Part shown: in pieces, positions 1-64,000 of the stretch
Layout: each line of letters starts with the position of its first letter
Numbering within the stretch: the first letter of the stretch is position 1
Sequence record: PQ805429.1
Length of the DNA: 64,000 nucleotides
Reading direction: 5' to 3' (one strand)
Source: Escherichia phage EK5
The notes under the pieces: generated by a model
What the model saw: only the letters and a program-made list of their open reading frames with translations
The model's database searches: none
Told to the model about the DNA's origin: nothing
Made by a program: the position numbers and the translations under genes

Positions 1-97
1 TGAAGTGTTGCAGCCTCAAACCCGTATAGTTCGGTTTGCCGATGAAGCGGGTCGTGGAATCTCTTTTGACATGGAAACAAATAACTAAGGAATAAGA

Positions 98-631
98 ATG
101 AGTTTACTAGGAAGTATTGAACTGCATGATGTAATTGACAATGGCTATCTGGATGCGGAGCATAAGTATGTTAACGCTGCTAGTGTGGATATCCGTATTG
201 GTGATACTATCCTTGTTGAAGAACAGGCTGATGGCATCGTTGATATTGATGCGAAAGAGAATCTTCAGTGGAAGGAAGTAAAGATTCCTGAAGAGGGTTT
301 GGTTATCACTCCGGGTCAGTTCTTCTTGGCTCACTCTATGGAGGAGTTTAATCTTCCAGATAACATCTCAAGTCTGTTTGTTCTGCGTTCGTCTATGGCT
401 CGTTGTGGTTTGAACCACCTTCACGCCGGTTGGGCAGATGCAGGATTTAATAGTAGTAAGCTGACATTTGAATTCCATAACGTAACCAAGCACCACAGCT
501 TACGAGTTCGTGCTGGTATGCGTGTTGGTCAGATGGTTATGTTTGAGCACTCTCATGCAGGGGAACATTCCTACGCAGTGAAGGGTCGTTATAATAACTC
601 TGAAGGTGTGGTTGCATCTAAAGGTGTGTAA
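98..631 (+). CDS. dcd: dCTP deaminase (dCTP deaminase/dUTPase superfamily)
   Basis: 177 aa; motifs RSSMARCGL, DAGFN, LEFHN, RAGMRVGQ and a C-terminal YxVKGRYNN stretch resemble E. coli Dcd; RBS AAGGAA upstream. Confidence 0.75.
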   Translation: MSLLGSIELHDVIDNGYLDAEHKYVNAASVDIRIGDTILVEEQADGIVDIDAKENLQWKEVKIPEEGLVITPGQFFLAHSMEEFNLPDNISSLFVLRSSMARCGLNHLHAGWADAGFNSSKLTFEFHNVTKHHSLRVRAGMRVGQMVMFEHSHAGEHSYAVKGRYNNSEGVVASKGV

Positions 632-829
632 ATGAAAAAGTGGATTGTTCGTGTACATGATAACACGACTGGAGAGTTAGTAGCTGTAGATTTTGTTAAG
701 ACTCGAGAACACGCACGTAGGGTCAAAAATCAATACAAGTCTACTTTTAGACTTAATAAGGTTACACTAGGAAAAGCTATCGTGAATAGTGAAGGTGCTT
801 TTTGTGTCAACAGTAAGGTTTATTACTAA
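632..829 (+). CDS. small protein, tandem paralog 1 of 3 (ends KVYY)
   Basis: 65 aa; start overlaps preceding stop; shares W..(R/K)EAR..KK...G..V.S...KV(Y/H)Y pattern with next two ORFs. Confidence 0.5.
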   Translation: MKKWIVRVHDNTTGELVAVDFVKTREHARRVKNQYKSTFRLNKVTLGKAIVNSEGAFCVNSKVYY

Positions 830-1038
830 TGAGACCAATCACTATGAGAAAATTCTGGTTAGCGAAGATTAAGTGGGCATCAGGTGGTATGACTATGACT
901 GCACTCCCTACTCGTCAACAAGCTCGAGATTTTAAAAAGACTATGCTTACTGGTGACGTGGTTAATAGTATCAGCATCCATAAGGCCAAGGAGTATTCTT
1001 CTGGTCGTGTTTATATCAGCGGAAAGGTACATTACTAA
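829..1038 (+). CDS. small protein, tandem paralog 2 of 3 (ends KVHY)
   Basis: 69 aa; TAATG stop/start overlap; paralog pattern as above. Confidence 0.5.
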   Translation: MRPITMRKFWLAKIKWASGGMTMTALPTRQQARDFKKTMLTGDVVNSISIHKAKEYSSGRVYISGKVHY

Positions 1039-1247
1039 TGAAAAAGATGTGGGCTATTCATGTTGTTTGGGATCTTGAGCAACACATGAGAAAAGATAAC
1101 ATCAAATTGTTTGATACTCGCAAAGAGGCTCGTATTGCTAAGAAACAGTTGAAGACTCTGGGCACAATAGTAAAAAGCGCTGACATACATCGCTGGTATG
1201 AAGACCCTAACACTGGTTCTTTTATGTCTAAAGTAATTTACTACTGA
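1038..1247 (+). CDS. small protein, tandem paralog 3 of 3 (ends KVIYY)
   Basis: 69 aa; TAATG overlap; paralog pattern as above. Confidence 0.5.
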   Translation: MKKMWAIHVVWDLEQHMRKDNIKLFDTRKEARIAKKQLKTLGTIVKSADIHRWYEDPNTGSFMSKVIYY

Positions 1248-1319
1248 TTGGTAGTAGATATGGTAACTCTCAAATGTATATAGAGTACAATAAGAATTTG
1301 TATTTTACAGGAGAGAGTT

Positions 1320-1649
1320 ATGTTAGATTTGAGTAAAGTGGCCCCGCCCACTGAAGAGATTACAAAATCCAAGGTGATGCAACAGTTTTATCATCGTGAT
1401 ATGCTTGGTCGCTTTATCAAGAATCGTGATGTTGTTGCTTGGTCTATTGGTAATCAGGGATATCTGTTGAAGGTTCTTCAGGTTACAGGTTCAACTGCTA
1501 AGCGAGTTAAGGTGTATGACCCTGAAATGGGGCGTTCTAAGTCAGTAGACCCACAGAACTGCATCGTAATTACCCAGCAGGTAATGGATAATATTGCACG
1601 TAACGTTGCTAACTCAGTTGAACTTGATGGAGAAAACCCAAATGCATAA
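1320..1649 (+). CDS. hypothetical protein
   Basis: 109 aa ORF with RBS GGAGAG; no recognisable motif. Confidence 0.45.
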   Translation: MLDLSKVAPPTEEITKSKVMQQFYHRDMLGRFIKNRDVVAWSIGNQGYLLKVLQVTGSTAKRVKVYDPEMGRSKSVDPQNCIVITQQVMDNIARNVANSVELDGENPNA

Positions 1650-2205
1650 GAATGTCTTTGATTTACCTGAGATTGGTCGTGACAGCTATAGTATGTTAGA
1701 CCGGTCCGACCTATCAATCTCTCGCCTTGAAACGATGCAAGGTATGATTAGTGGAAACAGCCTAGAACACATCCTGAGCTGCTTACAAGCTAACATGGAA
1801 CTCTTGCATATCAAAGCTAAAAACTACCACTGGAACGTCTCTGGTGCAGGATTTCAGGGTGTTCATGGTATGTTTGATGAGCTGGAAGATTACGCACGAC
1901 AGGTAGGAGATCGTATTGCTGAACGTATGCGTTACCACTGTGTTAAAGTGGATGCTACAGCAGCTAACTACCTCTCTCATTCTTGGTTCTCAGAGGGTAA
2001 TGCTGATCTAGACATGGACGGTATGCTCTCTGATATGTGCATGACCTTGATGTGTATTATTGAGAAGATGGATGAGTTTGATGGTGATTTAGCCACCTAC
2101 CCTGTCGATCAGAGTATGCTTCAAGAAATTAATGAAGGTCTTGGCAAGTATTGCTACTTCGTCAAGAGCAACATGTCCCATTCAAGTGGTGACGTGTCTT
2201 ACTAA
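1642..2205 (+). CDS. Dps-like ferritin-fold protein
   Basis: Start moved to ATG 1642 (overlaps upstream stop); KNYHWNVSGAGFQGVHGMFDELEDY...DRIAERM matches the Dps ferroxidase-site signature HWNV.G..F..LH..FeE...D..AER. Confidence 0.6.
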   Translation: MHKNVFDLPEIGRDSYSMLDRSDLSISRLETMQGMISGNSLEHILSCLQANMELLHIKAKNYHWNVSGAGFQGVHGMFDELEDYARQVGDRIAERMRYHCVKVDATAANYLSHSWFSEGNADLDMDGMLSDMCMTLMCIIEKMDEFDGDLATYPVDQSMLQEINEGLGKYCYFVKSNMSHSSGDVSY

Positions 2206-2266
2206 AAACCTCCGCCCTGTCTCCTAACCCGAGGTGGGGCGAACTTATTTATAAGGATATAGATAT

Positions 2267-2446
2267 ATGTTATCAGCAATCGTATGGGGTATTTGGGCTA
2301 TCTTTATTGGTGGTGGTATTTATTGGGCTTCTGGTAAGCTTATTGAAGAAACTCCTGATAAGAAAGGTGAGATTCAAACAGCATCAACCATCATGGTTAT
2401 CGTAGCTGTTGTTATCCCATTCCTGCTTCACCTCCTGACTGCATAA
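2267..2446 (+). CDS. small membrane protein (two predicted TM helices)
   Basis: 59 aa ORF below track cutoff; hydrophobic segments AIVWGIWAIFIGGGIYW and IMVIVAVVIPFLLHLL. Confidence 0.4.
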   Translation: MLSAIVWGIWAIFIGGGIYWASGKLIEETPDKKGEIQTASTIMVIVAVVIPFLLHLLTA

Positions 2447-2454
2447 GGATTTAC

Positions 2455-2730
2455 ATGTCTAAAGTAATTAAGTTTTATAGTGATCAGTGTGCTCCATGTA
2501 AAGCAATGGCTCCTACCTTTGAGAAGGTTGTTAAGGAGTTTGATGTAGAAGTGGAAGAGATTAACATCCTTGAAGGTGATGGTCGTGAACAAGCTGTTAA
2601 GTATGGTATACGAAGCATCCCTGCTTTTGTTGTGCCTGACCGTAACAGTGGTGCACACTACAGCCTCTCCGGTATGCAGACTGAAGCAAACCTGAAAGCA
2701 TTTTTGGACACAGCCCTGAGAAATAAGTAA
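2455..2730 (+). CDS. thioredoxin-fold protein (CxxC active site)
   Basis: 91 aa; FYSDQCAPCKAMAP active-site context typical of thioredoxin/glutaredoxin. Confidence 0.7.
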   Translation: MSKVIKFYSDQCAPCKAMAPTFEKVVKEFDVEVEEINILEGDGREQAVKYGIRSIPAFVVPDRNSGAHYSLSGMQTEANLKAFLDTALRNK

Positions 2731-2745
2731 TAAGGATATTCACGG

Positions 2746-3402
2746 ATGAATGAACAACTACAAGCAACATTAATCGAAGCTATGGGAAGTGATCGTAGCG
2801 TAGTAAACGCAGCTCGAGTTTCCTTTGGCGTAACCCGTGAAGGTGATTTAAATGAACGTGATGAACGTCTCATCAACTTCCTCGCAAGAGAGAAGCATGT
2901 TACCCCATTCCGACACCCGCAAGTCAGTTTCCGATGCAAAGCACCTATCGCAATTGCGAGACAGTTGGGCAAGCATCAGGTTGGATTCTCGTGGAACGAA
3001 ATGTCCCGGCGGTATAAAGATGGAGCAGTTGAAGTCTTCATCCCTAAAGAGATTTTTGCGAGACCTTCGGACCTCCATGCAGGTTCAGGGGTTCAACTCA
3101 TCGATGGAGAACGAGCTGAAGCATTAATGTTGATTAACGATGCATATGAAGCTTCTCTAGCAGCATATGACAAGTTGATTGAATTTATTGCACCAGAGCA
3201 AGCTCGATTTGTTCTTCCTCAGGGGATGATCACTGAGTGGGTGTGGACTGGTTCTTTGTATGGCTGGTTTGAGTTGTGCCGTCAGCGACTCTCCTCTCAC
3301 GCTCAATATGAAGTTCGAGTGTTTGCTAAATCTCTAGATGAAGAGATGGCTAAACTCTACCCAATCTCGTGGGCAGCTCTGAAGAAAACTTTGGAGAGTT
3401 AA
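2746..3402 (+). CDS. thyX: flavin-dependent thymidylate synthase ThyX-like
   Basis: 218 aa; RHPQVSF...KHQVGFSWNEMSRRY resembles the ThyX RHR...S.RY signature. Confidence 0.6.
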   Translation: MNEQLQATLIEAMGSDRSVVNAARVSFGVTREGDLNERDERLINFLAREKHVTPFRHPQVSFRCKAPIAIARQLGKHQVGFSWNEMSRRYKDGAVEVFIPKEIFARPSDLHAGSGVQLIDGERAEALMLINDAYEASLAAYDKLIEFIAPEQARFVLPQGMITEWVWTGSLYGWFELCRQRLSSHAQYEVRVFAKSLDEEMAKLYPISWAALKKTLES

Positions 3403-3403
3403 A

Positions 3404-3652
3404 ATGGCTAGTAAAAGTATTTGGATTCTGAGTCGTGTTGAAGAGACAGACAGAGGGGAGTACACAGAAGTGCTTTGCTCTTTCATTACATACCCCACAA
3501 AACAACAGCTTGAAGATGCTGGAGTAGAAATAAATCTTTCTCAATCTCTTTTTGATAAAAAGGTTTCCAAGTCAACAGCCCCATTCTTTGGTTATTACTA
3601 CACACTTGATAGTTTGGAGCTACTGATGAATGATTCTTGTTTGGAGAATTAA
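3404..3652 (+). CDS. hypothetical protein
   Basis: 82 aa ORF, RBS GGAGAG upstream. Confidence 0.45.
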   Translation: MASKSIWILSRVEETDRGEYTEVLCSFITYPTKQQLEDAGVEINLSQSLFDKKVSKSTAPFFGYYYTLDSLELLMNDSCLEN

Positions 3653-3786
3653 TGTTGGAAGAAGATGACGATGTGTTCTGCACCAAGTGTGGGATGACAG
3701 TTGATGATGCATATGACCCAAGTGTAGAAATTTGTCCATGTTGCGGAGTATGTGAATATTGCTGTTCCCACAACTCAGAGGATTAG
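3652..3786 (+). CDS. small Cys-rich protein (putative zinc ribbon)
   Basis: 44 aa, CTKCG...CPCCGVCEYCC; start overlaps previous stop (TAATG). Confidence 0.35.
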   Translation: MLEEDDDVFCTKCGMTVDDAYDPSVEICPCCGVCEYCCSHNSED

Positions 3787-3798
3787 CAGGAATTCCTT

Positions 3799-4032
3799 AT
3801 GAAGATAAAACATATTACAGATATTCAGGAGGCATTTAGAATGCTTCCTCGAAGAGAGAAAGATAAGATTAAGAAGCTTATTCAAGTCTATGGTCATACA
3901 TCTGAAGGTGATGTAGATTATATGCCTGCCACTTTTAGAGAATGCGGAATTGCTCGTAATTTCACATTTGATCGTAAAGTGTTTCAGCAATTCGTTGACC
4001 ACTGGAGAAAAGATGGAAAAGAAAGTCTGTAG
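3799..4032 (+). CDS. hypothetical protein
   Basis: 77 aa ORF. Confidence 0.4.
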   Translation: MKIKHITDIQEAFRMLPRREKDKIKKLIQVYGHTSEGDVDYMPATFRECGIARNFTFDRKVFQQFVDHWRKDGKESL

Positions 4033-4198
4033 CTTCTGTAATAAAGAGAAGACTGTCGCCAACTTTAAACCTAATCCTGTAACTGGTCTGACCCATGTCA
4101 TGTGCCACTCTTGCAGGATATATCTTGAAACAAAACACACTATCAATAGATTGCATTATTATCACCCAACAACATTCAAATTTAAGGTTGTGAAATGA
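4013..4198 (+). CDS. small Cys-rich protein (CxxC...CxxC)
   Basis: Start moved to ATG 4013; CSFCNKEK...CHSCRIY. Confidence 0.4.
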   Translation: MEKKVCSFCNKEKTVANFKPNPVTGLTHVMCHSCRIYLETKHTINRLHYYHPTTFKFKVVK

Positions 4199-4524
4199 TT
4201 GACAGTAATACATTTAGGACTTCAAATGGAAGTGAAATAAGTCCCGCTGAAGTAATCAATCGGCATAGAAGGCAATTGATCATCCATTCCTATTTGTATT
4301 ACTGGTTGGATGACCCTATCTGGTCTGATGATAAATGGCAACAAGTTGCTAATGATCTAGTGGAGCTGCAAGCTCTGTATCCAGAGCCTACCGGAGTCTT
4401 TGACAATGAGTTCAAAGATTGGGATGGTTCTACAGGAATGCATCTCCCACACAATGAGGCTGTTGCTTGTATGGCGACAGCTGTTTACAGGATTCATAAA
4501 GATATGAACCATGAAGTGCTCTAA
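4195..4524 (+). CDS. hypothetical protein with NAD-ligase domain-Ia-like motif
   Basis: 109 aa; HSYLYYWLDDPIWSDDKWQQVANDLVELQALYPEP resembles the LigA N-terminal Ia pattern [29 protein letters not shown]..HPE. Confidence 0.4.
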   Translation: MIDSNTFRTSNGSEISPAEVINRHRRQLIIHSYLYYWLDDPIWSDDKWQQVANDLVELQALYPEPTGVFDNEFKDWDGSTGMHLPHNEAVACMATAVYRIHKDMNHEVL

Positions 4525-4696
4525 ATGTGAAGGAACAAACCTTCATTTAAGTAACAAGATTATCAGAGAGCTTGCCAAAGGCTCTCCAACCAAAGGGAAG
4601 AACAAACGATTTACTAACGTCAGGGTTTATACAGCAATCTGTAAAGACTGTTTAACTACTGAGTGTCATTACGAAGAAATTGGAGAGCGTAAATGA
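4511..4696 (+). CDS. small Cys-rich protein
   Basis: 61 aa; CSKCEG...CKDCLTTEC. Confidence 0.4.
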   Translation: MKCSKCEGTNLHLSNKIIRELAKGSPTKGKNKRFTNVRVYTAICKDCLTTECHYEEIGERK

Positions 4697-5436
4697 GTCG
4701 TCGTCAATCACGGAAAGAATCACGGAAAGACCTTCGTCGGGAAGCACTTGTTACTCGTAAGGGTAAGCGAGAGTATGAAGAGGTGGTTTTAGCAAAGCCT
4801 GTAGTCCCTCAGAACCAGTTTCAGTCTGAGCTACTCAATGCTATTAAGACTAAACAAGTTGTGTTCACAGACGCTCCTGCGGGCTGTGGTAAGACCTTTG
4901 TAATCACTTCCACGGTTATCGATGCACTGAAAAGTGGTAAGATTCAGAAGATCATTCTGAGTCGACCTTCAGTTGGCATGGGCAACTCTCTTGGGTTACT
5001 TCCTGGAGGAATGCGTGAGAAGTTTGAACCTTACCTGATGCCCATCATTGATGTTATTACTCAGCGATATGGTAAGGGGTTCTATGAATGCCAGCTCGGT
5101 AACAGTAACATTGAGTTCGTACCTCTGGAATATCTCCGTGGTCGTTCTTTCAATGATGCTATTGTTATTGTTGATGAATTCCAGAACACCACTAAAGATG
5201 AAGCCTTCTCGATCATGACTCGATTGGGAGAAACCTCTCAGCTGTTCTGCATGGGTGATACTAACCAGCATGATATGCGTGGTCGTGAGAGTGGTCTTAC
5301 TTGGGCTACTAACTTTATTGATGAACATGATCTGTATGAGTTCGCTGAGATTGTAGACGGCGAATCGGATGACATTGTTCGTTCTGGTTTCTGTAAAGCT
5401 ATTGTTAAAGCTATGGAAAAGGAACAAGATAAATGA
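4693..5436 (+). CDS. phoH: PhoH-like ATPase
   Basis: Walker A APAGCGKTF, Walker B IVIVDEFQNTT, PhoH block LEYLRGRSFNDA...MGDTNQHD. Confidence 0.85.
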   Translation: MSRRQSRKESRKDLRREALVTRKGKREYEEVVLAKPVVPQNQFQSELLNAIKTKQVVFTDAPAGCGKTFVITSTVIDALKSGKIQKIILSRPSVGMGNSLGLLPGGMREKFEPYLMPIIDVITQRYGKGFYECQLGNSNIEFVPLEYLRGRSFNDAIVIVDEFQNTTKDEAFSIMTRLGETSQLFCMGDTNQHDMRGRESGLTWATNFIDEHDLYEFAEIVDGESDDIVRSGFCKAIVKAMEKEQDK

Positions 5437-5618
5437 AAGTCGCTTTAGTTATTCGAGATTGTGGTGATGGTTCATCAACCATCGACTTCTACAAAAATAT
5501 CGAACGAGCGTGTTTTGAGTGTGAAGAGTTCAATGAAGACACCTGCATGAATGATGGAGAACCTACTATCATTGACGTTCCTGATGAATTTGTACCACCG
5601 GGAGGGTGGAGTGAGTAA
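5433..5618 (+). CDS. hypothetical protein
   Basis: 61 aa ORF, ATGA overlap with phoH stop. Confidence 0.4.
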   Translation: MKVALVIRDCGDGSSTIDFYKNIERACFECEEFNEDTCMNDGEPTIIDVPDEFVPPGGWSE

Positions 5619-5799
5619 TACTCAAGAGTCAGTAATAGAAGAGATTAAAGCTCAGATAGTTGATAAACTCTCTATCAGAGTTGACTCTAAAGACACCAAA
5701 TGCTCTGGTATACTGAAAATAGAACTCCTCTACAACGGAGAGACTATTTCTTTTGACGAGGTATATGCCTCTGATATTAAATACTTAGCAGAGTTTTAA
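5611..5799 (+). CDS. hypothetical protein (start uncertain, GTG 5611 or ATG 5551)
   Basis: ORF 5551-5799 overlaps upstream gene; in-frame GTG at 5611 follows GGAGGG. Confidence 0.3.
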   Translation: MSNTQESVIEEIKAQIVDKLSIRVDSKDTKCSGILKIELLYNGETISFDEVYASDIKYLAEF

Positions 5800-5808
5800 C
5801 ATCATTCA

Positions 5809-5817
5809 TAATGTATA
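5809..5817 (+). promoter_or_regulatory. TAATGTATA(CT) motif, candidate phage-sigma promoter element
   Basis: Exact TAATGTATACT, 37 nt upstream of ATG 5854; same 11-mer at 12526. Confidence 0.5.
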
Positions 5818-5853
5818 CTCCTTAGTGTACACTGATATATTAAGGAGTTCTAA

Positions 5854-6171
5854 ATGGCAGACCATGTAGGAAAGAGAGATTATGCACAAGAAAGACGTAC
5901 CGCAATTGCCCGTGGTGAAACAGGCGTTGGGAGCAAGAGCGGAGATGCTCAGCGCCACCGTGCACGTCGCATCGTTGAAAAGCGCGATGGAAAAGCTGCT
6001 GTCAGAGGTAAAGATGTTGGACACAAACGAGCTGTCAAGTCTGGAGGCTCTAATGCGTCAAGCAACTTACGTGTTGAATCAGTCAGCTCAAACCGTTCAA
6101 ACGGCGGCAAAAGTGGTGATCGAGCTGGAAAAGCGGCTGGAGCACGCAAAGGAGCTTTAAGCTCATCGTAA
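5854..6171 (+). CDS. small basic Gly/Lys/Arg-rich protein
   Basis: 105 aa; strong RBS TAAGGAG; codon usage (cgt/ggt/gct) matches other likely high-expression genes; flanked by promoter motif and terminator. Confidence 0.5.
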   Translation: MADHVGKRDYAQERRTAIARGETGVGSKSGDAQRHRARRIVEKRDGKAAVRGKDVGHKRAVKSGGSNASSNLRVESVSSNRSNGGKSGDRAGKAAGARKGALSSS

Positions 6172-6175
6172 TATG

Positions 6176-6205
6176 AGGCTACCCAAATGGGTGGCCTTTT
6201 CTTTT
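6176..6205 (+). terminator. rho-independent terminator
   Basis: AGGCTACCC-AAAT-GGGTGGCCT stem-loop followed by TTTTCTTTTAT. Confidence 0.7.
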
Positions 6206-6239
6206 ATATAAACCAAAATAAACTTCTTAGGTAATAAAT

Positions 6240-6494
6240 ATGTCTATTGTAAAAATCGTAAATATTTTTGATGTAACCAGAGATGGCAAGATTGTTAAGT
6301 GGACTTTCACTAACCACCACAACAAATCAAACAAGATCATCGAACGGATGATTGAGATTAACCCAAAAACAGCTCGCACTAATGTAATCCTTCGTGGTGC
6401 TGATGGTAAATTCATTTCTTATAAGAATAAGAACGTAGAAAAATCTTTCCGTGTTGCAGTAGAAAATCTCATCCCATTCCCTAAAGGAGTTTAA
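6240..6494 (+). CDS. hypothetical protein, tandem paralog 1 of 2
   Basis: 84 aa; shares KTART.V.LR...GKFISY......A.E.L.PFP.G with next ORF. Confidence 0.5.
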   Translation: MSIVKIVNIFDVTRDGKIVKWTFTNHHNKSNKIIERMIEINPKTARTNVILRGADGKFISYKNKNVEKSFRVAVENLIPFPKGV

Positions 6495-6495
6495 T

Positions 6496-6780
6496 ATGAA
6501 TAAGTTAGCTATGGTACAGATTCGAGATACATACCCTAACCGCCCGGAGCAGAAACCGCGTACTTGGTCTTATCTGTTGGCTGAAAGTAAGACTATTGAC
6601 AAATACGCTGTAGGGATTGATGCTATTCCAACTAGTATCACATTGCTCCCTCACAAAACAGCCAGAACCCATGTGATGTTACGTGATAGTAAAGGTAAGT
6701 TTATCTCTTATCGTGATTCACGAATCAATAATGAAATTAAATCTGCTATGGAATTTTTGATGCCATTCCCAAGAGGTTGA
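6496..6780 (+). CDS. hypothetical protein, tandem paralog 2 of 2
   Basis: 94 aa; same conserved C-terminal block. Confidence 0.5.
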   Translation: MNKLAMVQIRDTYPNRPEQKPRTWSYLLAESKTIDKYAVGIDAIPTSITLLPHKTARTHVMLRDSKGKFISYRDSRINNEIKSAMEFLMPFPRG

Positions 6781-6783
6781 GTG

Positions 6784-6942
6784 ATGAAAGAATACATTTA
6801 CGTAGGACAGCGCTGGTTCGGCGATGAATGGGAAGGCGGATACAGCGTTGTGAAAGCTTTTAAGTCGGAAGAAGATGCCAAGTCATGGGTCTTAAAAGAC
6901 GACGTTGGCGAGAGAACTTACATTGAAGTAGAGGTGGAGTAG
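6784..6942 (+). CDS. small hypothetical protein
   Basis: 52 aa ORF below track cutoff, tightly packed between neighbours. Confidence 0.3.
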   Translation: MKEYIYVGQRWFGDEWEGGYSVVKAFKSEEDAKSWVLKDDVGERTYIEVEVE

Positions 6943-6943
6943 G

Positions 6944-7357
6944 ATGCCATTACCAGCTAGACACCAAAACCGTTTCTTAGTTCTAAAGTGGGATGATATC
7001 GAAATGAATCTCACTGAACATGAACTAGATTTGTTCCATGAATTATTATCAGAGATTCGCTCTGGTATTCCTGAACGTCAGTATGTGGTTATCAGCGATA
7101 AGCACCCTCAAGAATTTGAAGAAGCTTGGGGTATGAAACTGGCTTACATCCAAAGAGCTATTCGAGAAAGAGAAGAAGTTGCTAATCAAAGAGTTGTGGC
7201 TCATCTAGTCAGAGAACAGCCTCGTGAAGTTAGGTCTTCTTATTCTCCATCTACTTGGGCACAAACAAATGCAGCAATGAGAACATATGCTGTTGATTCC
7301 ACATCCTTGGATGTAGTAGAAGATAACCAAGCATTTACAGATTTACTTTACCAATAA
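6944..7357 (+). CDS. hypothetical protein
   Basis: 137 aa ORF immediately upstream of the polymerase gene. Confidence 0.45.
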   Translation: MPLPARHQNRFLVLKWDDIEMNLTEHELDLFHELLSEIRSGIPERQYVVISDKHPQEFEEAWGMKLAYIQRAIREREEVANQRVVAHLVREQPREVRSSYSPSTWAQTNAAMRTYAVDSTSLDVVEDNQAFTDLLYQ

Positions 7358-7373
7358 TTTAAAGGAGTATAAA

Positions 7374-9218
7374 GTGAGCAACCCGGACGCTCTTCCATTT
7401 TTGACAGAGATGACTGTCGCTGATATAATCTCTAAGCAAGCAAAGCACGGAGTGAGTTTCAACCGAAGAAATGCTCGGTGGTATGTTCACCTCCTTAAAG
7501 AGATTATTGTTAATATTGACAGAGAGTTGATTCCTCTCTTACCTAAGATGAGATTAGATGGCTCTACTTACATGAAGCCATTTAAGAAGTCTGGAGCTTT
7601 ACAGAAGTGGCCTCAAGCCTATTGTGATAGGGTTGGGCTGAAGAGAGAAGATATTGGTGGAGCTTTCACCTGTGTCGAATACGTAGACTTTGACCCATCG
7701 AAAGATGCACGAGTTAAAGAAGCTCTTATGGATGAGGGCTTTCTTCCTCCAGAGTTTAACGTATCTAAGAAGCCTTGGAATACTTTCGAAATTAAGAAAG
7801 ACATGCGAAAGTATGGAACATACCAAGCATGGTATACTGCTTGGATGCGAGGCAATGCTAAGCAGAAGCAGACAGCCGAGATGGTTGACGCTGATATTAA
7901 GAAGTTCTTAGAAAAGCATTTCAGGTTTAAAACTAAGAATTATATGAAGGCTTACGTATTTGGTTTGGGATTAAACCCTAATCGCCGTAATCCTGTAACG
8001 TTTGATGAGATTAAGAAAGCACTAGCCACATCAAACAAGTGGCCTACAGCTCCTACAAACCTCGAGGAGACTCTTGAAGAAGGGTTAGGGGGTGAGCTAG
8101 GGAGTGTCGGAAGTTTGCTTAAGAGACGCGTTGTAGCGGCTCACAGGCTAGGTCTTATCAGTGGACTCATAGCAAAGGAACGCGAAGATGGTAAACTTTC
8201 GGCAGAAGCTAACAGCTGCGCTACGCCGACTTTTCGATTCAAACATCGTATCGTGGTTAATATTCCCTCCCGTGGTCTGTTTGGTCACGAGTGTCGCAGT
8301 TTGTTTGAGTCTGACTATAACTCAGACAGTGATCACTCTCGTCCTTTCGTTATTACTAACGTTGTTCCTGATGGTTGTTATATACGAAAAGGTACTAACG
8401 TAATTTACGAGAAAGGTAAGCCGGGTAAGAAAGACAAACCTATAGGTGCTTACAAATATTACATACCCGCTGGTAAAGAAGTATTCTTAGGGTATGATGG
8501 TTCTGGACTTGAACTTCGTATGCTCGCTCACTACCTCATTAAAGAGTGTAGAGATATGCTTGCTGAGGCAATTGAAGAGAACAATCCAGCTAAGAAAGCT
8601 CTGGCAGAACGTGGTTTAGCTTCTGCTATTATGTATCGTGATATTCTCCTTGAAGGTGATATCCACTCCCACAACCAGAAACTTGCTGGTCTTCCTACTC
8701 GTGACAACGCTAAAACGTTTATCTATGCATTCAACTATGGTGCTGGCGACGCTAAGCTTGGTTCAATTGTAGGTGGTGGGGCTGACGAAGGTTCAGTGAT
8801 GCGAGCACGTTTCTTAGCAGAGAACCCATGTATTGCAATCCTCATTGATCGTATGACAGAAAAGGCTGCTCAAGGATACTTGATTGGTGTTGATGGTCGT
8901 AAGATTACAATGAGACGAGATGCCACTGGTAAAGTTATGGTTCATAAAGCACTTAACACTCTCCTGCAATGTGCTGGTGCTGTTGTTATGAAATACGCTA
9001 TGATGTTCCTTAACAAGTGGATTGAGAAAGATAAGGTTCGTTGTGCTAAGGTAATTGATATGCACGATGAAGGTCAGTTCTCAGTGAACCGTAATGATGT
9101 ACAGAAACTCAAAGAGCACACCGAGCTTTGTGTTAAGAAGGCTGGTGAGTATTTGAACATGGAATGCCCTCTGGCTTCTGATTGTCAGATTGGACTTAAC
9201 TGGATGCATACACACTAA
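7374..9218 (+). CDS. family A (T7-type) DNA polymerase, polymerase domain
   Basis: GTG start after AAAGGAG; motif A YDGSGLELRMLAHY, motif B RDNAKTFIYAFNYGAG, motif C VIDMHDEG, C-terminus GLNWMHTH (T7 gp5 ends GPNWAICH); no 3'-5' exonuclease motifs seen. Confidence 0.85.
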   Translation: MSNPDALPFLTEMTVADIISKQAKHGVSFNRRNARWYVHLLKEIIVNIDRELIPLLPKMRLDGSTYMKPFKKSGALQKWPQAYCDRVGLKREDIGGAFTCVEYVDFDPSKDARVKEALMDEGFLPPEFNVSKKPWNTFEIKKDMRKYGTYQAWYTAWMRGNAKQKQTAEMVDADIKKFLEKHFRFKTKNYMKAYVFGLGLNPNRRNPVTFDEIKKALATSNKWPTAPTNLEETLEEGLGGELGSVGSLLKRRVVAAHRLGLISGLIAKEREDGKLSAEANSCATPTFRFKHRIVVNIPSRGLFGHECRSLFESDYNSDSDHSRPFVITNVVPDGCYIRKGTNVIYEKGKPGKKDKPIGAYKYYIPAGKEVFLGYDGSGLELRMLAHYLIKECRDMLAEAIEENNPAKKALAERGLASAIMYRDILLEGDIHSHNQKLAGLPTRDNAKTFIYAFNYGAGDAKLGSIVGGGADEGSVMRARFLAENPCIAILIDRMTEKAAQGYLIGVDGRKITMRRDATGKVMVHKALNTLLQCAGAVVMKYAMMFLNKWIEKDKVRCAKVIDMHDEGQFSVNRNDVQKLKEHTELCVKKAGEYLNMECPLASDCQIGLNWMHTH

Positions 9219-9226
9219 GGTGAGTG

Positions 9227-9592
9227 ATGAAAGAAACCAATATCATCTACAGAACATTGAGATGTTTAGCTAAAGAGAGGGGGATGGAGGATTTCCTCCT
9301 CCAATATTATGAAATAACTAAGACTGGAATTTATCCAAAATGGTTTAGTGAAGATCACGGATTATGCTTCAACTTTCGCTGTTATAAGAGGTATTACTAT
9401 TTCACAAAGCATTTAGATATTGACGACATGAAGAATATGTTTAATCAAGAAAAGTTTTTGGACCCAACATACCCATTCGGATGTGATCAATATTTTAGAG
9501 ATAGGGAAAACGGGGCACATCATAAGAATCCAAAACGACGGGCTTGGATTAAAGATACACTGAAAACTCTATATAGTATTGAGGTTGAGTGA
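9227..9592 (+). CDS. hypothetical protein
   Basis: ORF, ATG 9227 after AAGGTGAG. Confidence 0.4.
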   Translation: MKETNIIYRTLRCLAKERGMEDFLLQYYEITKTGIYPKWFSEDHGLCFNFRCYKRYYYFTKHLDIDDMKNMFNQEKFLDPTYPFGCDQYFRDRENGAHHKNPKRRAWIKDTLKTLYSIEVE

Positions 9593-9783
9593 TGAGTGTT
9601 CGTGGTTATTATGAATCTTGGGCCGTCTTCAGCGGTGGCTCCACTCTCGTAGCATTAAATGGTCAACTGTGTATCTTTGAGACAGAGAACTTAGCAATAA
9701 CCAAAGCAGCAGAACTAGTTCGAAAGTTTCCAAACAAGACATTCACAGTTAAAAGGATAGAAGTACCTGCATTGGTAGAGTGA
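9592..9783 (+). CDS. hypothetical protein
   Basis: 63 aa, start overlaps previous stop. Confidence 0.4.
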   Translation: MSVRGYYESWAVFSGGSTLVALNGQLCIFETENLAITKAAELVRKFPNKTFTVKRIEVPALVE

Positions 9784-10326
9784 ATAAATAAGACGAATGA
9801 ACTATTCTTATTGATTGGTTCGTAACAAGGAGATTGAAGTGGAAGAGATGCCATCGGATTGGTGTTATCGTCAGAGCGCCATCTGTAATGAACAAGGTCG
9901 TCCTGATGAGGCTGAGTTCTATCTAGAGCTAGCCGAACTGTGGAAAGAACGAGAGGAGAAAGAGTGATGGAAGGTATTTACCGTAAACCGCCTCCAAAAT
10001 ATAACATCCTTTATATTGATGCAACAGGTGAGTTTAGAAGTGTGTTAGTTTACACGGATGAAGAACGAAACCAAATGGTTGCTGCTATTGAAGCCAATGG
10101 TGGTACAATCATGCGAATTTATAACATAACATAAGGAATATCAATGACTGCTTCTGAATTAAAAGAAACCCTATCCACTGAAGAAGGTAAAGCTTTCTTC
10201 TTATCTCAAGTACACTCTATGGGTAAAGATGCCCTTCGCCAAGCAGTCGTTGAGCTTACTGGTGTAGTGATTGACTTGAGTATTGAAAATGAAACACTTG
10301 AAGCTAAAGTGAACGGTTAAATAAGA

Positions 10327-10350
10327 AGCTGCCTTCGGGCGGCTTTTCTT
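10327..10350 (+). terminator. rho-independent terminator
   Basis: AGCTGCC-TTCG-GGCGGCT followed by TTTTCTT. Confidence 0.6.
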
Positions 10351-10366
10351 GTCTAAAGGATTTGAC

Positions 10367-10759
10367 ATGAATATTGGTTTAGATTATGATGACACTTACA
10401 CAGCAGACAGACGACTGTGGAGAGATGTGATAGGCTTGATGAAAGGGTATGGGCATGATGTAAGATTCGTGACTTTCCGTTTCTCAGAGCCTAACGGTTA
10501 TGATAACGTGGATATCCTCTATGATGCAGAGACCCTGCAAATCCCTGTCATCTTTTGTAATGGTGTACAGAAGGATGAGGTGTGTCGACAGTTAGGTTTC
10601 TTCGTCGATATCTGGATTGACGACTTCCCTGTTGGAATCCCCAAAAAGGACCACCTAGACGGTATGCTGAAGGGCGTAAGACTTAATGACCTTAGGGCAG
10701 CACCTCCTGTAGAAATAGCCGCTCCTGTGTACTCTGAAGAGCCTTTGGTGATTCGATGA
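10367..10759 (+). CDS. HAD-superfamily hydrolase, possible 5'-nucleotidase
   Basis: Start moved to ATG 10367; N-terminal MNIGLDYDDT (HAD motif I) and VDIWIDDFP (motif IV-like). Confidence 0.45.
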   Translation: MNIGLDYDDTYTADRRLWRDVIGLMKGYGHDVRFVTFRFSEPNGYDNVDILYDAETLQIPVIFCNGVQKDEVCRQLGFFVDIWIDDFPVGIPKKDHLDGMLKGVRLNDLRAAPPVEIAAPVYSEEPLVIR

Positions 10760-10932
10760 AAAAGATAATCCTTTGGGCTTTAGGTATAGCTCTTTTCCTG
10801 TATCTGATTGATCTCGGAGGAGATGCCAGTAGAGAAGACTGTGAAGTGAGATTGTCTCAGGAATTTAAGTCAGAGACAAAGTGGGTTAACGGTCGATGCT
10901 ATGTAAAAGATTGGGGAAGAACTTCTCGATGA
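10756..10932 (+). CDS. small protein with N-terminal signal/TM segment
   Basis: 58 aa; MKKIILWALGIALFLYLI hydrophobic N-terminus. Confidence 0.3.
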   Translation: MKKIILWALGIALFLYLIDLGGDASREDCEVRLSQEFKSETKWVNGRCYVKDWGRTSR

Positions 10933-11090
10933 AAAAGTATAGTGTATGGTTTAACGAAGTAGAAGAAGGTTTTGATGAAGTTGGAGGATGGGTAAATATC
11001 CTAAACACTGACGACATAGAAGAGGCCGAGAAGTGCGCCCTAAACTATAACTCTGGATATTATGAAAGAAATTGGGAATATGAGGAATAA
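10929..11090 (+). CDS. hypothetical protein
   Basis: ATGA overlap with upstream stop. Confidence 0.35.
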   Translation: MKKYSVWFNEVEEGFDEVGGWVNILNTDDIEEAEKCALNYNSGYYERNWEYEE

Positions 11091-11092
11091 GA

Positions 11093-11314
11093 ATGATTTG
11101 GGTTCACACTTATAGAATTGGGAAGAAAGGGCTTACTACTATTCACACATCTGAAGATAGTGCTAAAGCATCTCAGGCTGTACTGAAAGGAAAGATCACA
11201 CCTTATGTAGTCGCTGAAGAAAAGAAGAATCCTCCAGTTCTGGAATACTTAGGAACAGGTAAAGCTTATACAGCACTGGATGTTATTAACAACAAACAAG
11301 GAGATGTGGCATAA
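11093..11314 (+). CDS. hypothetical protein
   Basis: 73 aa ORF. Confidence 0.4.
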   Translation: MIWVHTYRIGKKGLTTIHTSEDSAKASQAVLKGKITPYVVAEEKKNPPVLEYLGTGKAYTALDVINNKQGDVA

Positions 11315-11316
11315 AA

Positions 11317-11532
11317 ATGGAATACATTGATAAATACTCAGGTGAAGATTCAACAGACGCTGAAGTTTTATTTATACTAAAAACAGACTGTCTTGAACAT
11401 GGTCAACTTATCAATTTCATTGAGTTGGCAAAACTTAAAGAAGAGATTGATCAACTGTATAGCGATGAGCAATCCAGATTACTTTCTCTATCACTTCTAG
11501 GCGATTTAACTTGCGATGGGTGTACTATCTAA
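11317..11532 (+). CDS. hypothetical protein
   Basis: 71 aa ORF. Confidence 0.4.
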   Translation: MEYIDKYSGEDSTDAEVLFILKTDCLEHGQLINFIELAKLKEEIDQLYSDEQSRLLSLSLLGDLTCDGCTI

Positions 11533-11541
11533 GAGGTCTTT

Positions 11542-12045
11542 ATGGCTGAAGTTTATTTTGCAGGGGATGGTCACTTAGGTCATCGCAACATCTGTAGTTT
11601 TCGTAAGCAATTTAAAACCATCGAAGAACATGACAAAGCAATTCTAGCTGCATTTGATCATGTAACTAAGCGAGATAAAATCTTCTTTACCGGTGATTGG
11701 GTGTTTGAAAAGTATGCCCTTGATATCATCGCTGAAGTAAAAGGAGAGAAGCATCTAGTCTTAGGAAACCATGACAGGTTAGAACTTCTCCCTGATATGA
11801 TGAAAGTCTTCCGTAGAATCTCTGGTGATTATAAATATAAAGAGTTTTGGGTAACTCATATCCCTATTCACACTGATGAGATGAGAGGAAAGTTTAACAT
11901 TTATGCTCATACACACAACCATGTAATTGATGATTGGAGATATTTCTGTACATCAATGGAGCAAATTGACTATAAAGCTGTTTCTCTGCAAGAGATTAGG
12001 AAGGTCTTTGATGAAAGAAGAAAAGAACAAGATCTCGTTATTTAA
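11542..12045 (+). CDS. calcineurin-like metallophosphoesterase
   Basis: GDGHLGH, FTGDWV, LGNHD, AHTHNH match phosphoesterase metal-binding motifs. Confidence 0.7.
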   Translation: MAEVYFAGDGHLGHRNICSFRKQFKTIEEHDKAILAAFDHVTKRDKIFFTGDWVFEKYALDIIAEVKGEKHLVLGNHDRLELLPDMMKVFRRISGDYKYKEFWVTHIPIHTDEMRGKFNIYAHTHNHVIDDWRYFCTSMEQIDYKAVSLQEIRKVFDERRKEQDLVI

Positions 12046-12525
12046 AGAACCTGTAGTACATAAAGACTCTATCAGAGATCAATATAATGAGATGTTAAAG
12101 AAACAAGCTGATTCTAATCTTCGTTATCAGAGGATAGTAGAAAAATCTAACTTTAAAGGTTTACTTGAATGGTAACTTATATCCTTTACTTTTTAGCTTT
12201 CTTAGGAATAATCTTTTTATCTATTCTTATTGAATTCGGTTTAAGTAAGTTAGTTAATTATTTAGGTAATAAGTAATTAATATTCTTTTAAATAGAGAAT
12301 CAAAGTCCCTAGGAGTCCCTACAACCTAAATCAAGGATTCCTTAATTCTCTATTTTTATCTCGCAGGTGGCTCCTGCCCTTCGGTACTTGCAAGGGATTC
12401 TGTGAATTGCCCAATATACAAGCCTGCAATAACTTTATCAGCTATACAATATATATACATTACTAGTGTGTTATATCTACTACCAAAGATACTTATATTA
12501 TATAGTACTCTTATCGGTATAAGCG

Positions 12526-12534
12526 TAATGTATA
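12526..12534 (+). promoter_or_regulatory. TAATGTATA(CT) motif, candidate phage-sigma promoter element
   Basis: Exact TAATGTATACT 60 nt upstream of ATG 12594 in a 410-bp AT-rich intergenic region; inverted copy (minus sense) at 12454-12462. Confidence 0.5.
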
Positions 12535-12593
12535 CTATACATAACCGCTCAAAGAGAGCAACAATCTTTCAAATTAAATAAGGAAATTAAAAT

Positions 12594-13340
12594 ATGTCTA
12601 TGATTCCAACTATCGCAACTGCTTCCCGTAAATCCAACTACGATGTAATCCCTGATGGTGAGTACGAAGCACGTATCGTTCGTGTAGTAGGTTTAGGTGT
12701 TCACAATCGTGACCCTTGGATTGACCCGAAGACCAAAGCAGTAACTCCTAAGAATCCGGCTTTCCGTATGGATTTGGCTTTCGAGCTGATTGGTGTTGAT
12801 GCTACTGGTAAAGATTCCGATGGTAAGGCATTAGAACCACGTCCAGCTTGCCAGTTCAAGAGCTATGATGTAAACCCACGAGCTAAGAACTCTGGTATTC
12901 TTGATCTTTGCAAGATGATTGACCCAAGTATTCAAGCACTGAAAGGTGATCTATCTTGGTTCAAGGATGTTCTGTTAGGTCAGCCTGTTAACATTCTGGT
13001 TAACTCTTATACTAACAAAGCTGGTGAAGTTAAAAACTCCATCAAGACCATTTCTCCAATCCCAACCAAATATCGTGCAGCAGTTGGTGAAGCTCGTAGT
13101 CCTCTGGTATTCTTCGAACCATATGCTGAAACCGACGAGAACGTAGCATCCTACCAACTGATGTTCCCGTTCCAGCGCAACCTGCTTACTCAAGCTAATG
13201 ACGCTAAGAACATGCCTCTGGCTGGTCGTGAAATTACTCGTGCTTCTGAAACAGAGCAGAAAGAAGCTACTCCTTCAATCCCTACGATTGATAAAGAGCC
13301 TGCTTCTACTTACGAAGACGACAACGATAGCCCATTCTAA
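12594..13340 (+). CDS. putative ssDNA-binding protein (acidic C-terminal tail)
   Basis: 248 aa; C-terminus YEDDNDSPF resembles the SSB tail DDDIPF; strong RBS AAGGAA, high-expression codon usage, promoter motif upstream and terminator downstream. Confidence 0.45.
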   Translation: MSMIPTIATASRKSNYDVIPDGEYEARIVRVVGLGVHNRDPWIDPKTKAVTPKNPAFRMDLAFELIGVDATGKDSDGKALEPRPACQFKSYDVNPRAKNSGILDLCKMIDPSIQALKGDLSWFKDVLLGQPVNILVNSYTNKAGEVKNSIKTISPIPTKYRAAVGEARSPLVFFEPYAETDENVASYQLMFPFQRNLLTQANDAKNMPLAGREITRASETEQKEATPSIPTIDKEPASTYEDDNDSPF

Positions 13341-13361
13341 TAACTCTCCTTGTTATAGCTT

Positions 13362-13385
13362 AGCCACCTCCGGGTGGCTTTTTTC
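13362..13385 (+). terminator. rho-independent terminator
   Basis: AGCCACC-TCCG-GGTGGCT followed by TTTTTT. Confidence 0.75.
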
Positions 13386-13397
13386 GTTGGAGACAAC

Positions 13398-13748
13398 ATG
13401 CAAAACACATTAAGTGATAACTTAGGGTTTATCGTTTTCTCAGCTCTTGTATTCTTTGGTGGTATGAAGTTTAACGAATATCAAACAGACAGCAGTAATC
13501 TGGACAAAGAGAAGCACCAGCAAGAGTTAGAGATTGAAAGAAGTAGAGCAGCTGATGAAGTTGCTCAGAGAGTTCTTACCGGTTTATCTAACTGGAAGAA
13601 GAACACGGAAACCGTTTATAAAGAGATGCATTATGAGAAAACTAAACCAGTTTTTTATAATGTCTGCGCTAGTGATGAGTATGTCAGCTTGTTCAACGAG
13701 CGACAACAGCAGGCAATCAATGCCCTTACCAACAAACCTAAAAGCTGA
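13398..13748 (+). CDS. putative i-spanin (Rz-like)
   Basis: N-terminal TM helix LGFIVFSALVFFGG followed by charged coiled-coil region; contains overlapping lipoprotein gene in +1 frame. Confidence 0.5.
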   Translation: MQNTLSDNLGFIVFSALVFFGGMKFNEYQTDSSNLDKEKHQQELEIERSRAADEVAQRVLTGLSNWKKNTETVYKEMHYEKTKPVFYNVCASDEYVSLFNERQQQAINALTNKPKS

Positions 13749-13892
13749 ATGTAGGGTTGACCTACCTCTTTTAGAAAGTGCTCAAGGAAAAGCACTAGCC
13801 ACTACGTTGGAGTGGTATCAGGACCAGTATACAGAATGTGCTGCTAATCACAATGGATTGTTAGAAGCTCTGAAAGAGCGTGGAATAGAATA

Positions 13893-13893
<1 letters not shown>
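13633..13893 (+). CDS. putative o-spanin (Rz1-like lipoprotein)
   Basis: ATG 13633 inside the i-spanin gene; signal peptide MRKLNQFFIMSALVMSMSAC with lipobox-like MSAC; short mature protein. Confidence 0.5.
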
Positions 13894-15385
<1,492 letters not shown>

Positions 15386-15389
<4 letters not shown>

Positions 15390-16279
15390 ATGAAGAGGTA
15401 AAAGCTTTAAAGAAAGCTCTTGCAATTAAAATCAAACATTTAAATTTCGTCAGAGATGAGTTGGAGGAGCTATCCAACTTATCAGGATATGAGTTACAGA
15501 ATGAGCTTGTAGAGTTTCAAATCAATATTGATGGCGGTAAATACGTAGAAACAACTAGAGCGATTTTACCTAAAGTTACTGGTAACAAAACTTCTCCAAT
15601 AGACTACTCACATGACCACACGGAGCAATTAGAAATGGAATCTCAAGGCAATCCAGCACTGACCAATATGGTGGGAGATTCCCATTATAAGCCTTTAGTA
15701 GTAATTCTTAATGGGCCTCCGGGTTGTGGTAAAGATACGATAGCCAATGCTTGGGTTAATGCCCATTCATACCATCACAATTATTCAACCAAATCCTTCA
15801 AGGAGCCAATGTACAAGGTAGCTGCTGCTGCACTAGGCATACCTCTAGAAAACTTTCTAGCACGCTATGAAGACCGTGAATGGAAAGAAAAACCTAGACC
15901 AGAATGGGGAGGGAAGTCTGTAAGAGATTTGATGATTTCTACAAGTGAAGACTTCTTAAAACCTATGTTTGGCAACAATCATATGGGGGATCTTGCTGTA
16001 AAAAGCATCAAACAAGAAGGGCTAGGTCAGGATGATATTGTCGTGTTTACTGACGGAGGTTTTGATGCAGAGGTACGAGAACTAGAAAAGAATTTCCATG
16101 TCCAAGTTGTCCAAGTTCTTAGAGATGGTTGCTCTTTTGATGGAGACTCTCGCTCATATATTGAAGGCGAACAGAGAAAAACATATCTACTGTTTAATGA
16201 CTCAACTATTGAATCAGCAGTATCAGATCTAGATTGGATTATTGCACAAGCTCAGGATGATATTTATGGAAGAAGTTAA
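15386..16279 (+). CDS. P-loop nucleotide kinase, dNMP-kinase-like
   Basis: Walker A NGPPGCGKDTIANAW similar to T4 gp1 SGKDTTADF; N-terminal ~100 aa extra coiled-coil region; ATGA overlap with upstream gene. Confidence 0.5.
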
Positions 16280-17084
16280 GCTCCCTGAAGTTGCTATAGT
16301 GGATGCTGACGTTCTTCGATATGAAGTGGGTGCTCTTACTCAGGAGCATCCCTTTCTTGACACAGGACGTGTTCCAGTTGATTACAATTTCATGATTGAA
16401 CGACTTCAGTACAAGATAGATACAATCATTGCTCGCTCAGGTTGCAGCAAGGTTGTGTTCTACTTCAGCGAAGGTGGTAACTTCCGTTTTGATGTTGCTA
16501 AGCAGCAAGACTATAAAGCAAATAGACCTCCCGGAGAGAGACCTTTTCACTGGCAAAATGTTGGTGATTATATTAAAGGTAAATATGAATACATAGATGT
16601 ATTTGGGAGAGAGGCTGATGATGCACTAGCTGAAAGGCAACGTAGGGATAAGAACACTATCATCTGTACTAGAGACAAGGATTTGTTGATAACTCCCGGA
16701 TGGCACTACCGTTGGGCTTGTGGAGAAAGACAGAAAGAAGTTCCTCCTCACTATGTATCTGATTTAGTTTCATGGCAAAACTTCTTCTATCAGATGTTGA
16801 TTGGAGATGGTACAGATAATATCCCCGGATGTGGGGAACGTAAAGAGGTTATGTGGGGTGGTAAACTTCAGCTTCGACGTCAAGGTATAGGGAAGAAGGC
16901 AGCAACTAAATTACTAGCTGATGTTACAGATAAGTGGACCATGTATCATATAGTACGAATGGAATATTATAAGAAGTTCGATACTGAAGATGAAGAGAAG
17001 ATGCTTGAGAATGCTAGGCTGCTCTTTGTTGGTCAGACTCCGGAAGATTTATTTGATTGGACATGGTTGGATAGAGAATGGTAA
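16266..17084 (+). CDS. 5'-3' exonuclease (FEN/Pol I 5'-nuclease family)
   Basis: YKANRPP, GREADDALA and TRDKDLL match Pol I 5'-nuclease motifs YKA.R, EADD, GDKD; start moved to ATG 16266. Confidence 0.7.
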   Translation: MEEVKLPEVAIVDADVLRYEVGALTQEHPFLDTGRVPVDYNFMIERLQYKIDTIIARSGCSKVVFYFSEGGNFRFDVAKQQDYKANRPPGERPFHWQNVGDYIKGKYEYIDVFGREADDALAERQRRDKNTIICTRDKDLLITPGWHYRWACGERQKEVPPHYVSDLVSWQNFFYQMLIGDGTDNIPGCGERKEVMWGGKLQLRRQGIGKKAATKLLADVTDKWTMYHIVRMEYYKKFDTEDEEKMLENARLLFVGQTPEDLFDWTWLDREW

Positions 17085-17590
17085 CAGATTATAGATCTAG
17101 TAATACCCCAGAAGACATTAGAGATTTATGGCAAACTCCTAAATGGCTGTTTGATTTCTTTAACACAAGGTTTGAATTCTCCTGTGATATAGCATCTAGT
17201 GACAAGAATCATCTACTAGAAAAATATATAACAGAGGAAATGAATTCTCTAACCTATGATTTCTCTGAGTTCAGAAACACTTACACTTGGTGTAATCCTC
17301 CATATTCAGATATAACTCCTTGGGTTGACTTGGCAATCAAAAACAAGAAACTTAAAGTTGGTACAGTTTTATTACTACCAGCTGATACTTCTGTTAAGTG
17401 GTTTACTAAGTGTATAAACCATGCTGATGAGATTGTTTTCATAACAGGTGGTCGTGTGAGTTTCACAAGAGCAGATACACAGCAAAGTGTTAGTGGTAAC
17501 ACTAAAGGAAGTGTAGTAGTCATCTTCTCCACTGAAGCAGAGAGACGTAAGCTCTCAACCTCCTATATAGAAAGAGACTGGATAAAATAA
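17078..17590 (+). CDS. DNA N6-adenine methyltransferase (phage Dam family)
   Basis: WQTPKWLFDFF and catalytic NPPY motif. Confidence 0.75.
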   Translation: MVTDYRSSNTPEDIRDLWQTPKWLFDFFNTRFEFSCDIASSDKNHLLEKYITEEMNSLTYDFSEFRNTYTWCNPPYSDITPWVDLAIKNKKLKVGTVLLLPADTSVKWFTKCINHADEIVFITGGRVSFTRADTQQSVSGNTKGSVVVIFSTEAERRKLSTSYIERDWIK

Positions 17591-17600
17591 GGATATTATA

Positions 17601-17780
17601 ATGGGTAAATTTGATTATCGTTCATATGATGAAAACTCATCCAATCGTGAATCTCGTAAAGATCAAAAGATTAAACATCAACTGTTTGATCAGCGAACCG
17701 GTCGTATTCCTCGTGAGGGCAAAGTGAGCCATCGTGTAAACAAACGAGTTTGGGAAGAAGCTGATTATGGCGAAGTCTGA
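17601..17780 (+). CDS. small hypothetical protein
   Basis: 59 aa ORF below track cutoff filling the gap between neighbours. Confidence 0.3.
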   Translation: MGKFDYRSYDENSSNRESRKDQKIKHQLFDQRTGRIPREGKVSHRVNKRVWEEADYGEV

Positions 17781-18168
17781 GAAGACTCGCTGTAGTGGAA
17801 TGTGGACTGAAGCTCGTTATAACTCTTTCATCAAGTCAGGGATTCGTTCTCTGACTAGAAAATGGAAGCCCATGTTCGATGCACTAGCAGACGCCAAGAC
17901 AGAGCAGAAGATTAATCCAAAGACAGGCAGACTGGCAATGCACTTTAAGTGTGCCATGTGTGGTTCTGACCACCCTGTAAAGGATATGGCTATTGACCAC
18001 ATAGAGCCTATAGTTCCTCTTGACCATGAAGCCACTTGGGATGAGATCATCTCTCGTGCTCTGTGTGAGAAAGAAGGTTTTCAGGTTCTGTGTAAAGACC
18101 CTTGTCATAAGATTAAAACAAAAGAAGAGAATGATGCAAGAAAACAATTCAAAAAAGGAAATGAGTGA
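17767..18168 (+). CDS. HNH endonuclease
   Basis: CAMCG...AIDHIEPIVP...CHKIK matches the HNH zinc-finger nuclease pattern. Confidence 0.65.
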   Translation: MAKSEKTRCSGMWTEARYNSFIKSGIRSLTRKWKPMFDALADAKTEQKINPKTGRLAMHFKCAMCGSDHPVKDMAIDHIEPIVPLDHEATWDEIISRALCEKEGFQVLCKDPCHKIKTKEENDARKQFKKGNE

Positions 18169-18388
18169 TGATCAAAAATCTACGCAACAAGTGCTTCGCT
18201 TTCGCTATCGCAATTGGAGAGGCGAGGTTGCTGACCGGTCCGTTATTCCACTCCGAACCTCCGTTGCTAGCTCCCGTTTTCATAACGGTGGCAAACCTTG
18301 TTGGATTATGACAGCGATAGATGTAGAGAAAGATGAGATTCGAGAGTTCAAACTCTCTGACATTATTCAGTATTACGATTTAATCTAG
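18161..18388 (+). CDS. hypothetical protein
   Basis: Start moved to ATG 18161 overlapping HNH stop. Confidence 0.4.
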   Translation: MSDDQKSTQQVLRFRYRNWRGEVADRSVIPLRTSVASSRFHNGGKPCWIMTAIDVEKDEIREFKLSDIIQYYDLI

Positions 18389-18713
18389 GAACTGACATGA
18401 TCACACAAGCAGATAAAAACAAGCTCTTCGACTTAATCCATGACCTACTAGAAGCTCAGAGCTTTATTGATAATGCCGATACTTGGGAGATGGAAGCAGC
18501 TGGAAAAGCTTTTGATGAAAGTGAAGAGAAACTTACTAATTTTATAAACACAATCTAGGAGGGTATATGAATGAAGAAGTTGTTATCCTTGGAAGTAAAT
18601 CGGATTGGTTCTATGGAGGCATCTCAGGATGCTTTGAAGATGAACATCCAGACTTCTGAAGAGAATTGGGATGTATGACGAATTTGATGGTTTTTAAAAC
18701 TTAGAAACAAATA

Positions 18714-18746
18714 AAGCCCCTTCCTTTCGGTTGGGGCTTTTCTTTT
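18714..18746. terminator. bidirectional rho-independent terminator between convergent blocks
   Basis: AAGCCCC-12 nt loop-GGGGCTT flanked by T-runs on both strands. Confidence 0.7.
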
Positions 18747-18747
18747 A

Positions 18748-21700
18748 TCACTCCTTAGGTCGAACTCTTACACGGAGTCTCGATTGACGCTTACTGCGTT
18801 CAAGCTTCTCTGACAATGAGCCACGTTTAATCTTAGGCTTCCCTTCGTCATTAAACTTCTCCAAGAACTGCAAGTACTCAGTACGATTTGTTGTCTTGTA
18901 AGAAGGAATCTTGATATCAGGATTCTCTTCAATCACACGTCTCATCTTCGCTACATCATCCCTACCAAGCAACTTACTCTTAGCCTGTTCAGCTGTAGAA
19001 CCAAAGATTTTCTCCAGTGCTCTAGATTTGTTACCACCTGCGGACGAAGCACCAAGTTTAGCAATGGCAGAGTAATCATCAGCACTAAACCAAGCTACTG
19101 GATTATCACCATACTTCTTCTTGTTTTCAGCAGCAGTCTGCAATGCACGTACAAAGCGACGGTTGTTACCAGCCTTATCTGCACCATGAACCCTGTCTAA
19201 AACTTCAGCCACACTAGCCAACTCATCCAAGCTCTTCCCACTCAAGAAAGCTTTCTCTACTTTATCAGCAAAGACCTCTTCCTGTTGTTTAATGCTTTCC
19301 AAGATATCAGAATTTGCTTGAGATTTTTCATCATCAGGCAGAGCAGAACGAATCTTCTCCATCTCCAATTCTTCCTCTTGCAGTTTCTTAATATCAGAGT
19401 CAACCTTCTGAGCCTCCTCAATAGCCTTCCTAGTATCCGCATCCAAGTTATCAAGCTTACCTTCAGTATCTCCAGTAACCTTAACAATCTCTTTCTCGAT
19501 AGGAGTCATTGATTCGTACTTCTTAGCAAACTTCTCAACATCAGCTTCGATACGAGAACGAGCATTCTGATGTTCAGTAGGAGTCATAGGTTTCTCAAGA
19601 AGTGCATAACGGTTGTCCATATAGGAACCAGCAAACGCTTCAGCATCCTCTCTAGATATGCCCTTATCTTCCATAGTACGCATCAGGCGGCGATGAATGT
19701 CATCACGTTGACGTTGTACTGCCATAAGATCATTCTCACGCTCTTGGGCCGCTTTAAGCTCTTCACTGCGCTTAACTCTCTTGTCCACATCAAACTTACG
19801 GTTCATCTCTTCCGCTTGCTCGTACATCTTGTTCCACTTGGCCTGACGAGCATCTTCCTCTGCATCAGTTAAACGACGCTGACGATCAAGGTAATCTGAC
19901 TCGGCGTTGTGGATACGTTCAATGTAACTACGGAACTTCTCTGGAGGAACTGGAGAGTTCTTGTCATGGTGAGCAGCCAACTGTTTCAATGTACGAGATT
20001 CCTGAGCCTCACGAACAGGTTTAGGTAAACCTTCCATCATCTTCTCAATCTCACTCTTCTGAGCTGCAATAGCCTCTAAAGTTTTACGTTCATTCTCAAC
20101 AGCAGCCTTAGCATCTGAACGAGCCTGAGCCTTTTTCCTGAGGGTAGCAAGACGTTCTTCACGAGCCTGTAAGTGCTTAGCAGCAGCTTCGTATTGAGAG
20201 TTCTTGTTAGCTTTGTTGAAGGCATTCACTTCTCTGTTGTAGGTGTTAATAAACCCATCCCAAATATCCTTCATCTGACCAACTTCCAAAGCCTCTTCCC
20301 TACCAGCCTTCTCTGAAGATTTAAACTTCCCATCTACAAAGTCATTCATCAGCTTACGCATAGCATCTTTCTGAGCAGGACGTAAAGGTTCTGAATCAAT
20401 CAAAGCATCAATCTCAGACTGAAGCTCTTTCTTCTGATCAACCAGTTTAGGAGCATCTTTCTTATCGAAAGCTTTGTTCTCTTCTAGAGCTTGTTGGTAC
20501 AGTCTATCAAACTCATCCTCACGCTGCTTCTGATACAACCTTTCAGCACGACGTTTCAGACTATCCAAGTTAGTTACGTTCCCACCTAAACCTTTCTCTT
20601 CAGCACGTAATGCCTTAGTAGCAATGTCTTCTGGCAGACCACGTTCTTTAACCCATTCAGCAAAATTAGTTCGTACAGTGTTGTTCTTAGCAGTAGCAAT
20701 ACCTTGCTGAGAGGCCAGCTGGTTACGAGCCATTTCTTCATGACGTTCAGTGTTGATAGCATTATCTTCCTGACGAATACGACGCATCAGTTCCTTAGGA
20801 TCGCCTTTATAAGCCAAGAAGTTTTCAGCAGTAGCTTTAGCTTTAGCAGCCTTAGAGTACAGAGAACGAGCAAAGCGTTCTGCACGATCTTTAGTAGCCT
20901 GACGAGCAGCACTAGACATAGCAGCTAAACGTTCTACACCACTTGCCGGTTTAACGTCCTGTACAGCTTCCTTAGGAGCTTTAGGAGCACGAGCAGGTAA
21001 TGGCTCAGCTTTGACTGTTGGTTCCTCTACGGTTGGTTCTGGAGCCTGTGCGGCCTCTTCTTGAGCACGTTGCTGTTCCATTGCACGACGCTCCTCTAGA
21101 GGGTTACGAGCAGGGAGAGGTTCAGCCCGTGGAGCTTGTTCGACCGGAGCTTCTTGAGCTGCTGCTGCCTCTTCTTCAGCGCGACGCTGTTCAGCCTGAC
21201 GGATAGCGCGTCTTTGCGCAACTAAATCACGAGCTGTGAGAGGGGTTTCTTGAGGAGTAGAAGAAGGAAGATTTTCTTCCGTCACAGTACTAGAAGAAGG
21301 CTCCCGAACCGGTTCGGTTTCCACGTCATTTTGCGTCTTAAATTTAATGTCATCAACAACTGGTTCTTCTTCCATCTTAGCACGAGCTTCATCAGCAGTA
21401 GATTTAGCACGAGCAACTTCCAAATCACCACGAGCCAGAGAGCGGATAGCTTCACTATTAGACTCTTGTTGCTTAACACGTTGAGAACGGGCACGCTGAG
21501 AAGAGAAGCGATTCAGAGCATATTTAGCAGCACCGAGAGTGTTCATCACCAGACTAGGAGAAGAAGCCTCACGGAATCCATCATCAGTCAAGGAAGTCCA
21601 ACCACGATCTTGGTTGCTCATGAATTTAGCTGTATTGTTCAGAGTGTAAGCATCTTGAATAGGATTAAAACCTTCAGGCATACCTTTCAGTTTCTTCAAC

Positions 21701-23169
21701 CCACCAATAGCTTTCTTCATCTCTGGAGAAACATTATCAGCCATCTTCTGTAGTTCAGCAGCTTTCTCTACAAAGTTATTAAAGTCTTCACCATCACGAG
21801 CTTTGAATCGATTTGCTTCATTGTAGAAAGTCTTGTAAGCATCAATGAAATCACGGTCAGCTTGTGTACGATTCTTAATATCAATCGGACTACCAGTAAA
21901 ATCACCAGAAGCTCGGAGAGAAGTTAATTCACGGTCTAGGTTATCTAGAACATCTGTAAGAGCTTTCGTATTGTCTTTGGTGTAATCAGCCATTGCATCC
22001 TTCATAGCAACAGCCTGCTTCTGGTTGTGCTCGTTGTCAGCGAATGCTTTACCACGAGTCTTAGCAGGAGAAGCTAAAGGGTTGAGGCCCGGAATGTTGG
22101 AATGTTCTTTCTGAACGGAAGCAGCTTTCTCAGCACGAGCTTGGTCAGTATTAAGAATACGCTGAGCAGCAGGAGAGTCTACAGCAACAGCATCTGTAAT
22201 ACGGAATCCATTCTCATCCAGAAGGTTCAGAGCAGAAGCAGCGTTAGCAGTTTCAGCTTTAGAGTAAGCTTCTTTCAGTTCATCAATATTCTTAGCACTA
22301 CGAATTAGTTCATCATCAGCAGCAATATCAGTCTTCGCATACTCTGGAGTGTTCTTGAAGACAGTAGAATCCGGACGGCTAATCAAACCATGAACCCCAC
22401 CAACTGCACCACCGAATGCAGCACCCATAGCCCCTTCTTCGATAACACCTTCCAATGTCTTAGCTAGATCGTTGTCGTCGCCATACTTGTTCTGAACTTC
22501 AGCAGCACCCACAAGAGCACCACCTTTAGCACCAGCCACTGCGTTACTAGCAACGTTCTGACCAATACGTCCAAGTGTGGACTCAGCTGTACCAACAGCA
22601 CCCGGAAGGATTCTCTGAGCCGCATAGTTAGCACCACCAACTAAGGCTGCATCTAGAATAGACTTATCCTCTCCCTCTTCAGGGGTTTGGTCTGCATATG
22701 CACGACCTGTCTCACGACCTGCGATGATAGCAGCAGCAGCCAATGGGTTAGCAACTGTCAAACCGATATCACCAGCAACGCCAGCATACTGACCGACAGT
22801 TTTACCAATCCCATCCTCAATCTTATCCATACGTTCTTTCAGAAGGTTCTGAGAGTTCTCTTGGATACGCTTACCATAACTAGTTTGTGCTCCAGCTAGA
22901 TTCTCACCAATCTCAACTAAACCACCAATACCTTTAGCAGCACTAGCTGCAATATTTGCACCACCAGATTGAAGAGCATTTGACACACCTTGAGCAAACT
23001 CACCTATAGCACCACGTTCTTCTTGTTGTGGTTGTGCTACTGGTTGTTCCTCAGGAATAGAGCCACCTGCTGCCTTATATTGTTCTCTCATTTGAGCTTG
23101 TTGCTCCGGAGAGGCATTCAGATACGCAGGAGCTTTGGAAGCTTCTTCCCACGGTTTAATGTTAGCCAT
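18748..23169 (-). CDS. large internal virion (ejection-type) protein
   Basis: ~1473 aa; start moved to ATG 23169 with RBS AAGGAG; Gly/Ala-rich hydrophobic N-terminal third, long Ala/Glu/Arg-rich coiled-coil middle; last gene of structural block. Confidence 0.45.
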   Translation of the reverse strand: MANIKPWEEASKAPAYLNASPEQQAQMREQYKAAGGSIPEEQPVAQPQQEERGAIGEFAQGVSNALQSGGANIAASAAKGIGGLVEIGENLAGAQTSYGKRIQENSQNLLKERMDKIEDGIGKTVGQYAGVAGDIGLTVANPLAAAAIIAGRETGRAYADQTPEEGEDKSILDAALVGGANYAAQRILPGAVGTAESTLGRIGQNVASNAVAGAKGGALVGAAEVQNKYGDDNDLAKTLEGVIEEGAMGAAFGGAVGGVHGLISRPDSTVFKNTPEYAKTDIAADDELIRSAKNIDELKEAYSKAETANAASALNLLDENGFRITDAVAVDSPAAQRILNTDQARAEKAASVQKEHSNIPGLNPLASPAKTRGKAFADNEHNQKQAVAMKDAMADYTKDNTKALTDVLDNLDRELTSLRASGDFTGSPIDIKNRTQADRDFIDAYKTFYNEANRFKARDGEDFNNFVEKAAELQKMADNVSPEMKKAIGGLKKLKGMPEGFNPIQDAYTLNNTAKFMSNQDRGWTSLTDDGFREASSPSLVMNTLGAAKYALNRFSSQRARSQRVKQQESNSEAIRSLARGDLEVARAKSTADEARAKMEEEPVVDDIKFKTQNDVETEPVREPSSSTVTEENLPSSTPQETPLTARDLVAQRRAIRQAEQRRAEEEAAAAQEAPVEQAPRAEPLPARNPLEERRAMEQQRAQEEAAQAPEPTVEEPTVKAEPLPARAPKAPKEAVQDVKPASGVERLAAMSSAARQATKDRAERFARSLYSKAAKAKATAENFLAYKGDPKELMRRIRQEDNAINTERHEEMARNQLASQQGIATAKNNTVRTNFAEWVKERGLPEDIATKALRAEEKGLGGNVTNLDSLKRRAERLYQKQREDEFDRLYQQALEENKAFDKKDAPKLVDQKKELQSEIDALIDSEPLRPAQKDAMRKLMNDFVDGKFKSSEKAGREEALEVGQMKDIWDGFINTYNREVNAFNKANKNSQYEAAAKHLQAREERLATLRKKAQARSDAKAAVENERKTLEAIAAQKSEIEKMMEGLPKPVREAQESRTLKQLAAHHDKNSPVPPEKFRSYIERIHNAESDYLDRQRRLTDAEEDARQAKWNKMYEQAEEMNRKFDVDKRVKRSEELKAAQERENDLMAVQRQRDDIHRRLMRTMEDKGISREDAEAFAGSYMDNRYALLEKPMTPTEHQNARSRIEADVEKFAKKYESMTPIEKEIVKVTGDTEGKLDNLDADTRKAIEEAQKVDSDIKKLQEEELEMEKIRSALPDDEKSQANSDILESIKQQEEVFADKVEKAFLSGKSLDELASVAEVLDRVHGADKAGNNRRFVRALQTAAENKKKYGDNPVAWFSADDYSAIAKLGASSAGGNKSRALEKIFGSTAEQAKSKLLGRDDVAKMRRVIEENPDIKIPSYKTTNRTEYLQFLEKFNDEGKPKIKRGSLSEKLERSKRQSRLRVRVRPKE

Positions 23170-23207
23170 AACGTCTCCTTTTATAAATAAAAATGTCCTA
23201 CCCCCTA

Positions 23208-23216
23208 TATACATTA
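23208..23216 (-). promoter_or_regulatory. TAATGTATA motif (minus sense)
   Basis: Reverse complement of TATACATTA, 39 nt upstream of ATG 23169. Confidence 0.45.
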
Positions 23217-23236
23217 TGGAAGGCAGGACTTAGGTC

Positions 23237-24892
23237 TTATTGAGTAAACCAGCTAGTGTCTTCGACAGCTGATAAAGCACCATTAAGCTTAGGATTGGTT
23301 GCTGCACCACCAACTGCTTCTTCTGCTTGTTCAGAGAAAACACCTAGAGGGTCATAGAAACCACCAGAAGGGATTGCACGGTTAACCAATGCAGTAGCTC
23401 TCTTCTTATCCATACCAGAACCGATGTAAGCTTCAATCGTAGCTCTCTTAGCATCAGCAACACCTTTCATTGCAGAGGTGTGACCAACGTTAGCTTGCTT
23501 ACGAGCATAAGCAAGAGCAGAATCAGTAGGACGCCATCCAGACTTCAGTGCAAACTTGTTGCCAACACGAACGAAGATTGATGGGTCTTCTGCAAAGTGC
23601 CCCAAGTCTTCTTCGGTAAGAGAACGAGTAGCACCGATTTCAGCCCTTGCGGAGTTCATGATAGCCTGCATGTAAGCAGAACGAGCTGTCTGATAGTCTT
23701 TATCCTTAACAGCCTTATCAGCCAAATCCAAGTCTTTATTAGACTGGTTAAACAGGCCACCTTTCTCTGCCCACTGCTTAGCAACCGTACCTTCAGCTGT
23801 ATTCTGAGCAAGACGAACTTCTTTCGGGTTAAAGTTAAAACTCTGAGCAGCTTGTTCAGCACGTTCAGCCTTAACCTTATCACGATAACCAATCAACTCT
23901 TTCTGACGTTCAAAGTTCATGTTAGCTCTTTCTTCAGCGGCACGACGAGTTTCATCAGCACGCTCACGCATAGTTTGCTCTTGAATCTGTTGACGTCTAT
24001 CCCATTCAGCATTTTGTCGTTCTTCACGAGCAGCATACAGCGCTTCTTTCTGAGCAGGGTCTACAGCTCTCATCTTCAGTAGAGACGGGTCTCCGTTAGC
24101 AATAGCAGCTGCGATTGAGTCTTGAGAGAAGCCTTGTTCAATCAGAGCATCACGGTTAGCTTCCAGTTGCTTCTTAGTCTCATCTTGATTAGCCATTCCC
24201 TGACCAATCTGGAAAGCTTCAATAGGAGACTTACCTGACATAATGGAAAGACCTACACCCATCAAACCTGTGTAGAAACTGGAGTTTTGGTAGAATGGTT
24301 CTTTCTGTAGTTTGTTCCAAGCTTCCGAAGGGTCTTTAGCTTTCGCAACTTGCAAGATATCATTGTTAACACGTTCCTGATCTTTAGCACGAGTAGCAGC
24401 AGTCATTCCATCACCAGTGTCTTGTCCTTGAGCAAGAGTGTTAATCACACCTTGTGCCTGTTCCACCTGAGAAGGAGTAAACTCCATAGGACCAGCTTCT
24501 AACGGTTTAGTAGGAGGTGTTACCGGAAGAGGGTCACTAGGCATAAGCCCAGCATCCTGTAAACCTTGATCAGTGGATAGGTTAGGGTTAGACGCTACAG
24601 GGGCCGGTGCTCCAATATCAATACCCTGAAGACTGGTAGGAGTTCCTTGATTCTGCTGTTCCATAAGACGTTGCTGGAACCCCGGATTAACCATAGCATC
24701 CTGATCTTCTTCTGCCTGAGAGACAAGACCCGCAAGAGATGAAGGTACAGCAGGACGTTGATACATAGAAATATCTGCTGTCTGAGTTGGTCTAGCCATA
24801 TAAGGAGAGGCCGAAGCCGCTCCCGGATTAACACCATAGAAAGTATTTCTCGGGTCACGACTTCTGACCTGAGCGTAAGTTGTCTGTTGCAT
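23237..24892 (-). CDS. virion structural protein
   Basis: 551 aa, RBS AGGAGA, coiled-coil central region, within structural operon. Confidence 0.4.
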   Translation of the reverse strand: MQQTTYAQVRSRDPRNTFYGVNPGAASASPYMARPTQTADISMYQRPAVPSSLAGLVSQAEEDQDAMVNPGFQQRLMEQQNQGTPTSLQGIDIGAPAPVASNPNLSTDQGLQDAGLMPSDPLPVTPPTKPLEAGPMEFTPSQVEQAQGVINTLAQGQDTGDGMTAATRAKDQERVNNDILQVAKAKDPSEAWNKLQKEPFYQNSSFYTGLMGVGLSIMSGKSPIEAFQIGQGMANQDETKKQLEANRDALIEQGFSQDSIAAAIANGDPSLLKMRAVDPAQKEALYAAREERQNAEWDRRQQIQEQTMRERADETRRAAEERANMNFERQKELIGYRDKVKAERAEQAAQSFNFNPKEVRLAQNTAEGTVAKQWAEKGGLFNQSNKDLDLADKAVKDKDYQTARSAYMQAIMNSARAEIGATRSLTEEDLGHFAEDPSIFVRVGNKFALKSGWRPTDSALAYARKQANVGHTSAMKGVADAKRATIEAYIGSGMDKKRATALVNRAIPSGGFYDPLGVFSEQAEEAVGGAATNPKLNGALSAVEDTSWFTQ

Positions 24893-24905
24893 ATATGTCT
24901 CCTAA

Positions 24906-25874
24906 TTAAGTACTAGCCAACCCACCGATTACACCCCCAGCTAATGCACCCCAAGGCCCAAAGGAAGAACCTGCTGCTGCACCACTCATAGCCCCACCTA
25001 AGAAGCCACCGCCACCACCAGATGTTTTAGTAGTTGTAGTTTGTCCGAGAGCGCCATTAAGTACACCTGCTGCACCGAGTTGGTTATTGATATCTTGCCA
25101 TCCCCAATTAGCTGCGTTCTGAGCATTCTGGTAGGCATTATCATATTCATTCTGTTGTTGCTGTTGTTGCTGCAACCCTGCATTCCATTGATTCATTATT
25201 TGCTGTTGAGACAAATTAGCACCCTGCTGACCTAGGTTAGAAAGGTTAGAACCAATATTAGAAAGACCAGAGAGAGCAGCTGCCTGATTCTGTCTATTAC
25301 CAGAGAGGATGCTTTCAGCTTGGCTAATAGCCGAGTTATAGGCACTATTGGTAATATCTGTTGCTTGGCCTTGCATCTGATTCAGAGCATCACCTTGGGC
25401 AAAAGACTTAGCCATACGAGCACCTGAACCTTGTTGACCAGCAAACTGTTGAGCTAACTGAGGAAGAGCATTACGTGCCAAGTTCTGTTGAACCTGTTCA
25501 TTATTAGCTGTAATGGCTGCCTGAACAGCATCGTCGTCATACAGTTGACCAGCAAGAGCACCAATCTGTTCTCCAGTAATCCCTCCTTGTCCAGAGAGGC
25601 TCTGATAGCCTTTATAGGCGTTATCGAGATACCCTAACCCTTGACCTGCTGCATCCATATATTGCTGTGAGAGAGTGCCTAAAGCTCCAGATTGTGCTAG
25701 GTTATTAAGTGCCTCTGTCTGATTATTATTAAACCCTACATTGTCACGATAAACATAATCCCCTGAACTAGTATTACCAATCTGTTGGTTAAGCTGGTCA
25801 ATATACTGTTGAATGTATTCAGGGCGAATCATTTGGGAAGTAGTTTTACTACCCCCGCCTCCGAAAAGTCCCAT
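24906..25874 (-). CDS. Gln/Asn/Gly-rich virion protein (paralog of 25887-26939)
   Basis: 322 aa; M.LFG...S.TT N-terminus, poly-Q stretch, Gly-rich hydrophobic C-terminus. Confidence 0.45.
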   Translation of the reverse strand: MGLFGGGGSKTTSQMIRPEYIQQYIDQLNQQIGNTSSGDYVYRDNVGFNNNQTEALNNLAQSGALGTLSQQYMDAAGQGLGYLDNAYKGYQSLSGQGGITGEQIGALAGQLYDDDAVQAAITANNEQVQQNLARNALPQLAQQFAGQQGSGARMAKSFAQGDALNQMQGQATDITNSAYNSAISQAESILSGNRQNQAAALSGLSNIGSNLSNLGQQGANLSQQQIMNQWNAGLQQQQQQQNEYDNAYQNAQNAANWGWQDINNQLGAAGVLNGALGQTTTTKTSGGGGGFLGGAMSGAAAGSSFGPWGALAGGVIGGLAST

Positions 25875-25886
25875 ATCAAATCTCCT

Positions 25887-26939
25887 TTAGTTTGCTCCAA
25901 ATGCCCCTAAGACACCACCTAAGATATTACTACCTGCTGTGGATAACCAGTTAGACTGACCTTTCTGTTGAGAAAGATTAGAACCACCAATCATAGGACC
26001 AGCCATTCCAGATTGCCCACCTGAGTTGTTATAGGAACTCCAAGCATTCTGAGTCTGTTGATTAGGAGAGAAAGCACCCATACGACCTGCAATACCTAAT
26101 CCAGTGATACCAGCACCTAGGAGCTGTTGTCCAGTATTAACCCCCGGAGCAGCATTCTTAATTGTATACCCAGCCATTGGGCTTACGCTATTTAATACAT
26201 TAAGTTGGTTGTTAAGCTGATTCCACCCATACTGCTGAGAGCCAATAGCGTTCTGCCAATTAATATCAGCTTGAGCTTGGGCTTGTTGTTGTTGTAGATT
26301 ACCAGCCATGAGTTGATTCTGGATAGCTTGTTGAGTTGCCTGAACACCTTGAGCACCAAGATTGAGATTCTGTCCAGCCAATCCTGACTGAGCGCCAAGT
26401 AAGCCTCTCTGGAAGTTTTGATCTTGTTGAAGAGCACTTACACCCATATTCTTACCACTGATAGTACGAGACAGGTTAGTGTTAGCACCATTCAAAGCAG
26501 CCCCTTGAGCCGCAGCCCTACGGAGAGAGCCAGAGTCAGAGCCATTGCCAAGAGAGACATTAGAAGCTGCTTTGCTAGTAGCTTGTGCAAGGGCTGAGTT
26601 ATTCAAACCTTTACTAAAGTTATTAACCCCTTCAGCCGTTACTCCACCACCATTAACAATATTCTGATACTGCTGGGCAAGAGCATTTAATTGGTCTAAC
26701 CCTTGCTGTGTACGAGGCGTGTACATATCAGCCAATTGCTTCTGAGTAGTAGAAGCTGCTAAGTTGTTCAGAGCACCTTGTTGGTTGCCATTAAACCCAG
26801 CCAGCTGTTGGGAGATGAATCCCGGATCGTTGTTCTGCATATTCTGAGCATTAGCAACAATCTGCTTCAGCAGGGCATCAACCTGAGAGGAAGGGGCCAC
26901 TGTGGTTTTGCTAGAAGCTGATTTTCCAAATAAAGACAT
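25887..26939 (-). CDS. Gln/Asn/Gly-rich virion protein
   Basis: 350 aa; same architecture as downstream paralog. Confidence 0.45.
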   Translation of the reverse strand: MSLFGKSASSKTTVAPSSQVDALLKQIVANAQNMQNNDPGFISQQLAGFNGNQQGALNNLAASTTQKQLADMYTPRTQQGLDQLNALAQQYQNIVNGGGVTAEGVNNFSKGLNNSALAQATSKAASNVSLGNGSDSGSLRRAAAQGAALNGANTNLSRTISGKNMGVSALQQDQNFQRGLLGAQSGLAGQNLNLGAQGVQATQQAIQNQLMAGNLQQQQAQAQADINWQNAIGSQQYGWNQLNNQLNVLNSVSPMAGYTIKNAAPGVNTGQQLLGAGITGLGIAGRMGAFSPNQQTQNAWSSYNNSGGQSGMAGPMIGGSNLSQQKGQSNWLSTAGSNILGGVLGAFGAN

Positions 26940-26958
26940 AAGTCCTCCTTAAAGATTA

Positions 26959-27741
26959 TTACTTTACACCAATGCTAGCCAAACGTCTGAGCACTGCTTG
27001 TGTTTGTGGACTGTACTGAGAACCTGCTGCATGTGGTGCACTTGCCCTCTGAACTGTTTGAGAAGTCGGAGGTTTACCAGCAAGCATAGCAGCTACACCT
27101 AATACTGCATTACCAAAGTTCTGTTGAGGCTTCTGATCTTCCCCTTCTTGTACTTCATCAGAGTAAAACTCTACCGGATTACCACCTAAAGCACCTGTCT
27201 TAGAAGCAGCAATCTCTGCCTGAGTGGGAGCTTGTGCAGCCTTCTCTCTGTCTAACAAGTCAGGGTTAAACTGATTGACTGGTTGAACAGCTTGCAAAGC
27301 TCCAATTGGGTTAGCAATCTGAGAAGCTGCATCACCGTAAAAAGGAAGAAAGTGTTTGTTGTTCATTGAGTCTAGAGCCTGAGGGGTAAACCCTTTCTTA
27401 CCAGCAAACATCTGCCTAGCACCCCCTGTCCCTTCAGAGTAACCAACCATTGCTTTCTTAACATCGCCATTAAAAGCTTTTAAGTTATCTCTGATATAAC
27501 GAGCACCCATGTCAATATTCTTTGCTGGGTCCAGTCTATCTTCTAGTTTGTATCCATAGTCTTTAGCCAATCCTTTACTGATCTGCATTAAACCTACAGG
27601 ACCAGTTCCAGAGGCTACTTTAGGACGTCCACTAGACTCTCTTTGGATTACAGCATGAATCAAAGCAGCAGGAATCCCATACTTCTTTGAAGCTTGCTGT
27701 ACCATTGGGTCTAGTTCTTCGATACCCATTCTAATTGCCAT
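26959..27741 (-). CDS. SLT-domain lytic transglycosylase (virion-associated)
   Basis: IPAALIHAVIQRESSGRP...GLMQI matches the SLT catalytic E-S and GLMQ motifs. Confidence 0.75.
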   Translation of the reverse strand: MAIRMGIEELDPMVQQASKKYGIPAALIHAVIQRESSGRPKVASGTGPVGLMQISKGLAKDYGYKLEDRLDPAKNIDMGARYIRDNLKAFNGDVKKAMVGYSEGTGGARQMFAGKKGFTPQALDSMNNKHFLPFYGDAASQIANPIGALQAVQPVNQFNPDLLDREKAAQAPTQAEIAASKTGALGGNPVEFYSDEVQEGEDQKPQQNFGNAVLGVAAMLAGKPPTSQTVQRASAPHAAGSQYSPQTQAVLRRLASIGVK

Positions 27742-27750
27742 AATATCTCC

Positions 27751-28785
27751 TTATTGTATACTCCTGAATATCTTTCTAGCATCTAATACTGGAATACTCA
27801 ACCCGAGGGCACCACCCCCTCCTAAATCATATTGACTACTCCAAGAGTAAATCATCCTTCCGAAACCTGTACCGAAAGAAGAGCCATTCATCATGTGAGA
27901 TCTTGTGTGTTGAAAATACCAACCACTAGCCTTGCCCCTTATTGCTCCTGCTCCGTAAGATAGTGGTATCATTGGATAGGCCAGAGATGTGTTACCGCCA
28001 CTCATAGGCATAAATCCCTCAACACTAAAAGGGGTTCTATATGTAGAAAATACACACTGAGACCCATTTGGAGAGAAGATATTTAAACCCCCATTGTGGG
28101 TTGGTACTCCAGAACCATCACAGAAGACGGCAATTCTAACACCACCAATGTATCCTGTTTGGTTTGTGTTACCATTATCATGAGATCTGTTCTGGTACAC
28201 ATAAACAACCCTATTGGATGGATTGTATAGCAGCCCTGCTCCACCGTTACTCCAATTCGCGTAGACAGTTGCTCGGCTCATATCAAAACCACCAATATCT
28301 GGTATTTGAAGAGAACCATTTATGTCACCCTCCCAAGCCCAAATACATTGACCAACAACCCCAGAATCGGATATTGAGAAATAGTCAGCAGAGTTGGAGA
28401 ATGTGATTCCATAATTCCTGTTAGCTCTAGGCCATATTTGATACACATTAAAAGCCATATCAAATACCCAACCGTTTACATTATAGTCCATAGTAACTCT
28501 GAAGGTTGAGTTATTAATAACAGATATATCCGTTATCCAATACACATCAGACGTTACGTTAGGAGGTATGTATCTCTCCCAAACAACAGACCCTGTTGGA
28601 ACTACAACTATCTGACCACTACCATCCCAACCACTTATAGGCAAGTCACAGGTATTTCCACTAAAAGAGAAATTCCCACTGACTCTATTTCTGAGTTGAG
28701 GGAATGTGCTACCACTATCGATGTAAATATCAGCAGGTGCCGCTGGACCCGGACCAACCGGGCGTGTCCATATTCCATATGCCAT
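27751..28785 (-). CDS. virion structural protein
   Basis: 344 aa in structural operon, RBS GGGAG. Confidence 0.4.
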   Translation of the reverse strand: MAYGIWTRPVGPGPAAPADIYIDSGSTFPQLRNRVSGNFSFSGNTCDLPISGWDGSGQIVVVPTGSVVWERYIPPNVTSDVYWITDISVINNSTFRVTMDYNVNGWVFDMAFNVYQIWPRANRNYGITFSNSADYFSISDSGVVGQCIWAWEGDINGSLQIPDIGGFDMSRATVYANWSNGGAGLLYNPSNRVVYVYQNRSHDNGNTNQTGYIGGVRIAVFCDGSGVPTHNGGLNIFSPNGSQCVFSTYRTPFSVEGFMPMSGGNTSLAYPMIPLSYGAGAIRGKASGWYFQHTRSHMMNGSSFGTGFGRMIYSWSSQYDLGGGGALGLSIPVLDARKIFRSIQ

Positions 28786-28786
28786 G

Positions 28787-29755
28787 TTACCAACTCCCTA
28801 TTCTTATGCGAAGAGTTCCACTCCCATCATAAAAATCTATTCTATTACCATTCATCCACAACTGAGAACCACCTGTACCACCCATAACAAAATCACCACC
28901 AACAGTAAGTCTCCAGTTAGAACCCCACATAGAACCAGCAGTGATTTTATCCGCTGATAAGTTCTGAATCTGAGCATTGGAGATAGATACGTTATCAATC
29001 TGTGCCCATTGGATCCTAGCGTTGGCAATCTGAGCAGTTGTGATGTTGACGTTCTTTATGTCAGCGAATTCCATCCTAGCTCGCCCACCCTCAAATACGA
29101 AGGGGGTATTCCCAGAGCTGCCATCACCAACAATAAATTTGTTAGCTGTTACTTGGAATTGACTGTTTGTTCCGTTGTTAGTTAACTTGACCCCAGCATA
29201 TCTTCCGTTGACTGTAGAGTTAACACCCCACGTAGCTTCATACTCAGAGAGTTTCATATACTGAGAAAGGCTTCCGTTGATATTTTGCAGTTCTGTCTGA
29301 ACAAGAGCAATCTCTTGACCTTGATCGTTAACAATACCTTCTACTGTCTGAATTTTAGTTGTGTTACCTTCGATGCTGGTCTTAAAACCAGATACAGTGC
29401 TTTCTAGCTTCACAGGGGGTTGAACAGAATTATCCCAAATGTCCTCAGTGGACAGGTTCCCCATCTGGGTTTGGATATCTGCAATAGCTGTTTCTATCTC
29501 TGTAGTAATTCTATTCTCAAGCTCATCAAATTGTAGATTCATTGCATTAAGAGCTTTAATACGAACATCAATCTCTTCGTGAATTTCATCTATAGCTTGG
29601 AACATTTGGTTAGTAGCTGTGCTAACTTTTTGTAATTCATCATACACGGCTACGTTATATGTTTCTGTGTCCTGTACATTATTGAGAAACCCAACGTTGT
29701 ACGGGAGTGTGGTGTTGTTGCGACCAGTATTCTTACGAAAACCACCTGCACCCAT
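28787..29755 (-). CDS. tail-associated structural protein
   Basis: Start moved to ATG 29755 (RBS GGAGG), removing overlap with upstream gene; N-terminal coiled coil. Confidence 0.4.
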   Translation of the reverse strand: MGAGGFRKNTGRNNTTLPYNVGFLNNVQDTETYNVAVYDELQKVSTATNQMFQAIDEIHEEIDVRIKALNAMNLQFDELENRITTEIETAIADIQTQMGNLSTEDIWDNSVQPPVKLESTVSGFKTSIEGNTTKIQTVEGIVNDQGQEIALVQTELQNINGSLSQYMKLSEYEATWGVNSTVNGRYAGVKLTNNGTNSQFQVTANKFIVGDGSSGNTPFVFEGGRARMEFADIKNVNITTAQIANARIQWAQIDNVSISNAQIQNLSADKITAGSMWGSNWRLTVGGDFVMGGTGGSQLWMNGNRIDFYDGSGTLRIRIGSW

Positions 29756-29798
29756 AAGTTCCTCCAAAACAATAAAAGGGGCACGAAGCCCCTTGTTG

Positions 29799-32700
29799 TT
29801 ATCTCCGCCCGCCAACAGCAAACTCTATCGTTAAACCATTGATAGCAGCATTACTATTAACATCATTATCTATAACATTATAGAAAAGGTATGGATGGTT
29901 CAGTCTCACCGAGACATGCCTGTCAACACCGATCGTATATGTCTTAGATGTGTGTGGGTGTCCATATTCATTTGAGAATTGACTACCACCAGCTTCAAAT
30001 ATGTAAGTACCTGAACCAGTTGTCTGAGGTCGGAACCTGTTAATATGCTTCTGATTCCACTCATTCGTCACATTATCAAAATCTATACCAGTCCTCTCCA
30101 ACCTCATTTCCAGAGGCTTCTCTATAACAACATCATTTAGCCTGTCATAGAAGTAATCAAGAGCACCCACATCCACTTGATAGAATCCCTTCAAGAATGA
30201 ACCTACTATCGTAACCCTCTGTCTAAAGTTTGTTGCATCCTTTCTCCAAACGAGTTCTTTAATAGATGGGTCATCCCAAGTGATTTCTTGGAAGTCGGAC
30301 CAGATTGGACCTCTTTCTAAAACAGGAGGATCAACCAGACCAATACACTGAGCATATGGGATAGTACGGAAGGACCAAGTATCAAACTCGTAGTTCCATA
30401 CAGCAGCTTTAGTACAAGCGAAGCTTTCTTTTGGCTCCCCCGGACCTACATACAGAACCCAAACCTCTTTCTTATCCTGATGCAAGTGTACTCGAGTTGC
30501 TAAAGGGTTAACCAGACACACCTCGTTAATCAGCATGTTCTTGACACGGTTAGATGCAATTGATTTCTTAGTTGCACCGTTGTGTAAGATTACATCGTTC
30601 TGAGTAACTACGAAGTGACTACCTTCTACTTCAACCACACACTCAGGAGCAAGGATACCAGAGTCGTTAAAAAGCTTCTTGAACATTAGAGGTTGGTACG
30701 TGTTATTAGTTGGAGAACCAATATACGTTTCAAACTCTGTATAAACAAACAAGTAGTCTTTAAGAGGTAGGATATCAATCAAGCTACCATTAGAGTCAGC
30801 TAGGTCAATGTAACCAGCATACCCATTCTCTAGAGCCTGAGTCTGCCCTACGATATTAGAAGCTAAGTCCGAAGACACAACTCGATCATAGGCAAAGTCA
30901 TCCCACAGTGTAGGAGCCTTGTTCTCATTGGCAAAGTTAGACCAACGAAGACGAAGCGGGTAGTTAGTGGTAACACCAGAAGCATTAGCCTCTCTCATAT
31001 TCAGAGCAAAAAGACGGTTGTTAAAAGATCTTACTCTCTCACATTTCCAGTTAAACTTCTTGACTGAAGGGTTTCCATCATTATCAACAACTGTTTGCTC
31101 ACCCCACCCCGGAAGGTCTACAAAGTATTCTGATTCGAATTCTTTTACCTGAGGAGTTTCATAGTGAGTTGTAGCAACTGCACAGTTAGAGATAACAGCG
31201 TGATACCAAGGATAGTCATCAAAAGCATCGTAATCTTTCTGAGTCATCTGACTAACAGTACAAGTTACATTAATCTCCCCTTTACGGAGAGCAACCAGTT
31301 TGATAGATTTACCAGTGACTGAAGTTGTAGAAACATAGCCAGTTTTATCAACAGACCATTGATAAGAATAATCACCTTCTGGAGAAGCCGTAGCTGTAAT
31401 GACAATCTCTTCACCAACATCAAGTGAGGCGCTGACAACATCTAAGGTTACAGATGACAAAGGGGTTGCCAGTAAAGAAGCTCTTGCAAAACCTTCAATG
31501 TCATTCACGTTAGAGTAGTCATAGAAGTTATTACCTTCGTACATCCCTGACGTATCAATACCGGATGTAGGCTCAGCAAAATAAACCGTCTCTTCACTTT
31601 CAGGAGGAGTTACTACTTCTTCCTCTTGAGTTTCTACTGGCTCTGACACAGGAGCAGCAAATGCCATAGCACTTGTCCTCATTGTCCTTCCAGCTAAATC
31701 CACACGTACAGTACAGACAGCAACTCTGTTACCTTCTTCAGTGGTAGCTGTAATCTCAGTAAAACCAGCAAGTAGAGCGTTGATCGTCCCTTGTGTGCTA
31801 GTCCCTGATACTGTTGCAATATTTGGATTAGAAGAGGTCCAAGTAATATTTTGATTAGGGGCGTTAGCAGGAGAAAGGGTAGCAGTTAAGATATACTGAG
31901 AACCTCTACTCACAGTAACATCTGACTGGCTTAAAGAGATACTATCAATCTGAGGGATGGAAACAACCTCACAAGAAGCAGTCTTAGTTCCGTTATCAGC
32001 AGTGATTGTTACATTACCTTCTCCATTCGCTGTAATGACAGCAGTTAAAGAGTTGGCGTTAGGGGTTACGGATACAATAGAAGCATTATTGCTGGACCAA
32101 GTTACAGGGGTCTTGCCAGTAACAGCCGTGAGAGTAGTAGTCCCTCCTTTACGAATTGTAACAGTATCTTGACTCAAGAAGATACCTGAATCACCATCGA
32201 TAATATTAACAGCAATCTGAGCCACTACGGATTCGTTGGCAGTAGAGATAGTTACTACAAGATTACCCTCTTTCTCAAAAGATGTTAGAGTAGCAAGTTT
32301 AGAGTCACCAGGGTCTACCGTAATACTTCCATAGGATGAGTTACTAACCTCCCAAATAAGATCAGTGTTGTTAGCATCAGCAGGGAGAAGAGAAACCTCT
32401 AGATTCTTGGTCTGATTGAAGTTCATTGAGATAGTTGATTCTTTAGGAACAATCTGAGAAACAACTGGATAAATCTTAATTGAGGCAGAAGCCTTCTTAG
32501 TGACTGTAGCAACCTTACGGCTAATATCAGTCAAGCTTTCATCTGTCAGTTTATATAACTTCTTATCCGTACCTACAACAAGAAAGCTATTACCTGCGCT
32601 ATAATAATCGAAAGGCATAGAAACGAAAGACAGAGGGGTTAAATCCTTATCTTCATCTACATAAGAAAGAGGGGCATTGCCCCCCGTCTTAAATACTCTC

Positions 32701-32816
32701 TGCTCAACAAATCGAGCATTTATAGCATTAGTGAAAGCATTAGGAGCTAAGTCTGTCGGAGCCTGATCAGCGATAACGCCTACAGCACCTAGTGACTTTA
32801 TTGGATACAGCGCCAT
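29799..32816 (-). CDS. large structural protein with tandem Ig-like (BIG2-type) domains
   Basis: 1005 aa; several ~80-aa repeats ending ...G.VTITA / GFTEITA. Confidence 0.5.
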   Translation of the reverse strand: MALYPIKSLGAVGVIADQAPTDLAPNAFTNAINARFVEQRVFKTGGNAPLSYVDEDKDLTPLSFVSMPFDYYSAGNSFLVVGTDKKLYKLTDESLTDISRKVATVTKKASASIKIYPVVSQIVPKESTISMNFNQTKNLEVSLLPADANNTDLIWEVSNSSYGSITVDPGDSKLATLTSFEKEGNLVVTISTANESVVAQIAVNIIDGDSGIFLSQDTVTIRKGGTTTLTAVTGKTPVTWSSNNASIVSVTPNANSLTAVITANGEGNVTITADNGTKTASCEVVSIPQIDSISLSQSDVTVSRGSQYILTATLSPANAPNQNITWTSSNPNIATVSGTSTQGTINALLAGFTEITATTEEGNRVAVCTVRVDLAGRTMRTSAMAFAAPVSEPVETQEEEVVTPPESEETVYFAEPTSGIDTSGMYEGNNFYDYSNVNDIEGFARASLLATPLSSVTLDVVSASLDVGEEIVITATASPEGDYSYQWSVDKTGYVSTTSVTGKSIKLVALRKGEINVTCTVSQMTQKDYDAFDDYPWYHAVISNCAVATTHYETPQVKEFESEYFVDLPGWGEQTVVDNDGNPSVKKFNWKCERVRSFNNRLFALNMREANASGVTTNYPLRLRWSNFANENKAPTLWDDFAYDRVVSSDLASNIVGQTQALENGYAGYIDLADSNGSLIDILPLKDYLFVYTEFETYIGSPTNNTYQPLMFKKLFNDSGILAPECVVEVEGSHFVVTQNDVILHNGATKKSIASNRVKNMLINEVCLVNPLATRVHLHQDKKEVWVLYVGPGEPKESFACTKAAVWNYEFDTWSFRTIPYAQCIGLVDPPVLERGPIWSDFQEITWDDPSIKELVWRKDATNFRQRVTIVGSFLKGFYQVDVGALDYFYDRLNDVVIEKPLEMRLERTGIDFDNVTNEWNQKHINRFRPQTTGSGTYIFEAGGSQFSNEYGHPHTSKTYTIGVDRHVSVRLNHPYLFYNVIDNDVNSNAAINGLTIEFAVGGRR

Positions 32817-32825
32817 AATTCCTCC

Positions 32826-33629
32826 TTAGCTAATACGTCTCCAAATGTGAGCTGCTCTGAATGGTGGCAAAGTGTTAATAGGTTGACGAGAGATATCATC
32901 ACGACCAAGACTTACACTACCAGAGATTGTATGAGTGTGAGTGTCGCTATCAGTTCTCTGACTGTAACCACCACCCGGACTATACCAGTTTGGTGAGCTG
33001 TTATGACCACTAGCATCTCCACGACCAAACACCATATTGTGACTGTGAGTGTTACTGGATAGAGAGAAGCTGGAGCCATTAACTGTCATCAGAGGTACGT
33101 TCTCAGTTCGAATGGTATTGAAGACACGACCACCAGTACCACCTGCTTGGAACTCAACTCTCTGAGCATTAGGGACAGAACCATCAGGGTTTACTACACC
33201 AGTACCCATAATGACACCAGTCACTTTAGCCCAAGAACCAAACCCTAAGGAGATAGAATCACCGGGGTTAATATCTTCTTCAGTGATGTAGTAAGAACCA
33301 ATTCGATAGAGCTTATTCTCCATCCAGTTCTTCATGAACGCTTCCATCTGACCTTTAGTAACAACATCCTTGTCACCAGTTCCCGGAGTAACGTTCTTGA
33401 TCATAAGACCACCAACATCCATTGCATCACCAGTAAACTTGAGCTTCTCTGACATAATCTTAAAGGTGTCAGAATCTATATCAACCGGTTCTGTAACATT
33501 GGGGAATGTGTTCTGTAACGTTTGTTTAATGAGGCGGATTTGAGCCGCCCCTTCGTAGATGTAATCCCTGTCTCTAGGATAGAGTGGGTTTAAGTCGGTA
33601 ATAACTACCGCATTAGTTTCGATAGCCAA
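32826..33629 (-). CDS. tail-associated protein (TTG start)
   Basis: 267 aa; TTG start preceded by GGAGG. Confidence 0.4.
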   Translation of the reverse strand: MAIETNAVVITDLNPLYPRDRDYIYEGAAQIRLIKQTLQNTFPNVTEPVDIDSDTFKIMSEKLKFTGDAMDVGGLMIKNVTPGTGDKDVVTKGQMEAFMKNWMENKLYRIGSYYITEEDINPGDSISLGFGSWAKVTGVIMGTGVVNPDGSVPNAQRVEFQAGGTGGRVFNTIRTENVPLMTVNGSSFSLSSNTHSHNMVFGRGDASGHNSSPNWYSPGGGYSQRTDSDTHTHTISGSVSLGRDDISRQPINTLPPFRAAHIWRRIS

Positions 33630-33641
33630 AAGGCACCTCCA

Positions 33642-34133
33642 TTAATATTTACCTTCGGTGTAAAGATTAGCTTCTGCAACTCTTCTATTATGAAGACCCT
33701 GACTTCTCTGCTTCTCTCCCTTGACCGTTATTTTATCCCAACGAAGAAATTCGGAATAAACATCCCCCTTAACATCTCCATTGATTACCTTCCTTAACTT
33801 AGATGTGCTCAAAGCCCCACTGCCAACATTGAAGTTGAAAGAAGTGAGTGCATCAAACTCATGAACTAGTAAAGGAACCTTTATGTTCTTCTGAGTAGCA
33901 CGAACAGAGTCTTGTGTGTCTCTATCTAGCAGAGCTAGACAATCCTCTATAGAATACGTTAATCCTTGTCTAACCGGATAACCATTCATATCGCGCGTAG
34001 CCCCTACACATATAGTCCAGATACCTGCGGAATCTTTATAAGCCTTTGTTCTCATACCCTCATGCTTCATGATGAATTCCATTCCAGCTGGGCTTAAGTT
34101 TAGTTGTACAGGTGGCAATGCGACGTTATCCAT
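33642..34133 (-). CDS. GH24 phage lysozyme (muramidase)
   Basis: MEFIMKHEGMRTKAYKDSAGIWTICVGAT matches T4/lambda lysozyme E...D...T catalytic region. Confidence 0.75.
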   Translation of the reverse strand: MDNVALPPVQLNLSPAGMEFIMKHEGMRTKAYKDSAGIWTICVGATRDMNGYPVRQGLTYSIEDCLALLDRDTQDSVRATQKNIKVPLLVHEFDALTSFNFNVGSGALSTSKLRKVINGDVKGDVYSEFLRWDKITVKGEKQRSQGLHNRRVAEANLYTEGKY

Positions 34134-34162
34134 TTCTAACCTCCTTTTGTAGTCCCTTTAAA

Positions 34163-34381
34163 TTAAGGTAGTATCTTTCTCAGAGCGTTAGATTCAGCAT
34201 CAGGGCAAATAACAACTAAGTTATTTTGAATTGTTCTCTGCTTGCATTGAGAGCTAAGCTTCTCTACTGGAGCAGGGACAGTTACTAATGGATGAACTGC
34301 GCCTACAGGAACTGCGGTGGATACCACAACACCTGCGCCTAAACATATTAAACCATATGCAGCTTGTTTCATCATTTTCAT
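34163..34381 (-). CDS. small exported protein
   Basis: 72 aa; N-terminal signal-like MKMMKQAAYGLICLGAGVVVSTAV. Confidence 0.45.
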   Translation of the reverse strand: MKMMKQAAYGLICLGAGVVVSTAVPVGAVHPLVTVPAPVEKLSSQCKQRTIQNNLVVICPDAESNALRKILP

Positions 34382-34473
34382 TTGAGTGTCTCCTATATAT
34401 TAACCTCTTGGGATATATTAGTTTCATTACTTACTAAGGGTACTCACTACTAAAGCCCCCGAAGGGGCTTATA

Positions 34474-36672
34474 TTACCTCTCTGCTAGTTTTGCTTCTAG
34501 AACTTCAATACGCTTCAGAAGGTCTTGAACAACCTGCATAGTATCAAGGAGCATAGGAGCTGAGTCTAGCTCTTTCTGTTCTTGCTCTACACCATCATTG
34601 TCGTGGAACCTACGAGTCTTAACATAAAGAGGTTCTACCTTTTCTGCTTGCTGTGCAATAACACCGCGACGAGTTCTTCCTTGTTCATCACTGTTGTACA
34701 CAAACGATTTGAAATCCAAACCTTTGATAGCCTTGATAGCTTTCTCAGGGGAAATATCTTGGATATTATGTTTTAACCTTTCATCTGACACAGGATTCAA
34801 GGCAAGGGTATATGTTCCAGTAGAGCTGGGTTGCCAAGTATAATAGAAAATCTCATTCCTGTTTGGTCGAAGGGTTAGGCGACAACCGTATTTGTTGTCT
34901 TCATCACCTGCAACGTGCCAGCAAGAATCGGCAAAAGTTCCGGCGTCATTGTGAATCATACCAACGTGAGTTGTAGTCTTGTACCCTCCATTGGATGCTT
35001 GTGATGCACTTAGTATAGAGTTGAATGAGTAGTTAGACCCTATCCCTTGGTTATCCATAGAGAATGTTCCTTTCCTAGCTCCTGTTTCACTCCAAGACAT
35101 CAAAGTGCCAAATCTAGAAACATACCTATCAGAATTCAGTGTACCAGAATCGTCGAAAGCTAACTGCTTGGTAACTCCTTTAGTTTTATTGTAGACGTCA
35201 ATGATTCCATAGTAAGCTCCGTTGATGTAGGCATCAGTTTTGAGAGTAGTAGAAGCTTCTACTTCTGAACCGATTTTATACTCAGAGACAACTGACCCAC
35301 TAGAAACTTTCGTTCCGTTGGAAGGTCGTGTGGTGTCACTATTAATAACAGACCAAGAAGTATTAGCAGCAACAAATCCACCGGTAGCACGAATAGTCCA
35401 CACACCAACAAAGTTTCTCGGTATAATGTTATCAGAGATACTATAACGACCATAAACTGGGTTGGACTGACTTGCGTCGAAGACTAGAGTATTATTACGT
35501 CCACCAACTGCACCGGACCCCGGAGGTATAGTGTCCCCCCCACCAGCCGGATACAAACTGTTGTCCGTATAGAATGAATCCTGCACAGACGTCCCGAATA
35601 TCCCTGCATAAGTCCCGGCTGATACACCAGCGACCTTACCCCTGATATTAGGTGCAGCAGAATCGTAGATAACACCATTGTTGGACGATATACCACCATC
35701 ACCGCGACCAAATAGCTCCTTAATAGAACCGACCTGAACCCCGTTGCGGTCTGGAACGCGGAAAGTAGTAGAACCGTCACCAGTAGAGTACTGTCCACGT
35801 TTTTGGGCATCACTAAGCCATTCAGAATCTGAGATAGGGGATAACAACTGTGCATAAGCCCAGAGATCTGGGTACTCTGAACGGTTAAGAAGCTGACCGT
35901 CTGATGTTACCTCAAAAGCTGGAATAAAAGCTCGACTATCACGTAAATGGAAATCACCAATACCGAAGTTAGAGATACCGCTCATCGTAGGACCACCAGA
36001 GCCACCACCACTGTTTCGAAGCTGTCTCAAAGTGACTGCATCATAATCACCAACTGCATCAGGAACAGTAACTGGTTGAGTGAAAGTTACCTTCTGGGTA
36101 AGTTGTTTGATATCAGAGTTAATCCCTGTACGAGTAACCCCAATAGTACGACCCTTGGAGTCTTTAACATAAGAACCAATTGCAGCAAAAGGCAAATCAT
36201 CAATCTCAGGACGGTAACGTTTAGAATAAACTGGATACTTAGTTTCTACCCCAGAGTCATTCTGGTCAACAACCTGAAGACGACCAGCAGAATGAATCTC
36301 TACACCTCGAACTGAAGAGGCATAACTACCAATCTTGATTGAGTTATCAGTAGTAACTTTCATCATATCAACTGATTCTACACCATTAGCTCCAGTAGAA
36401 CGGAATGGGGTATCATTAACAACCCAAGGGTCTTCTCGGAACAAAGCACCAGACATAATAGGTTGAATTGAATCCAGCACAAAATCTTTAGATGCACCTT
36501 CTACTTTAGTCTGGTATGTAGCAGCCGCATCGGTTTTCTGTAAATATTTTCCAGTAAGGTCAATAGCACCTGCTTGTCCATCTACAGTAGAAACGCCAAC
36601 AACAGCCGCATCTCTGGTTACAACTACATGAGGCATCATTATGCCAGATTTGGGCATTAATTCTCTAGACAT
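34474..36672 (-). CDS. tail fibre/tailspike with C-terminal intramolecular chaperone (Peptidase S74-like)
   Basis: 732 aa; C-terminal NPVSDERLKHNI resembles the S-D-x-R-x-K auto-cleavage site of endosialidase-type chaperone domains. Confidence 0.65.
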   Translation of the reverse strand: MSRELMPKSGIMMPHVVVTRDAAVVGVSTVDGQAGAIDLTGKYLQKTDAAATYQTKVEGASKDFVLDSIQPIMSGALFREDPWVVNDTPFRSTGANGVESVDMMKVTTDNSIKIGSYASSVRGVEIHSAGRLQVVDQNDSGVETKYPVYSKRYRPEIDDLPFAAIGSYVKDSKGRTIGVTRTGINSDIKQLTQKVTFTQPVTVPDAVGDYDAVTLRQLRNSGGGSGGPTMSGISNFGIGDFHLRDSRAFIPAFEVTSDGQLLNRSEYPDLWAYAQLLSPISDSEWLSDAQKRGQYSTGDGSTTFRVPDRNGVQVGSIKELFGRGDGGISSNNGVIYDSAAPNIRGKVAGVSAGTYAGIFGTSVQDSFYTDNSLYPAGGGDTIPPGSGAVGGRNNTLVFDASQSNPVYGRYSISDNIIPRNFVGVWTIRATGGFVAANTSWSVINSDTTRPSNGTKVSSGSVVSEYKIGSEVEASTTLKTDAYINGAYYGIIDVYNKTKGVTKQLAFDDSGTLNSDRYVSRFGTLMSWSETGARKGTFSMDNQGIGSNYSFNSILSASQASNGGYKTTTHVGMIHNDAGTFADSCWHVAGDEDNKYGCRLTLRPNRNEIFYYTWQPSSTGTYTLALNPVSDERLKHNIQDISPEKAIKAIKGLDFKSFVYNSDEQGRTRRGVIAQQAEKVEPLYVKTRRFHDNDGVEQEQKELDSAPMLLDTMQVVQDLLKRIEVLEAKLAER

Positions 36673-36712
36673 TTAAATCTCCTTAAAGCTCCCCGAAGGG
36701 AGCATTATTGTT

Positions 36713-39493
36713 TCATTTAGAAGGCATCTCAACACGAAGGTCAATCCATCTTCCAGAAGGGATATCAATTGGTTCACCATCCACCACACCATCTATTACA
36801 TTACTTGCAAAAGAAGGAACTCCCTCATGGGTTCGATGGTAAGTTTTCAGAGTAATATCACCTTCTTCATCAACTTCATAATCAACCCAAAGAAGAGGTA
36901 ATCCGTTAGAGTTCTGAGGAATAGAAAAACCACCGTCATTACCACCCCAAGAGGCATCAGAGTTAAACCCTAAGACTCCTGAGATTTTATAGACACCAAC
37001 ATCTAATCTTTCGGTTGTTGCTCCTTGGGCTTGGTCATTAACTTCAGAAGACCCGTCAGATTTTAGTTTGACTATAGGCGATGCAATCTTAACAAAACCA
37101 TTAACATCTACGGTAGTGTTCAAATCCCTTACTAAGAAGTCACGCCAGTTTGTGATTAAAGAGGGGTCACTAGTCCTTTGTCTATAGCGAGGGGCTTCAT
37201 ATGTGATAGTAGAGAACCCTATTTGGGACCAGTTACCTCCACGACCACCTTCAGCAATAGTCATTATCTCCGCATATGTGAAGGGTGCACCATTACCTCC
37301 CGGAAAAGGTGACGAGTCCCCGCTGTAGAATCCAATACCAGTTGGTAAATCATCACCACCGTAGTAGACTGAGGAACCGTACTGACAATGCATTGCCCCT
37401 AGTTTTTCAGAACCTTCGGCTGGAGTCTTCCCTCCTGTACCACCACTTATTACCGGCAAAGCTATTCGAGAAGAGTCGGAGTTATTGAAATACCCCCAAT
37501 CTGCATCTGTAATAAAGAAGGTATGTTCTCCAGAACCATCTAAGAGCTTAGTGTCAGTTGAACTCTGGATAAGTTTATCAACTTTCAGATTGACACGAGC
37601 AGCAGCTTCAGATATAGCTCCCGTACCACCTGACCCTATAGGGATTGGAGCTGTATTACCCTCTGTTGTTTGGTAGACAAAAGTGCCCTCATTACCAAGC
37701 ATTAGCCGGTAATTTTTATTGGGGGATTGTATTGCAGTATATCCGCTTATAGTTGAAATAGCACCAACACCAAGATTCTCCCTAGCTTCAGAAGCTGAAG
37801 TAGCTCCTGTACCACCCGATTCTATAGCAAAAGGTATAGTGTTTGAATCTGACTGGTTTATCAACTTAAAACTACCACTGTTTGCGAGCCGTATTTGTTT
37901 ACTCCCATCTGGAGTACTCATAGAGCTGTAAAGATTATCACCTTCCCCATTTATGGCATGAAATGTTTGTAAGTTTAAAGAAATTCTAGCATTACCTACA
38001 TCACTGGCGCCTGTACCACCTTGGGCAACAGATAGAGGAGTAGTTAATCCGTTAAGAGAGGTGATATCTGAGTTTGCCCCGGATGCCGCTGCACCAACAT
38101 TAGCAGCTGTGAGGACTACGTTACCATTAGCATCATCAGGAGCTTTTCCATTTACTGTTACAATGTAAGGAATCTGAGATTGAACACGCCCTTTGTAATT
38201 GGAATCCTTATCTGAGTCAGGAGAGCGGATAGCCTCACCACCAGTCCAGTCGGGAAGTCGAATGCTAATAAAATTAGTAGAATCTGCATCAGTTATACCA
38301 TCAGCCAGCTTACCCCAAGAGAAATATTGTCTAGCACCACCCTGCCACTCTGTCTCTGAGACAACAGGAAGCTGTCCACTAATAAGAGATGGGCCTAAAT
38401 CTAGAGCAGACTCTTTTGATACCAAACGACCATCGGCAGGAAGAACTCCTGGGTAGGAGATATTCTTAGTTGGGTCATAAGGGAACATCACCATCTCACC
38501 AAGATACAGAGATGGGTTTCCTGTTGGAATGGTAATATCAATGTTACCACTTGAGTCTGGAGAGCGAGAGTTAACAGTAAGGATTCTACCTTCAGTCTTA
38601 ACAGGAGTTAATGTTTTGTTAGAAGCAACAGTATAAAATTCATACTTAGTAGCTTCCCAAACTAAGACCTTCTCACCAACTTGGCGATATTGAGCGTCAG
38701 CATCAGCTTCTGCTTTAGATTGATATGTCTTGGTGGTTTTATCAAACTTGTCATTAATCTCTTGACGACTGTACTGAGCAACGTTCAGAACATTTCCTAA
38801 ACCTACCGTCTCTTTGTTAAGTGTTAGAGCAACCTCTCCATCAAGAGCTGGACCGCCGTTAATAGAGACAGAACGAACAGATGGGATTAAGTTAGCAATG
38901 TTATCTAGAGTAGTTTTGTGGACGGTATTGTCATCTTTGTCAACATAGAAACCTAAATCACCTAGCTCTGGAACACCTGTAGGTGCTGTATCCAAATCCT
39001 TAACAGAACCATCTTTTCCGGGATCACCTTCTGGAATACCTAAAGAGATTACACCAGTGTTAGGATTAAAAGAGCCAGTAGCCGGAGTTCCCGGAGGGAG
39101 AGTTGTTACATCAACAGACATTCCTAACAGAACATCAAGCTGATTCTGGACTTCAATGAGTTTCTGGTTAATCAGGGCGACTGCGTTATTTGCATCAGAT
39201 ACTGCTGCATTAGTCTGAGCAATCAAGCTCATCAGACGAGCATCTTGATCTTTAAAGTCCTGCTTAAGATCTTCAATATCTTGCTTCATCAGAACACCCT
39301 GTTGATACAGACGTTCTACTTCAGCGATCAAGTCATCAATTGTACCAAACTTAGATTCTGCTAACAGTGCCCAATATTTGGAGTCAGCTGCATATTCTGC
39401 TGCTTGCTTGTAAGCTCCGATAGAGCCTTCAGTAGCACCAAACTGCCCAACGTTATTCACTGCATCAGGTGCTTGGTTATTATAAACGATCAT
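36713..39493 (-). CDS. tail fibre protein with phage fibre repeats
   Basis: 926 aa; N-terminal coiled coil; four repeats of GGTGA(S/T)...AR.NLG. Confidence 0.65.
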   Translation of the reverse strand: MIVYNNQAPDAVNNVGQFGATEGSIGAYKQAAEYAADSKYWALLAESKFGTIDDLIAEVERLYQQGVLMKQDIEDLKQDFKDQDARLMSLIAQTNAAVSDANNAVALINQKLIEVQNQLDVLLGMSVDVTTLPPGTPATGSFNPNTGVISLGIPEGDPGKDGSVKDLDTAPTGVPELGDLGFYVDKDDNTVHKTTLDNIANLIPSVRSVSINGGPALDGEVALTLNKETVGLGNVLNVAQYSRQEINDKFDKTTKTYQSKAEADADAQYRQVGEKVLVWEATKYEFYTVASNKTLTPVKTEGRILTVNSRSPDSSGNIDITIPTGNPSLYLGEMVMFPYDPTKNISYPGVLPADGRLVSKESALDLGPSLISGQLPVVSETEWQGGARQYFSWGKLADGITDADSTNFISIRLPDWTGGEAIRSPDSDKDSNYKGRVQSQIPYIVTVNGKAPDDANGNVVLTAANVGAAASGANSDITSLNGLTTPLSVAQGGTGASDVGNARISLNLQTFHAINGEGDNLYSSMSTPDGSKQIRLANSGSFKLINQSDSNTIPFAIESGGTGATSASEARENLGVGAISTISGYTAIQSPNKNYRLMLGNEGTFVYQTTEGNTAPIPIGSGGTGAISEAAARVNLKVDKLIQSSTDTKLLDGSGEHTFFITDADWGYFNNSDSSRIALPVISGGTGGKTPAEGSEKLGAMHCQYGSSVYYGGDDLPTGIGFYSGDSSPFPGGNGAPFTYAEIMTIAEGGRGGNWSQIGFSTITYEAPRYRQRTSDPSLITNWRDFLVRDLNTTVDVNGFVKIASPIVKLKSDGSSEVNDQAQGATTERLDVGVYKISGVLGFNSDASWGGNDGGFSIPQNSNGLPLLWVDYEVDEEGDITLKTYHRTHEGVPSFASNVIDGVVDGEPIDIPSGRWIDLRVEMPSK

Positions 39494-39502
39494 ATTATCT
39501 CC

Positions 39503-40255
39503 TTATACACGAGAAGTACGAATACCATAAATATCAGGCAAGCTGCTCTGAAGTCGAGTCATGTTATTCGGAATTGCGATAGGTGAACCTGAGTACTCTT
39601 GTTTCTTATTCTGTTCTACCATTTCATCAAGGATAGCTTTTCCTAATGCTGACCATTTCTGAACACCATTATCATCTTGAACAAAGAGACAAGCATGACG
39701 TAGGGTGAAGTACAGAAGAAGTTCTGGTGCTATAGTAAGAATAGTACTAGTATCTGTATCTTCATGGAATTCCGGTGGGTCTGCATAATAGCTAAGAATC
39801 ACTGAGTTTTCTGCTGGAATCAAAGGGCTTCCATCATCAGGGTAGTACGGAGTATCTGCTTCGATGCTAGGGTAGAAAATGAAACGACTACCGAAACGAG
39901 CAAAGTTGACAGGTTGGTTATTCCAGTGAGATGGGTTAATTGTTCCATGCTGTCTACGATAGCTAATCTCTTCAGGAGAGGTTACTTGGAAGATTGTGCC
40001 ATCTTTGGCTCTCATCATCCATTGAGCTTCTAAGTAATCAGGAGGAATGTAAGCTACTCCATCTTTAATATCTAAATACACTTCTTTTTCCAGAGGAGGA
40101 ATACGTAAGTTACGATAAATCTCTTTCTCTGCAAAGTTAATAAAGTTTGGAATTTGATTAACAAATTCGTCATCGTCCCTATCTGCCCAGAGGGCCACGG
40201 CCTTCTTTAGCCACCCATAGGTATTGATGGGGTATTGAACATCTGGCATTGCCAT
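39503..40255 (-). CDS. virion structural protein
   Basis: 250 aa, RBS AAGGAGG, first gene after promoter motif and terminator. Confidence 0.4.
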   Translation of the reverse strand: MAMPDVQYPINTYGWLKKAVALWADRDDDEFVNQIPNFINFAEKEIYRNLRIPPLEKEVYLDIKDGVAYIPPDYLEAQWMMRAKDGTIFQVTSPEEISYRRQHGTINPSHWNNQPVNFARFGSRFIFYPSIEADTPYYPDDGSPLIPAENSVILSYYADPPEFHEDTDTSTILTIAPELLLYFTLRHACLFVQDDNGVQKWSALGKAILDEMVEQNKKQEYSGSPIAIPNNMTRLQSSLPDIYGIRTSRV

Positions 40256-40288
40256 AGGTTGTCCTCCTTGTTATATGTAGACAAAGAA

Positions 40289-40297
40289 TATACATTA
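40289..40297 (-). promoter_or_regulatory. TAATGTATA motif (minus sense)
   Basis: 34 nt upstream of ATG 40255, just downstream of the capsid terminator. Confidence 0.45.
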
Positions 40298-40319
40298 CAC
40301 ACTGGCTTGTATAGGTCTT

Positions 40320-40350
40320 AAAACGAAAAAACCCCGCCCGAAGGCAGGGT
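40320..40350 (-). terminator. rho-independent terminator after capsid genes
   Basis: Minus strand CCCTGCC-TTCG-GGCGGGG followed by TTTTTTCGTTTT. Confidence 0.75.
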
Positions 40351-40356
40351 CTAGTT

Positions 40357-40869
40357 TTAAGCAGGTGTTACACCAGTAAAAGTGCATGTTGCATTGATGG
40401 ATGGGTCAGCTGTCAAACTTGCTTGAACAGTAACTTCGCCACTTGCAGCAGCATCTAAGGTTAACGCACCAGCGGCGCTTACTGTACCGGCTTCTGTAGG
40501 AGTTACAACAAACGTGTAATCCGCAGCAGCAGAGTTAGTTACAGTAAACATGGTAGTGAAATTAGTGGAGGAACCACCAGTTTTACCCGTAATTGGACCC
40601 TTAGCTACAATAGTAGGAGCAGGAGCAACAATTTCAGAAATGGTTGCTGTACCAGAAACACCTTCTAAAGTTGCAGTAATGGATACATCAGTGGATTGAG
40701 ACGCACTCGGAGCAGTATACAAACCCGACTGAGTGATAGAACCACCTCCTGTCACTGACCAAGTAAAGCCAGTTGTTTCGGTAGAACCATCACTTTTCTC
40801 CGCGCTTGCAGTGAACTGCCGAGTAGCCCCTGTCTCTAGACTTGCTAAAGACGCAGGGCTAACAGTCAC
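40357..40869 (-). CDS. Ig-like (BIG2) domain, likely C-terminal extension of capsid protein by -1 frameshift
   Basis: Annotated ORF begins with GTG and has no RBS; frame is open upstream and is the -1 frame of the capsid gene. Confidence 0.5.
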   Translation of the reverse strand: MTVSPASLASLETGATRQFTASAEKSDGSTETTGFTWSVTGGGSITQSGLYTAPSASQSTDVSITATLEGVSGTATISEIVAPAPTIVAKGPITGKTGGSSTNFTTMFTVTNSAAADYTFVVTPTEAGTVSAAGALTLDAAASGEVTVQASLTADPSINATCTFTGVTPA

Positions 40870-40880
40870 ACTGTCTACTG

Positions 40881-41939
40881 TTACGCCGCCACCTTTCCCG
40901 CAGCAGTGAACAGAACGCCAGAAGCATACGGGTTGCGGTGACGCAGACCAACTTCCATTTCAATCATCCACTTCTCGTAAGAACCATCTTTAGCCAGTTC
41001 AGTACGTTTCGGAGCACGCAGAACCATCTGAGTCCAGTCAGCGCTACGGAAGAAGTAAACTGCATCGGTAGGCATCCAACGGTTAACGATGATTTTGTAG
41101 CTCTGGCCCAGCGGGTCAGTGATGCTGTTAACTTCGTAGATGAACTGCTTGGTGTTCTCAAAGATACGCTTACGTGAACCCTGAGTATTTTCTTGCAGAC
41201 CAGCAAAGATCTTAGCATGAGCCGGGTTAATCATGATGATATCTGCTTCAGAACCAGCGGTATACAGTTGCAGAGTCATATCAAAGATATCAGCTTCGTC
41301 GAAACCAATGTTAGTGGTCGGGTTAGAAGCATTCTGTGCAACTTTAACAGTTACTGCACCAGTGTCCGGGTCAGCAGGACCATTCTTGGTCTTGTCAACA
41401 ACGCCACCAGCCAGACCACCGTGAGCACACAGGAACTGGAATGCACCAGTCTTACGAGCTGCATGGGTGTCATTCAGACCAACAACAGCAGGATCAGTTG
41501 CAGAGTTAGTCAGATACTGGTCAGCCAGAACGTCGGTACGAGCCTGACCGGACAGAAGGATTTTCTCGAGGTCACGCTTGATCTCTTTACCTTTCTTCTC
41601 CAGCTGATACATCAGTTCACGACCACGACCGTAGTTAGCGGTGGTGTTAGCAGTATCAGAAACACGAACAACCTTACGCAGAATCTGAGTAACGTTAGAT
41701 TTGATAACAGTCGGTTTCATTTCACCGTCTTCAGCACGAGAGCCTTCGACGTGTGCGTTATTACCGTCAACGCTTGCCAGTGCATCGGTCTGCCAGCTAA
41801 AGATAGTCTGGTTGATAGACTCTTTACCGGTCATAGATACGAACGGGGTATCCTGAGGGGACAGAACAGAAATCCAGTTAGCAAAAGAAAGTTTTTTACC
41901 ATTCTGGTCATACGATACAAATAAAGTTGGATTAGCCAT
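40881..41939 (-). CDS. major capsid protein
   Basis: 352 aa; follows scaffold gene; strong RBS; strong terminator downstream. Confidence 0.65.
   Translation of the reverse strand: MANPTLFVSYDQNGKKLSFANWISVLSPQDTPFVSMTGKESINQTIFSWQTDALASVDGNNAHVEGSRAEDGEMKPTVIKSNVTQILRKVVRVSDTANTTANYGRGRELMYQLEKKGKEIKRDLEKILLSGQARTDVLADQYLTNSATDPAVVGLNDTHAARKTGAFQFLCAHGGLAGGVVDKTKNGPADPDTGAVTVKVAQNASNPTTNIGFDEADIFDMTLQLYTAGSEADIIMINPAHAKIFAGLQENTQGSRKRIFENTKQFIYEVNSITDPLGQSYKIIVNRWMPTDAVYFFRSADWTQMVLRAPKRTELAKDGSYEKWMIEMEVGLRHRNPYASGVLFTAAGKVAA
40893..40899 (-). other. candidate -1 ribosomal slippery heptamer G GGA AAG
   Basis: In capsid zero frame as G|GGA|AAG, five codons before stop; -1 frame continues KGGGVTVDSV into the Ig-like ORF. 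Confidence 0.5.
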
Positions 41940-41979
41940 GTTATGTTAGCTCCTATACTATTAATAATTAATTTGTCGA

Positions 41980-43056
41980 TTAATCTACGAGGAATTTGAA
42001 TGCGTCTTCGTGACTAACGCGACCCTCTGCGAATGCCTTGGCAACCTTAGCGTTGTCGGGCTTATTGGAAGTGCGAGACTTTGCAGCATCAGACTTCACA
42101 ACCTTGCGTGGAGCACCGGGACGTTTAATCTTAGCCATCACCTGTTGCTTACCTTTATCAAATTGGTATGCTTTGTGGAGAGCTAGGAAAATAGACGGAC
42201 GGTTTTCCTTCAATACTTCTTCTTCAGTAGCACCTAAGTCAATTGCGTATTGCATTAAGTTTTGATATAAGTTTTCATCCCAATTTGGAATCTCACGTTT
42301 CAGAATATTAACACATTCAATACTCTTGGCTTGGAAAGCTTCCTGCTCTTTAGCTGCTGCTTCCTGCTTAATACGGACCTGAGCCTGTTCAAGCTGTTGA
42401 CGGCGAGCTGTGTACTTCTCTAGGAAACGTTTGTTTTCAACATATGCTTGAGGATCTTCTACTGCAAGCTTGTCCCAATCAAAACCGTTATAATCTTCAA
42501 TTACTCGGTCTGCTTCTAAAGACGCTAGTTCTAATACATCCTTCAAACCTACTACACGTTCCTCGAATGCTTCCATATGACGCTGAAGAGTTGATTCTCG
42601 TTCTGTCATATCAGCACCAGTAAGATAGCCATTAGAAAGTTCTTCAATAGTCATCTCACGTCCATCAGGAAGGGTGATAACGGTTTCGTAGTCTACATCA
42701 AAGACTTCACCTTCACCGTCAGCAGAATCATCTTCATACTCTGCATCGCTTGAATCTTCTTCCTCTTGTTCTTCTGCTTCAGAGGATTCGTCTTCATCTT
42801 CTTCGACTTCGCCTTCCTCTTCACGATCTTCCCAACCATCTTCATCTTCGAACTTAAGCTCATCGCTTTCACCGAGAAGGTCGGTATCAAAGTCGAAATC
42901 GTCACCGTCTTTTTCCGGGAACTCATCGTCAATGTCCACTTCTGGTTCTTGTTCAGATTCTAATCGACCGAGTTCTTCTTTGAAAGAACCTTTCAGGTCA
43001 TCCAGTTGGAGGAAAGATTTAAAATCGTTCGGGTCAATATAATTATCTTGTGGCAT
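41980..43056 (-). CDS. scaffolding protein
   Basis: 358 aa; very acidic (EEDEDESSEAEEQEEED), coiled-coil; between portal and capsid genes. Confidence 0.6.
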   Translation of the reverse strand: MPQDNYIDPNDFKSFLQLDDLKGSFKEELGRLESEQEPEVDIDDEFPEKDGDDFDFDTDLLGESDELKFEDEDGWEDREEEGEVEEDEDESSEAEEQEEEDSSDAEYEDDSADGEGEVFDVDYETVITLPDGREMTIEELSNGYLTGADMTERESTLQRHMEAFEERVVGLKDVLELASLEADRVIEDYNGFDWDKLAVEDPQAYVENKRFLEKYTARRQQLEQAQVRIKQEAAAKEQEAFQAKSIECVNILKREIPNWDENLYQNLMQYAIDLGATEEEVLKENRPSIFLALHKAYQFDKGKQQVMAKIKRPGAPRKVVKSDAAKSRTSNKPDNAKVAKAFAEGRVSHEDAFKFLVD

Positions 43057-43292
43057 TATGAAACATCTCCTGCACTATTGATAGCAGCTTTTATGACCTC
43101 TTTTAAGCTACCCACCATTTTATACTTTTGATAACAATCTTCGCGTTTCTTATTCTCATGAGGTTCAGTTTGAACTATCTCTGTCATGAGTCTTTCTTTC
43201 AATGCCTCTAATGCTGCGTCAAGACTGCCGTTAAGATTGAGAGCCGCCAAAGCGGCGGCGTGCTCTTTATTGAATTGATGCCTAATGTTCAT
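43056..43292 (-). CDS. hypothetical protein
   Basis: 78 aa between portal and scaffold genes. Confidence 0.4.
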   Translation of the reverse strand: MNIRHQFNKEHAAALAALNLNGSLDAALEALKERLMTEIVQTEPHENKKREDCYQKYKMVGSLKEVIKAAINSAGDVS

Positions 43293-43301
43293 TCGACGTC
43301 C

Positions 43302-45545
43302 TTACTTTTTACTTCCAAGACGTTTGCCTGGAATCCGTGAATCTTTGAGAGAAGCTTGTTGCTCTTTCTTAGTTACATTAGCTTCTTTCTTTTGGAGTTC
43401 CAAAGTTTTGTCCTGAACACGAGCTTGCTGAACAATCTTCTCTTGGTCTACCTGATGAGACATAACCATCTGCAATTCTTTCAGTACAGATTCATACTGA
43501 CGGACCTGCTGTTGCATAAGAGCTAACTTGTGCTTAGCTTGTTCCAGAGTTGCATTGTTATCCTCTTTACGGTTTTCCAGAGTCATAGCATCTGCTGCAT
43601 TTTCTTGCTTGAACTGCAACTCTTCCTGACGCAGACTTAACTCATCCGCAGCTTTCTGCTGTTCGAATGTAGTACGTTCACGTTGGTCGAATGCATCAGC
43701 AATCATCTTCTGAGAGGAAGCCTGTACGTTCTCAACCTGAGCTTTAGTCATCTCGAGCTGGAGGATTTCCATCGGAGAAGGTTCTGGAGGCTGATACTGT
43801 TCCAGAGGCAGAAGGTATTTATGAGTATCTTTAATACCCATCAACTCAAAGATTTGTGCAGTCATGTAACGGTCTTGCTCCAAACCAAAGAGAGGCGCTA
43901 ACTGTGCATCTGCTGCAATCAGCTGTTTCAAGCTAATCAGTTTCTGTGCACGTTCTGCTTTCTCGTTAGGAGAGATAGCTACAACAACTTGGAGGTTGTG
44001 ACGAGCTGGTAATTGTTTTGGATTTACCTGAATCATACCACGAGGGGTTTGTACCTCGATAGGAACTTCACCATTTTCTCTGATAAGGTTGTAAATACCA
44101 CGCATCAATTCAACCATACCATTGTGAGCAATGTTACGACATACCATACGGAGACGGTTCTGTGCAGCATTCATCATCAAGCCTACGGTTGCATAAGCGT
44201 TATCATTCTTAAACACATCAGGGTTGATACCCATGCCTAGTTTGGTTACACCGGTACGTGTCTCTTTAAGCTCCTCAGACATGCCTAGAAGGCCGTCAAT
44301 ACCTTGAGGTAGGTTATGGTATGGGAACAGGTCAATAGCGTCCTGACGTTCCATTTCAACCACTCCACCGGGACGGTTATCAAGCAGAGAGCGACGGTCG
44401 TATGCACCAACAAGAGCTTTGTATCGACCATAGTTAGCATTGTTGACGTTATCAATATAACCACGAACTAACGCGGTACGTAAATCTTGAATATCTTTCG
44501 TAATGTCATAGACCGATTGACCATAGAAGGAACCCGGAATCGGATACGGACAGAAGGTTACAAACGGAATGTGAGTTACTTCTTCAGTGTGAAGGATATG
44601 CTCACCAGCTTGGATAACCTGATAGAGTTTAGACTCTTTATTCTTATCTAGAACACCAGTACGAATGTAGTGCTCGTAAACCCAAACCATAGAAGCGATA
44701 TCTTCGGTATCTGTACCAATATCAGCATCAATGTCCTGACGCCAGTCAGTACGAGACCAAGCAACTGTAGATTGAGTGGTGTCCATCGTATCTGTCCAGT
44801 CGTTGAATGCTTCAATCTCATCTTTAGGGAAGCCCATAGCAACCAGATCTTCTTTAGAACGACGTACACGATGACAGAAGTATTGTGCATCTGCAAAAGA
44901 GGTAGCATGTTCGTCAACAAAGATTTGCTCTGAAGGAACATATTCAACTTTCACACGTTTAACAGTTTGTTCATAAGTAACTTTAACATCTACTGTACCA
45001 TCTTCATTTTCTTCAGTGAAGATTTCCAGATTCTTGAGTCCACCAGCTTCTAATCCCTGAACATATGCAGCCAATGCTTCCGGTGGTACACCTTCAGCTT
45101 CTTCAGTTTGAGTAGAAGTTTGTTCATCCCAATAATACTTGATAAAAGAGTTACGAGTAACCAGACATTCTTGTGCAGCAGAAGAGATAATATTGTATCC
45201 CGGATTGTCACGCAGAAGAATTTGGTTAACCAATTTAGTTGCTACATCAGCAGCATCAGAATCCTGTTGGTTGTCAGCTACGAAAGTAACTGCTTCATCA
45301 CCAGAACAGAATACGTTAATAATATCTTGCAATGTACCGTTAACAGATTCCCAAACAGTACGATCTACCCAACTAGAGCTGCCAGCAGTTACTGGTGCAG
45401 GTAAGTTACCATAGAAATATTCCCAAGCTTCACGAGCATAACCCTTAACAGCCATGTCCACGTAGCCTTGAGCGTAATTAAAACGACGTTGAAGGTCAAC
45501 ACGTAACTCGTCCAACACCTCTTCACTATATTTTTGCTTAGCCAT
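43302..45545 (-). CDS. portal protein
   Basis: 747 aa directly downstream of terminase large subunit; size and position typical. Confidence 0.6.
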   Translation of the reverse strand: MAKQKYSEEVLDELRVDLQRRFNYAQGYVDMAVKGYAREAWEYFYGNLPAPVTAGSSSWVDRTVWESVNGTLQDIINVFCSGDEAVTFVADNQQDSDAADVATKLVNQILLRDNPGYNIISSAAQECLVTRNSFIKYYWDEQTSTQTEEAEGVPPEALAAYVQGLEAGGLKNLEIFTEENEDGTVDVKVTYEQTVKRVKVEYVPSEQIFVDEHATSFADAQYFCHRVRRSKEDLVAMGFPKDEIEAFNDWTDTMDTTQSTVAWSRTDWRQDIDADIGTDTEDIASMVWVYEHYIRTGVLDKNKESKLYQVIQAGEHILHTEEVTHIPFVTFCPYPIPGSFYGQSVYDITKDIQDLRTALVRGYIDNVNNANYGRYKALVGAYDRRSLLDNRPGGVVEMERQDAIDLFPYHNLPQGIDGLLGMSEELKETRTGVTKLGMGINPDVFKNDNAYATVGLMMNAAQNRLRMVCRNIAHNGMVELMRGIYNLIRENGEVPIEVQTPRGMIQVNPKQLPARHNLQVVVAISPNEKAERAQKLISLKQLIAADAQLAPLFGLEQDRYMTAQIFELMGIKDTHKYLLPLEQYQPPEPSPMEILQLEMTKAQVENVQASSQKMIADAFDQRERTTFEQQKAADELSLRQEELQFKQENAADAMTLENRKEDNNATLEQAKHKLALMQQQVRQYESVLKELQMVMSHQVDQEKIVQQARVQDKTLELQKKEANVTKKEQQASLKDSRIPGKRLGSKK

Positions 45546-45570
45546 CTATTCTCTCCCTCGGTTGATAGCT

Positions 45571-45600
45571 TAAATAAAAGAAGGGAGGACAAACCTCCCC
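45571..45600 (-). terminator. stem-loop with T-run (partial terminator) after terminase
   Basis: Minus strand GGGAGG-TTTGT-CCTCCC then TTCTTTTATTTA. Confidence 0.55.
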
Positions 45601-45606
45601 CTTACT

Positions 45607-47148
45607 TTAGTAGCTCTGATTCCATCTGCTTACGTTTGCCTCATACAGAGAAGCACTTCCGTAGCTAACGTCATGCTTAGAGCGACCACGATGTGTAACA
45701 GAGCACGCTGAATAGCGCATTGCATCCATTAAGTCATCATGTTCTTTAATAATCTTACCAACCTTACGGTGATATCTAGCTTTCTCTTCGAATAGCTTAG
45801 CGTTAGCGGCTGTGTTAAAGACTTTAAAGCGTCCACTCATCATTCTTTCTCGGATATCTGTGATTCCCGGTTCTACAAAGAAGTTCTTTTTACCATCCAT
45901 TCCAATTTTGTTGTAGAAGGTCTCACTCTGTACGTTAACTCCTGCATTCTTATAGAATTGAGCAACAGATGAACCACTACCTTTCTCAATATTGTCCGCA
46001 TCGTGCGGTAGGATGACAGGAATCCACTGACCACGACCATTAATAGCTGGAGCATGATACACTGGAGTAAAGCCACCTTCTTTATATGAGTCGTAAACAT
46101 AGATAGTATCCGTGTTTGCGTCGTAAGCTGTCCAAACAGCAGCAGTTGGGTGATCAATACCAATATCAATTGCACAGACACGTTTCCACGTATCAGGAAT
46201 TTCGAATGGTTCACATTTAATTGTGTCATCCGATACATCATATATCAAACCACTTCCTAACAATGGCATACCTTTCGAACGCATCTCTAACTGCCACGCT
46301 GGAATACCTTCAGTCATATCTTTTATATCTTGGTCAGTGATATGTCCACCTAGGTCTGCATGAGCATCCCACCAAGAAGCATTCTGGAAATATAGAGAAC
46401 CTGTGTTCTCATCCCCTTCACCTTTCATAAATTTATCTACCAGTTCAGTTAAACCGTTCTCTGGTGTAGCTGTAATTGTAACTAGACCTTTAGTTGTGAG
46501 TGTACGTGTGACGCACTGTGCGAATATAGCCATAGACTCGTATGGATCTTCTTCGTCTAACCAAATGTAGTCAACTGTTGCACCCATCAATGTGTGTTCA
46601 CCCTGTTGGGTTGAACGGAATTCTAATGTACTTAAACCGTCAAACTCTCCTCTTTCATTTTGATGTTTGATTTGTACGATTTGAAGTTTGTTACCATCTC
46701 GTTCTATCGTGTCAATGACGATAGCATCACGAGGAATGACACCTGTCCCCAATAAATTTGTATCCTTTCCGATAGGTGTACCAAACAATTCCTTTTGCAA
46801 TACTTTCCTTGTGGAATCCCCTGTAATACCAACTGCCCATGCTAAGATAGGTCTTTTAAATTTATATCCTGTCCACCAAGTTGGGTAGCGACCTGTGACA
46901 TGACAAGCAAACTCGTATGCCTCGCTATAAGATTTACCAACACGGTTCGCTGCACACAAGAATCTAAAGCGATGCTTCAATCCTGCTGCATAAAATTTCT
47001 TTTGGAAGTCATACGCCTTGAAAGACAAAATCTTATTATACTTCCTCCATTGGTCGCGCTCTTTCAACATATTCAATAGTGCTTTCTTTTCCTCTACACT
47101 AAGATTGTTACCAGTTAGAGCTTCATAAATTTGTTTATCTAATGACAT
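45607..47148 (-). CDS. terminase large subunit
   Basis: 513 aa; Walker A CAANRVGKSYS, Walker B IWLDEED, C-terminal nuclease-like CAIDIGIDHPTAAV. Confidence 0.85.
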   Translation of the reverse strand: MSLDKQIYEALTGNNLSVEEKKALLNMLKERDQWRKYNKILSFKAYDFQKKFYAAGLKHRFRFLCAANRVGKSYSEAYEFACHVTGRYPTWWTGYKFKRPILAWAVGITGDSTRKVLQKELFGTPIGKDTNLLGTGVIPRDAIVIDTIERDGNKLQIVQIKHQNERGEFDGLSTLEFRSTQQGEHTLMGATVDYIWLDEEDPYESMAIFAQCVTRTLTTKGLVTITATPENGLTELVDKFMKGEGDENTGSLYFQNASWWDAHADLGGHITDQDIKDMTEGIPAWQLEMRSKGMPLLGSGLIYDVSDDTIKCEPFEIPDTWKRVCAIDIGIDHPTAAVWTAYDANTDTIYVYDSYKEGGFTPVYHAPAINGRGQWIPVILPHDADNIEKGSGSSVAQFYKNAGVNVQSETFYNKIGMDGKKNFFVEPGITDIRERMMSGRFKVFNTAANAKLFEEKARYHRKVGKIIKEHDDLMDAMRYSACSVTHRGRSKHDVSYGSASLYEANVSRWNQSY

Positions 47149-47217
47149 ACTTCCTCCAGTTTAAAAATAGAAAAGGGAAAGTCCCTTCGTCAAAGAACCT
47201 CCCCTTCTTTCCTTTAC

Positions 47218-47691
47218 TTAACTCTCGTCCGCTTCCTCCCCCTTTTCAGCGTCCTCAGAGTTGTCTTCTTCTGGAGGCATAACGTCGATACCAAGTGCTC
47301 CAGTCAAGAAGTCCTTGATTTGTGCATTCAATGATTCTTCGTTGATTACATTCTCTTCCTCAATCTTAACTTCAACAGAGGCCGCCTTAGGATATACCAG
47401 ATCTGCAACTTTTGATGCAGCCTTGAATCTAAGATCAGGTGGAATATTAGGATCTTCGTAAATTTGAATTAACACTTCATCAGGAGACAAATGACTTGCA
47501 GCAACACGGTCCAACATTAATTGTGTCAGTTTACCTCTACTACCTCTGGGTCGTCCGAATTTATTTCCCTTTTGAAACTTCCCATTGCTTGGGTTCATAC
47601 CACGGCTTTCGAGTTCTTCCGTTACTCCGGGTAATCTTCCTGTAATCTCAGCTACCTGTGCAGGCGTGAGTTCTCCGTTTTCTCCAAACAT
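47218..47691 (-). CDS. putative terminase small subunit
   Basis: 157 aa upstream of terminase large subunit; basic GRPRGSRGK block and acidic C-terminus. Confidence 0.4.
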   Translation of the reverse strand: MFGENGELTPAQVAEITGRLPGVTEELESRGMNPSNGKFQKGNKFGRPRGSRGKLTQLMLDRVAASHLSPDEVLIQIYEDPNIPPDLRFKAASKVADLVYPKAASVEVKIEEENVINEESLNAQIKDFLTGALGIDVMPPEEDNSEDAEKGEEADES

Positions 47692-47715
47692 TTTATACTC
47701 CTTCTACATTATCAA

Positions 47716-47742
47716 CAACACAAAAAGCCTCCCAACGGAGGC
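47716..47742 (-). terminator. rho-independent terminator
   Basis: Minus strand GCCTCC-GTTG-GGAGGC followed by TTTTTGTGTT. Confidence 0.6.
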
Positions 47743-47747
47743 AAATA

Positions 47748-48380
47748 TTACTTACAATCACCAACGGACAGGTTAAACATCTTACCAAGAGCGATCGTCT
47801 CACCTTCCCACGGAAGTTCTACGCCCTTCTCTTCCTCTAAAAGAATAGAGCCGTCGACCAAAAATTTTTCGTAGTCTCGCAGTGCGTCGTCTACTAGCTC
47901 ACTCTTGTGAATCCACGTAATTGTTTCTGTACCATCCTCTTCGATTCGAACATCACGATGCCATTCATCTTTGGAGGTAATGTAATCATGGAGCATTTCA
48001 TATTCAGCTTCTTCAATCATCTCAATCATTGCGCGAGCATAATCAGGGAGGTGATCATGTTTAGTAGATTCATATTCAACTACTTCCAGAGTAGAAGGCT
48101 TAGCCCGTGCAACTTCTTCAAGTACTTTTGAGCGATCTTTGTAGTAGTTCTCATATTTATCACCAATAGTACCGACTTGAAGTCCACGGTATTGTTCTAC
48201 TAAACTCATCATATCTTTCTTCTCCGTAATAGTTGGTTTAAGAATACTTCCACTATATAAATCTTGTACAGCTAGTCCTGAAATATTTCCCATAGTTTCT
48301 AAATGCTGTAAGCTACAACCGGAGCGGCACAGCTGTGAATTGTACTCGTTAAGGTCCATCGCTTTGATTAAATTATTCAT
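47748..48380 (-). CDS. hypothetical protein
   Basis: 210 aa, first part of minus-strand block. Confidence 0.45.
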   Translation of the reverse strand: MNNLIKAMDLNEYNSQLCRSGCSLQHLETMGNISGLAVQDLYSGSILKPTITEKKDMMSLVEQYRGLQVGTIGDKYENYYKDRSKVLEEVARAKPSTLEVVEYESTKHDHLPDYARAMIEMIEEAEYEMLHDYITSKDEWHRDVRIEEDGTETITWIHKSELVDDALRDYEKFLVDGSILLEEEKGVELPWEGETIALGKMFNLSVGDCK

Positions 48381-48627
48381 CCATCTCTCCCTTGCTATAA
48401 TCTTTGTATGTTTCTACTTTGTAAGTGCGGAATGCTCTGAAGAAGAGCCAACCTAAGCTACTCACATCAATAGTAATATCGAAATCTGTTTCATCATCTA
48501 AGTCAACAAGTCGACCTAAACATGTAGCTTCCATCCCTTCTTCAGAGTCACTGTTGATTACGAAAGCGTATGTCTCTGTTCTGAACCGAGGCACCATCTC
48601 TGATAAAAAGTCTAATACTAAATTCAT
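48373..48627 (-). CDS. hypothetical protein
   Basis: 84 aa, first gene of minus-strand block. Confidence 0.4.
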   Translation of the reverse strand: MNLVLDFLSEMVPRFRTETYAFVINSDSEEGMEATCLGRLVDLDDETDFDITIDVSSLGWLFFRAFRTYKVETYKDYSKGEMDE

Positions 48628-49732
48628 AATTCTTCTCCTCTGAATAAGAGTATAAAGGGCACATCATAAGACCTACCCGTAAAGGCCACCTCACATTAAC
48701 ACCCGTGAGAATACCTGTATTCATTTTCGTAGTCTTCTTCAGAGAAGCTACCGTATTCATCTTCTGTCATACATCCCTCTGATAAAGTTAAGACATAAAG
48801 GGGACGTCATCTTTGATGACTACTTCACATTAAGGCACCCCCATAAAGGCCATGTCACGTTAAGGCCTATCCATCCATGTGCTGTGTTTAAGCTTACCAC
48901 ATTTACTACATCTCCAAGTGGACTTATAAAAGGTGTGAACTCTTTCATCCCCGTAAGCTTTGCGTATCCGATAGTACTCATGATCACATTTGAATTGCTT
49001 AATGATTAACTTAATTTTCCACATAAGTTCTCTTTCAACCTTATATATAAGAGTTTAAAATTCTGATTTGACCGAGTGGGGCTAGCCGCTTCCCGCGCGT
49101 TTCCTAAAAAGGGGGAGTCCTCATTTAAAAAAGGGTTATTGGCAATGCCTTTACCTTCCCTTTCAACGTTCCACCTCTCCCCGTGCCTACTCCCCGTAAT
49201 TATTCCCCCGTGTATACTACCCAATACATTAGCTACCCGTTTATTTAGTACCCCTTTAAAGAGTGAGAGAAAGGCTAGCACTGTATAAACTAGTACAGGC
49301 ACAATCATAACAGGTCTAATAATACCCATAAGTAATAGTCGCAGCTCCCCATAGTTTGAGTGTAAATAGTTTCAATAGTAATGATTATGAGTGCAATAAT
49401 GATGTATGTATTAATTAAGTGGAAAGATTATGTTTCTTTTAATTGTTTCTTTTATTCTTTCCTTTTTCAGCGTACATGAGCGTAGCGAATGGTCTTTGAT
49501 GTTTGAGTTAACTAATTATTTAAGTGGTATATTATTACCGCACTATCTTGCATGTTTCCCCGTGGTCTGTCCTGCGGTTGTTGTATCCCCGTTTGTCCTG
49601 GTCTGTTGGTCTGTTACCCGTAGTGTTATAAAGTAACAATAAGAAGTAAGCTGATTCTCTGAGTATGGAAAGTTTAGCAAATTAAATTCCTTTAGTTTTC
49701 AGTGAGTTATAGGAAAGTTAGAAAATAAATGG

Positions 49733-49760
49733 TTGACAGCCTTTTCCTTTATTATATAGT
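49733..49760 (+). promoter_or_regulatory. sigma70-like promoter
   Basis: TTGACA-16 nt-TATAGT, about 45 nt upstream of ATG 49805. Confidence 0.5.
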
Positions 49761-49804
49761 TGCGATTGTAGTTTGTAGTTTTCATCAACCATAAGGAATA
49801 TCAA

Positions 49805-50677
49805 ATGTCTAAAGTAGCAATTAACCACTTGAACAAAGCAAACGAAAGCCTTTCCTCTTTAGGCTTAACCGTTGGTAGTCCTGATGCGTGGATGGAAAAC
49901 GAAAGTGCACGTAAAGGATTCAAAAACTCAATCATGTTGGCTTGCTTGATCATCAATTCTACTGCGAACGCTTTACAGTGTGAAGATGAAAGCACGTTCA
50001 AAGAGAACGGTTTTACCGATATGCAGGACGCTATTAATTGCTACATTCAGGCTAATTTAGATAGCTGGAATCAGAAAGATTGGCCTGAGTCGTGCCGTGA
50101 TGTGAAAGCTGAATTATCCCGCTTGTCTGTCATGGTTGAAGCATGGAACAAGAAAAACAAGAAACAGCCAATCAAGCCTACTGTTGCAAGTAAGATTATG
50201 AAGTCTGTTAATCTGGCAAGTTATGCACTGGTTGCAGCTATTGGTGTTAGTGCACTGGTCACATCTCTTTCTGATAAGGCTATCGCTAGTCCTACTCCTG
50301 CAACTGATGCCGCTGATGTTTTCGCTAGTTCCATCAATAAGGGTTGGATGATTTGCAACGGTGCGGATAGTGATGGAAGTACTATTGTATTAAAAATGAA
50401 GTTTAGCAACGTAACTAATGATGGCGTTCTCTTTCAGTCTAAGACACTAGACAATCAGCCTAACAATGATCTAGTTCTCAAGCGCACCGATAGTGACTCG
50501 GATATGGTTACATTTGGCACTGTACAACGTTACGAAGACGTTAAAGCTGTAACCAATCTAGTGAGTTATGGTCCGGTTAATGAGTCGATGATCGCCACTA
50601 CCGTTTATAATAACGCTGATAACGCTGTTTATACCGTTCACGTTAATTTAGCCAACTGCATTAAGGCTAGTAAGTAA
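49805..50677 (+). CDS. hypothetical protein with internal TM segment
   Basis: 290 aa; hydrophobic LASYALVAAIGVSALVTSL. Confidence 0.5.
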   Translation: MSKVAINHLNKANESLSSLGLTVGSPDAWMENESARKGFKNSIMLACLIINSTANALQCEDESTFKENGFTDMQDAINCYIQANLDSWNQKDWPESCRDVKAELSRLSVMVEAWNKKNKKQPIKPTVASKIMKSVNLASYALVAAIGVSALVTSLSDKAIASPTPATDAADVFASSINKGWMICNGADSDGSTIVLKMKFSNVTNDGVLFQSKTLDNQPNNDLVLKRTDSDSDMVTFGTVQRYEDVKAVTNLVSYGPVNESMIATTVYNNADNAVYTVHVNLANCIKASK

Positions 50678-50701
50678 ATAACCTATTTTGGGAGTGTAAA
50701 A

Positions 50702-50953
50702 ATGGCTATCAAAGAAATTAAGTTATCTAATGGCTTTTCTTGTTTTGTTGGTGGAAGCTCTATCCTGTTTAATACACTTGATGGTCAGATAATCTTGCCT
50801 GTTATCACTTTTTGCAGGATGGAATATCAGCCTCTTAAAGATTGGCTAGCCTTTGCTGATTTCGAAATTACCCGCGATGATTTCAGATCAATCTATATTG
50901 ACGGTGATTTGTCGCTGGCTAACCTGCTTAATCATGGTCTGATTGGGGGATGA
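50702..50953 (+). CDS. hypothetical protein
   Basis: 83 aa, RBS GGGAG. Confidence 0.4.
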   Translation: MAIKEIKLSNGFSCFVGGSSILFNTLDGQIILPVITFCRMEYQPLKDWLAFADFEITRDDFRSIYIDGDLSLANLLNHGLIGG

Positions 50954-51159
50954 TACCAATGGGAAATGAAACTATCGCGCTAATTGATACGCATAATTAC
51001 GGTGGCGTTACGTTATCCTTTGATGAATCAGCCGACGTTGGCTATTTGTCTTTTCTTTCCAAAGGTGAGATACAAAATATACGCTTTCCTATTGTCTGTT
51101 TAGTGCAAGATTATATAACCGTTGGGAAGTATTTAGCCCAACGCGGGATTCTCCTGTAG
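50950..51159 (+). CDS. hypothetical protein
   Basis: 69 aa, ATGA overlap. Confidence 0.4.
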   Translation: MIPMGNETIALIDTHNYGGVTLSFDESADVGYLSFLSKGEIQNIRFPIVCLVQDYITVGKYLAQRGILL

Positions 51160-51315
51160 CTGGAAGAAGTGGAACAGATTAGCGTAGCATTTTTTGGTGA
51201 GGATAGCAACCAATGATTCATGATTATTTTTGGCGTTGCTTGTTCGTTGTTACAGTGGCGTTATTCGTCGCTGATATGCTTTATTCTTACATTCTCTAAC
51301 TAAAGGTTTATTATC

Positions 51316-51681
51316 ATGGGTGTTATCAAGTTTGTAGTGAAAGTATTTGTAGGCTTCTTTCTGGTTGTTCTCCTGTTAGGTGTCCTGCTGTCATCTATGG
51401 GTAGCGTTAAGGCTGCAACATTTTCCCCTGATACGGTTGACGGTTTACAGTGCACCTATTTGATAGAAAACTATGAAACTGGTAAAAAGTCACCTAAAGT
51501 TATTATTTTACATGTGAATGATTTCGAACATGTACAATCATACGATAAAACTATTCAACTGGTAAATGAAACTACCGGTAAACAAATTACGGTGGATCAC
51601 TTGATGCGCTCATCGTTGACGCTCTTTGATGAGTCCATGAATGAAATGGCATCCGGTAACGGTCAATGTGTAAATCCATAG
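51316..51681 (+). CDS. exported protein (signal peptide)
   Basis: 121 aa; N-terminal FVGFFLVVLLLGVLLSSMGSVKA. Confidence 0.45.
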   Translation: MGVIKFVVKVFVGFFLVVLLLGVLLSSMGSVKAATFSPDTVDGLQCTYLIENYETGKKSPKVIILHVNDFEHVQSYDKTIQLVNETTGKQITVDHLMRSSLTLFDESMNEMASGNGQCVNP

Positions 51682-51757
51682 GCTTAATCTTTCTCCTGTA
51701 TTGTGCCGTAGTCATGCCTATGGTCATAATTTATCTGATTCTCTAATCCTTCCTGTA

Positions 51758-51784
51758 AGCCTCCTAGTGAGGCTTTTCTCTTTT
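51758..51784 (+). terminator. rho-independent terminator
   Basis: AGCCTC-CTAGT-GAGGCT followed by TTTCTCTTTT. Confidence 0.65.
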
Positions 51785-52589
51785 ATGAGGTGATTGTATG
51801 CCTTACTCCCTTTTAGCTCGTTGTGATGCGTTTTAGGCCGCTAAATATCGCTTTACAAGCCGTTTTCTATGATGTATCGCGTGCGCCTGCTCTTTTACCT
51901 TCCTATAGTGAAAAAGTTTAAAATAATTTGCTTTACCCTATTGCAACCTCATCTGATTAGCGTATACTTCATTTCATCGGGTACGATGTAAAACATACAA
52001 GGCAAGAAATTGCCCCGCTCTTTAAAAATATGATTTGTCTTACGGGTGGCGGCGACGTCATTACTATAAGGCGCTCAGTTAATCGGTAGAATTGATTCCT
52101 GATTCATACGTGACGCAGGCGGACAATAAGCAATATCAATAAGCCTTATTTGTTCGATACTTTCAAAAGATTAATGCTTGAAAGCGCACTAGATTCCCTG
52201 AAAGACAAATCAGACTTATCATCTTGCCCTTTCGCATAGATTCACGCGAGATAAGGGAAAGGAATTAAAAGAAGATGATAAAAAGAGTTGCAAACGTGGT
52301 TAAAGTAGTCCATACTAACCACAAGTTAGCAAAACATCGCTAACTAGTTCCCAAATCAACGTATCGCGGGAAAGGTGGCACATAGTGCAGCGATTAGTTC
52401 AGGTGTAGGCGGCCTGTTAATGAATCAGTAAGCCTTCAATGTGACAGTGATTAGCAGACACTTTAAAAGGCTAAACGCTCTTTAACAATATGAGTCATAA
52501 GTTAAGCCTCACCGCTTAATCTTCAATCAAATAAAGCTGATTGATATATCCTCCCAATAGCGGGAACGACGAAAAAGATTAAAAAGCGG

Positions 52590-52618
52590 TTGACAGCGAA
52601 AACAACATGATTCATAAT
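52590..52618 (+). promoter_or_regulatory. near-consensus sigma70 promoter inside ORF-free region
   Basis: TTGACA-17 nt-CATAAT. Confidence 0.5.
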
Positions 52619-53541
52619 GAGCACTCACTAAGCAAATCATCGCTTCAGTGAAAAGCGTAACAACGGCTAACAGTTGCATAGTGTGAGAAAGCACACTGAT
52701 AGATTTACCGCTCTTTAATAATTTAAACATTCTCCTATATCGGTTGAATATGCTTGATGATAATAACCATCGGAAAGCATACCAGATAAAACGGCGTAAA
52801 ACTCCCTAAATTATCAGGGTAAACAGTTTTACATTCCCTTACTGGAAACGTCACCATTGATAAACGGATTCATTGAGTACACGCAAAGACTTGAGCTAAT
52901 CGCCCACGGTTAAGGGTAGCGGCGGTCATTGCTAACACGGTGCTACAGTGAAAGAAGTTAATCAGGGTAGGCAATCCCGACGAATTAACGCTCAATTGAG
53001 AGCGGCGGGGAGTGGTTAAAAAGTGGCAAATTGCTATTTAACAATAAGGTTTAGTGTGAACGTTTACAATGTGAACGGCTTGAGATTCATCTTATGATGA
53101 AAGTACATAGTCGGTTTATGTAGTAAACTTGCCGAAAGATATAAAACGTCGGAACATTAGACGGTCAATGACTCTTTCGCAATAGTATCCCGTAGTGGGC
53201 GATGACTAGCGATTGAGAGTTGATATAAAAGGATAGGCGAGAGCGAAAGCAAAGTAAACGATATTGCCGACGGTTACAATAACGTAACTAATTAGAGTCG
53301 GACGCACTGCCTTATTGTGATGATTGATCATCGCTATCAGGTCGGCTTCGTTTATAGCGACTAATTAAAGATACCAGATGAAACATCACGGATAAGGGGG
53401 CGGCAAGGTTAACTCCTGATAAGACCGCCCCGCTTACCTATAACTACTTAACAACGAGTGGTTATAGTTAAGTTAATAGTGACTTAAACAAGCTCATAGA
53501 GAGCGGGGCAATAGCGCCCTTACAATTGAAAGGTGAATATT

Positions 53542-54441
53542 ATGGCTAAAATCTTTACTCTGGTTAACGAATCCGGTTTTAATGCTCTGGCTAACAACAT
53601 TCGCAGTAATAACGCGGCGATCAAACAAGATGTTTCTAACTTCCTGTTAGGTCATTTGCAGCACTTTCGTAGCAACGGTAAGAAGTTAGATGTATTGCAG
53701 GCGGCGGTTGACTTCCTGTTAACCGAACGTTTCCGCGATATGGATGTTATTGCCACCGCGATTACTTTCTTAACTCCTATCAAGTTTAACACCGATGCGG
53801 CAAATGGTCGTAAAAAGTGGATTAATCTGGAAGGTGAGGCGAAAGCTAAAGAAGATGCGAAAGAAGCGCAAATTAAGGCCAAAATGGAACAAAACCGCGC
53901 TCGCTGGTCAAACGCTTTCGAAAACTTTGCATTAGGTCGTGCAATTGAAGTGGATAATCCTAACTTCTACAAAGGTTGCAATGACAACGTGGCGGCACAC
54001 CTGCAAATTCCGGCGAAAAACAAGGAAGATTTTAATCAGGATATTTACGCTTTGGTTGAACGCTTGAATGCAATCCGTATTGAAGCCAAATTACTGGCTG
54101 ATGAGCGCAACGGCGCAACCAGCGATAACACTATCGCCCTGAGTGAAGAAGTTGGGAAGGTTAAAAAGTCCTTTGATTCACTCATCAAGAAAATCACGGC
54201 CTCGACGGTAGCGATCTCGGATGATTATCTGATGAACGCATCAAGCAAGGAATTAGAATCACTCGATTCATACGCTGATGAAATGGAAAAGACTGTTGCA
54301 GCTATGCAGGAGAAGTTAGAAAGTCTGCGCGGTCGTATCTCTTCAACGGTTGCTACCCGTAGCGAACAAGCGGCGAAAGCAGAAGAGGAAGAAGTATTGC
54401 GTAAAGCGGCTGAAATTATGGCGGCACGTCAAGCGGCATAA
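53542..54441 (+). CDS. hypothetical protein (coiled-coil C-terminus)
   Basis: Start moved to ATG 53542 after AAAGGTG. Confidence 0.5.
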   Translation: MAKIFTLVNESGFNALANNIRSNNAAIKQDVSNFLLGHLQHFRSNGKKLDVLQAAVDFLLTERFRDMDVIATAITFLTPIKFNTDAANGRKKWINLEGEAKAKEDAKEAQIKAKMEQNRARWSNAFENFALGRAIEVDNPNFYKGCNDNVAAHLQIPAKNKEDFNQDIYALVERLNAIRIEAKLLADERNGATSDNTIALSEEVGKVKKSFDSLIKKITASTVAISDDYLMNASSKELESLDSYADEMEKTVAAMQEKLESLRGRISSTVATRSEQAAKAEEEEVLRKAAEIMAARQAA

Positions 54442-54464
54442 GTAAGACAATTTAAATAAACATA

Positions 54465-54499
54465 AGGCGCTATCTTAACGGGTAGCGCCTTTTCTTTTA
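54465..54499 (+). terminator. rho-independent terminator
   Basis: AGGCGCTA-loop-TAGCGCCT followed by TTTCTTTTAT. Confidence 0.65.
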
Positions 54500-54552
54500 T
54501 CAGTGCATTGATTCAGTGCATTAATCAAAGAATCTAATTAAAGGTGACGATC

Positions 54553-54771
54553 ATGTTAATTACACATACCACGATCTATAGGAATCTTGTCAACGGTCAA
54601 CATTACCGACTATCTAAAAAGTATGGCGTTGAATGTAAATGTGTTATTACCGGTGAATGGTATCCGTCGCCAATGAAGATTGAAACGTTGGAACGTGAAG
54701 CGATCAGCTATATTATCACGCAAGAAACAACGTTAGGTCGTATCTTAAGAAAGTTGGGATTGAGAAAATGA
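54553..54771 (+). CDS. hypothetical protein
   Basis: Start moved to ATG 54553. Confidence 0.4.
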   Translation: MLITHTTIYRNLVNGQHYRLSKKYGVECKCVITGEWYPSPMKIETLEREAISYIITQETTLGRILRKLGLRK

Positions 54772-54992
54772 TATTCAGTAGCAATTTTGGCAAGTGTCCT
54801 ATTTGTGAGAAACATCGCAGCACGGGAAACCATCGCAAATGTAGTAAGATATTACAGCGCCAACGTGATAACAAACATTGGGATACTGTACACACTAACC
54901 AGCGTAAAGAAGAAGTTAGGAAAATGGCTGTTAAAGCGTCATTTGCTCAATCCACCCGTATTGAACACATTCAAAGGTATCAAGCATTATGA
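54768..54992 (+). CDS. small basic Cys/His protein
   Basis: 74 aa; CPICEKHRSTGNHRKC. Confidence 0.4.
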   Translation: MIFSSNFGKCPICEKHRSTGNHRKCSKILQRQRDNKHWDTVHTNQRKEEVRKMAVKASFAQSTRIEHIQRYQAL

Positions 54993-55198
54993 TCACTAAC
55001 ATTTCAGAATTTAAGAAAGCACCTTCCCGCTTGTTAGGCCGTCGTGTTGTATATCTTTACAGCAATAAAGGTAAATGTACAACTGGACGAATTACAACGG
55101 TGAGTAGTGCTAACAAGAAACTGTTAAAGTTATGCGTAGCTATGGATGACGGTACAATCCTGCTACGCAGTTGGAAATCGTTTAGTTTACTAGATTAA
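54989..55198 (+). CDS. hypothetical protein
   Basis: 69 aa, ATGA overlap. Confidence 0.4.
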   Translation: MITNISEFKKAPSRLLGRRVVYLYSNKGKCTTGRITTVSSANKKLLKLCVAMDDGTILLRSWKSFSLLD

Positions 55199-55267
55199 GT
55201 TATTTGTTCAAGCCTATCGCCTTGATGGGCTTGCCCGATATAACTTATCACTGAAAGGAATAAGATT

Positions 55268-55711
55268 GTGGCTAAATCTAAAATCAGCATGAAGGGCGGG
55301 CGTTGTTTTGCTATCTCTGAACTAGAGAAAGAGAAACCGAAGGCAACTAATCACGTTAGTAAGCGTAGTTTAAAACGTCGTGCTGCAAAGGCTGAGGCTG
55401 AATCCCATGTTCCTTCCAGTGTGGCAAAGCGTGTAGGCCATCGTGTCCATCGGGCTGATGCGTTGTTGTTGGCTGATCATAAACGTTCTTTGTTAAAGAG
55501 CGGGGGAGCTAAAACAGAAGAGGAGAAGAAGTTAGAAATCTTCTGTAATGGTCGCACCCGTGGTAAACAGAAGTTTAAAGGTAGCACGAAAGACCCGCAG
55601 GCTTTCCCTAAGACAAGCCAGTGTGCACCTGATGTTTTCTACGCAGATAGTAAACACAAGTGGGGCGTTGAAAAATACATTGACCCCATCAAAGAGGCAA
55701 GGGTTAAGTAG
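55268..55711 (+). CDS. basic hypothetical protein
   Basis: 147 aa, GTG start after AAGGAA. Confidence 0.4.
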   Translation: MAKSKISMKGGRCFAISELEKEKPKATNHVSKRSLKRRAAKAEAESHVPSSVAKRVGHRVHRADALLLADHKRSLLKSGGAKTEEEKKLEIFCNGRTRGKQKFKGSTKDPQAFPKTSQCAPDVFYADSKHKWGVEKYIDPIKEARVK

Positions 55712-55791
55712 TAGGAATATAGCCCCCTCTTTTAGTACTATGACGCTCTTTCTGTAGCGTCGTGCCCTCTCCCCATTTGAAGCTTCCGCAT

Positions 55792-55814
55792 AGCCGCCTT
55801 TGAGCGGCTTTTTG
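55792..55814 (+). terminator. rho-independent terminator (first of tandem pair)
   Basis: AGCCGC-CTTTGA-GCGGCT followed by TTTTTG. Confidence 0.55.
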
Positions 55815-55875
55815 CGTTGCTGTAAGTGCATTTGCGAGTGTATTTATAGCAACGGTCATGTGTTGCTTTCAGGTT

Positions 55876-55901
55876 TGCCCCGGCTACGGCTGGGGCTTTT
55901 T
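55876..55901 (+). terminator. rho-independent terminator (second of tandem pair)
   Basis: GCCCCGGC-TACG-GCTGGGGC followed by TTTTTT. Confidence 0.65.
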
Positions 55902-55928
55902 TATGTCTACTGTATAGGAATCTATGAA

Positions 55929-56609
55929 ATGAAAGCAATTGTATTATCCTCAATCCTAGCTCTGTCCATAATGGCATCGCCTGTTTTTGCTAAAAGTGGA
56001 AACAATGGCAATGGCAATGGAGGTTGTGGTGTAGGTCAATCTACCAATGGTTGCGGTATCGGAGATTGGTTTAAAGGTGAAAAAGGTGATCAGGGAGAGA
56101 AAGGCGACACTGGCGCTAATGGCATTGATGGTAAAGATGGCATTGATGGAGAACAAGGCGCTCAAGGTGAAAAAGGTGATTCTGGTGCAGATGGTAAGAA
56201 AGGCGAAACTGGCCTAACTGGTGCAGCAGGTTTGAATGGCGTTGACGGATTAAATGGCAAAAACGGTAAAGATGCAGATATGTCTGCCGTTAATGCTAAC
56301 GCCAAATCCATCAAAGCTCTGGAACAATCCACCAATAAACGTTTTGCTTCTTTGCAAAAACAAGTAGACCGTAACCGTGATCATGCCTCTGCTGGTATTT
56401 CTGGCGTGGCTGCAATGGCTAACATCCCGCAAGTAAGTCAAGGATCTGCTTTCTCTGTTGGTGCTGGGGTAGGTGCTTACGATGGTGAATCTGCTCTTGC
56501 TATTGGTGTTAGTGCTCGTTTCAATGAAAACTTAGTAACTAAAGCATCAGTGGCAATGACTTCAGAGAGTGACGCTGTTCTGGGCGCTGGTGTAAGTTAC
56601 GAGTGGTAA
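55929..56609 (+). CDS. collagen-repeat protein with YadA-type C-terminal anchor (trimeric autotransporter-like)
   Basis: Start moved to ATG 55929; signal peptide MKAIVLSSILALSIMASPVFA; ~22 uninterrupted G-X-Y triplets; coiled-coil neck; C-terminus ...ALAIGVSARFNENLVTKASVAMTSESDAVLGAGVSYEW matches the YadA anchor ending. Confidence 0.7.
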   Translation: MKAIVLSSILALSIMASPVFAKSGNNGNGNGGCGVGQSTNGCGIGDWFKGEKGDQGEKGDTGANGIDGKDGIDGEQGAQGEKGDSGADGKKGETGLTGAAGLNGVDGLNGKNGKDADMSAVNANAKSIKALEQSTNKRFASLQKQVDRNRDHASAGISGVAAMANIPQVSQGSAFSVGAGVGAYDGESALAIGVSARFNENLVTKASVAMTSESDAVLGAGVSYEW

Positions 56610-56616
56610 GATAGTG

Positions 56617-56645
56617 CCTCTCCCGAAAGGGAGGGGTGTTTCTAT
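56617..56645 (+). terminator. rho-independent terminator
   Basis: CCTCTCCC-GAAA-GGGAGGGG followed by TGTTTCT. Confidence 0.6.
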
Positions 56646-56719
56646 AAGCATCTTTTCGAGGGTGTTTATTGAAACAACAAAACAGGAGGTAGCAAGTTCT
56701 GATAACAACGGCACAGCTA

Positions 56720-57109
56720 ATGTTGACATTGACTATTTATTATGAGGCAGGGAATCAGCCAACCGCATGTAAGGCTTTAGTTGCGGATACCGTGATAAAT
56801 AGAATGGCCCAACGAAAACTGACCGCTGAACAGGTGATAAGACAGAAGAACCAGTTTGAGTGGATTCCGGTACTATTAAAACAGGAGAAACCTTATAAAC
56901 GTTATGTAAAGCTGATTCGTGATAAAAATCCGATGACTAAGCAAGCCATTGGAGAAAGCGAGCGACTTGCTAAACGTGCCCTTAAGAAGAATTATGTTCC
57001 GCTGTACAGTGGGACTTACTTTCAGAGTAAGAGCGAAGGGGTGCCAAAATGGTATGCCAATCCTATGTATTGTGGTGATTTAGTGTTCGATAATAGCTCT
57101 AGGGAATAA
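56720..57109 (+). CDS. cell-wall hydrolase, SleB/CwlJ-like (Hydrolase_2)
   Basis: IYYEAGNQPTACKALVADTVINRMAQ resembles the Hydrolase_2 N-terminal motif GEA..E...G..AVA.VI.NR. Confidence 0.55.
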   Translation: MLTLTIYYEAGNQPTACKALVADTVINRMAQRKLTAEQVIRQKNQFEWIPVLLKQEKPYKRYVKLIRDKNPMTKQAIGESERLAKRALKKNYVPLYSGTYFQSKSEGVPKWYANPMYCGDLVFDNSSRE

Positions 57110-57308
57110 TCACTAGTGCCAGATTTGACAAACTAAATTCCTTTATAAACCAACCACTTAGTAAATTTATCGAAAAAGATGGTAGTATTCTGGGACTATG
57201 GGTAATGCTCTGTATATAGACCCTTTGAAAATTTCTTAGAAAATAAGTTTACTAAATATAACTTACTTAAATAATATTACTTTTAATCTCTGATAAAGGG
57301 TAAATAAT

Positions 57309-57605
57309 ATGACTTTAGAAGTATATAAATTCCTTTTTGTAAGCTGTTTAACTATCAGCGTTCTAGGATTTATTGTTCTCAGAAACAAAGCAGCAAGCTG
57401 GGAAAGAATGTATAAATCCCTAGTTCGAGTGGATGAGATGTATAACGAGAAGGTTAAAGTAACACTCAACGATCTTATTATGCAAGTTGAAGACAGAAAC
57501 AAACGTCTTCAGAACCTCAATCATGAAGTGTTGCGACTTGCTCGTGCTAATGAAGACTTACGAGTGGCTATTGCTAAGCAGCAGGAGATTAACAGTGAAA
57601 GTTAA
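57309..57605 (+). CDS. membrane-anchored coiled-coil protein (possible holin or spanin-like lysis accessory)
   Basis: 98 aa; TM helix FLFVSCLTISVLGFIVL then charged helical region; next to hydrolase gene. Confidence 0.35.
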   Translation: MTLEVYKFLFVSCLTISVLGFIVLRNKAASWERMYKSLVRVDEMYNEKVKVTLNDLIMQVEDRNKRLQNLNHEVLRLARANEDLRVAIAKQQEINSES

Positions 57606-57831
57606 TATTAAATCTGATTATACAATGCTTCGATTAAATAACATGAAGCCGGGCGTTCTGTTTGAGCGTAAAGAATCCCTTTACATTAGAACCGACACAT
57701 TGTACGCAGACAATTATGTCAACTGTGTTGATGTGGTAACTGGAAAGCTCATGCCTTTTAAACGGGATGAAGTCTGCCAAGTACGTAGTGATCTCCACAT
57801 AACTAACATAGGGGCTAAGGATGAAGATTAA
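57595..57831 (+). CDS. small protein, paralog family member
   Basis: GTG start after AGGAG; shares family pattern with 57821, 58079, 60721, 62146, 62394, 62642. Confidence 0.4.
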   Translation: MKVNIKSDYTMLRLNNMKPGVLFERKESLYIRTDTLYADNYVNCVDVVTGKLMPFKRDEVCQVRSDLHITNIGAKDED

Positions 57832-58078
57832 TCTTGAAGTAAATGAACCGTCTTTGTGTGTTGGTGATCTCAAACTTGGAGATGTATTCCAAATCAGGGA
57901 AACACGAGCAGATTTCTACATGGTTGTTCAGCTATTTACCTCACAGATTGAAGAGACCAAGCCTTCTGATGGTGGTTGTGTCGTCCTTAGTCTAACAAAT
58001 AAGCAAGTCCTTAAGCTCAGCTCGAAAAGCAAGGTTGTTCTTCTTCATGATGTTGTTATTACTAACAAGGGTAAGTGA
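57821..58078 (+). CDS. small protein, paralog family member
   Basis: 85 aa; MKI..., L..GDVF motif. Confidence 0.45.
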   Translation: MKINLEVNEPSLCVGDLKLGDVFQIRETRADFYMVVQLFTSQIEETKPSDGGCVVLSLTNKQVLKLSSKSKVVLLHDVVITNKGK

Positions 58079-58297
58079 ATGGAAATTAAAGTAGTTGATT
58101 ATCCTAAATATGCAAATGCAGAAGACGTTAAAAGTGGTGATGTTTTCTCTTACGATAGACGTTTCTGGCTGATGTTAGAAGATAAAACTCCTGATGGTTT
58201 GTGTAAGGCCGCCGATCTGAACAGTGGTTCTGTTGAAGTCTTCGGTTTATCAACCACTGTTATGCCCCGTCCTGATCTGTGTTTATCCCAAAAGTAA
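58079..58297 (+). CDS. small protein, paralog family member
   Basis: 72 aa; V.SGDVF motif, LNSGSVE. Confidence 0.45.
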   Translation: MEIKVVDYPKYANAEDVKSGDVFSYDRRFWLMLEDKTPDGLCKAADLNSGSVEVFGLSTTVMPRPDLCLSQK

Positions 58298-58305
58298 CAT
58301 CGACT

Positions 58306-58408
58306 TATAGCCCTTGTGTTTATCAGAGGGCTATGTGAGGGTGTTCCTCATTAACTTATTAATTCAGGCATATGCCACACCGCTAGGGAGAGCTTGCTCG
58401 AACATCCG
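58306..58408 (+). repeat. conserved intergenic element, copy A
   Basis: Hairpin TATAGCCCT...AGGGCTATGTGAG plus GCTAGGGAGAG...CTCGAACATCCG; second copy at 63584-63693. Confidence 0.5.
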
Positions 58409-58785
58409 GTGTTAGACTAAAACCTGTCAATTTTCGAAAGACTTTCTGATATGTAGGGGTACATATTGGTTTGGGATTCAGGAGACTTCCTAGGGGTAGG
58501 GAGTCTTCACCAGTTGGAATAAGAGATAGCTCTAGAACCTGAACTCTTAGGCAGAGAGGGTCGGCAATGAGTACGCGGTCAGAATTAGTCTACTGACTAG
58601 AGCTATCCCTTATATTAACTGGCAATAATGCCTCCACTAACAAAGAGAGATAGGTATGAAAGTATCAACCAAACGTATGAACCGCCCTGAACGTATGGAT
58701 GTAGTAGCTAATGGTGCTCTGAAACTGGAAGGCTTTTGGATTCATGCAATGTCAGCCATCCGTAACAAACAAGGCAATTGGACCT

Positions 58786-58995
58786 ATGCCGGTTAAGACA
58801 ACCCATGTGATAGGTATGCGAGAGATCATTCGCATTGCCTTGATGGAACACACAGAACGCAACATTCAACTAACGCAAATCTCTAAGTGTCTTAATTGCT
58901 CAAGAGATGTGGCTAAGGAGTTGATGTTTGCATTCCTGTATAATGCAGAAGACGAAATGCTACAGAATCATCTGATTCGTTGTGTTAGTCAATAA
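58786..58995 (+). CDS. hypothetical protein (possible HTH)
   Basis: Start moved to ATG 58786; terminator follows. Confidence 0.4.
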   Translation: MPVKTTHVIGMREIIRIALMEHTERNIQLTQISKCLNCSRDVAKELMFAFLYNAEDEMLQNHLIRCVSQ

Positions 58996-58999
58996 AGAG

Positions 59000-59029
59000 A
59001 GGCTGCCTTCGGGCGGCCTTTGTTGTTTT
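59000..59029 (+). terminator. rho-independent terminator
   Basis: AGGCTGCC-TTCG-GGCGGCCT followed by TTGTTGTTTT. Confidence 0.7.
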
Positions 59030-59073
59030 AATTAAGGGTCAGCTCTTACTTAAACTAACAAGAGGAAGCTAAA

Positions 59074-59250
59074 ATGTCTAAGCAAACAATCAAACATACG
59101 CAAGCTGGTTACTCTTATGTCAACTCCCCTTGCTGTGGTGCTCGTGTCAATCTGGTTAAGGAAGAGGTTCGTATCGTTCAGCGTGGCGCTACTGTTGTTC
59201 GCTCATGCTGTGTCTGTGGTAATGACATTTTTATCAAAGGTAAAGTATGA
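59074..59250 (+). CDS. small zinc-ribbon-like protein
   Basis: 58 aa; SPCCG...SCCVCG. Confidence 0.35.
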   Translation: MSKQTIKHTQAGYSYVNSPCCGARVNLVKEEVRIVQRGATVVRSCCVCGNDIFIKGKV

Positions 59251-59498
59251 AAAACTTTCAAGCTGCACCGATAACTAAAGTGATCGAAGTTGATGATGTG
59301 ATGATGACTGTTCCTCTGAACACTCGTTACATTGCAATTGACAGGATGGGTTATGTATGGGCTTGGAAGATTAAGCCTAGCTATAACGCACTGTTCGACG
59401 AGTTTGTTTGTACTGGTATTTACAGTCCTACATTCTTGGGTTTATTTGGAGAGTTCGAAGGTCAGTATAAAATCATCACTCTCCCTGCTTGTGCTTGA
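59247..59498 (+). CDS. hypothetical protein
   Basis: 83 aa, ATGA overlap. Confidence 0.4.
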   Translation: MKNFQAAPITKVIEVDDVMMTVPLNTRYIAIDRMGYVWAWKIKPSYNALFDEFVCTGIYSPTFLGLFGEFEGQYKIITLPACA

Positions 59499-59505
59499 GG
59501 TTAAT

Positions 59506-59667
59506 ATGTTCAAGTGGCTAAAGCGTGTCTTTCATTGTCATGATTGGAAGATTATTAATACTCGCCCTCTGGTCTATACAGATTCGGATGGGAACAATGA
59601 CAAGGGCACACGTTACGTTATTCAGTGTAAGGTGTGTGGTGATGTTAGTCATCGTGATGTAATCTAA
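59506..59667 (+). CDS. small Cys/His protein, paralog 1 of 3
   Basis: 53 aa; MFKWLKRVFHCHDW...CKVCG. Confidence 0.4.
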   Translation: MFKWLKRVFHCHDWKIINTRPLVYTDSDGNNDKGTRYVIQCKVCGDVSHRDVI

Positions 59668-59676
59668 GGAATCATT

Positions 59677-59841
59677 ATGATCAAATGGTTCAAACGCTTC
59701 TTTCATTTCCATGAGTGGGAAGATCTTCATACTTATGAACTGACGATCACAAATAAACTTACTGACAGAGAGCGACAAGGGTTGCGTATCTACTCTCGCT
59801 GTAAAGTGTGTGGTCTGCACAAGAAAACAGATCTGATCTAA
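59677..59841 (+). CDS. small Cys/His protein, paralog 2 of 3
   Basis: 54 aa; MIKWFKRFFHFHEW...CKVCG. Confidence 0.4.
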   Translation: MIKWFKRFFHFHEWEDLHTYELTITNKLTDRERQGLRIYSRCKVCGLHKKTDLI

Positions 59842-59849
59842 GGGGTGTT

Positions 59850-60059
59850 ATGTTCTTTCGTAAGAAAAAGCCCGAAGATTCTGGATGTAAACATGAGTGG
59901 GTGATCACTGAGAACCTACATATCACCCACGCTAAAGACACTCCGGTCGAGAGAAAAGAATCTCGTGTATCTCGTATCTGTAAACACTGTTTGAAAATAG
60001 AACAGCATAAAGTTCCCGGTCATATCGGTCACGATGTAGCCATTCGTATCTTTAGTTAA
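59850..60059 (+). CDS. small Cys/His protein, paralog 3 of 3
   Basis: Start moved to ATG 59850; CKHEW...CKHC. Confidence 0.4.
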   Translation: MFFRKKKPEDSGCKHEWVITENLHITHAKDTPVERKESRVSRICKHCLKIEQHKVPGHIGHDVAIRIFS

Positions 60060-60068
60060 ACAAATCTA

Positions 60069-60144
60069 GCACCCTTAGCTCAATGGACAGAGCAGCGACC
60101 TTCTAAGTCGTTGGTTACAGGTTCGAGTCCTGTAGGGTGCACCA
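60069..60144 (+). tRNA. tRNA-Arg (anticodon UCU)
   Basis: 7-bp acceptor stem GCACCCT/AGGGTGC, D-arm GCTC/GAGC, anticodon loop CTTCTAA, T-arm ACAGG-TTCGAGT-CCTGT, discriminator A and encoded CCA. Confidence 0.9.
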
Positions 60145-60163
60145 ATCAACGTAGGAGGTAGTT

Positions 60164-60463
60164 ATGAGTTGGGGTGGTGTAATATCCTTAATCTGTATCT
60201 TCCTTGTCTGTGTGGCCCTTACAGGCTGCGTACAGAGCCGTCCTGATGGATGGTGTGCAGTAGCAGTGGATGGTATTTGTGTATCTCGCTGGCATAAAGG
60301 TGAGAAGGTTCCTTCTGGTGAGATTGATATGCGCTGGAACGGAGCAACCTGCTCTAATGCTAACCCTTCTATCAACGAAGAGAAGTCTACGCCAGACAGT
60401 GTTGTGATTGATACAGCGTTGTGGTGTGGTGGCTCTACAGTTACCACTGGTAAGGAGTGGTAA
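60164..60463 (+). CDS. Cys-rich lipoprotein
   Basis: Signal peptide with lipobox LTGC; strong RBS AGGAGG; four additional Cys in mature part. Confidence 0.55.
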   Translation: MSWGGVISLICIFLVCVALTGCVQSRPDGWCAVAVDGICVSRWHKGEKVPSGEIDMRWNGATCSNANPSINEEKSTPDSVVIDTALWCGGSTVTTGKEW

Positions 60464-60464
60464 C

Positions 60465-60713
60465 ATGACAGCTCATTATTGGAATACAAAGAAGCTCCTT
60501 GAAGAGATGGCTGGAGTTAGTAGAGTACAGCTAATCTCTATGCTTCGAATGGATGCTCGCTCCTTACGCTTCCAAGTAAAGATTGGTAACTTCAGTGATG
60601 GCCTTTATTACACGCTGAAGGAAAGGATTAAGAAGACACACTTCATTATATATGGACTCAAACCGAGAACATATGTTAACTACATGTATTGGGATACATG
60701 CTACGATAATTGA
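60465..60713 (+). CDS. hypothetical protein
   Basis: Start moved to ATG 60465 after AAGGAG. Confidence 0.4.
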   Translation: MTAHYWNTKKLLEEMAGVSRVQLISMLRMDARSLRFQVKIGNFSDGLYYTLKERIKKTHFIIYGLKPRTYVNYMYWDTCYDN

Positions 60714-60720
60714 GGTTATT

Positions 60721-60942
60721 ATGAAACTAGACTCTAAGCAGTCACTTAAAACCGTTGAGCTGTCCAGCCTTCCAAACGGAAGTGTTTTTGGTCATGATAA
60801 ACACTTCTGGATTAAAACAGACATCATAAACGATGGATATATCACCTGTGTCAATCTTTGGAACGGCTCAGTGGATGGTTATCGCCCTAGCGCAAAGGTA
60901 GTCCCTCAACCTGATGCAAAGGCTGTAGGTTTAGTTTATTAG
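60721..60942 (+). CDS. small protein, paralog family member
   Basis: Start moved to ATG 60721; LPNGSVF, NLWNGSVD. Confidence 0.45.
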   Translation: MKLDSKQSLKTVELSSLPNGSVFGHDKHFWIKTDIINDGYITCVNLWNGSVDGYRPSAKVVPQPDAKAVGLVY

Positions 60943-60951
60943 GGAGTATGT

Positions 60952-61125
60952 ATGAGTTGTTTTGGTGGCGGTGAAGTAGATGACGATGATGACATGGAAT
61001 CCAACGGTACATGTCCTGATTGTGGATGTGAGACGTTTGATGGGGTGTCTGTTTATCCTGCCTGTAGTTACTCACCAGTGATCTGTAAAACATGTGGTGA
61101 TCAGCCGTGTGACCAATCTTGTTAA
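60952..61125 (+). CDS. small Cys-rich acidic protein
   Basis: 57 aa; CPDCGC...CKTCGDQPC. Confidence 0.35.
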   Translation: MSCFGGGEVDDDDDMESNGTCPDCGCETFDGVSVYPACSYSPVICKTCGDQPCDQSC

Positions 61126-61277
61126 GAGAATCTTATGACTGAAGAATTTTTAGAGTGGTTTGGGAACACCTTCAAAGATTATCTATTCTCTCCAGAAGAC
61201 TTTGAAGAACTGAAAACCTACACTTGGTTGGCTTGGAGAGATAGCCGACGAAAGTTGAACAAGTAAGAGATGATTAA

Positions 61278-61535
61278 ATGGGTTTACTTGATATTTTTAT
61301 CTCAGTTTACTTTATTGGAGTATTCCTTTCTGTCTTAGTGATGAAACTGCTATACAAGAAAGGTCTACTAAAAGGGGTCATTACAACAGGGTCTACCAGC
61401 TCTGAACCTGATGAGATGATGGTTGTTCTCTTAATTGTGTTGTGGCCTATCTCAATACTGTCAGGAGTTTTTTATCCAATAGGTTGGCTTCTGTTTAAAG
61501 CATATGATGCAGTTATGCATTTTATCTTTAAGTAA
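61278..61535 (+). CDS. small membrane protein (two TM helices)
   Basis: 85 aa; two hydrophobic segments. Confidence 0.45.
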   Translation: MGLLDIFISVYFIGVFLSVLVMKLLYKKGLLKGVITTGSTSSEPDEMMVVLLIVLWPISILSGVFYPIGWLLFKAYDAVMHFIFK

Positions 61536-61825
61536 TATCGTGAAGGATTCTTACGAGAGTCCTTTGAGATAGGACTTCAGATCTCCTATCAAACTAACAT
61601 TCATGTAACTAGCCCATAAGGGCGTTACCCTTTAATAACCCAGCCCACTAAGGGGGCGGGAGTTTAGTGCTGGATTAGCATAACGCTTATTCCTACAAAG
61701 GCAACCGATTGTTAGATCTTACATGCAATATTAACTAATAGGATAAGGGAGGATTCGTCCCCTCCCCCTATTTTATTGAATCTTTATCTAAGCAAGTCTT
61801 ATATAAACGTTTAATTGGAGGATGT

Positions 61826-62137
61826 ATGAAAGCACGAAGAACTATATGGACTCCGATGCAGATTGAAAATCTTCGGAGACTGATCAAAGAGTACTCGGTT
61901 CAAGAAGTTGCTCAGATTATGAATGTAACGGAGAATGCTGTTAACACAGCTTGCACTAAATTCGGAATATCAAGAGCTTCAATCCGAGTCAAGTGGTCTA
62001 AAGAAGAAGATCAGTTCCTTATCCGTAATGCCGGGTTTATGTCTATTCAGAGAATGGCTGACATGCTTGGTAGAAGTTATGCTGCTGTACAGAACAGGGC
62101 ATGTATGCACCTTAATATTAGCCTCAAACTTAAATAG
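61826..62137 (+). CDS. DNA-binding protein with two HTH-like repeats
   Basis: 103 aa; internal duplication W(T/S)..(Q/E)...L.......S..(E/R)(V/M)A..(M/L)...........(F/M)..IS. Confidence 0.45.
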   Translation: MKARRTIWTPMQIENLRRLIKEYSVQEVAQIMNVTENAVNTACTKFGISRASIRVKWSKEEDQFLIRNAGFMSIQRMADMLGRSYAAVQNRACMHLNISLKLK

Positions 62138-62145
62138 GAATCAAT

Positions 62146-62394
62146 ATGAAGATTACTCACAAGAAAGAAGAAGTGTCCACGGTTGATATCAACTCTCTTC
62201 CTAGTGGAGCAGTATTTAAATTCCCTGAGAGTTCTACTCTCTATGTCAAAGGGTCTGTGTCTGAAAGTCCTAATGTAACCGTTAACTCCGATCGAGCAAT
62301 CACTCTTCGTCTATCTGATGGTAACGTAACAGCCCCTTCTATCTGGTGCCGAGTTGTCCCTGTATCGGCAGAACTTTTGGTGGATAATACATAA
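62146..62394 (+). CDS. small protein, paralog family member
   Basis: 82 aa; LPSGAVF. Confidence 0.45.
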   Translation: MKITHKKEEVSTVDINSLPSGAVFKFPESSTLYVKGSVSESPNVTVNSDRAITLRLSDGNVTAPSIWCRVVPVSAELLVDNT

Positions 62395-62639
62395 TGAAAA
62401 TCATCCCAAAGAAAAAGGATAATACGGTTCGATTGGAAACAATCATTCCCGGAAACCCCTTCGTAGTTCAGCACGGAAGTGCCTCTCCTCAGTATTATAT
62501 GAGGGTTGAAAATGCTTCTGGTAACATCCGTATAGCCAGTGGCTGGGTTCCTGTAGTAAATCTATCCACAGGTGTACTGTCTGTTAAAGGTCTTGATGAT
62601 CAGGTAGAAATGATTCGTATGTCTGTGGTTCAGGAGTGA
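62394..62639 (+). CDS. small protein, paralog family member
   Basis: 81 aa; NLSTGVL. Confidence 0.45.
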   Translation: MKIIPKKKDNTVRLETIIPGNPFVVQHGSASPQYYMRVENASGNIRIASGWVPVVNLSTGVLSVKGLDDQVEMIRMSVVQE

Positions 62640-62641
62640 GA

Positions 62642-62887
62642 ATGAGCACGATACATATTAAGGTTCACAACAAAGAAAAAAAGAAACTCTTTGTTAAAGA
62701 TCTATCAACCGCTGACATCTTTACTTTAAAAGATGATGACAGTCAGGTCATTTATTTGATGATGCCTCTATCTGGTGGATATCGCAGAGCAGTTAATTTA
62801 GGTACAGGCGAACCTCGTCCTGTTTCTGACACTCTTGAAGTTGGCGAGAAGTTTGCCAAAGCAGAGATCATCTTAACTCCGATGTAA
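62642..62887 (+). CDS. small protein, paralog family member
   Basis: Start moved to ATG 62642; NLGTGEP. Confidence 0.45.
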   Translation: MSTIHIKVHNKEKKKLFVKDLSTADIFTLKDDDSQVIYLMMPLSGGYRRAVNLGTGEPRPVSDTLEVGEKFAKAEIILTPM

Positions 62888-63120
62888 GGGTAAGTAAGTG
62901 AAAACAAAAGCATATTCTTATGATGATATGATCAACCAGAAAGGCTTCGGTCAACGCCAGCCTGACGGTTCAATTATCTGGTTTGTAAACGGACAGAAAA
63001 AGGTAGCTAAATAAGCCCTCTTCTCTCCTCCTTTTAGTACTATGACGCCTCTCTGTGGGCGGCCCAATTTGCGTAGGGAATTCCCTCTACGCAGCCATGA
63101 CTTTTTAAGGAATTTCCCCT

Positions 63121-63354
63121 ATGTCTAAAGTAAGTGCAATTGATGCAATCCGTCAACCGTTCCAGTTCCAATCCAAATCAACCCAAACCTTCAGCGAACC
63201 TAAGCAAATTCGCTTGGGTGGCACAGAGAAAACTGTGTTCGATCTGGCTAAAAACAAGAGCGTTACCGTAGTTGATGGTGGCACTCTGGTTAACGTTTCT
63301 CATCGCATCCGCACTGGCAAAACTGCCAAAGATCGTGCTAAGAAAGGCGAGTAA
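63121..63354 (+). CDS. hypothetical protein
   Basis: 77 aa. Confidence 0.4.
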   Translation: MSKVSAIDAIRQPFQFQSKSTQTFSEPKQIRLGGTEKTVFDLAKNKSVTVVDGGTLVNVSHRIRTGKTAKDRAKKGE

Positions 63355-63569
63355 TGATAACACTTGTGTCGATCGTTTACAGAATACACTACCGTCTAGA
63401 CAAAGGTAAGACCTATAAGTGCAAGAGTAAGACAGGCAATAGATGCTCTGTAGAAAACAACTCTGGTCAATGGGTGGATGTACCTTGTTGTTGGTTCAGG
63501 AAAGACTTGACTAACAAAGAAATTGACGAAATCCTTAGTGATGATTTTGTAAAATCAAGTGATTTTTAG
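63354..63569 (+). CDS. hypothetical Cys-containing protein
   Basis: 71 aa, ATGA overlap. Confidence 0.4.
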   Translation: MITLVSIVYRIHYRLDKGKTYKCKSKTGNRCSVENNSGQWVDVPCCWFRKDLTNKEIDEILSDDFVKSSDF

Positions 63570-63583
63570 TTGTAGTAACGCCT

Positions 63584-63693
63584 ATAGCCTTCTTCGGAGG
63601 GCTATGTGAGTTATTCTGACTCAACTAACCTAATCTTAATATATTTCCCGTATGGGGCCGATGCTAGGGAGAGGAACATTCCTCGAACATCCG
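63584..63693 (+). repeat. conserved intergenic element, copy B
   Basis: TATAGCC...AGGGCTATGTGAG and GCTAGGGAGAG...CTCGAACATCCG, same order as copy A. Confidence 0.5.
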
Positions 63694-63760
63694 TCGGATA
63701 GATATTTTAAGAGCAGGTTATCCACAGATATTGGGTAATATCTTTTTGTATTTAAAGCTT

Positions 63761-63786
63761 GACTCTTTTCGGAGAGTCCTTTTTTA
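63761..63786 (+). terminator. rho-independent terminator
   Basis: GACTCT-TTTCGG-AGAGTC followed by CTTTTTT. Confidence 0.65.
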
Positions 63787-64000
63787 AATTCAACGAGAGG
63801 AAATATGTCTAAATTAGATTTAAAACTGCTAGCAGCAGCGGTAGTGATTTGTGCACTAGCACTGGTAACGCAGAGAACATCTGGATTTATTCAGTGTTTC
63901 TTTTCTGGGCAATCCACTTATCAGTGGGTTATTGACGAGTGTAAACAACAGGAGTAAGTATGAATACACGTCCCATCAAGGGCAACGTTAATATTGAAAC

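Follow-up and report, generated by a model that had tools for sequence, protein, structure and literature searches.

The closest described relatives of the protein discussed here are Rtp45 (UniProt Q333D9), the exclusion lipoprotein of siphophage Rtp, and its counterparts bas18_0026 of phage Oekolampad and bas02_0025 of phage JeanPiccard, all of Pfam family PF24052. In a cryo-EM structure of Rtp45 bound to Shigella LptDE and LptM (PDB 9RPS), the lipoprotein sits on closed LptDE at the periplasmic membrane interface, between LptE and LptM (Dunbar et al., PNAS 2025, PMC12685063). Residues 30-35 of Rtp45, which carries a Cys30-Cys38 disulfide, pair with LptD residues 318-323, and its long, partly beta-stranded hairpin enters the barrel lumen. 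Extracellular loop 4 (EL4) of LptD is thereby shifted by up to 20 Å and binding of the receptor-binding protein (RBP) is lost (PMC12685063). According to the authors of the structure, AF3 predictions of such complexes with Rtp45-type lipoproteins are wrong (PMC12685063). Llp of phage T5 and Cor of phages T1, phi80 and N15 follow the same strategy: each is a small early lipoprotein that acts on an outer-membrane receptor protein from its periplasmic side, so that the RBP no longer binds (PMC9586334, PMC12685063). The target of Llp is FhuA, on which it acts by long-range allostery, whereas Rtp45 physically displaces a loop (PMC12685063). LptD-dependent siphophages are common on E. coli, and for JeanPiccard the dependence on LptD was shown by means of resistance mutations.

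Here we describe a member of the same family in Escherichia phage EK5 (PQ805429.1), of which a stretch of 64,000 nucleotides, referred to below as the window, was analysed. The Rtp45/PF24052 family as such is already known; new here are the enlarged hairpin tip, which is probably stapled by a disulfide, the podovirus setting and the uncoupling of the lipoprotein from the RBP.

The lipoprotein gene and its setting

The phage is a Kuravirus, a phiEco32-like podovirus with a prolate head in the subfamily Gordonclarkvirinae. With 3 kb of sequence surrounding the gene as query, 108 phage records match at 80-96% identity, NJ01, KBNP1711, 172-1, MN05 and SkaterBoy (Bas90) among them. Mapping of coordinates onto SkaterBoy indicates that the window includes all virion genes and that what it lacks is just ~13 kb with replication genes. 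The virion genes of SkaterBoy are oriented rightward; all its other genes run leftward from the right end. The lipoprotein gene, which is Bas90_0100 in SkaterBoy and phi32_106 in phiEco32 (annotated there as 'putative phage lipoprotein'), sits in the distal part of this leftward cluster amid tiny genes of unknown function. Since the leftward cluster forms the early class of phiEco32, with sigma-70 promoters (PMC8948821), the lipoprotein gene is probably transcribed early. A promoter scan did not find a sigma-70 promoter specific to the gene and gave fewer hits than in shuffled sequence. The ten neighbouring ORFs had zero Pfam matches and matched PHROGs of unknown function only. Three small ORFs lie in tandem just upstream of the tRNA gene (59506-59664, 59677-59838 and 59850-60056, + strand); an 'H.HEW/HDW' at the N-terminus and a CxxC pattern at the C-terminus mark them as zinc-ribbon-like paralogues, two of the three matching the same phrog_8294.

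The coordinates of the lipoprotein gene and of the other features that bear on its interpretation are collected in Table 1. Its ATG is the most upstream start possible in the frame and is preceded by TAGGAGGT. The original prediction had placed a lipoprotein gene with a strong ribosome-binding site immediately downstream of a tRNA, and both parts of this hold: the Shine-Dalgarno sequence lies 5 nt upstream of the ATG, and the tRNA, predicted by ARAGORN 19 nt upstream of the gene, is the only one in the window. The order of tRNA-Arg and lipoprotein gene is the same in SkaterBoy and phiEco32. The Arg codons of the lipoprotein gene are CGT and CGC, so its translation is independent of tRNA-Arg(TCT) and the tRNA is context only. 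Pairwise dN/dS values among Kuravirus orthologues are 0.04-0.26, with differences mostly at synonymous sites, and the gene is thus under purifying selection. Together, the reading frame, its signals and the low dN/dS show that this is a real gene that is kept by selection.

Table 1. Features of the lipoprotein locus and of the spanin pair (positions in the window; residue numbers are those of the precursor).
Feature	Position	Strand	Remarks
i-spanin, N-terminal TMD	13374-13748	+	overlapped two-component architecture
o-spanin, starts MRKLNQFFIMSALVMSMSAC, non-canonical lipobox M-S-A-C	~13633-13893	+, other frame	missed by the strict lipobox scan
tRNA-Arg (anticodon TCT)	60069..60144	+	ARAGORN; ends 19 nt before the lipoprotein gene
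Shine-Dalgarno AGGAGG	60153..60158	+	5 nt before the lipoprotein ATG; read from the sequence
Rtp45-family prolipoprotein CDS	60164..60463	+	99 codons + TAA (60461-60463); orthologue of phi32_106 / Bas90_0100
Predicted type II signal peptide, aa 1-21, and lipobox L19-T20-G21-C22	60164..60229	+	G21 and C22 invariant; AF2 helix 3-20
Conserved core RPDGWC...G.C.xxW, aa 26-44	60239..60295	+	small predicted beta-hairpin closed by Cys31-Cys39; AF2 strands 31-35 and 38-44
Ascending strand of predicted long beta-hairpin, aa 47-63	60302..60352	+	conserved G52, E53, D55, R57 and G60
Cys63-to-Cys88 loop	60350..60427	+	24 residues between the Cys; predicted hairpin tip
Descending strand and C-terminal motif GS..TG-KEW	60428..60460	+	family-wide; G90 and W99 invariant
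AAGGAG in the Lys97-Glu98 codons	60452..60457	+	Shine-Dalgarno sequence for the next gene, ATG 60465

The ATG of the next gene starts 1 nt past the lipoprotein stop codon, and its Shine-Dalgarno sequence lies inside lipoprotein codons, which implies translational coupling. In the window (60452-60467) the KEW codons AAG GAG TGG supply the AAGGAG. Both phiEco32 and JeanPiccard show the same arrangement; in the latter, it is the RBP gene that follows. Conservation of the KEW motif could therefore partly reflect the RNA level.

The product reads MSWGGVISLICIFLVCVALTGC followed by VQSRPDGWCAVAVDGICVSRWHKGEKVPSGEIDMRWNGATCSNANPSINEEKSTPDSVVIDTALWCGGSTVTTGKEW. A stretch of 14 uncharged hydrophobic residues precedes the lipobox LTGC, which is followed by VQS, and the mature protein is predicted to begin with a lipidated Cys22. 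Residue +2 is Val, so the Asp signal for retention in the inner membrane is lacking and sorting to the outer membrane is predicted. Both strands of the window together offer 1,406 combinations of ORF and start codon with 40 aa or more; a scan of all of them, strict enough to miss a lipobox such as MSAC, found a lipobox after an uncharged h-region in this ORF only. The n-region MSWGG (60164-60178) has no Lys or Arg throughout the Kuravirus clade, and the siphophage homologues in the alignment carry Lys. In addition, two h-region cysteines (C11 and C16) are conserved across the Kuravirus clade and absent from these siphophage homologues. With such an uncharged n-region and h-region cysteines, the efficiency or timing of export might differ from that of the siphophage homologues. 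The mature part contains exactly four further cysteines, C31, C39, C63 and C88. A textbook LTGC lipobox, four more cysteines and a disulfide-bonded lipoprotein had been proposed from the DNA; the lipobox and the cysteine count proved correct, with G21 and C22 invariant in an alignment of 39 family members, and the idea of a lipoprotein with paired cysteines is strengthened by the conservation of the pairs.

Family membership, fold and hairpin tip

By each criterion of sequence and predicted fold that we examined, the window protein is a full-length homologue of Rtp45. Its match to PF24052 ('Phage lipoprotein family') spans all 80 positions of the profile, with an E-value of 2.7e-34 and 117.4 bits (cut-off 27), and its match to phrog_4281 has an E-value of 2e-33; it matched no other Pfam family, and NCBIfam and PADLOC gave zero matches. 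Chain D of 9RPS, which is Rtp45, is the sole meaningful match in the PDB (phmmer E 9e-14), and a profile built from the family alignment picks out Rtp45 alone, over the whole of residues 1-76 (E 1e-40). Designed armadillo-repeat proteins that also came up with phmmer were rejected as spurious, as they had zero significant stretches and were scored through summed weak repeats over residues 64-98. T5 Llp, of which structures are published, was not matched in the PDB at E-values up to 10, either by sequence or by profile. The AF2 model has moderate confidence (pLDDT 72) and consists of a helix (3-20) and two hairpins (31-35/38-44 and 52-65/86-98), with a low-confidence loop at 71-76. Foldseek places 9rps_D first among PDB entries, with a probability of 1.00 and a TM score of 0.73 over all 53 modelled residues of the target; the alignment has 75 columns against these 53 residues.

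The 39 sequences of the family alignment are the window protein and relatives from three homologue searches. A word-indexed search gave nine relatives, and the rest were reached through the Klebsiella and JeanPiccard homologues. Invariant positions are G21, C22, G29, W30, C31, C39, G46, G52, D55, R57, G60, G90 and W99, and near-invariant ones are R26, P27, D28, A32, G37, W43, V49, E53, S91, G96, K97 and E98. The invariant C31 and C39 align with the disulfide-forming C30 and C38 of Rtp45, and residues 31-36 align with the LptD-pairing residues 30-35. The near-invariant polar residues R26, D28, E53, K97 and E98 are common to the members from LptD-dependent phages. That a protein of ~8 kDa has kept so many charged residues speaks for a conserved partner. 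With Rtp45 the window protein shares the position of the lipobox, the RPDGWC...G.C hairpin, the G-E-x-D-x-R strand and the C-terminal G(S)KEW; identity is ~51% over a 37-residue core, as counted by hand from the alignment. Both are small phage proteins with an outer-membrane sorting signal, expressed early in the case of Rtp45 and probably also here. The family is very small: when 1.84 billion representative proteins were searched exhaustively with the profile, only 19 matched, 15 of them with E <1e-7, and there are thus no distant cellular relatives that could inform function. Every member whose context was examined is on a phage or phage-like contig.

Several features set the window protein apart from Rtp45. 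Its signal-peptide n-region is uncharged, its gene lies behind a tRNA in a podovirus early region and not beside the gene of a J-like tail tip protein, and an Rtp44-type RBP was not found in the parts of the genome that were examined. The largest difference within the protein is at the tip of the long hairpin. Where Rtp45 has a four-residue tip (K61-G-S-S64) and siphophage members in general a Gly-rich tip of 4-10 residues, the window protein has the cysteine-bracketed loop C63-SNANPSINEEKSTPDSVVIDTALW-C88. The length of this loop from Cys to Cys is 8, 18, 24 or 33 residues among relatives. Its start motif, C-S/L-N-G/A-x-x-V/I-D/N-E, is kept among the variants and the rest varies in sequence and length. 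In the register of the AF2 model, C63 and C88 are cross-strand partners (63+88 = 65+86), and they most probably form a second disulfide that staples the base of the inserted loop.

The virion proteins of this phage are 95-100% identical to those of phiEco32 (capsid 100%, short tail fibre 99.6%, nozzle 99.1%, needle 99.4%), and the lipoprotein is merely 74% identical because the insert differs. In this comparison with phiEco32, no co-variation was found between the type of insert and the tail-tip proteins; the insert is a fast-changing element that is independent of the tail tip. A cysteine-bracketed tip loop also occurs in a 94-aa family member at 6001-6285 of a 50-kb Logan contig (SRR28250349), which has genes for NAMPT, PRPP synthetase, TerB/TerC, ProQ and KilA-N as neighbours. 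This contig matches known phages in short stretches only, at least some of which are tRNA genes, and it may represent a second group that carries the lipoprotein apart from the RBP.

Distribution relative to the LptD-type receptor-binding protein

In 15 E. coli siphophage loci, that of JeanPiccard among them, the lipoprotein gene abuts a gene for an RBP of the Rtp44/Oekolampad type, with the stop codon of one meeting the start codon of the next. The situation in Kuraviruses is different. With the JeanPiccard RBP as tblastn query, the best match for an LptD-type RBP in the window had an E-value of 0.48, and at E-values up to 1 there was none in SkaterBoy (1-50 kb), phiEco32 (1-32 kb) or ECBP2 (1-32 kb). 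Of the records in the phage collection, 386 have the lipoprotein and 342 the RBP; for Escherichia phages the counts are 271 versus 196, and this excess of the lipoprotein approximates the number of Kuraviruses. Judged from these sequence searches, Kuraviruses are the one large group in which a putative exclusion lipoprotein is present and the matching RBP absent.

At least 86 phage records have a homologue at 60% identity or more, and a further group is found at 56-58%; for comparison, 99 records from E. coli and Shigella have a Kuravirus-type capsid. The lipoprotein gene is nearly universal in the Gordonclarkvirinae (Kuraviruses) of E. coli, where it is syntenic. Among the lipoprotein matches listed, none came from the distant relatives that infect Salmonella, Proteus, Cronobacter or Aeromonas.

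Klebsiella Weberviruses, in which no RBP gene lies within 6 kb of the lipoprotein gene, were considered as another group of orphan carriers and rejected, as an Rtp44-like RBP sits elsewhere in the Webervirus Domnhall (NC_049835.1). There, gp22 (5703-6656), which carries the annotation 'membrane protein' and directly follows the J-like gp21, is homologous to the LptD-type RBP over its full length (34% identity, E 3e-39). The lipoprotein of Domnhall is gp31 (16258-16485), which lies 10 kb away and is annotated 'PDDEXK-like family protein' but belongs to the Rtp45 family. Its C-terminus and that of the window protein are nearly identical (TTTGKEW versus VTTGKEW), and the Webervirus members have no cysteine-bracketed insert. 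The matches of gp22 and gp31 suggest that LptD serves Klebsiella Weberviruses as terminal receptor and that the annotation of gp31 is wrong. The LptD-type RBP and the lipoprotein are also adjacent in seven records named 'Campylobacter phage', for example MG065671.1 (A120, 47.5 kb). The host labels of these records look doubtful and they may be coliphage-like contaminants.

Proposed function and alternatives

We propose, with a probability of about 0.58, that the window protein is an Rtp45-family superinfection-exclusion lipoprotein that closes the infected cell to LptD-dependent phages. Its lipidation, disulfides, LptDE binding and exclusion activity are inferred from Rtp45, and its timing from the early class of phiEco32. 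The gene would be transcribed early, probably on a polycistronic message, and the 99-aa precursor would be exported by Sec, lipidated at Cys22 and cleaved by signal peptidase II. Oxidation would then give two disulfides, Cys31-Cys39 and probably Cys63-Cys88, and with Val at position +2 the Lol system would be expected to sort the protein to the inner leaflet of the outer membrane. Going by its homology with Rtp45, it would dock on the periplasmic side of the LptD barrel beside LptE and LptM and push the long beta-hairpin with its enlarged tip up the barrel lumen. The extracellular loops would be displaced, and RBPs that require native LptD would lose binding. The infected cell, and later its debris, would thus be barred to LptD-dependent phages, above all to the common small siphophages that are competitors on the same host. 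Two features of the protein itself count against this proposal: the 24-residue insert is located in the part that enters the lumen and might alter or abolish binding to LptDE, and the n-region of the signal peptide has no basic residue.

It had originally been suggested that phage lipoproteins of this type often block the receptor of their own phage. The receptor-blocking part of this suggestion gains from the placement of the protein in the same sequence and predicted fold family as Rtp45, which blocks LptD from the periplasm. The 'own receptor' part does not fit what is established for Kuraviruses, for which O-antigen and other surface glycans only are known as receptors, and without an LptD-type RBP the logic of blocking one's own receptor does not apply directly. 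This lack and the variation of the insert, which does not follow that of the tail tip, favour exclusion of competing LptD-dependent siphophages. Still, a virulent phage with a factor aimed at competitors alone would be unusual, and the BASEL-2 paper considers it unlikely that virulent O-antigen-dependent phages carry receptor-disabling factors. An alternative that we regard as unlikely is that LptDE takes part in a late step by which Kuraviruses themselves adsorb or enter, with the short tail fibres, needle or nozzle as candidates for binding it, and that the lipoprotein blocks their own terminal receptor. As for Llp in T5 and Rtp45 in Rtp, infected cells would be protected and progeny would be spared adsorption to debris. 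The pairing of the lipoprotein with an LptD-type RBP in the siphophage genomes examined (adjacent at the 15 loci, 10 kb apart in Domnhall) and the near-universality, synteny and purifying selection in the E. coli Gordonclarkvirinae are all in line with self-exclusion. Moreover, as lptD is essential, knockout screens would be blind to it, and frequent loss of O-antigen could mask rarer lptD resistance mutations. If so, LptDE would be a hidden terminal receptor or entry portal of Gordonclarkvirinae, reached via a tail protein unrelated to the siphophage RBPs, and the lipoprotein would be its genomic footprint, with the enlarged, disulfide-stapled tip adapted to another footprint on LptD; to this, too, we give rather little credence. 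Apart from the failure to find an LptD-type RBP homologue in the window or the three relatives, self-exclusion is at odds with an insert that is wholly different from that of phiEco32 though the short tail fibre, nozzle and needle are 99% identical. In addition, cryo-ET of phage SU10 shows several virions ejecting into one cell, and the literature favours LPS core or glycans as receptor.

It is also conceivable, but improbable, that only the scaffold was kept and that the cysteine-bracketed insert redirects the protein to another outer-membrane protein or function, not LptD. The insert is at the predicted functional tip, it differs in length (8-33 residues) as well as in sequence between close relatives, and the genome context is uncoupled from the LptD-type RBP. 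On the other hand, about 25 core positions, many of them charged, are invariant or nearly so between Kuravirus members and those of LptD-dependent phages, which is hard to explain without a shared partner, and the variants have in common the C-S-N-G-x-x-V-D-E with which the insert begins. A role in host takeover seems less probable still: the protein would plug the LPS translocon, thereby stopping insertion of new LPS and O-antigen or weakening the outer membrane before lysis, and exclusion of phages would be a mere side effect. Such a role would suit a gene in the early host-takeover cluster, and with the hairpin of Rtp45 sitting in the lumen of LptD, a bulkier tip could stand in the way of LPS. 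However, Rtp45 is not known to impair LPS export, old LPS vastly outnumbers the LPS newly made per lytic cycle (an argument made for O-antigen modification, PMC11990801), and the phage has its own set of holin, endolysin and spanins. Nothing specific supports either retargeting or inhibition of LPS export. That the protein is an o-spanin, the outer-membrane subunit of the lysis machinery, is effectively refuted. Although it is a small outer-membrane lipoprotein with periplasmic cysteines, an overlapping i-/o-spanin pair is already present at 13374..13893 and its SkaterBoy orthologue is annotated as Rz-like spanin. The lipoprotein gene is 46 kb away from this pair, in the early cluster and without an adjacent i-spanin, and its product has only 4 Pro in 77 mature residues and matches a different family (PF24052).

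Most records label the lipoprotein merely as 'hypothetical protein' or 'putative lipoprotein', and none of the papers in the searchable literature ties the lipoprotein gene of Kuraviruses to LptD or exclusion. As an essential and conserved protein that is exposed on the cell surface, LptD is an attractive target for phage steering and for antibiotics. If binding to LptDE is true and serves the exclusion of competitors, coliphages that are candidates for therapy (Kuraviruses and relatives) would shut out LptD-dependent phages, and this bears on the design of cocktails. If binding is true and the phages use LptD themselves, these podoviruses would need LptD and their terminal receptor would be identified. 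The variable, disulfide-bracketed tip loops could in addition form a natural series of probes of the LptD lumen and guide the design of peptide inhibitors.

Lastly, the window contains another variable gene, at 27751-28785 on the - strand between the genes for the tail needle and the transglycosylase ejection protein. It encodes a 344-aa 'membrane protein' that is a hypervariable component of the virion or of the ejection apparatus and shows no co-variation with the type of lipoprotein. The protein is 61-62% identical to its SkaterBoy and phiEco32 counterparts, and the flanking virion genes are 96-100% identical.
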